Of a stretch of 32,678 nucleotides of DNA, positions 1 to 32,678 are shown piece by piece; the first letter of the stretch is position 1, and every line of letters begins with the position of its first letter. Source of the stretch: Coleofasciculus sp. B1-GNL1-01 (GTDB lineage Bacteria > Cyanobacteriota > Cyanobacteriia > Cyanobacteriales > Coleofasciculaceae); the NCBI GenBank assembly GCA_040220235.1, contig JAVJTO010000038.1; one strand, 5' to 3'. The notes under the pieces were generated by a model. The model was not told the DNA's origin and made no database searches. It saw only the letters and a program-made list of their open reading frames with translations. A program made the position numbers and the translations under genes.

Positions 1-198
1 AAAGCCTCCTAAGCTTTAGTCTGTAACCTTCTAAATCCGGTATTTCTGAGCTTTTCTTCGAGCTGAGCTAGAGGAGCTATTGTCTCTTGTTTTATTTGCG
101 TAAATAATACGCATAATATGTTATTTTTGTCCAAAGTCCAACCACCCTACAGGTTAAGGTTTATCTGGGTCTATAGGACACAACTAAGTCAAACAAGC

Positions 199-1191
199 GT
201 GAAAGAAATTAATTTATACAACCAAGAAAACAGTGATAGACTTGATCGCTATCTTGCCCAACAATTACCAGATTTGTCGCGATCTCGTATCCAAAAATTG
301 ATTGAACAGGGCAATGTGCAGCTTAACCATAACCTCTGCACCTCCAAAAAAGCCACCATTCAACCCGGAGACTCTATCCACCTAACTATCCCCGACGCCA
401 AACCCTTAGACCTAAAACCGGAAGCGATTCCCCTGGATATCCTCTATGAAGATGACCAAATTCTGATTGTCAACAAACCCGCCAACTTAGTCGTGCATCC
501 CGCCCCTGGACACGAAAACGGCACACTTGTCAATGCTCTACTTGCCCATTGCCCCAACCTAGCCGGGATTGGTGGTGTTCAACGTCCCGGTATCGTCCAC
601 CGTCTAGACAAAGATACCACGGGTGCGATCGCGATCGCCAAAACAGACCACGCCCACCATCACCTACAAGCCCAACTCAAAGCCAAAACCGCCCGTCGAG
701 ACTATCTTGGCGTCGTCTATGGTTCTCCCGCCACCGAGACAGGTACAATTAACTTACCCATCGGACGCCATCCAAGCGATCGCAAAAAAATGGCAGTTGT
801 TCCTGTGGAAAAAGGCGGACGTCCTGCAATTACTCATTGGCAGATTAAAGAACGCCTCGGTAACTATACCCTAATCCACTTCCAACTAGAAACCGGACGC
901 ACCCATCAAATTCGCGTCCACACCGCCCATATCGGACATCCCATTGTCGGTGATCCCGTGTATAGTAAAGGTCGAGATATCGGCGTCAATCTCCCTGGAC
1001 AAGCCCTTCATGCATGGCGACTACGATTACAGCATCCCAATACAATTGCCCGTCCCCTCTCTCCTAACCAAGGAGACCAGAGGACGGACAATAAATCTGG
1101 GGACTGGATTGAGGTTATTGCCCCACTCCCCCCAGCCTTTAGCACACTCCTAACCGTACTGCGGCGGCGTGCTTCATCCGTTAGTACCTAA
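199..1191 (+). CDS. rluD: RluA/RluD-family 23S rRNA pseudouridine synthase
   Basis: S4-like N-terminus (RLDRYLAQQLPDLSRSRIQKLI), NKPANLVVHP, catalytic HRLDKDTTG, GRTHQIRVH, GDPVY and QALHA motifs. GTG at 199 is a more likely start than ATG 118. Confidence 0.92.
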   Translation: MKEINLYNQENSDRLDRYLAQQLPDLSRSRIQKLIEQGNVQLNHNLCTSKKATIQPGDSIHLTIPDAKPLDLKPEAIPLDILYEDDQILIVNKPANLVVHPAPGHENGTLVNALLAHCPNLAGIGGVQRPGIVHRLDKDTTGAIAIAKTDHAHHHLQAQLKAKTARRDYLGVVYGSPATETGTINLPIGRHPSDRKKMAVVPVEKGGRPAITHWQIKERLGNYTLIHFQLETGRTHQIRVHTAHIGHPIVGDPVYSKGRDIGVNLPGQALHAWRLRLQHPNTIARPLSPNQGDQRTDNKSGDWIEVIAPLPPAFSTLLTVLRRRASSVST

Positions 1192-1194
1192 CCC

Positions 1195-1944
1195 TTACTT
1201 ACGTGGTACACGGGACATGTAATCGATATTCTGGGCAGATACGCGGGGAAGCGGATTGGGTCGGGCATTAACTCCCCGTGCCATATCCAGAAAGTTTGTG
1301 GGATCACCCGCTTTAGGCTGCTTGTCTTGCGGGACAAAACGGCGTACCTCGTTCTGCCAAACAATTTGGGGGAAGCCCAGTTTGGCGCGGTAGTAACCGT
1401 CGTAGCGGGGTGATTTAATGTTAAAGGGTCTTTCACCTTGACGACGACCCGGCAATACACGACGCCGTTGATAGGGAACGGTATCATAGCCGAAGTTGGT
1501 CAGGTACTCTTCGCTGTTGAGTAGTTGATCAACGAAGCCCTTGATCCCCTTCGTCGCCACGACAATAGACCAAGCAATTTTTTCGCGTTCGTTGTAAACA
1601 TCGCGCCCCAATACCCGTTGCACGCATTGTTCAACAAAGCGATAGTTGCTGTTTTTCTCGTAGAAACTGTTGTAGAAGGTTTTCGACAGCAGCAATCCAC
1701 GAATAAAATCCCGCACTGTCAGTTGACCATTGCGGAGTTGGGATTCCAAGAACGGTTCCCGATCCCAAGCAAAGGCATAGAAGAAGATCTGACGGTATGC
1801 CGCTTCGATCAATTCATCCAGGTCTGTGCCGAACAGGATGTTCTCAGTTGTATAAATCCTCGGTTGCTCATCTCCCGGTACTTCATAACCAGCGACACGC
1901 TGATTCTGACTTACCGGAGTGTAGCCTAATAAAGGTAGCGCCAC
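1195..1944 (-). CDS. cpcG: Phycobilisome rod-core linker CpcG
   Basis: [22 protein letters not shown] start and PBS linker domain ([22 protein letters not shown]). The C-terminus is hydrophilic, so CpcG rather than CpcL. Confidence 0.93.
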
Positions 1945-2025
1945 GTTTAAATCTCCGTAATCTTAGAAAATCTTACAAACCTTAACTTTCAACTATATAA
2001 CAGATTATGTAACCTTCTTACAAAA

Positions 2026-2060
2026 TTAGTCATTGGTCATTAGTCATTGGTCATTGGTCA
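2026..2060. repeat. STRR2-type heptamer tandem repeat TT(G/A)GTCA x5
   Basis: ttagtca ttggtca ttagtca ttggtca ttggtca. Confidence 0.9.
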
Positions 2061-2132
2061 TTCGTCCTTTGCTTCCCCATCTGACACACCGAGCGAAGTC
2101 GAGGTGTCCCCCATCTTCCCGTCACCTTCCTG

Positions 2133-2720
2133 CTAAAAGTAACCCATCCAGAACGCCAAGGGATTTGCCAGGGAACGACAGTGGGGCCAGTTTCGCAAAT
2201 AGTGTTCTAAATCAGGTTGCCAGACTGGAGGTTGTAATCCGAGTCCTAAGCAAAGATGAGACAAAACTTCAAAAAACCGCCGATCATGACCGGGAGATCC
2301 TAAATGAGCATGGGCATATTCATGCACAACGATACCTAACCAATCTGGCGGTGCTGTTCGTCCCACATCAACGAGGATGGTAACTGGATTGAGGAGAATG
2401 TTACAAAAGCCATCAATCCCATACTCCTGGGCTAATGGCGCTGCCCCTATCTGGATCGGACGACGCAATTCTGGATGAAAACAATCATGACAGGCATTGA
2501 GACAAGAATTGAGTTCAGCGTTAACGGTATCAATGTTGTAGCCAATCCAGGTACAGATGCGATCGCGTACCCGAGGATTATCACTGATATCCACCATACG
2601 TGGCTCTAGTGCTAGCTGACGTACAGCCTCTAGATACTCATAGCCACGTACCAACGGTTCGTTAATGCTTTGGGATTTCTCCACCCAATACGGACTCAAT
2701 TTGTCTTGCTGCTCAAACAT
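2133..2720 (-). CDS. Hypothetical protein with HEXXH zincin motif (SprT-like)
   Basis: VVHEYAHAHLGSPGHDRRF is HEXXH plus a downstream H-x-x-x-F, as in SprT-like metalloproteases. Confidence 0.7.
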   Translation of the reverse strand: MFEQQDKLSPYWVEKSQSINEPLVRGYEYLEAVRQLALEPRMVDISDNPRVRDRICTWIGYNIDTVNAELNSCLNACHDCFHPELRRPIQIGAAPLAQEYGIDGFCNILLNPVTILVDVGRTAPPDWLGIVVHEYAHAHLGSPGHDRRFFEVLSHLCLGLGLQPPVWQPDLEHYLRNWPHCRSLANPLAFWMGYF

Positions 2721-3034
2721 TTCATAAATTCTAACGGCTTACGGGGTAACAAGCAAGCTGAAACCAAGCCTCATCAGGCTTACCTCCATGGAGACAGTTT
2801 GACAAGTTTCCCAAGAATGATAGATAAGTCTGATGGAAATCATAAGCATTAGTTGCTAAAAAAAAACTGCCAAAAAAGATACAAAAACTCAAAAGATATC
2901 TTTACATTTATTCACGATTTGTTAATATTGTTTGTAGTAAATAGATTTTCTGCCTGCCTCCAGAGAGTCCAAAACGGCTCATGGCAAGTACCGACGTAGT
3001 ATTCTTCGATAATTACCTAAACAGGAGATCCTGA

Positions 3035-3994
3035 ATGCCTTTTACCATTGATTCAGCTCGTAGTATCTTTCCAGAAACCCTAACGGCTGATGCTGTACCA
3101 GCCACGATTGCCCGTTTCAGTCAACTCAGCGCTGAAGATCAATTGGCATTGATCTGGTTTGCTTACCTGGAAATGGGCAAAACCATTACCATTGCTGCGC
3201 CAGGAGCTGCCAGTATGGTGTTGGCAGAAGCAACCTTGAATCAAATCAAGCAAATGTCCTTCCAGGAACAAACCCAAGTCATGTGTGACTTGGCAAACCG
3301 TGCCGATAAGCCGATTAGCCGCACTTATGCCAGTTGGACACCCAATATCAAGCTGGGCTTTTGGTATCAGCTCGGACAATGGATGGAACAGGGAACAGTC
3401 GCGCCCATTCCAGAAGGCTATCGCTTATCCGCCAACGCATCTGCCGTGCTACAAGCCATTCGCAACCTCGATCCGGGACAGCAAATTACGGTGCTGCGGA
3501 ATGCGGTTGTGGATATGGGGTTTGATCCGAGTAAACTGGATAGCTACAACAAGGTGACTGAGCCGATTGTTCCGCCTAAGGACATGTCTCAACGGACGTC
3601 GGTGACGATTGAAGGGGTTAGCAACCAGACGGTGTTAAGCTACATGAATTACATGAATGCTAATGACTTCGACGCCCTGATCAAACTGTTCACTGAGGAT
3701 GGAGCGCTGCAACCTCCGTTCCAACGACCGATCATTGGTAAAGATGCTGTCTACCGCTTTTTCCGGGAAGAATGCCAAAATCTGAAACTGTTGCCAGAAC
3801 GAGGTGTTTCTGAACCGGCAGAAGAGGGGTATACTCAGATCAAAGTCACAGGGAAAGTGCAAACGCCTTGGTTCGGTGCTGGAGTAGGAATGAATATGGC
3901 GTGGCGATTCTTGATCAATCCTGAGAACAAAATCTACTTTGTGGCAATTGATTTATTAGCCTCGCCGAAAGAGTTACTCAACTTGGCTCGCTAA
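3035..3994 (+). CDS. ocp: Orange carotenoid protein (OCP1-like)
   Basis: 319 aa; MPFTIDSARSIFP, KLGFWYQLG, NTF2-like C-domain with KVQTPWFG and DLLASPKELLNL; AGGAG RBS; followed by frp. Confidence 0.97.
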   Translation: MPFTIDSARSIFPETLTADAVPATIARFSQLSAEDQLALIWFAYLEMGKTITIAAPGAASMVLAEATLNQIKQMSFQEQTQVMCDLANRADKPISRTYASWTPNIKLGFWYQLGQWMEQGTVAPIPEGYRLSANASAVLQAIRNLDPGQQITVLRNAVVDMGFDPSKLDSYNKVTEPIVPPKDMSQRTSVTIEGVSNQTVLSYMNYMNANDFDALIKLFTEDGALQPPFQRPIIGKDAVYRFFREECQNLKLLPERGVSEPAEEGYTQIKVTGKVQTPWFGAGVGMNMAWRFLINPENKIYFVAIDLLASPKELLNLAR

Positions 3995-4041
3995 AGCCAT
4001 CCTGAGTAGGAGTAAAATGTAACATGTTGTAAATGATCGAG

Positions 4042-4077
4042 TGAACACTCCCTACTCCTCCGGGTTGGGAGTGTTCA
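4042..4077 (+). terminator. Stem-loop between ocp and frp (terminator or processing/stabilising hairpin)
   Basis: 11 bp perfect inverted repeat TGAACACTCCC (4042-4052) / GGGAGTGTTCA (4067-4077); no clear U-tract. Confidence 0.5.
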
Positions 4078-4089
4078 GTGTACTGAATA

Positions 4090-4416
4090 ATGCAAGTAAA
4101 CGAAACTATTTGGTCTGAAGTGGAGCAGCAAATTGCCAAAGATGCTTTTGAGAAAGCCTATCAACGAGAAACGAATGCTTTGATTACACAGGTGCGGGAA
4201 TACGCCAGTGGAATTACTGAACTTGATGCGGTTTGGCGTCTGCACGATTTTTTGAGTGCAAGGCGATACGATATTGATGGCAAGTACGACTATGACTATT
4301 CTGCTCTCTTGTTTCTTTTCGCTCGGTTAGTCAAAGAAGAGTGGCTAAAGCTGGAAGATTTGAGCGGTTTAGATCAGAGTAAACTGGCTAAAATAACTGC
4401 CTTAGCTCGGATGTAA
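4090..4416 (+). CDS. frp: Fluorescence recovery protein
   Basis: 108 aa; WSEVEQQIAKDAFEKAYQRE, WRLHDFLSARR, DGKYDY; directly after ocp. Confidence 0.95.
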   Translation: MQVNETIWSEVEQQIAKDAFEKAYQRETNALITQVREYASGITELDAVWRLHDFLSARRYDIDGKYDYDYSALLFLFARLVKEEWLKLEDLSGLDQSKLAKITALARM

Positions 4417-4822
4417 CGTTATTTGGTTGGGCTGAACCTTGTTATTTGTCATTTGTCATTTGTTCCCTATTCCCTGTTCCTGATTAAAAGAATTAACACA
4501 GGGATTCAATTGTTTCCTACACCCCACACCCTAACGATATCTCAAGTAGCTACCCGCCCCTTCAGGCTTGACAGTTTAGCGTGACGCGATCGCATTTAGC
4601 ATTTCCACAACCTGATCACCTCAGCTATTGTGCTGATTGAGAATCCGCGATTCTACCCTGTCCGATACCGCACCCGTTCGGTTAGCCTCGAAGAGACAAT
4701 CACCAGGATAAATAAAAATTTGCTAGCTATAGCGATAGACAACGAATAGGGGAATGATTAAAATCGAATCTAAGGACGATTCGTTCCTGTTCCCTGATCA
4801 CCGCGAGGGAGTTACGATCTGC

Positions 4823-7800
4823 ATGAATAAAAACGGGTTAATTCTGGGTGCGCTTAGCTTTGGGGTGGGTTTTGGGCTGAGTTTTTCAGTCGAAAGAGAT
4901 ATCAAACGCGCCGCGTTAACGGGACTGATTACACTCCCAGCTACGGCTACGGGAGTTGCTGTTGTTGAATATCGACGTAAGCGACAGGTTTGTGATACTT
5001 TATCTGGGCTGCAAGCACAAGTTGCGGAACTTGAACAACGCGAACACCAGCTTAATCAATCTTTATCTCAGCTACAGAATCAAACTCAAACCCTTGATCA
5101 GTCTATCGCTACTGCAACCACAGAAAAACAACAGGTAGACGCCAGTCTCAATACTGGGCAAACTGAATTAGAGCAGCTACAAACCCAAGTGGCAACTCAG
5201 CAACGCCACAAACAAGAGTTAGAGCGAGCGATCGCAAGTCTGACACGTCAAAAACAGGAACTCGAACAAGACTCGGCGCAACTTCACACCCAACTCCAAG
5301 CGCGACAGGATCAAGAAACGACACTGAATTATTCCCTCAGCGCAATTGCGGCTGAAAAACAGCGTGTAGAAGCGAATATCGCCTCTCTAAATGATGAATT
5401 TAATCAATTGCAAACTCAGGTGGCTGAGGAAGCCAAACGACAGGCAGATATTGAGCAAGAACGGCGGGAATTGGAGCAACAGCAGCATCAATTAACGTCA
5501 ACGTTAGCTCAACTCCAAGACCAAATCGCCGCCCAAGAGATTCAACTCCAAGAACAGGCGGAGTTGACAGCTCAAAACCAACACCTTGAGCAAGAAAGAC
5601 AACGCCTGCATCATCAAATTGGCAAGCTTCAACACCAGGAAACCGATTTAAATCAATCCCTGGCGAGAATTGCTGCTCAAGAACAACAAGCCCAAGAAAA
5701 TCTCAATTTATACCAGATACAACTCAATCAACTCCAAGACCAAATTGCGGCACAAGAAACTCAAACGTCACAACTGAGTCAAGAGTTGGCAGATCTGGAA
5801 CAGCAGAGACATCAGTTAGAAATCTACATCTCGAATTTAGAGAGCCAAATTGATACGTTAGAGCAGGAACGAACTCAGCTCAATCAGTCTTTGACAACCG
5901 TTATTGATCAGCAACAGGATGCAGAAAATAGCCTGAATGCCTTACAAACGGAAATCTCTAGTCAACAGCAGATTAAAGCGCAACTGACTCAAGAATTAGC
6001 AGCACTGGCGTCACAAAAAGAGCAGTTAACCGAACAACGGCGACAACTTGAGATTCCCCCGCAGCCAAATCCAGACAAACCTATCTCTGTTGATATCCCT
6101 AAAAAAGCACAAAAATCAACCGCGTCACCCTCTATATCAAGCCGAACATCCCAGGGGCAAATAACGGATATTGACGTTGATTTCATGAATGCTAAATACA
6201 CAAAACACCTCTGGGAAGAGCAAATATTACCGCATTGGTCTCATCGCGATCGCCCGACTGGACAGAGATTTATGGGTAGCATTCGCATCGAACGCACGGC
6301 TAGCGATCAATTGCTCGATATCGTGGGTCAAAACTTGCGGCAACTTGACCGAGTAACTTACAATTCGCTGCATGACGAATTTTACGAGTTGGAGCAAAAT
6401 TGGCTCAAAGTTCTCACCTTTGCTCTCTCCGAATATGCCTATTACTATTCCAGCGAACGGTTTTGGCAAGGCTTCTGTGAGCGGTTAGAAATTCATCACA
6501 ATCAAGGGGTAGAAAATACCCTGCGTCAAGTTGTCGATGAAGGGATTAATTTACTCGGTTTAGTCCGGGCGACTGGCGGATACAAATATGTTTCCACCTT
6601 ATGGTTACAAAGTGGCGTTCCTGAACAAAACTTGGGTCACTTTGCCCAACTGGTTCAGGAAATTGCTGACGATTATGGTTGGTGGGAACTGGCTCACACC
6701 CCAGCGGCAGATCTGTCCCCAGCGCTACTCAATTTTTGCCAGGAAAACCATCCGCAATGGGGTACATTGATCAACTTCCTCAACGCTAGCTATTCTGAGA
6801 ATGGAGAGACTGAACCTATCTCCGGACAACTCCTTCAAGGTATCGCAATTGTTGCCCAAGAACTAGAACGTCAAGGTGTTTCTCCCTCGGCTTTGCAGAA
6901 TGAACATCAGCGAGAAGATCTGTTAGGGAGTTATTACTTACCCCATAATTTCTTCCTGCGAAATTGGAACGCTCTGATTCAAGTCTTAACCCCAAAAACG
7001 GGTTCGGGTCAGAGTCGAAGTTTGGTACGTCGGCGTAGTCAGCCCCTAGTTCTTAGTTTAGATGTTATTGATACGGGAAACACGCAACTGATACTCCCGG
7101 AGCAAACCTTATGGAAACCAGAATGGCGAGATCTGCGGGACACTTACTGTCAAATTCCGGAAGCGAATTGGGAGGACACGATTCCCAGAGTTGGAGATTT
7201 AGAGATTCCCGAACTGGCAATTGATGTCAATCAAGCATCGGAAGATTGGAGTTGTCAACTATTAGACCACAATCGAAAATCCTTGCTCAAATGGCATTAT
7301 GCTGGGATTACCCGTGACTTCCCCTGTCTGGTATTTGATGCCGTGACAGGCGATCATCTGCCGTTAAATCTGCCTAATCCGACGATTATTGGTGTCGAAG
7401 AGATTATCTGCTTCACTCCAAAAGAGTTATCACTCCAATTTGCCCATGGAATTGAGGTTTTAGATAGCTGTATTCCCTCGAGTATTCGTGGCTGGCGAGG
7501 TCAACAAATTGCGCTAACCGCCCCGGAATCGTCTATTGTATTAACGGTAGCGGAAACGGAGCAATCCCAACTGATTCGCTGGAGGTTAGCGAAAGCGGAA
7601 AAGCCCGTCTTGCGAGGGCTAAAGTTGAAAGGGAAAAAGGCGATTTATATAGAAGTACCTACGTTTTGGTATCCTCCTCTGGAGCAACCCCTAACTCTCA
7701 ATGTGCTAATCGAAAATATTACAGAGAAATTTATTATTGCGCGAACCATTGAAACTCTGTATCCTAATAATCGCTGGGTGGCTATTCCTCTAAACCAGTG

Positions 7801-9061
7801 GATTACTGAACCAGGTAGCTACGAAGCTAGTTTCTGGTTTGAGACTCAACGCTGGTTCTATCGGTTTGAGGTGCAATCGAATTATCAGGTAGATCAGGTT
7901 CCTGAGTTGAATAAACTCAAGATTCGCAGTCGTTCTGGGTTGACTGAAACGGATTTGCCGATTAAGCATGATGCACCAGAAAAGTTTTGGGCGGAAACAA
8001 TTACAATTGAGGGGTTATGGACGTTAGAGGAGGTTGTTTTATTTCTGTCTAATCGAGAGGATAAAATTCCCTATCATTTACAAGCCGATGCGTCAGGCTC
8101 TTTAACCATTGATTTGCCCACTTTACATGAATTACTCCCCGAATCGAACTGGTATGCGCTGGACTATCAACGATTGGGGTTAGAACCGCAGCGATTGCTG
8201 GAAATGGATAGCTCCCAGCAAGAGGTGAGTTGGACGTGGGGGAATCAAGGGATTCAACTTTCGGGATTGCGCTCAGGGGATTTGTATACCTTGTCGTGTT
8301 GGAATTTACTCTTACCTGACACAAAGCCGAGAGAAATTAAAATTCCTTTAGGAACCGAACCGACAGGAATAATTAAAGTTCCGTTAGAACTACCAACAGG
8401 AATTTATTATATTCAGCTTTTGAGTTCTCAGCAGTTACCCCAGACTCTGGGATGGTGGTGTGGAAGCAATCAATACGATCTACCGGAAGACACGAATGAG
8501 AATGAGGCGATGGAAAATTACTGCTATACGATTCTGGATCAGGAACCGACGCCAAACTTTATCGAGGCGGTCAAAAAACTGAATCCAGATTTCGATATCC
8601 AGCAGATACAAGCCGGAATTGCTAGCTTAGAAGAACACCGCTATAATTTCCCTGAATGGTTAAATCCCGATGCCTTAGTTAGCAAGCTTAAAGGACTGTT
8701 AAACGTTTTGGAATTACCACCAGTACAACCTATCCAGCCGCCCGACTCACCGCCGCCTGTAGAACCGAAGCCGTCAGCACCGCCGCCTGTTAGCGGAACG
8801 TGGTACTTGGTTAATGTTCGCCACAAGAAACGTGATTTATTTTTGAGATGTCTGAATGCGGTGATTGAACAAAATAAACTGCAAGACCTGATTTTAGCCG
8901 TGGAAACCCCTGATGATTCCGTGTACGAAGATATCGTTTTACTAAATTTGGCTAATTTCAAAGCAGTACGAACCCCTATTCAAAGCATTGAATCCTGTCA
9001 GCGAATCGAACCGAAACCCTTACCCTCCGCCCATGTCAATCGTATGTTGGGAGCCAGATAA
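4823..9061 (+). CDS. Large defence-associated protein: two N-terminal hydrophobic segments, long coiled coil, unknown central domains, Pro-rich linker, C-terminal NusG-NGN-like domain
   Basis: ORF 4754-9061; ATG 4823 follows GAGGGAG. Hydrophobic LILGALSFGVGFGLSF and AALTGLITLPATATGVAVV, ~350 aa of Q/E/L heptads, SEYAYYYSSERFWQGF...KYVSTLWLQSGVP block, PPVQPIQPPDSPPPVEPKPSAPPP linker. Stop overlaps the next start (TAATG). Confidence 0.8.
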   Translation: MNKNGLILGALSFGVGFGLSFSVERDIKRAALTGLITLPATATGVAVVEYRRKRQVCDTLSGLQAQVAELEQREHQLNQSLSQLQNQTQTLDQSIATATTEKQQVDASLNTGQTELEQLQTQVATQQRHKQELERAIASLTRQKQELEQDSAQLHTQLQARQDQETTLNYSLSAIAAEKQRVEANIASLNDEFNQLQTQVAEEAKRQADIEQERRELEQQQHQLTSTLAQLQDQIAAQEIQLQEQAELTAQNQHLEQERQRLHHQIGKLQHQETDLNQSLARIAAQEQQAQENLNLYQIQLNQLQDQIAAQETQTSQLSQELADLEQQRHQLEIYISNLESQIDTLEQERTQLNQSLTTVIDQQQDAENSLNALQTEISSQQQIKAQLTQELAALASQKEQLTEQRRQLEIPPQPNPDKPISVDIPKKAQKSTASPSISSRTSQGQITDIDVDFMNAKYTKHLWEEQILPHWSHRDRPTGQRFMGSIRIERTASDQLLDIVGQNLRQLDRVTYNSLHDEFYELEQNWLKVLTFALSEYAYYYSSERFWQGFCERLEIHHNQGVENTLRQVVDEGINLLGLVRATGGYKYVSTLWLQSGVPEQNLGHFAQLVQEIADDYGWWELAHTPAADLSPALLNFCQENHPQWGTLINFLNASYSENGETEPISGQLLQGIAIVAQELERQGVSPSALQNEHQREDLLGSYYLPHNFFLRNWNALIQVLTPKTGSGQSRSLVRRRSQPLVLSLDVIDTGNTQLILPEQTLWKPEWRDLRDTYCQIPEANWEDTIPRVGDLEIPELAIDVNQASEDWSCQLLDHNRKSLLKWHYAGITRDFPCLVFDAVTGDHLPLNLPNPTIIGVEEIICFTPKELSLQFAHGIEVLDSCIPSSIRGWRGQQIALTAPESSIVLTVAETEQSQLIRWRLAKAEKPVLRGLKLKGKKAIYIEVPTFWYPPLEQPLTLNVLIENITEKFIIARTIETLYPNNRWVAIPLNQWITEPGSYEASFWFETQRWFYRFEVQSNYQVDQVPELNKLKIRSRSGLTETDLPIKHDAPEKFWAETITIEGLWTLEEVVLFLSNREDKIPYHLQADASGSLTIDLPTLHELLPESNWYALDYQRLGLEPQRLLEMDSSQQEVSWTWGNQGIQLSGLRSGDLYTLSCWNLLLPDTKPREIKIPLGTEPTGIIKVPLELPTGIYYIQLLSSQQLPQTLGWWCGSNQYDLPEDTNENEAMENYCYTILDQEPTPNFIEAVKKLNPDFDIQQIQAGIASLEEHRYNFPEWLNPDALVSKLKGLLNVLELPPVQPIQPPDSPPPVEPKPSAPPPVSGTWYLVNVRHKKRDLFLRCLNAVIEQNKLQDLILAVETPDDSVYEDIVLLNLANFKAVRTPIQSIESCQRIEPKPLPSAHVNRMLGAR

Positions 9062-9972
9062 TGGATTTTGATCCGATTACCCGATTGCTGAGTAATCACC
9101 GAAAACCGGGTAATCCAACCATACCGACAACGTTAACCAAACAGCAGCTTGTGTCCCTGTTGCGATCGCGTCTCTCCCCGAACCAGTCGTCAGAGGGGTT
9201 AACCCAGAAGATTCAGGAGGAGTTGAGGGAGTTACAAGCCCAAGGTGAGGTCTTAGCTGGGAGCAGAAATCGTTACAGTATGGCTCCTCCCACGGTCTTA
9301 GCTTTGGCGCGAGATAATGTGAATGGGTTGCTCTTTCGAGGCGATCGCGCTTATCTAGCGTTGGCTCACCAAGCCCTGAAAACCGAGCAACGGGAAGATG
9401 AATTACGCATTCGCCCGAAGGTACATGGCTTTAACCGCATTCGCAACCGCCTACAGCAAGTTGGGATTCGCTTATTAACGGTTGCTGATAGCATTGAACA
9501 ATTACCCTTACCTCGCCCGCCCTCGCCAGCGGTTTTGCGCTCTCCCTGGTTCGTCAACCCCTTTACTGACGGCGGGATGATTTGCCACTATGTCCCTCAA
9601 CCCGACAGGTCTCAGAAAGAGCGTTGGCTACCCGCAAGTTACCAGAAATTGTCCGATCAGACCTTGCTACAGCTTCCCACAGGAGACTATCTCTGGTTTG
9701 CCGATCGCGCTTTCTATGAGTTAGAACCGGATGTAGCTATCTTGGCGATGTTCTACCAAGACAGGGAGGCGGGATGTCCCCTGAAAATTCAATGGGATGA
9801 ACCTCAGGGGAGACTCAATCTGGCTGGCGTGATTCTACCAGGGACTTATGCTCGATGGCTCTGGTGTCTTTCGGAACCGGATACCCAACGGTATAGAACT
9901 CGATCGTTTCAATCAACGAACTACCCCCTGGTCAAGAAAGCCTTTGAACGCTTGGGATGTATTTTGGTATGA
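9061..9972 (+). CDS. Hypothetical protein, middle gene of the helicase operon
   Basis: 303 aa ORF coupled on both sides (TAATG at 9059-9063, ATGA at 9969-9972); possible winged-helix N-terminus (ELRELQAQGEVLAGSRNRY). Confidence 0.75.
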   Translation: MDFDPITRLLSNHRKPGNPTIPTTLTKQQLVSLLRSRLSPNQSSEGLTQKIQEELRELQAQGEVLAGSRNRYSMAPPTVLALARDNVNGLLFRGDRAYLALAHQALKTEQREDELRIRPKVHGFNRIRNRLQQVGIRLLTVADSIEQLPLPRPPSPAVLRSPWFVNPFTDGGMICHYVPQPDRSQKERWLPASYQKLSDQTLLQLPTGDYLWFADRAFYELEPDVAILAMFYQDREAGCPLKIQWDEPQGRLNLAGVILPGTYARWLWCLSEPDTQRYRTRSFQSTNYPLVKKAFERLGCILV

Positions 9973-12900
9973 GTCATTACCTTGACCCCATTGCTGCGGT
10001 GGAACAGCCCCGCCAAGACTTCATTCGTTACTTGCTCACTGCTTATCCCCTGCGAGACCCGCATCTGCGTTACGGACTCGAAGAGCAGCTTAAACAACCC
10101 GGAACTATTTGGCAGTATCCCTACTTAGAAGGTTCGCAGCCCTATCAAACGACCAAAAGCGTTTCAGAATTAGTCAAACTGGGTGTCCTACATCCAGATG
10201 TGAAACACTTGTTTACACCAGCTCAACGTCCGCTCTACAAACATCAAGAGCAGGCGGTGAGAGCGGTAGTTGAGCAACAGCAAAATATCGTCGTTGCGAC
10301 GGGAACAGGATCGGGTAAAACAGAATGTTTTCTCATCCCGATAATGAATCGACTGCTTCAGGAAGGAGCCACCTCGCTCAGGTCTAATCCAGGGGTGCGA
10401 GTTCTGATCCTGTATCCCATGAATGCTCTGGTCAATGACCAAGTTAAGCGTTTGCGACAGTTGCTTTGTCAACAACAGCAGCCTCTGATTCGCTTTGGCT
10501 TCTATACAAGTCGAACTGAACGTGATCCTCAGAAGGCACGGCAAGCCTTAAAAGAGGAGCTTGAAGCCTACGATCCCCAGGAACTGCGGAAACTATTTAC
10601 AGCCGAGGATCTACAATCGCCTGATTTTAACCGACCGGAATCTTTAGTTCAAGAAGCCATCCGAAAAATCCAAGACATTCAAGCTATTTCTAGGGAAGAA
10701 ATTTGGGAAAACCCACCCCAAATTCTGCTAACCAACTACTCAATGCTAGAACATATGTTGATTCGCCCGAAAGAGCGAACCTGTATTTTTGAAGCATCCA
10801 GAGATAGATTCCAACTTCTAGTGGTGGACGAAGCTCATACCTACGATGGCTCTACGGGAACAGAAGTTTCGATGCTGCTTAAACGACTTAAGGCAGCAGT
10901 CGGCATCGAAACCAAGGGTAAACTTCGCTGTATTGCCACGAGTGCCAGTTTAGGAGACAAATCCGTCGATTCCGCCGTTATCAAGTTTGCCGAAGAATTA
11001 TTTGGCGAATCCTTTAATCCAGTCGTAGTGCGGGGCGATCGCGTTGAGGCAACTCAGCGTCTCGGACATCCTTATCCTCTACCGGATGAATTACAAGGAG
11101 AACCCCTGTGGGAATATATTCAAGCCTTAAAACTCCCCTCACTGAATGCTCCTATAGAGGAATGGTGGAATGAATTAAGTTATTTTGTTCCAGTTGAGCA
11201 ATTACAGAGGGCTGGAAATAAAGTTGCAGATATCGAACAACCCGAAAATCAAGTTCGTGCCTTTCTCTGGGAAGCGCTTAAGCAACATCCCCTATTTCAT
11301 CGACTGATTAATAGTCTGCGTCAGAAACCCCAACCGTGGCACGTAATCGCTCGTTCTGAGCAACTGTGGGGAATAGAACTGCCAAAAACCTTGGATGGTA
11401 GTCTTGACCCTGGAGTAGAACAACCGCTAGAACGGGCATTAGCTTATTTGGTGCAGCTAGGAACCCTAGCCCGCCAACATCTTGATGATTTACCCCTACT
11501 TCCGGTTAGATTGCACTTGCTGTTTCGCAGTATTGAAGGGCTTTATGCTTGCACCAATCCTCAGTGTCCAGGAGCTGTACGCCACCCCAACTATGCAGGA
11601 CGTCCCCATCGTTATGGACAACTATACCTGAGTGAGAAAAGTACTTGCGAACACGAAACCTGTCAATCTCCAGTATTGGAACTGGCAAGTTGTCGTAAGT
11701 GCGGACAAGCTTATAGCCTTGCCTGTCTAGCTCCCAAGAGTCGAGGAGTAGGTCTATTACAACCCCTTCCCCGTTCTTTAGAAGCAATTACCAACAGTAA
11801 ACAAGTCTATACCTTAACCGTGGGAGCATTAGACAGCGTAACTGAAGATGAAGCCATCGAAGTTCCCGAAGACGATGATACGTTTGCTCAACTTGAAGGA
11901 ACTTTCATGATTCGTCACAAAACGGATCGATCAGGGTGGGAAGGTATAGCTATGCCAGAAGCCGTAACGGCTACGACATCAAAAGGCGAAGTTGCTCTCA
12001 AATGGCATATCCCGCCCGTTCCTTCCCAGACGAAAAAAGCAGATATCCCGCCATCTTGGGCTGGAGGATATTTATCACGATGTCCTGCTTGTGGTGCCAG
12101 AGATAGCAAATCTCCATCGTTGGGACGCTTTGTTTCCTATACGGATGCCCCATTGGAGGTCATGCTTGATAGCTTGTTCGAGTTACTGCCGGATTCAGAA
12201 CCCAACTGGCGTTCAGAACAACCGACTAAACGCAAGTTACTGACCTTCTCAGATGGTCGTCAGGATGCCGCTTTCTTTGCTTCTGACTTTCAACGAACCC
12301 ATACAGAGACACTATACCGTCAGATGGTGTGGCAAGCATTCCAAGATGTTAAGGATGAAACCAACACGGCATCTGTTAAGCAAGTTGAAGACCAGTTAAC
12401 TAGAAAGTTTTTGGACATTTCTCTGCCTCATCCTGATCGTCGCTCAGAACTACACCACCTCAGCTACGTCGCCAATGACCCCGATGAACTGATTGAGGAA
12501 AATCGCAGCAAGAACCCCAGAGACTGCCGCGATCGCGCTCAGAAACGAGCCAAGGAGCTGTTGCTGCGAGAATTTGGTCTGCCTTCGGCTCGTCGTTTTT
12601 CTCTGGAGGCTTTAGGACTACTCTCGTGTCACATCGACATTCAAGATCGACGTTTACCTGAAGCCGTAGCCCAGCGATTTCAAATTTCTCCTCTGGAAGC
12701 CAAAATATGCTTACGAGGCTTAACTAATATTATGCGTCAAGCAGGTATTATTGACCTGCAAGGAGCGTCTGATTACTTCCCAGAAACAGGGGGTGTAGAA
12801 GACGTGCGACCGGGAGCATTAGATGCTCAAGGGCGATCACGTACTCGGTTAAAGCTACAAAAAGACAAGGGTGAAAAGGATGTCGTGTCTTTTCTGTGGC

Positions 12901-15900
12901 GCACCAATGACAAAACGGGAGAACCCACCAAGCGCCAAAACCATCTGGTTACTTACTATCGGCAGATTTTGGGTGAGTCTATACGTCGCGAAGACATGAC
13001 TTGGCTGTATCAACAGCTTGTCAGTAGTGGCTGGCTGACTAAGTGTGCTAAAGGAGGACATCAACTGAACTGGGAACTCCTGAATATCGTCGCCACTGAC
13101 CGCCATTGGTATCAATGCCGTAGTTGCCAACAGCGTTTTCACATTCCAGATTTAGGGGAAATTTTCGAGACAACAAAACTAGGGTTTAAGCATTGCCCTG
13201 CCTACAGATGCGAGGGTTCACTGCAACCGCTAATCATTGACCCAAAGCCAAATCCTCAACAAGAAGCGGATCACTATCGCTACTTAATTCGGCAGCGATC
13301 CATCACACCCCTGCGATCGCAAGAACACACCGCTCAACTTAGTGTCGTCGAACTGGAAAAACGAGAAAATCGCTTCCGCCAAGGCAAAATTAATCTGTTG
13401 AGTAGTTCGACCACTCTGGAGATGGGGGTGGATATTGGCGAACTACAAGCCGTCGCTCTACGCAATTTCCCGCCCCATGTTAGCAATTATCAGCAACGGG
13501 TGGGACGAGCTGGACGACGCACTGATGGGGTTGCTGTCACTTTAATGTACGGACAGCGTCGCCCCCATGACCGCTTCTACTTTGACCAACCCACCCAACT
13601 CATTGCTGGCAAAAATCAGATCCCCAAGCTCAATCCCCAAAATTTTCACATCCAACAACGTCACATACGAGCCGAATTATTAGCAACATTTCTGCGAGAG
13701 CGACGGGGAACAGGGGCAGAAAACATCCAGATGGCGGAATTCCTGGGTTTTTCCTGTGAGGATTTTACCCCAGTTCAAGACTCTAATCTCCCCCCGAATG
13801 CACTGATTATTGAACTACGAGAATGGTTAAATTCCCAAACCGCTCAGGAACTAACGGGACAGTGGTTGCAGCATCTAGGTAATCACCAAGCCGCACCCGA
13901 AATTTTGGCGAAATTTGGCAAGGATTTAAGTGACTTTGAGCAGAGTCAGCTACAGGATTGGAATCAACTCGCAGAAGTTTTGGCAGAACTAGACACCGAT
14001 ATCCGTGCGACTAAAGATCGAAAACTGCGTCGGGAAATGGAGTATAAGCGAGATCGGATCGAAGAAGAACTCGAGAAAGTTGCCAAACGTCGGCTTCACG
14101 ATGAACTGGCTCAAGCTAGCATCCTTCCCATCTACGGCTTCCCGATTGATGTGGTACGCTTACTCACAGGTCAGAGTAACAAGTACAAATCCTCTCAAGG
14201 CAGACACCGACTAGAACGCGATCGTCGTTTGGCGTTGGGCGAATATGCCCCAGGTCAAGATGTTGTCGTCGATGACCGAGTTCACCATAGTATTGGTGTG
14301 CTTAGACCGGAAAATCTAGAACACCAGTATTACTGGGTTTGCCAAAACTGTAATTATTTCGATAAGTCAAAACAGGAAAAAGAACCCTTTACCGAATGTC
14401 CAGAATGTAAGTCCTCACCCCAGACTCCCTCAGAACAGAAAATGAGAGAGTACGTAGTACCCAAAACGTTCACAACAGATTGGAGCCAACAACCAAAAGT
14501 TACGCCCTATACTAAACCGTTGCGTCAACCAACTTCACAGGTTTTCTTGGCTCAGGAGGGAGATAATCCAGAATCGCTTGGGCAACCTCATTGGTATCAA
14601 CTCACTTTCAGTCAAGGAGGGCTATTCTTCCTAGCTAACCAAGGTCCTTTAGTGAACGGACGTGGTTTTAAGAACCGAGGATTTGCTATTTGTAAAAGCT
14701 GCGGTTGCGACCTGAGTACTCAATTACAAGAGCGTCAGCGTTCAGCTACCAGTAAGAAGAGTCGTCGCCAATCGAAAACAACCAGCACTTCATCCTCTCA
14801 AATCCCTCATAGCCATCCCATTACTGGAAAACCTTGTTCGGGTAAGTCCTACAGTTTACTGCATTTAGGTCATGAATTTCGCAGTGATTTGCTCAAAATT
14901 CGCTTTGCTCCTGCTCTGATTGGTAACCGTTTACTATATGAACCCGTCATTCATTTTGGTGACAGTCGCGTTATTTCATCATCCATCGCAGAAAATTCCA
15001 CTGAGACTGTTACAGGCATAGGCTTTTGGCATTCACTGACTTATGCGCTTCTGGCTGCTGCTGCCCAAGTCATTGATGTTCCGCGTAGTGAGCTTGACGG
15101 ACTCTTCAAGCCAACAGAAGGAGGGAGCGGTTTGGCTGAGATTGTTATCTATGATAATGTTCCAGGGGGAGCCGGATATAGTAAGCGGATTGCACAAGAG
15201 TTTCAGGATATGCTGCAAAAAGCCGATGAACTGGTTGAGTCTTGTAGCTGTGACAGTAGCTGTTATGACTGTCTCAGGACTTATTCCAACCAAATGTTTC
15301 ACGCTGAGTTGAACCGTCATATTGTGGCAGACTTTCTCAAGCCTTTAGTCGAGCAAGTGAAACCTGATCAGGAACTTCAGGTTTTTGCCCCCCATGCCAG
15401 TCGCATCAGCTTAACCAAAATGGCTGATCGTCTTCGCCGTCTTTGCCGCATGGCTGGTTCGGCTAGCCTGCTTTATCTACCACAGCTCAATGATGGGTTA
15501 GGTTTGGATCGGGGTTCGCCGATGCCGTGGTTAGGATTGTTAGCGGATGCTGTCAACTCCATGCACGACAGTAGCACAGCTTTAGAGTTAGTGGTCAATC
15601 AACTACCAAAACCGAATTCAGATGCAAATCGCGCTATACGCAAGCGCTTGTATCAGTGGATAGACCAAGGTTTACTCAAGCTGTACGAGTCATCCTACGA
15701 GGCTTTACCGATTTTGTGTTTCAGCACTCAGCAGCCGCATCGGATTGCACTCAAACTTCACCAGCGCTCTGATCAGGACACAGTAGAATGGTTTCAAACC
15801 CAAAGCGCTGAAGGCGTCGAGACAGTCGAGAGTCGATTACAAACGCTGCGATCGCAAGCTAGACTTGTCCCAGCTTCAGAATTGGCAGATCCAGATACCA

Positions 15901-16385
15901 TTGTCGTCTTCCCAGAACCTAGCTGGGGTGAACTGAGTTTGCCACAACTGCGACAGAAACTGGGAATAGACGGTATTTTGGCAAGTCAGGTGAAGCAGGT
16001 ATTCTATCGCGATCGCTACTTGAATGGTCAAAGGGCAAACTTCCTGGCTGAACTCTTGCAAGGGGAGGGACTCTCGGCTAATTCTCAGGTAACGATTTTA
16101 ACGTTGGAAACGTCACAATCTCCACCGGCTTCTGAACTCAAAGCTGAATTAGAAGCAGCGCTGATTGGACTGAAGGCGATAGAAATTCAACCTAAAGTTA
16201 CAGTTCAACCCCGCCATCGACGCTCTGACTTTCCCCATGCACGAGAATTAGAAATCCAGGGACATGATCAGCAGAAGTACAAGGTTATTTTTGATCGAGG
16301 ACTTGACTTTCTGGAAAAGGTGGAAAATCGCGAAACGTATCGTATCAAACATCCCACCTATATAGCCATCATCAGGCAACAATAA
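9969..16385 (+). CDS. DruE/YprA-like SF2 DEAH helicase with Zn fingers, DUF1998 and C-terminal PLD-like domain
   Basis: Q motif LYKHQ, Walker A TGTGSGKT, YPMNALVNDQ, TNYSMLEHML, DEAH, ATSAS, FSDGRQDAA, EHTAQ, STTLEMGVDIG, NYQQRVGRAGRR; several CxxC pairs; DUF1998-type YDNVPGGAGY...CSCDSSCYDCL. Confidence 0.88.
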   Translation: MSHYLDPIAAVEQPRQDFIRYLLTAYPLRDPHLRYGLEEQLKQPGTIWQYPYLEGSQPYQTTKSVSELVKLGVLHPDVKHLFTPAQRPLYKHQEQAVRAVVEQQQNIVVATGTGSGKTECFLIPIMNRLLQEGATSLRSNPGVRVLILYPMNALVNDQVKRLRQLLCQQQQPLIRFGFYTSRTERDPQKARQALKEELEAYDPQELRKLFTAEDLQSPDFNRPESLVQEAIRKIQDIQAISREEIWENPPQILLTNYSMLEHMLIRPKERTCIFEASRDRFQLLVVDEAHTYDGSTGTEVSMLLKRLKAAVGIETKGKLRCIATSASLGDKSVDSAVIKFAEELFGESFNPVVVRGDRVEATQRLGHPYPLPDELQGEPLWEYIQALKLPSLNAPIEEWWNELSYFVPVEQLQRAGNKVADIEQPENQVRAFLWEALKQHPLFHRLINSLRQKPQPWHVIARSEQLWGIELPKTLDGSLDPGVEQPLERALAYLVQLGTLARQHLDDLPLLPVRLHLLFRSIEGLYACTNPQCPGAVRHPNYAGRPHRYGQLYLSEKSTCEHETCQSPVLELASCRKCGQAYSLACLAPKSRGVGLLQPLPRSLEAITNSKQVYTLTVGALDSVTEDEAIEVPEDDDTFAQLEGTFMIRHKTDRSGWEGIAMPEAVTATTSKGEVALKWHIPPVPSQTKKADIPPSWAGGYLSRCPACGARDSKSPSLGRFVSYTDAPLEVMLDSLFELLPDSEPNWRSEQPTKRKLLTFSDGRQDAAFFASDFQRTHTETLYRQMVWQAFQDVKDETNTASVKQVEDQLTRKFLDISLPHPDRRSELHHLSYVANDPDELIEENRSKNPRDCRDRAQKRAKELLLREFGLPSARRFSLEALGLLSCHIDIQDRRLPEAVAQRFQISPLEAKICLRGLTNIMRQAGIIDLQGASDYFPETGGVEDVRPGALDAQGRSRTRLKLQKDKGEKDVVSFLWRTNDKTGEPTKRQNHLVTYYRQILGESIRREDMTWLYQQLVSSGWLTKCAKGGHQLNWELLNIVATDRHWYQCRSCQQRFHIPDLGEIFETTKLGFKHCPAYRCEGSLQPLIIDPKPNPQQEADHYRYLIRQRSITPLRSQEHTAQLSVVELEKRENRFRQGKINLLSSSTTLEMGVDIGELQAVALRNFPPHVSNYQQRVGRAGRRTDGVAVTLMYGQRRPHDRFYFDQPTQLIAGKNQIPKLNPQNFHIQQRHIRAELLATFLRERRGTGAENIQMAEFLGFSCEDFTPVQDSNLPPNALIIELREWLNSQTAQELTGQWLQHLGNHQAAPEILAKFGKDLSDFEQSQLQDWNQLAEVLAELDTDIRATKDRKLRREMEYKRDRIEEELEKVAKRRLHDELAQASILPIYGFPIDVVRLLTGQSNKYKSSQGRHRLERDRRLALGEYAPGQDVVVDDRVHHSIGVLRPENLEHQYYWVCQNCNYFDKSKQEKEPFTECPECKSSPQTPSEQKMREYVVPKTFTTDWSQQPKVTPYTKPLRQPTSQVFLAQEGDNPESLGQPHWYQLTFSQGGLFFLANQGPLVNGRGFKNRGFAICKSCGCDLSTQLQERQRSATSKKSRRQSKTTSTSSSQIPHSHPITGKPCSGKSYSLLHLGHEFRSDLLKIRFAPALIGNRLLYEPVIHFGDSRVISSSIAENSTETVTGIGFWHSLTYALLAAAAQVIDVPRSELDGLFKPTEGGSGLAEIVIYDNVPGGAGYSKRIAQEFQDMLQKADELVESCSCDSSCYDCLRTYSNQMFHAELNRHIVADFLKPLVEQVKPDQELQVFAPHASRISLTKMADRLRRLCRMAGSASLLYLPQLNDGLGLDRGSPMPWLGLLADAVNSMHDSSTALELVVNQLPKPNSDANRAIRKRLYQWIDQGLLKLYESSYEALPILCFSTQQPHRIALKLHQRSDQDTVEWFQTQSAEGVETVESRLQTLRSQARLVPASELADPDTIVVFPEPSWGELSLPQLRQKLGIDGILASQVKQVFYRDRYLNGQRANFLAELLQGEGLSANSQVTILTLETSQSPPASELKAELEAALIGLKAIEIQPKVTVQPRHRRSDFPHARELEIQGHDQQKYKVIFDRGLDFLEKVENRETYRIKHPTYIAIIRQQ

Positions 16386-16422
16386 AACCTCTCACGTCCC
16401 CGATCAACACTGTAATATTGAA

Positions 16423-17031
16423 CTAAACTAACTGGGTGATCGCGCGATTGAGCCGTGCTTGTACCACCCGATCTGACTCTTGTGTCAACGCCTGCTGTAA
16501 GGGAGGTATAACTTCTGGTTGGGCAATATCTTGTAAGGACGCGATCGCAGCATAACGCAACGCCCAATCCTCTGGTGTCAGTAATGCCCAGGTTAATTTA
16601 TCTATGGCTTGACGAATAATGGCTGTATCCTTGGCTAAACTGCCAATCCGTCCTAAGCCGCGTGCCGCGACGCGCCGAACATTTCCTTGACAGTGATTGG
16701 CGACGGATGTGCCGATAACGTCCTCTAACAAACTTAGCGCTTTTGGATCACCAATTCGTGCTAACGCCTGAATGATGTGGGCTTGCACCGCTTGGTCACC
16801 AGAGGCTTCAAAAGCGGCAATTAAAGGATTAACGCTAGCTGACCCCAATTTCACTAACCCATCTACGGCGGCGGCTGGAACAGCCGGATGATGATGACTT
16901 AATGCCCCAATTAAGGCTGTGATTACATCATCGCTAGCACGCTGCGGGTGATCGACTAACGCCTGAATCGCTTCTACGGCTTCGTTAGGCGTAACCGCTT
17001 GTTGTAATTTTTGTCCGTTGTTATTTGTCAT
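16423..17031 (-). CDS. pecF: Phycoerythrocyanin alpha lyase/isomerase subunit PecF (HEAT repeats)
   Basis: ALSHHHPAVPAAAVDGLV and VANHCQGNVRRVAARGLG (NHCQGN motif of isomerase-type lyases), DWALRYAA; located in the pec operon. Confidence 0.88.
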   Translation of the reverse strand: MTNNNGQKLQQAVTPNEAVEAIQALVDHPQRASDDVITALIGALSHHHPAVPAAAVDGLVKLGSASVNPLIAAFEASGDQAVQAHIIQALARIGDPKALSLLEDVIGTSVANHCQGNVRRVAARGLGRIGSLAKDTAIIRQAIDKLTWALLTPEDWALRYAAIASLQDIAQPEVIPPLQQALTQESDRVVQARLNRAITQLV

Positions 17032-17072
17032 TGGTCATTGGTCATTGGTCATTGGTCATTGGTCATTGGTCA
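17024..17072. repeat. STRR2-type heptamer repeat TT(G/T)GTCA x7 overlapping the pecF start
   Basis: tttgtca followed by (ttggtca)x6; the pecF ATG lies inside the array. Confidence 0.9.
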
Positions 17073-17073
17073 A

Positions 17074-17214
17074 GTCGGGGCGGGTGTAGGGTGCGTTAGC
17101 GTTCGCGAAGCGTTCCCGTTCGCGCAGCGTTCCCGTTCGCGAAGCGTTCCCGAAGGGTAGGGTAGGGTAGCGTAACGCACCATTTCAAAAGATAGTAGTG
17201 AAACCCGCCCCTAC
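17074..17214. repeat. Nested REP-like/short dispersed repeat composite
   Basis: Outer GGGGCGGGT...ACCCGCCCCTAC, inner GTAGGGTGCGTTAGC...GCGTAACGCACC, core (GTTCGCG[A/C]AGCGTTCCC)x3-GAA-(GGGTA)x3. Confidence 0.8.
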
Positions 17215-17221
17215 ACAATTT

Positions 17222-17270
17222 CCCTCATCTTCCCCATCTCCCCCATCTCCCCCATCTCCCTCATCTCCCC
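17222..17270. repeat. Nonamer tandem repeat CCCCATCTC-like
   Basis: About 5 imperfect copies between pecE and pecF. Confidence 0.8.
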
Positions 17271-17272
17271 TG

Positions 17273-18055
17273 CTATAGCTGAATTAACAACTGATCAATG
17301 GTGTCCATCAGAAACTGACATTTATCTGGCTGGTTTGATTCGGCTTCTGGATCACTTTCTAAAATGGCTTCTAACATTCGCTTGATATTCAGCAGCTTTA
17401 AACTATTCGGCACCTTCGCCTCAATGATCGCCTGCGCTGCGGCTAAATGACCGATCGCGCCTAGGTCAAACATCGCCGCCCAGCGCAAATACATATTCGG
17501 ATGATCCAAATTCTGGATAATCCGCTCAATATATTGCGGCTCTTTTGTCAATAGATATAAATACCGAGCCGCCGCACATTGAACCCGTTCCGACGGATGG
17601 GTTAAAAAGGGTTCAATCTGGGGACGGGCTTGCCAAACTTCTAACGTGCCTAACGCTTCAATCAAAGCTTCATAGGGTTGCTCGGCTTCAGCGTTTAGCA
17701 GATTCAGTAAGGGGGAGATAGCTCTGTGATCGCCAATCGCGGCTAAAGCCTGAATCGTTGCCTCTCGAAGGCTCAGATCCGGACAATCTAAGGCAGCAAT
17801 TAACGCGGGTACAGCTTGGGGATTTTGTAACTCACCCAATGCTCGCGCCGCCTGACGTCGCAAGGGATATCCACCTGCTTGAGTACGATAGGCTTCATCT
17901 TGGAGAGCTTCACATAGCACCGTCCACGAGTCCTGTACGTTATTCTTACCCAACCACCACGCGGCATAATAGCGCAACTGATTATCGTCTCCGTTTAAGG
18001 CTGCGATCGCCGTTTCTGCCGAACTTATGGGTTGGGGGGGAGAAGCGGTAGTCAT
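17273..18055 (-). CDS. pecE: Phycoerythrocyanin alpha lyase subunit PecE (HEAT repeats)
   Basis: LRYYAAWWLG and GGYPLRRQAARALG are CpcE/PecE-family motifs; downstream of pecA. Start at 18055 or 18064. Confidence 0.88.
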   Translation of the reverse strand: MTTASPPQPISSAETAIAALNGDDNQLRYYAAWWLGKNNVQDSWTVLCEALQDEAYRTQAGGYPLRRQAARALGELQNPQAVPALIAALDCPDLSLREATIQALAAIGDHRAISPLLNLLNAEAEQPYEALIEALGTLEVWQARPQIEPFLTHPSERVQCAAARYLYLLTKEPQYIERIIQNLDHPNMYLRWAAMFDLGAIGHLAAAQAIIEAKVPNSLKLLNIKRMLEAILESDPEAESNQPDKCQFLMDTIDQLLIQL

Positions 18056-18168
18056 TATATACAAAAATTTGGAGATCTAAATCGCTTTTTATTTATTTAT
18101 ATATATATTTTAAATCGAATGACACTCAAAAGCGGGCATTTAGGGAGCGCTAAAACCTTTGATATACC

Positions 18169-18200
18169 GTAGGGTGGGTTGAGCGAAGTCGAAACCCACC
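18169..18200 (+). repeat. GTAG-type REP-like palindrome
   Basis: GTAG-GGTGGGTT-gagcgaagtcga-AACCCACC. Confidence 0.65.
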
Positions 18201-18411
18201 AGCCTTCTACCTTGCCGCCTTCTACTATAAACAAGATTCGGGTCTGATTGATAGACAATAACTGCTTATCGCCTATCCTCCAGACCCGATACAGGCTAGT
18301 ACAAGGGAACTCAAGGAGAGCCTACTATTACAAACCCGATTGTGGTTTGTGTAGATCTGTTCTCAAACATCTCTACTGAATGCATGACTTCCCAGGTAGC
18401 CGTACTGGTTT

Positions 18412-18900
18412 CTAGCTCAAAGCATTGATGGCATAGTTGAGGTAAATGTTCGCTTCACCTGCAACATCTCCCGATAAACCATGATTTTCACGGACAAATT
18501 CGAGAGCCGCCACGTACCAACTGGATGACAAACCGAGAGCCGCGTTGAATTCTTTAACGCCAGCAATCACATATTCATCCAGTGGACCCGTTCCACCGAC
18601 TACGCAGCAGTAGCTGATCACACGCAAGTAGTTGTTAATATCCCGCACACACTTGGACTTGCCTTCTGGAGTCGAGGCATATTGGGGTCCTTCCATTTGA
18701 GTGGTGTAGGGGAATTTCTTATAAACATGATTAGCAGCGGCTTCAGACCATGCCTCACCATTATCGCTAAACGCTTTGGCAGCATCCAGACCCGCCTTCG
18801 CCCGACTAAAACGACCAAAAATGGCTTGCATTTCAGTATTAGTCGGATAAGAACCGCGCACGTCAGCGGCAGCAATCGCCTCGGTAATTGGGGTTTTCAT
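18412..18900 (-). CDS. pecA: Phycoerythrocyanin alpha subunit
   Basis: 162 aa; [18 protein letters not shown], chromophore Cys84, vicinal Cys98/Cys99 (SYCCVVGG) typical of PecA. Confidence 0.93.
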
Positions 18901-18978
18901 GAGTATTGTTGTTCTCCTAAATGATTGACCTTGTTAAGTTGTCAGATTTAATTTTCCAAAAGCCGTTTAAACTCGACC

Positions 18979-19497
18979 TTAAGCAACGGCTGCTGCTGCT
19001 GTATCAAAATAGCTCGCTAACTCAGACATCAGAGCGCTGCAATCTCCTTGGGTAATGCCATTGGGGTCATTGGCAATGGCGATCGCGGCATCTTTCATCT
19101 TGCCAATCCCGGATGCTACAGCATCTCCTGGTGTTCCTAGGGCTTGGTAGGTTTCCTTCAGACCATTCAGACAACGGTCATTCATCACGCTGGCATCTCC
19201 TGCCAACATAGAGTAGGCGACATAACGGAGAATAAAGCCCATGTCACGGATACAAGCGGCATGGTTCCGGTGATGGTCACAAGGACCACCGGGAGCGAAC
19301 ACTTGGGGACGTTCAGCCACTAATTCTCGGTACGCATTGGCGACGATCATGGAAGCGTTACTGGTGAGACGGTTCACCGTATCTAAACGCTTATTGCTTT
19401 CTGACACCATTGCTGAAAGCCCGTTGATTTGATCGCCACTCAGATAGGCTCCACTTTTATCGGCTTGCTCTACGACTTTGGAAAACGCATCAAGCAT
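18979..19497 (-). CDS. pecB: Phycoerythrocyanin beta subunit
   Basis: 172 aa; [22 protein letters not shown], PGGPCxHHRNx[19 protein letters not shown]. Confidence 0.93.
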
Positions 19498-19763
19498 TTT
19501 AATTAATATCTCCTAGCTAAACGTTGTTTGAACGATTGATCGAGATGGCGAGATTCGCCGGAGTCTGGCATTGGGTTAAATCCAGCCCTGAGAAAATTTA
19601 TCGGATCATCGTGGTTCAATTGCTCAAGTGGCTGCACTATTGACTTGACCAATACGACACCTTGAGAGTGACTCTGGCAACCGTTTCACCGCTTGCACAA
19701 CAATCCGCAAATCCTCGACTTCAGGGAAAGCTGGGTTTTGCCCCAAATAATCCATCTGTTTCT

Positions 19764-19806
19764 TTATACAATAGGCTGAATATTTTTAAGCGTTAAAAAA
19801 TATTAA
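19764..19806 (-). promoter_or_regulatory. Putative pecB promoter
   Basis: Minus strand reads TTAATA-N4-TTAACG-N19-TTGTATAA, the same layout as the cpcB promoter. Confidence 0.55.
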
Positions 19807-20327
19807 GTTGCATGTCATTGTACATAATTTTGCTCAAACCTTCTCATAGAAAGGGCTAAGAATGGTTCGTTTGATTAAAAAGTTTACATTTTGAAAAGTA
19901 TTCAGCGATTTAAAGTTTATTTTTGTTAAGACTACGACGCCGAAAACCGAAGGGCAATCTCTAATTTACCAACGCCTTGAGCCTTCTATTCCCGTCTGGC
20001 ACATCATCTCACTTAACGTCATATTTCTTAATAGACAAGGGGATTAAGGGGCTGGGGATTATCGTGAATTTATGACGTTAAGACCAAATTGTTTTGTGGT
20101 TACACAAAAGTCAGGCAGCAATCTTTAGTAAGTATATTTGCTTAAGTAATTATTACCAAAGTTCTGAGCAAGGCGATGAAGAAGGGGATGAAGATCTCCA
20201 CCCCTAGACAGAACTCGGCAATGATGTTTTGGCGTCAACCGGAAATCTGTAACCCTCTGGCAATGCTAGCTTGAGCAGTTTTGGCATCCTCAGGATTGGC
20301 GAGTTTGATCCGCCAAGGATTAAAAAC

Positions 20328-20369
20328 TTAACAATTTGTAACAAATAAAAACTCAACATCATTGTATAA
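20328..20369 (+). promoter_or_regulatory. Putative cpcB promoter with upstream direct repeat
   Basis: TTAACA-N4-GTAACA-N18-TTGTATAA about 250 nt upstream of cpcB; matches the cpcB promoter layout I recall from Synechocystis. Confidence 0.65.
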
Positions 20370-20618
20370 AAGTAACCTGAAGGGTAAAGATGACAGGTAA
20401 ATGTTAACCAAAGCACCAAATAACCGTTATTTGGGGGGTTCTCATAATCAGCCGGAAATCTTCTCAGGTTTCTTGACGCTCCGTTTACGTTTTCCTTCTT
20501 AGAACGTGATGGGTATCTGTGAGAACAGACCCGATGAGGTGTTAAGGTTTCACTGTCTCGACCTAACCTGTCTAGATTTAAACCCTAGACTCAACCAAGC
20601 AAAGGAGGATTTGAGTTC

Positions 20619-21137
20619 ATGTTTGATGCATTCACCAAGGTGGTAAGCCAAGCTGATACGCGAGGCGAAATGCTGACCGGCTCTCAGATAGATGCTTTGA
20701 ATGCAATGGTTGCCGAAAGCAACAAGCGGATGGATTCGGTTAACCGGATCACCAGCAACTCGTCTAAAATCGTTGCTGACGCGGCTCGTGCTTTGTTTGC
20801 GGAACAGCCTCAGTTAATTGCTCCTGGTGGTAACGCCTACACCAGTCGTCGGATGGCGGCTTGCTTGCGGGATATGGAAATCATCCTGCGCTATGTTACC
20901 TACGCAATTTTTGCCGGAGATTCCAGTGTACTGAACGATCGCTGCCTAAACGGTTTGCGTGAAACTTATGTAGCGCTGGGTGTACCCGGAGCGTCTGTTG
21001 CTGCTGGCGTGCAAAAAATGAAGGATGCCGCGATCGCAATGGCGAATGACCGTAACAATATCACTCCTGGTGATTGCAGCGCTTTAATGTCCGAAATCGG
21101 TAGCTACTTTGACATGGCTGCCAACGCGGTTGCCTAA
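20619..21137 (+). CDS. cpcB: C-phycocyanin beta subunit
   Basis: [49 protein letters not shown]. Confidence 0.98.
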
Positions 21138-21227
21138 AACAAGGTAAAACAAAGATTGCCTGTTGAAGTTTCAACTTCATCAAAACGTTTGAAAAAGTAA
21201 GCAAAAGATTAAGGAGATATCTCGACG

Positions 21228-21716
21228 ATGAAGACGCCATTGACAGAAGCAGTCGCCGCTGCCGATTCACAAGGACGTTTCTTAAGCAGCACCGAAATCC
21301 AAATTGCCTTTGGTCGGTTTAAGCAAGCTCAAGCTAGCTTGCAGGCAGCTAGAGCCTTAACTGACAAAGCGCAAATGCTGATCGACGGTGCAGCTAACGC
21401 GGTGTACCAAAAGTTCCCCTACACCACTCAGATGCAGGGACCGAACTATGCTTCTACTCCCGAAGGAAAAGCCAAGTGTTCTCGTGACATTGGTTACTAC
21501 CTGCGGATGGTAACCTACTGCTTAGTCGCAGGCGGCACCGGTCCGATGGATGAGTACCTGATTGCTGGGATTGATGAAATCAACAGCACGTTTGAACTGT
21601 CTCCTAGCTGGTACATTGAAGCCCTCAAGTACATCAAAGGTAACCATGGCTTGTCTGGCGATCCTGCCGTTGAAGCCAATTCCTATCTTGACTATGCGAT
21701 CAACGCCCTGAGCTAG
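21228..21716 (+). CDS. cpcA: C-phycocyanin alpha subunit
   Basis: [40 protein letters not shown]. Confidence 0.98.
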
Positions 21717-21729
21717 ATTGATCGCCTTG

Positions 21730-21786
21730 CCCGGAAAGGCAAGCAGTTGTTAGCAAAAAGGGTTAGCAATTGTTTGCGTTTCCGGG
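21730..21786 (+). terminator. Long stem-loop after cpcA (partial terminator or mRNA stabiliser)
   Basis: Imperfect inverted repeat CCCGGAAAGGCAAGCAGTTG ... CAATTGTTTGCGTTTCCGGG. Confidence 0.65.
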
Positions 21787-21818
21787 TATCGTTTTATTCA
21801 TTTTCAGGGAGGGTTGTG

Positions 21819-22640
21819 ATGACAAGTTTAACGGCAGCAAGGCGGTTAGGAATCGCCGCATTTGCTGAGTCTCCCAAAGTGGAGTTGCGTCAAAATTGGA
21901 CAGAAGATGATTTGCAGTTGGTGATCCGAGCCGCTTATCTACAAGTCTTCGGTAACGATAACTTGATGGAGTTTGAGCGGTTAACCAGTGCCGAATCACT
22001 GCTGCGCCACGGAGAAATAAGCGTTCGCAATTTTATTAGAACTCTGGGTCAATCGGAACTATACCGGGAGAAGTTTTTCTACTCCACCCCACAAGTGCGA
22101 TTTATCGAACTGAATTATAAGCACTTTTTGGGACGAGCGCCCTACGATCAGTCAGAGATTGCTTATCATACTGACTTGTACAATCAACAGGGGTATGAGG
22201 CAGAGATCAACTCCTACATTGACTCAATGGAGTATCAAGAGAACTTTGGCGAGTCCATTGTTCCCTATCCAATTGGATTTGAAACCCAACGTAATCAGAA
22301 AACCGTGGGTTATAGCCGGATCTTCCAACTATTTGGCGGATTAGGCAGTAGCGATCGCACTCAGCCAGCGGGAAATCGTTCTCGTTTGTTGCGGGAAGTT
22401 GCACTGAATACCTCGTCTGGGATCTACGCTGATCCCCAAGGACAGGCGATCGTGGGTACTCGGGGCGGAACTCGCGAGCAGATTTATATCGTGCGGGTAA
22501 TTCAAATCCCCAAACCCGGACGCATGACCCGAATCCGCCGCAGTCAGACGGAATATTACGTCCCTTACGAACAGCTTTCCCAAAAGTTACAACAAATCAA
22601 TAAGATGGGCGGTAAGGTGACAGACATCATACCCGCTTAA
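21819..22640 (+). CDS. cpcC2: Phycocyanin rod linker, CpcC2/CpcH-like
   Basis: [12 protein letters not shown] start (ATG 21819 after GGGAGG), [15 protein letters not shown]-terminal CpcD-like domain. Confidence 0.85.
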
Positions 22641-22677
22641 AGATTTCAACATTGGCGTTTAATTAGGAGACATTTAA

Positions 22678-23547
22678 GTGGCTATTACAACAGCAGCGTC
22701 CCGATTAGGGACAGAGGCGTATAGTAATCCAACTCCGGTAGAATTGCGCCCCGATTGGGTTGAATATGATATCCAAGGGGTCATTCGTGCCGTCTACCGT
22801 CAACTGTTGGGTAATGACTATGTGATGGCGTCTGAACGCCTAACCAGTGCCGAGTCACTGTTGCGGAACGGGTATATCAACGTGCGCGAATTTGTGCGTT
22901 GTGTTGCCAAATCAGAACTTTATAAAACCAAGTTTTTCTACGGCAATTTTCAAACTCGTGTAATTGAACTCAATTACAAGCACCTATTAGGTCGCGCACC
23001 TTACGATGAGTCTGAGGTAATTTACCACCTAGATTTGTACGAAACCCAAGGGTACGACGCTGATATTGACTCTTACATTGATAGTGAAGAGTATCAAGAG
23101 AACTTCGGTGATTATATCGTCCCGTATTATCGCGGTTTTGCGACTCAACGGGGTCAGAAAACCGTTGGGTTTACCCGTATGTTCCGACTTTATCGCGGTT
23201 ATGCCAATAGCGATCGCGCTCAGTTGGAAGGAAGTGATTCGCGTTTGGCGACTGAGTTAGCGCAGAATTTTTCGTCAGCCGTGGTTGGACCATCGGGTAC
23301 CAATGAAGGCTGGGCATATCGCCAGTCTGAAAAGGGTGAAACCCCGAGTAAGGCATTGGGAGGTCCTGTCCCTTATGGCACACAAGGCAAAGTTTATCGT
23401 GTCGAAGTAGCGGGGATTATTAATCCCAGGTATCCGAAAGTGCGTCGCAGCAGTAAAGCCTTCTTAGTTCCTTATGAAGAACTATCCAACAAACTCCAAC
23501 AGATTAACCGTCTAGGGGGTAAAGTGGCGAGCATCACACCAGCTTAG
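22678..23547 (+). CDS. cpcC1: Phycocyanin rod linker CpcC1
   Basis: [42 protein letters not shown]. Confidence 0.92.
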
Positions 23548-23837
23548 TCCAAGAAGGCAGACGTTGACGTCCGCTATAAATAGGCAGATTGAACCGATCT
23601 GAACGGATCAGATGGGACTGGGGACTGGAGAGATTAGGACTAGAGAGAAAATAGCGGAAATCGCTATATTATTTCTGATCTCCTAACTCTTGAGACTCTA
23701 GTCCCATTGGTATGTTGAGTTAGCAGACAAGTTGAGAATTAAGCCGGATAAAAATAGCTGTTTATCGGTCTAAATCAGAAACTTGGATGATTGATAATTA
23801 AAATAGTTAAAAATACCCAAAAGGAGAATTGATTACT

Positions 23838-24077
23838 ATGCTAGGTCAAGTAGCAGCAAGCAGTGCGGCTAACAGCCCATCAGGGAGTCGTTTCTTTACC
23901 TATGAAGTCACGGGTTTGCGTCAAAATGAAACCAATGACAAAAACGAATACCCCTTTCGCAAAAGCGGCAGTGTCTTCATTAAAGTGCCTTATAATCGCA
24001 TGAATGAAGAAATGCGCCGCATTACCCGCATGGGAGGGACAATTGTCAATATTCATCCCGTGAATTCTGATAGTTAG
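23838..24077 (+). CDS. cpcD: Rod-capping linker CpcD
   Basis: SRFFTYEVTGLRQ and FIKVPYNRMNEEMRRITRMGG; ATG 23838. Confidence 0.95.
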   Translation: MLGQVAASSAANSPSGSRFFTYEVTGLRQNETNDKNEYPFRKSGSVFIKVPYNRMNEEMRRITRMGGTIVNIHPVNSDS

Positions 24078-24169
24078 TTGGCGGAGTAAACTGAAGGCTG
24101 GTAAACGGTAAGGGATAAGGGGAAATACTATGCTCATTATCTGTTACCGATTACCAGCTAAGGAGAAAC

Positions 24170-24289
24170 GGGGAAGCTGGGGAAGCTGGGGAAGCTGGGG
24201 AAGCTGGGGAAGCTGGGGAAGCTGGGGAAGCTAACAAATGACCAATGACCAATGACCAATGACCAATGACCAATGACCAATGACCAATG
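24170..24289. repeat. (GGGGAAGCT)x7 followed by STRR2-type (ACCAATG)x7 running into the cpcE start
   Basis: Perfect tandem arrays at 24170-24232 and 24241-24289. Confidence 0.95.
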
Positions 24290-25089
24290 GTGGTGAATCC
24301 TTCACAGTAGAACAAGCACTGGCGAACCTCAAGCAAAGGGATGATTTAAGTCTTTGCTATTATGCGGCGTGGTGGCTGGGAAAATTTCGGATTCGAGACG
24401 CCGCCGTAATCGACGCCTTGATTGTGGCGCTAGAGGAAGAGGCAGATCGTACCGAGGCGGGGGGATATCCCCTGAAACGCAACGCAGCACGGGCGCTGGG
24501 GAAGTTGGGCGATCGCAAAGCCGTTATGCCACTGATAAACTGTCTAGACTGCTCCGATTTTTATGTACGAGAAGCCGCCGCGCAGTCGTTAGGAATGTTA
24601 GGTGATCCCGTTTGTGTTCCTCAGTTAATGCAGTTATTAGAGGGTGGGATAGAGGCGGCTAAACCTGTACCCGGATCACCCCACTTGGCACAACCTTATA
24701 ATGCTGTCATAGAAGCATTAGGCAGTTTAGGGGCAAAAGAGGCGATCGCATTAATCGAACCCTTCCTAGAGCATAATCAAGAACGAATACAGTACGCCGC
24801 CGCACGCGCCATGTATCAGTTAACCGAGAATCCCGCCTATGGCGATCGCTTGGTGCAAGCCCTGAAGGGGAAAAAGTTACAATTACGACGGGCTGTATTA
24901 GCCGATTTAGGGGCGATTGGCTACTTAAAGGCAGCAGATGCGATCGCTCAAACCTTAGCGGAAAATAGTTTAAAGCTCATTTCTCTCAAAGGGGTATTAG
25001 AGCATGAAGTAAAAAACTCCGCCAGCGAATCGGTTCAGTTATCAGAAGGAGCAATCCATGTGATGAAGCTCATGGATGACTTACTATAG
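24280..25089 (+). CDS. cpcE: Phycocyanin alpha phycocyanobilin lyase CpcE
   Basis: YYAAWWLGKFR, GGYPLKRNAARALG, DFYVREAAAQSL, ENSLKLISLKG, MKLMDDLL. Confidence 0.93.
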   Translation: MTNGGESFTVEQALANLKQRDDLSLCYYAAWWLGKFRIRDAAVIDALIVALEEEADRTEAGGYPLKRNAARALGKLGDRKAVMPLINCLDCSDFYVREAAAQSLGMLGDPVCVPQLMQLLEGGIEAAKPVPGSPHLAQPYNAVIEALGSLGAKEAIALIEPFLEHNQERIQYAAARAMYQLTENPAYGDRLVQALKGKKLQLRRAVLADLGAIGYLKAADAIAQTLAENSLKLISLKGVLEHEVKNSASESVQLSEGAIHVMKLMDDLL

Positions 25090-25128
25090 CCTTGTAACCA
25101 ATGACAAATGACAAATGACAAATGACGA

Positions 25129-25794
25129 ATGACAGATGACCAAACCCTGATTCAAGCCGTTGAACAAGCCGATTCTTCCCCTCGCTTACTTGCTGCTGTG
25201 CGAACCTTAGCCAACGCCAAGATAAAAGCAGGGATTCCCACCTTAATTGCTGTCCTCAGTTATAACAACCCTGGAGCCGCCGTCGCCGCCGTCGATGGAT
25301 TAGTGCAATTAGGAGACGTGGCGGTAGAACCATTGCTCAATTTGCTTGATGAGTATAACTATGGGGGAAGGGCTTGGGCGATTCGAGCATTAGCCCAACT
25401 TGCTGATCCGAGAGCCTTAGATACCTTACTGAATGCGGCTGAAACAGACTTTGCTCTAAGCGTGCGTCGTGCGGCGGCGAAGGGTTTAGGAAATGTACAA
25501 TGGTCAAAATTATCTCCTGAAGAGAGTTCCTTAGCCCAAGGGCGAGTGCTGAAAACTCTACAGATAACCTGCCATGATCCTGAATGGGTGGTGCGTTATG
25601 CTTCCGTGGTGGGGTTGCAAGGATTAGCCACGGCGGTAGCCGAAACCCAACCGGATTATTGGCAACAGATTATCACTCATTTTGAGCAACTGATGAAAGA
25701 TGAGTCAGATTTGGCAGTTCGCACCCGTGTACAATTCGCCTTGGCGCAATTGGTTAAAGCTATTACTGTCCCATATTCCGGCAAATCAAACTAA
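25129..25794 (+). CDS. cpcF: Phycocyanin alpha lyase subunit CpcF
   Basis: SYNNPGAAVAAVDGL, YNYGGRAWAIRALA, DFALSVRRAAAKGLG, DPEWVVRYA. Confidence 0.93.
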   Translation: MTDDQTLIQAVEQADSSPRLLAAVRTLANAKIKAGIPTLIAVLSYNNPGAAVAAVDGLVQLGDVAVEPLLNLLDEYNYGGRAWAIRALAQLADPRALDTLLNAAETDFALSVRRAAAKGLGNVQWSKLSPEESSLAQGRVLKTLQITCHDPEWVVRYASVVGLQGLATAVAETQPDYWQQIITHFEQLMKDESDLAVRTRVQFALAQLVKAITVPYSGKSN

Positions 25795-25823
25795 CAATTT
25801 AGCACACTAAATACGGAAGACCC

Positions 25824-25991
25824 GGAATTGAGCGTTTGTGGTTGCGTTGGTATGATGCTCAAGAGAATTGGATTTTGACTGAGGCGGAACAGGAGAGACA
25901 ACGAGCGGAAGCGGCGGAAGCTCAGTTACAGTCTTTGCTGGAGCGATTGCGGGAATCGGGAATTGATCCTGATACATTGTTAGGTGGTTAG
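25824..25991 (+). pseudogene. 3' fragment of a Uma2/DUF820-family gene
   Basis: Start-less frame GIERLWLRWYDAQENWILTEAEQERQRAEAAEAQLQSLLERLRESGIDPDTLLGG*, a typical cyanobacterial Uma2 C-terminus. Confidence 0.7.
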
Positions 25992-26069
25992 GGTGGAATC
26001 GAATGGTGCGATCGCGGCTTCGTGTTATTTTGGCTGGATGAACTACGGCTTTGGGAAGGCTCTGACATA

Positions 26070-26114
26070 GATGGATTAGTGCAATTAGGAGACATGGCGG
26101 TAGAACCATTGCTC
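26070..26114 (+). repeat. 45 bp duplicate of internal cpcF sequence (25294-25338)
   Basis: GATGGATTAGTGCAATTAGGAGAC[G/A]TGGCGGTAGAACCATTGCTC, 44/45 identical. Confidence 0.9.
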
Positions 26115-26214
26115 TTTGGAGCAACTGCCACCGGAGATGGCAGAGGCTGGGTAGGTAATCGCTTCGTAGCACCACTCGCTGTCTTCCCGCCCTTGGTTCC
26201 AACCCAAGGAACCT

Positions 26215-26976
26215 GTTGAGAAATTTACAGAAGCAACCCTTAGTCAAATAGATCATTTACGCCAGAAGATCTGGGACAAGTTTCGGGGAAACGTTAGAGC
26301 TGAAACTGCTCTTAATGCAGCAGAGAACGGTTCAAAACCAGATTTAGACCGGGTTGTTGCATACTTGCAGTTAGCTCTTGATGAAGATGAAGCGTTTGCC
26401 AAAGAGGTTCAAACGCTTGCCCAAGAGATCATTAGGATCGGTGAAGTTCAAAGTGAAAATGTTTGGAATGTTTCAGGGGGAGAAGTAAATTACTCTAAAG
26501 ATAATAAAGCACCAGTGATTCAAGGTGGCAGTGGTCATAGTATCACATTTACTAATATTTGACTGCAGTCATCCGATCAAGAGGCAAAGTTAAAACCAAA
26601 TCTAGATAGCTTTGGTGGTCTCCTTGAGTGGATCAAAGTAAAATCTAACAACCTAGGTTTACAAGGTTTAAATCGTCCTCATAGAAATCGGCTTTTAAAC
26701 GCTGTAAATAATACTCGGAGAGAAAAGTTAAATTTTAAAGATTCTGAAATTGAGATTCTTGAGTTAGTTGTTCATTACAGTTTTTTCTGCCTTGAAGAAC
26801 TTTCCTCACCTAAGTTTGGCAGAATGAAAAGGAAAGACTACTATTTTCGAGTACAACAGTTCCTTGATTCAAAAAAAACAATAAGATCTACCAAGATATT
26901 ATTGAGTTCGCTCATTAACGAATCAAAAATGTCTAAATTGGTAAAAGAAATAGAACAAAATAATGAACTTACTTAA
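26215..26976 (+). pseudogene. 5'-truncated, stop-interrupted N-terminal part of a larger gene
   Basis: Frame VEKFTEATLSQIDHLRQKIWDKFRGN...ITFTNI, then TGA at 26560, then the same frame stays open to TAA at 26974-26976. Confidence 0.55.
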
Positions 26977-27026
26977 ATGAATTAAATAAAAAGCGTAATC
27001 CAAATCTAATTCGAGAATATTTTGAG

Positions 27027-28577
27027 TTGCTTAGATGGAAAAATAAAGGGTGTCCATTAGAGTTATCTCGTGAACTTATAGAATCTGATGAAAGATTATT
27101 GGCAATTAAACAAGAACAACAATCCAACGAAACCTTAACAAGCTATACTGTTAATTCAATAAAATCTGTCAGAACTGAAATATTATCAGCTCAAGAACAG
27201 ATAGAATGCGTTGAGAAAGAAATTGATTCTTTAATTCAATCAATTTTTTCTTTAAGAGAATCTTTCTTGTCGTTATCATCAAATAAATATACTGAAGAAA
27301 AATTTTCATCAGGAGATTCCTCAAAAATACCTAATCTATCTTTACAAAAAATACTTATTTATTTAATAAAGCAGGTTTTGGCAGATATAAAACAAGCTTT
27401 CTTATATATAATTAACTATTATCTAGACAAACCCATTATAACAGCTATAACATTAATATTAGTTATTCCTATTTCGTTATTTTTGAGTTGGAAATTTAAT
27501 GGCTTTTCAACTATTGGCTTACTCATTATCGCATTGGTATATTTTTCAAAAAAAATAAATTATATTTATAAAAGGCATCAGCGAACCTGGAAAGAAAACT
27601 CGGCTAAAGTTGAAATAGATCGGCAACAAAAATTAAAACAAGAGTTTGAGGAGCGTATTCATCAAGAACGAAACAAAATAGAGGCATCTTTACAGGAGTT
27701 TGAGGTACGCTTACAAGAACGTAGAAGAGATTATCAAAAACTTAGAGAACGTAAACAAAAACTTGAAGCGTACTTGTTACAGGAGGAACAAGAACTTACT
27801 GAACTTGAACAAGTACGTCAACAAAAGTTAGATGAATATCAACAAAAACTTGATGAATTAATCTGGCGAGAGAAATGCCGTAGAAATGAGTACCTATTAA
27901 AGTTAGAAAAACAAGTTCAAAAATGGCTGGATGACGATATAGAACGCCTTACTCATGAAGGCATGAAAAAATTAAAGATAATATCTAATAGCGATTATGA
28001 CTATGATCAAGTTAATGCTTTAAAAACCGAAGAAGTTCGGGTAGTTATTGGTGTTACAGAAAAAACTAAAAACTTTGAAAATATTCTTGTTGATAGTGAC
28101 ATTAACTCTTTCACAGAATCTTCTGAAAGCCAAGAAATATATATAGATCAAGATGATTTTGAAAGTGAAAAAAGTTTTGATGGAAAAAATAGGAAGTACG
28201 GAGTCTATGGATTTGTAGCTATATTCCTATGTGCCAATTTTTTTAGTTATTATAAATGTTATTATAATTTTATACGAAGAAAAACTGTCGATGAAGAAAT
28301 TGCTGAATATATGTATGATAGTATTGTCTCTATAAAAATCCAAGAAAAATCTTCTGTAAGATTAAAAAATGAACAGCAAAAGAATGTATACAGGAAACGA
28401 TTATTGATTACAACAAATGACGGAAAAGTTGTATGCTTTAATTTCTCAAGAAATAGGGTAGAAAAAAAATATTCTATACGTTTTTCTCAGATCGAAGAAG
28501 CAGCAATAGCTATTCGAGATATGTTAAGTCAAAGACGCATAGATAAAACGTTTACTGAAAATTTAGACTATACCTAG
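27027..28577 (+). CDS. AT-rich hypothetical membrane/coiled-coil protein, possibly the C-terminal part of a broken gene
   Basis: 516 aa ORF with two hydrophobic segments (IITAITLILVIPISLFLSW, IGLLIIALVYF) and an E/Q/K coiled coil; TTG start without RBS, and the frame is open further upstream. Confidence 0.65.
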   Translation: MLRWKNKGCPLELSRELIESDERLLAIKQEQQSNETLTSYTVNSIKSVRTEILSAQEQIECVEKEIDSLIQSIFSLRESFLSLSSNKYTEEKFSSGDSSKIPNLSLQKILIYLIKQVLADIKQAFLYIINYYLDKPIITAITLILVIPISLFLSWKFNGFSTIGLLIIALVYFSKKINYIYKRHQRTWKENSAKVEIDRQQKLKQEFEERIHQERNKIEASLQEFEVRLQERRRDYQKLRERKQKLEAYLLQEEQELTELEQVRQQKLDEYQQKLDELIWREKCRRNEYLLKLEKQVQKWLDDDIERLTHEGMKKLKIISNSDYDYDQVNALKTEEVRVVIGVTEKTKNFENILVDSDINSFTESSESQEIYIDQDDFESEKSFDGKNRKYGVYGFVAIFLCANFFSYYKCYYNFIRRKTVDEEIAEYMYDSIVSIKIQEKSSVRLKNEQQKNVYRKRLLITTNDGKVVCFNFSRNRVEKKYSIRFSQIEEAAIAIRDMLSQRRIDKTFTENLDYT

Positions 28578-28611
28578 GAATGGAAATTAAATAATATTCA
28601 GTCTAGGGGAT

Positions 28612-28728
28612 CACTATCGTCTAGGAGTGGCGGTGGAATGGGCGGTGGAATGTTTGGATAATCCGGCAACAGTAAGTGACGCTCCAGTATTATCCGGATT
28701 TGTGCTGGATTTAAGCAAAATTTGGTGA
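28612..28728 (+). pseudogene. 3' fragment of a second Uma2-family gene
   Basis: HYRLGVAVEWAVECLDNPATVSDAPVLSGFVLDLSKIW* with an internal 12 bp duplication (GGCGGTGGAATG); no in-frame start. Confidence 0.65.
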
Positions 28729-29056
28729 ATTTTAAGGATGCGATCGCGAACATATTTCTCAAATTCTCAATTCAAGAACTGACAATCTTTAATGACAAAA
28801 GTTTTAGGGTTTATCCTAATTCGCAAATTTTCCAATCTGGTTATGAATCTACTCTCACTCCTTTAATATCTATAGCTGTAAGACAAGGGTTTAGTCAATG
28901 GCATTATCAATAGTCACAGATGTAAATCAAGAAAATCCTGAAGAACTGGTTAATTTATGATGCTCAAGGCAATGCTGCTGTTTATTAAAATTTCTAACTT
29001 CCATTTATGGTAGTCTAGGGGGGATTACTTCCTTGCTCACGCTAAAAGATTGACTT

Positions 29057-29398
29057 ATGCAATTAGAAGACTACTTAGACTTCATTACCACTGATGACAT
29101 TCGTATTAAAGGCACGCGGATTGGAATTGAAACCATCCTGTACGAATACATCTATCGCCGCCGTACAGCCGAAGAAATAGCCCAAACTTATTCCTCGTTA
29201 ACTCTAGAGCAAGTTTATGCTACGATTCTTTACTACCTGCATCATAAAGAAACAGTAAGCAACTATATAGGCAACTGGTTAGAGTATTGCCTACAATCCG
29301 AACAAGAGCAGGATAAAAATCCTCCCCATGCTGTCGTCAGACTGCTGAAATTAAAAGCAGAGCAAGAACCAGGAAAAGTTGCTCTCAATGAAAATTAA
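29057..29398 (+). CDS. DUF433-family antitoxin
   Basis: IRIKGTRIGIETIL...TAEEIAQTYSSLTLEQVYATILYY motif. Confidence 0.88.
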   Translation: MQLEDYLDFITTDDIRIKGTRIGIETILYEYIYRRRTAEEIAQTYSSLTLEQVYATILYYLHHKETVSNYIGNWLEYCLQSEQEQDKNPPHAVVRLLKLKAEQEPGKVALNEN

Positions 29399-29750
29399 AT
29401 ACTTACTCGATGAAAACTTACCCTCTTTCTATCAGGTACAGCTTCTACGCCTTCAATCCAATTTAACGGTTTGGATGATCGGCAATCCGGGACTTCCACC
29501 CAGAGGAACTAAAGACCCAGATATTCTACTTTGGTGTGAGCGAAACAACTTTATCCTAGTGACCAGCAATCGTAGTTCAATGCCTGTACATTTAACGGAG
29601 CATTTATCTCAAGGTCGCCACATTCCAGGCATCTTTGTGCTTCGTCCTAGAGCAGAAATTGGAGAAATTATTGACAATTTAATTTTTATTGCCTTAGCAG
29701 CAGAAGAAAATGAATTTCAAGACCAAATTATTCACATCCCTTTAAGGTAG
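29388..29750 (+). CDS. DUF5615/VapC45-like PIN-domain toxin
   Basis: KYLLDENL, GTKDPDIL, ILVTSNR, HIPGIF; overlaps the DUF433 gene. Confidence 0.85.
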   Translation: MKIKYLLDENLPSFYQVQLLRLQSNLTVWMIGNPGLPPRGTKDPDILLWCERNNFILVTSNRSSMPVHLTEHLSQGRHIPGIFVLRPRAEIGEIIDNLIFIALAAEENEFQDQIIHIPLR

Positions 29751-29760
29751 GATTAGCATT

Positions 29761-29784
29761 GTAGGGGCGCACCGACGTGCGCCC
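29761..29784 (+). repeat. GTAG-type REP-like palindrome
   Basis: GTAG-GGGCGCAC-cgac-GTGCGCCC. Confidence 0.7.
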
Positions 29785-29895
29785 GATTTAACCGTCAAAT
29801 CTATTCCACCATTTTAGCTGTGTTACTACCATCGTGCATTAGCACTCTGGGTAAATCACTGAATCAACTGCTTTGCGATCGCAAACCCCTCAACT

Positions 29896-30444
29896 TCAGT
29901 TTTTCCACGACTCATCTAGGACAAAATCATGGATATTTTTCAGCACAAAGCCGCTCTCTTCTTTAACTAAATCTCCTGTACAGGAAATAGGAAACCGTTC
30001 TTGATAGGCTTTTATAGCAAGAATGTACTCATGGTTAAACAACTCCATCTTAATTTCCCGAAGTTGATCACATACTACACCAAAAATGACAATCGTTCCG
30101 CTTAATTGGTCAGCATTAGGAGCATGAATTTGCCTAACGAATCCCGGAATCTTTATATTATTAGCTGTGGCAATAAGTTCGCTAATAATCTCAAGTTGAG
30201 AACGATTTTCTATTGTTTCCAGTGTTTCCAAAATAACACTCATAGAAACCGGAAACCCCGGTATGTCCTGATTTAGGGGTAACAGAATAGTTGCCGACTC
30301 TCCTCCCTCATTTTCTTGTATCCAAATTGAGGCTTTATCCTGCAAATGGTTTTGTTTATGCCAGCCGTGATTTTGCAAGTAGTTGGCTACTTGTTGAGGT
30401 CGGATTGATTGCAGAATATTGATATCCTTTACGGTAACATTCAT
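29896..30444 (-). CDS. Hypothetical protein, partner of the DUF4365 gene
   Basis: MNVTVKD...VANYLQNHGW; ATG 30444 overlaps the upstream TGA (ATGA). Confidence 0.7.
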   Translation of the reverse strand: MNVTVKDINILQSIRPQQVANYLQNHGWHKQNHLQDKASIWIQENEGGESATILLPLNQDIPGFPVSMSVILETLETIENRSQLEIISELIATANNIKIPGFVRQIHAPNADQLSGTIVIFGVVCDQLREIKMELFNHEYILAIKAYQERFPISCTGDLVKEESGFVLKNIHDFVLDESWKN

Positions 30445-30944
30445 AGAGCTTCTCCTCTGGCGATACATTCCATAAGACTTGTTAGGGCATTCACCGTAAA
30501 TCTATTTACTCTAGGAATAGATACAGTTACGGTTTCCTGATTCTCTGTCGATGCTTCTCCAGCTAGGGATATCCAGTAACCACAACGTTTGAGACAGAGC
30601 TTATCTTCTGATTGATATAACCAGTCATTAATGTTATCAGGTACTACAACAACCACGAGGATTAGAGGTGGATATTGCTGGGAAACTCTCAGTTATTCAT
30701 AATTCTTAACTTTGAGTGGATACTTCAGATGATTTTCATCTAGAATTGCTCTTGAAGTACATTTGAGTTGAACGTATAGCTGAGGATTCCCCATTATTCC
30801 CTGCACACCAATCCCTGTAAAGATCAAGTCAATTCCCAGTTGATCTAAGGGCGTAGTTGTTCTCTGGAACGAGTAACCTGCGGCTGAGGCGATCGCATAA
30901 ACATAAGCATAGCTGAATTCTTCTTTTTGGATGTTAATATTCAC
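30441..30944 (-). pseudogene. DUF4365-like PD-(D/E)XK nuclease interrupted by an in-frame TAA
   Basis: KEEFSYAYV..., DQLGIDL, VQLKCT, KNYE*LRVSQQYPPLILVVVVVP..., CGYWISL; both ORF halves are in one frame with the stop at 30693-30695. Confidence 0.8.
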
Positions 30945-30983
30945 CCTGATTAAACCTTCTACCCAGTTATCGCAAATTAAATT

Positions 30984-32177
30984 ATGTCCCTATCCCAGCA
31001 GTCTAGCCAATCCCGCCCCATATACCTGGACTACCACTCTACCACCCCCACTGACCCCAGAGTGGCAACCCAAATGCTACACTACATGACTACCGCCTTT
31101 GGTAACGCTAGCAGCATTGACCATACTTATGGAGATGAAGCCGAACAAGCTGTCTCCCAAGCCGCAACTCATATCGCTAACTTAATCGGATCATCCGCCA
31201 AGGAAATTATCTTCACCTCTGGCGCAACTGAAAGCATTAACCTCGCCCTCCAAGGATTCGTTAGACTATTCCATAGTAATACCTCAAAAATACCCCGCCT
31301 TGCTGTCTCCCCAGTGGAACATAAAGCCGTTTTAGACACCTGCAATACCCTCGCCAAAAAAGGATTAGCCGAAATCATTAATCTTCAGGTTGACTCCAAA
31401 GGTAGACTCGACTTGGATTATCTGGAAAACACCTGTAAAAACGGCATTTCCTTGCTGTGTGTTATGGCAGCCAATAACGAAATTGGCACGATTTATCCCA
31501 TCCAAAATATCGGACAAATTGCCCAAACCCACAGAATCCCCTTCCTCTGTGATGCATCCCAAGCCGTCGGAAAAATTCCGATCAATTTTCACGACTGGGG
31601 GATCACCTATCTAGCCATCTCCGCCCATAAACTCTATGGACCCAAAGGTTCAGGCGCATTAGTGGTGCGAAAAAAATATCCCCTAGAACCAATTCTCTGG
31701 GGTGGAGGTCATCAGAACGGTATGCGATCGGGTACACTTAATGTTCCCGGTATTGTCGGTTTAGGCGAAGCCTGTCGTCTGCGTCAGTTAGAAATGACCG
31801 AAGATGAAACCGCGATCGCATCCTCTAGAGATAAACTCCAAACCCTGCTGCAAGACAGCATTCCCGACGTCGTTATTAATGGCGACACGACTCACCGTCT
31901 TGCTGGGAATCTGCATATTTCTATTCCTGATATTCCCAATAGTGCAGTGATTGCTAGAATCCGTTCCCAACTCGCCATCTCCACCGGTTCCGCCTGTACG
32001 TCGGGGGTTGAAACACCATCCCATGTACTGCGATCGATAAAGTTATCGGATAATTTAATAGAAGGGGCATTGCGTATCGGTTTAGGCAAATTTACAACAG
32101 ATACAGAAATTCGTCAAGCCGCTGAAATTTTGTCAACAGCCGTTAGCAAAATTCGTCAAGCTATTGATGGAAATTAG
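30984..32177 (+). CDS. Group I cysteine desulfurase (IscS/DndA-like)
   Basis: IYLDYHSTTP, FTSGATES, EHKAV, NNEIGT, PLP site SAHKLYGPKG, RSGTLN, catalytic STGSACTS. Confidence 0.92.
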   Translation: MSLSQQSSQSRPIYLDYHSTTPTDPRVATQMLHYMTTAFGNASSIDHTYGDEAEQAVSQAATHIANLIGSSAKEIIFTSGATESINLALQGFVRLFHSNTSKIPRLAVSPVEHKAVLDTCNTLAKKGLAEIINLQVDSKGRLDLDYLENTCKNGISLLCVMAANNEIGTIYPIQNIGQIAQTHRIPFLCDASQAVGKIPINFHDWGITYLAISAHKLYGPKGSGALVVRKKYPLEPILWGGGHQNGMRSGTLNVPGIVGLGEACRLRQLEMTEDETAIASSRDKLQTLLQDSIPDVVINGDTTHRLAGNLHISIPDIPNSAVIARIRSQLAISTGSACTSGVETPSHVLRSIKLSDNLIEGALRIGLGKFTTDTEIRQAAEILSTAVSKIRQAIDGN

Positions 32178-32240
32178 ACAAAAACCAAGCCCAAAGCCTA
32201 AACTCGCTGAGAATAAAACTCATCAAAACCCTTGCTCCCC

Positions 32241-32264
32241 AGACGTAGCATGCTACGTCTCTAC
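32241..32264 (-). repeat. GTAG-type REP-like palindrome
   Basis: Minus strand GTAG-AGACGTAGCATGCTACGTCT (perfect 20 bp palindrome). Confidence 0.7.
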
Positions 32265-32597
32265 ATGCTCCCCCGGCTTCCCCCGCTCTCCCCCACCACA
32301 GCACTTATTCAGCAGCCCCGACTTAGGTCACTAACTAGGGCTTGCTGTATAAATGTGTAAGGTAGACCAGGTAGGGGTTTCAAACCATTTTTCGACCCAA
32401 CAAGTGCAAGGTTTTTATACTACCCCCCTCTTGTATCCTGAACTATTAGCCGACAACACCACCAAATTTTACCTCGACAGAGGGGTGAAACCATTGCCCA
32501 TAGACCAATCCACAACGAGCATGTTACCGAGCGGAGTCGATGTACCCCGAGGTGATCCCAAATCCCTCTCCCCACAACAAGACTTTTTCAGAAGCCC

Positions 32598-32678
32598 CTA
32601 ACTTGGTAATGCGTTCGCTAATTCCGTTCCTTGACGGGTAATCGACTCACAGCGCAACTCACCCCCATGGCGTTCCAC
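32598..32678 (-). CDS. 3' end of a sensor histidine kinase (HATPase_c), truncated by the window edge
   Basis: Minus frame VERHGGELRCESITRQGTELANALPS* fits the HGG...GT pattern of HATPase C-termini. Confidence 0.6.
   Translation of the reverse strand: MERHGGELRCESITRQGTELANALPS

Follow-up and report, generated by a model that had tools for sequence, protein, structure and literature searches.

A three-gene operon of Coleofasciculus sp. B1-GNL1-01 forms, around a DruE helicase, a module conserved in cyanobacteria that likely acts as a Druantia-type anti-phage system. The clade of this helicase is known, but the three-gene build, in which the large partner bears a NusG-type NGN domain, is undescribed in the literature searched. 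The operon lies on the plus strand of a 32,678-nucleotide stretch of contig JAVJTO010000038.1 (hereafter the window), to which all coordinates refer. Gene 1 (4823..9061; 1412 aa) encodes a DruH-like partner with an N-terminal predicted hairpin and coiled coil and a C-terminal NGN domain. Gene 2 (9061..9972; 303 aa) encodes an N-terminal winged helix (residues 1-76) followed by alpha/beta domains, a candidate distant homologue of type I DruD and type IV DruL. Gene 3 (9969..16385; 2138 aa) encodes the DruE, a YprA-family SF2 helicase with Zn motifs and DUF1998. The first-pass annotation had described three coupled genes of about 1410, 303 and about 2140 aa, and the reading frames agree: TAATG joins genes 1 and 2, and ATGA joins genes 2 and 3. 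The exact 1412-, 303- and 2138-aa products are all present in a public protein collection, from which a 2142-aa form of gene 3 starting at an upstream ATG is absent.

The trio is flanked by frp on one side and, on the other, by a HEAT-repeat gene that we take to be phycobiliprotein-lyase-like. It presumably sits between ocp-frp and phycobiliprotein genes, labels that, frp aside, are read from the sequence. Its composition carries no foreign signal (GC 0.44-0.52, equal to the flanks), and the closest named proteins are those of Coleofasciculus, with 98% over the searched part of gene 1. Contigs from three metatranscriptome runs (depth 4-13) extend from about 4344 to 11050 in X1 and are interrupted in X3; library DNA is also a possible source of these reads.

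Conservation and turnover of the trio

Conservation of the three-gene order is far beyond chance. In a neighborhood survey of 46 cyanobacterial loci, retrieved through gene 2 homologues such that trio-type loci without gene 2 are invisible to the counts, the trio is complete and in order in 41; gene 1 lies upstream of gene 2 in 45 loci and gene 3 downstream in 42. Three of the five incomplete loci are near contig ends, and the other two (L042 and L046) lack a helicase within 9-10 kb. The earlier statement that no methylase, integrase or other partner adjoins the trio is correct for this copy, as none of the ORFs of at least 80 aa beside it in the window encodes a methylase, an integrase or a regulator, but it does not extend to its relatives: a WYL-family gene adjoins gene 1 in 19 of the 46 loci. 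Other recurring neighbors are AIPR (7 loci), integrase (7), caspase-helicase (5) and E2-E1-JAB (3). No ORF for DruA, DruB, DruC, the methylase DruM or DruG was found in the window, and none recurs across the 46 loci. Likewise, neither the window nor these loci contain the marks of ARMADA or DISARM, that is, a methyltransferase with an SNF2 helicase or a split DrmA/DrmB.

The system is patchily distributed: of 401 genomes in the class, 28 contain a match. Six full-length copies occur on plasmids among 14 records. Many copies are broken. Among seven of eight same-genus genomes, the ones examined, G403 carries the complete trio, its helicase diverged, the trio of G404 shows internal deletions, and five retain only a remnant of about 400 bp at the site that resembles the end of gene 1. 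The trio has been gained and lost at a single site among these genomes. Such turnover is typical of defence loci.

Because the spread is patchy, copies decay, neighbors are those of defence islands and the helicase is identified as DruE, we consider it quite likely that the trio acts as a Druantia-type anti-phage system, one that would sense forked or single-stranded phage DNA, unwind it and cut it with the PLD tail of the helicase. Relatives of MrfA and YprA are described as repair helicases, and some copies of the trio are plasmid-borne; both would suit a mobile DNA-repair or plasmid-maintenance module made of an MrfA/YprA-like helicase and accessory factors. The distribution, decay and neighbors just described speak against such a module, and the size, Zn insertions and PLD tail of gene 3 point to the defence branch of the family, so that we hold this reading to be highly improbable.

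The DruE helicase and its place among Druantia types

Gene 3 retains intact motifs (Walker A GSGKT at 114, DEAH at 287) and an MrfA Zn-binding/DUF1998 region at 1690-1769. PADLOC scores it at 792 bits on DruE1, 731 on DruE3, 559 on DruE2 and 505 on DruE4, against 114 for the next family, and its best solved relative is the E. coli-type DruE 9tu7 (E 6e-94). Judged by these matches, gene 3 is a DruE, as the earlier description of a helicase-DUF1998 giant of the Druantia kind had it. Genuine representatives of the types reach much higher scores with their own models (1033, 1636 and 2208 bits, of which 1636 is a cyanobacterial type IV on DruE4 and 2208 a III-A), and gene 3 is therefore close to none of the modelled DruE types. 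A match of the whole trio to one described subtype, a possibility raised in the first-pass annotation, extends in PADLOC to gene 3 on the DruE models; genes 1 and 2 match no Dru model.

A helicase tree (FastTree, 26 sequences, 1550 columns, with cyanobacterial sequences as its only III-B references) places the window's DruE in one clade with the other trio helicases. The 14 trio sequences are split, with support of 1.0, from the rest of the tree, which comprises four helicases of type IV, four of Ralstonia type, two of type III-A, one of type I and one that is unclassified. Both the two III-A references in this tree and the model scores put gene 3 outside the III-A clade. The helicases WA1_16685 (Scytonema) and SD81_040835 (Tolypothrix) are classed as "Druantia III-B-like" (Bell et al. 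2025, Table S1, PMC12458937), as is a helicase of PCC 7420. The next locus tags after the first two, WA1_16690 and SD81_040840, are gene 2 homologues. By this indirect evidence, the trio DruE belongs to the III-B-like clade.

In the accessible part of that publication (PMC12458937), III-B comprises DruH and a compact DruE mostly without PLDs, and neither an NGN domain nor a stalk on the partner was found there. The trio shares with III-B the helicase clade and a large partner gene before DruE. It differs in its constant third gene, a PLD tail in 35 of the 46 loci, the NGN domain (in at least 16) and an optional membrane stalk on the partner (in 8). An ordinary III-B system, in which DruH and DruE suffice while gene 2, the NGN domain and the stalk either can be dispensed with or only tune expression, would accommodate both the III-B-like label of the helicase and the optional nature of the NGN domain and stalk. 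Paralogues of NusG are known to act as antiterminators on long operons, and the NGN domain might, for example, be a cis-acting processivity factor for this 11.6-kb operon. We nevertheless judge an ordinary III-B system unlikely: gene 2 is translationally coupled and highly conserved, and III-B is described as a two-gene system whose DruE has no PLDs.

The helicase ends in a PLD-like module (15366..16382) with conserved D2015-R2016-Y2017, H2090, R2092, D2109 and G2111. This tail and the 9tu7 PLD can be aligned (E 5.6e-12); D2015-R-Y and H2090 occur in all 35 tails long enough to align, and R2092 in 34 of them. The conserved residue types are those lining the nuclease site of PaDruE, although no position in the tail could be assigned as the equivalent of PaDruE D1740. 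The tail is absent from two loci (L019 and L094). By these alignments it is the tandem PLD module already known from type III-A DruE, and the nuclease-like domain is not the novelty for which it was first taken. Published studies disagree on the importance of the PLDs, which were dispensable in one E. coli study.

Relative to III-A (E. coli and P. aeruginosa; 9tu7 and 9tud), the trio shares the tandem PLD tail of DruE with its DRY/HxR motifs and a partner with a helical head and Ig-like arm, here as predicted. III-A differs in having two genes, a DruE that scores 2208 bits on its own model against 731 for that of the trio, a separate branch in the tree, and a DruH with a large helical C-terminal domain and with neither an NGN domain nor a membrane stalk. 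The third gene, present in 41 of 46 loci retrieved through gene 2, also breaks the one-partner rule of type III. In types I and II, DruE is described as ending in an inactive Vsr domain, whereas the trio tail consists of PLDs. Type IV comprises DruF, DruL and DruE (PMC8565338) and type I DruABCDE. Both share with the trio a small gene directly before druE, of a DruD/DruL kinship that is remote in the trio, and type IV also shares its three-gene order; the trio differs from both in a gene 1 that is not detectably DruF, DruB or DruC and in its DruE lineage.

The first-pass annotation regarded the operon as an undescribed system. This view does not apply to the helicase, whose clade is already catalogued as III-B-like; within the literature searched, it holds for a trio whose large partner bears an NGN domain. 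The accessible text of the papers and preprints searched (PMC12458937, PMC13192584, PMC13316683, PMC8565338, PMC11090510, 10.64898/2026.05.13.724313, 10.64898/2026.05.13.724758 and 10.64898/2026.05.12.722862) describes neither the trio nor the NGN fusion nor the stalk.

The DruH-like and DruD/DruL-like partners

Gene 1 opens with two hydrophobic segments, a predicted membrane hairpin (4835..4966; residues 5-48), at residues 5-23 and 30-48 (Kyte-Doolittle 1.78 and 1.70). A Gln/Leu/Glu-rich coiled coil of about 360 residues follows (4970..6052; residues 50-410), varying in length among homologues, with a heptad periodicity that exceeds 1000 of 1000 shuffles. The conserved core begins at Met455 with a helical domain (6185..6994) that carries invariant R482, E537, W548 and Q596-x-G598-x-P600, and continues through a run of Ig/FnIII-like beta-sandwiches (7049..8461; residues 743-1213) to a short helical domain of about 75 residues (8492..8713) and then a Pro-rich linker. 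The core motif is carried by 105 of 120 listed homologues. Fifty of these 105 classifiable proteins have the long N-terminal module, hairpin included; 55 lack it and begin at the core, at a position matching Met455. The hairpin with its coil and the NGN domain are optional add-ons to gene 1. Hydropathy, heptads, the NGN fold (Z 12.8) and the PLD match all agree with the first-pass picture, in which a Druantia variant of cyanobacteria carries an anchor of membrane type, a coil, a domain resembling NusG and a tail resembling a nuclease. That the large partner "gained" anchor, coil and NusG-like domain is accurate as to their presence here, but not as a general feature of the family.

An AlphaFold model of residues 455-1412 (pLDDT 83.5, pTM 0.49) orders the protein as helical head, long Ig/FnIII-like run, short helical domain, linker and NGN fold; DruH is reported to have a helical head, six Ig-like domains and a helical end. 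Head motifs of gene 1 and DruH are colinear (ALSEY/AEWF, FW/W and YVSTLWLQSGIP/L.SL..EGG.P), with the E of the DruH EGGxP motif replaced by Q. Six of 36 N-terminal fragments of gene 1 proteins match one DruH model region (E 0.0014-0.014) and none matches DruF, DruB or DruC, in a scan where unrelated models were matched about as often (PD-T4-9_A 3, REase_II 3). Profile-profile comparison with DruH scored 20.1 (E 0.058), a value that 2 of 40 column shuffles surpassed. The gene 1 profile has no significant match to DruF or to the 1140-aa partner of Ralstonia-type DruE, and returns coiled coils or nothing from PDB sequences; Pfam, NCBIfam and PADLOC gave coiled-coil noise alone, and the ESM Atlas no usable match. 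DruH 9tud is not among the matches listed for the gene 1 model, from structure libraries in which its presence is unconfirmed, and one DruH model that matched 0 of 301 genomes and 0 controls is uninformative. Overall, gene 1 is probably homologous to DruH, which it resembles by predicted architecture and weakly by sequence. Names such as "chromosome partitioning ParA/SMC" on gene 1 homologues reflect the coil and were not adopted.

The C-terminus of gene 1 (8792..9058) is predicted to adopt the NusG/Spt5/RfaH N-terminal fold. Its model superposes on Aquifex NusG with Z 12.8 and an rmsd of 2.3 A over 90 residues (23% identity), and its best 14 structure matches are all NusG, Spt5 or RfaH; Pfam gave no match to the domain. 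The NGN fold is shared with these factors, but here it is fused behind a defence protein without a KOW domain, as the protein stops after the NGN. We put the prospect that this modelled domain binds RNA polymerase, in any mode, a little short of even. Homology of the NGN domain to an N-terminal extension of some gene 2 homologues was considered and rejected (E 0.11).

Gene 2 has 115 matching homologues and a confident model (pLDDT 92.5). Its VIA-align matches cover the winged helix alone (best Z 9.6), Foldseek returned none at E <= 0.001, ESM Atlas matches reached 0.81 or less, Pfam, NCBIfam and PADLOC gave nothing useful, and its profile against PDB sequences gave coiled coils or nothing. Among 1.84 billion proteins, however, the gene 2 profile retrieves three of 333-338 aa (E 1e-6 to 2e-4) that match DruD models over most of their length (E 4e-11 to 5e-13). 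Realigned to gene 2, they span 260 columns at 98.8%, a partly circular figure given that the gene 2 profile found them. Two of 14 homologues scanned match DruL, one at E 2e-5; of 31 further homologues, one matches DruL and three, besides the retrieved proteins, match DruD weakly. Gene 2 compared with nine cyanobacterial DruL gave E 2.6e-4 (reversed control 0.32), and HHalign a probability of 42%. A type II DruF model is matched, over its last 300 positions, by one DruL as well. These profile matches point to a remote relationship of gene 2 to DruD and DruL, and the same module seems to precede druE in the trio as it does in types I, II and IV. This kinship had been overlooked in the first-pass annotation.

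A DruL-related middle gene in an identical three-gene order could also indicate a type IV-like system (DruF, DruL and DruE) with a much-diverged DruF, and the N-terminal extension of cyanobacterial type IV DruL weakly resembles the NGN tail (E 0.0017). Such a system is very unlikely, as gene 1 has no DruF match and the helicase reaches 505 bits on DruE4, where a genuine type IV DruE of cyanobacteria reaches 1636 and branches apart.

A proposed mode of action

For the Druantia-type anti-phage system that we favor, we propose the following scheme. By analogy with III-A biochemistry, the core of gene 1 would be a DruH-type sensor whose helical DNA-binding/exonuclease head is carried by an Ig-like arm. 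At forks it would bind exposed single-stranded DNA, or trim it, and pass DNA to DruE. By the same analogy, DruE would load at the duplex/single-strand junction, unwind and degrade the invader, and the cell would not be killed. Gene 2, from its fold and kinship, may supply a DruD/DruL-type adaptor subunit that binds DNA; it might replace the large DruH C-terminal domain that grips DruE, because that domain is reduced to about 75 residues here. More speculatively, the NGN domain might dock the sensor on RNA polymerase, either aiding transcription of the long operon or positioning the sensor at transcribed phage DNA; the hairpin and coil (about 50 nm if straight) might tether the long form at the membrane; and an internal start at Met455 might yield a soluble form of gene 1. 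Because both are optional, the NGN domain and stalk would tune rather than define the system. A bolder and rather unlikely version is a distinct Druantia subtype aimed by location, in which the NGN would clamp the DruH-like protein onto transcribing RNA polymerase, the coiled coil would anchor it at the envelope, the helicase-nuclease would strike phage DNA at the place of its entry and first transcription by the host polymerase, and the DruD/DruL-type subunit would be the adaptor linking all multi-gene Druantia types.

Finally, trio loci are likely undercounted in cyanobacteria because profile libraries detect only the helicase. The accessory genes of the larger Druantia types have no assigned role, and the minimal three-gene form isolates one subunit of the putative DruD/DruL type. 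The mechanism of Druantia is under study in two-gene enterobacterial and Pseudomonas systems, and the trio would tie types I, II, III and IV together. The NusG-type NGN fold on a candidate defence sensor, in turn, suggests that immunity and the transcription machinery are connected.

The operon and its site within the genus

Among genomes of the genus, the locus in G403 (L118) is 93.5% identical to the window across genes 1 and 2 and the start of the helicase, while the remainder of the helicase is 74-79% identical or unaligned. On this pattern of sequence identity its druE is a mosaic. Divergence from the window near position 10075 likewise occurs in metatranscriptome contigs.

Five same-genus genomes (G406, G402, G401, G408, and G405; loci L120-L124, respectively) lack the operon and keep a remnant. 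The remnant corresponds to window 8640-9057, with 74-75% identity to the proline-rich linker and predicted NusG N-terminal (NGN) domain of gene 1; the NGN frame is stop-free in all five genomes and the region preceding it is broken. It may encode a small NGN protein that stands alone, or it may be what is left of an older allele that decays slowly. In metatranscriptome run X9, where depth need not reflect expression as such libraries may contain DNA, the joined form of the site reached a depth of 84 versus approximately 5 for the operon.

Other features of the window

At the contig end, a 190-aa protein (29896-30468, minus strand) matches both ends of the PADLOC model PDC-M02B (E 8e-42) and adjoins a DndA/SspA-like cysteine desulfurase (30984-32177, plus strand; E 1e-138); a phosphorothioate defence island may begin with this pair. 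A low-GC stretch (27027-29750; 0.30-0.32) harbors a 516-aa coiled-coil/hydrophobic ORF without an assigned family, followed by a DUF433 and DUF5615 pair.

Related Druantia architectures

Gene 2 homologues in four loci (L034, L035, L036, and L046) feature an N-terminal extension of about 100 aa, and gene 1 is short in all four; L035 and L036 also encode a 205-aa gene downstream of the gene 2 homologue. True type IV Druantia is present in cyanobacteria as well (L087-L091), comprised of DruF (525-595 aa), DruL (441-461 aa), and DruE4. These DruL proteins carry an additional N-terminal ~125 aa with weak likeness to the NGN tail (E 0.0017).

Finally, L097, L102, L103, and L106 are two-gene loci that pair a DruE, whose phospholipase-D-like motif is HDR-type, with a partner of ~1140-1170 aa that is matched by no PADLOC model and has 65 relatives. 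These loci are a further unrecognised type III-like branch.
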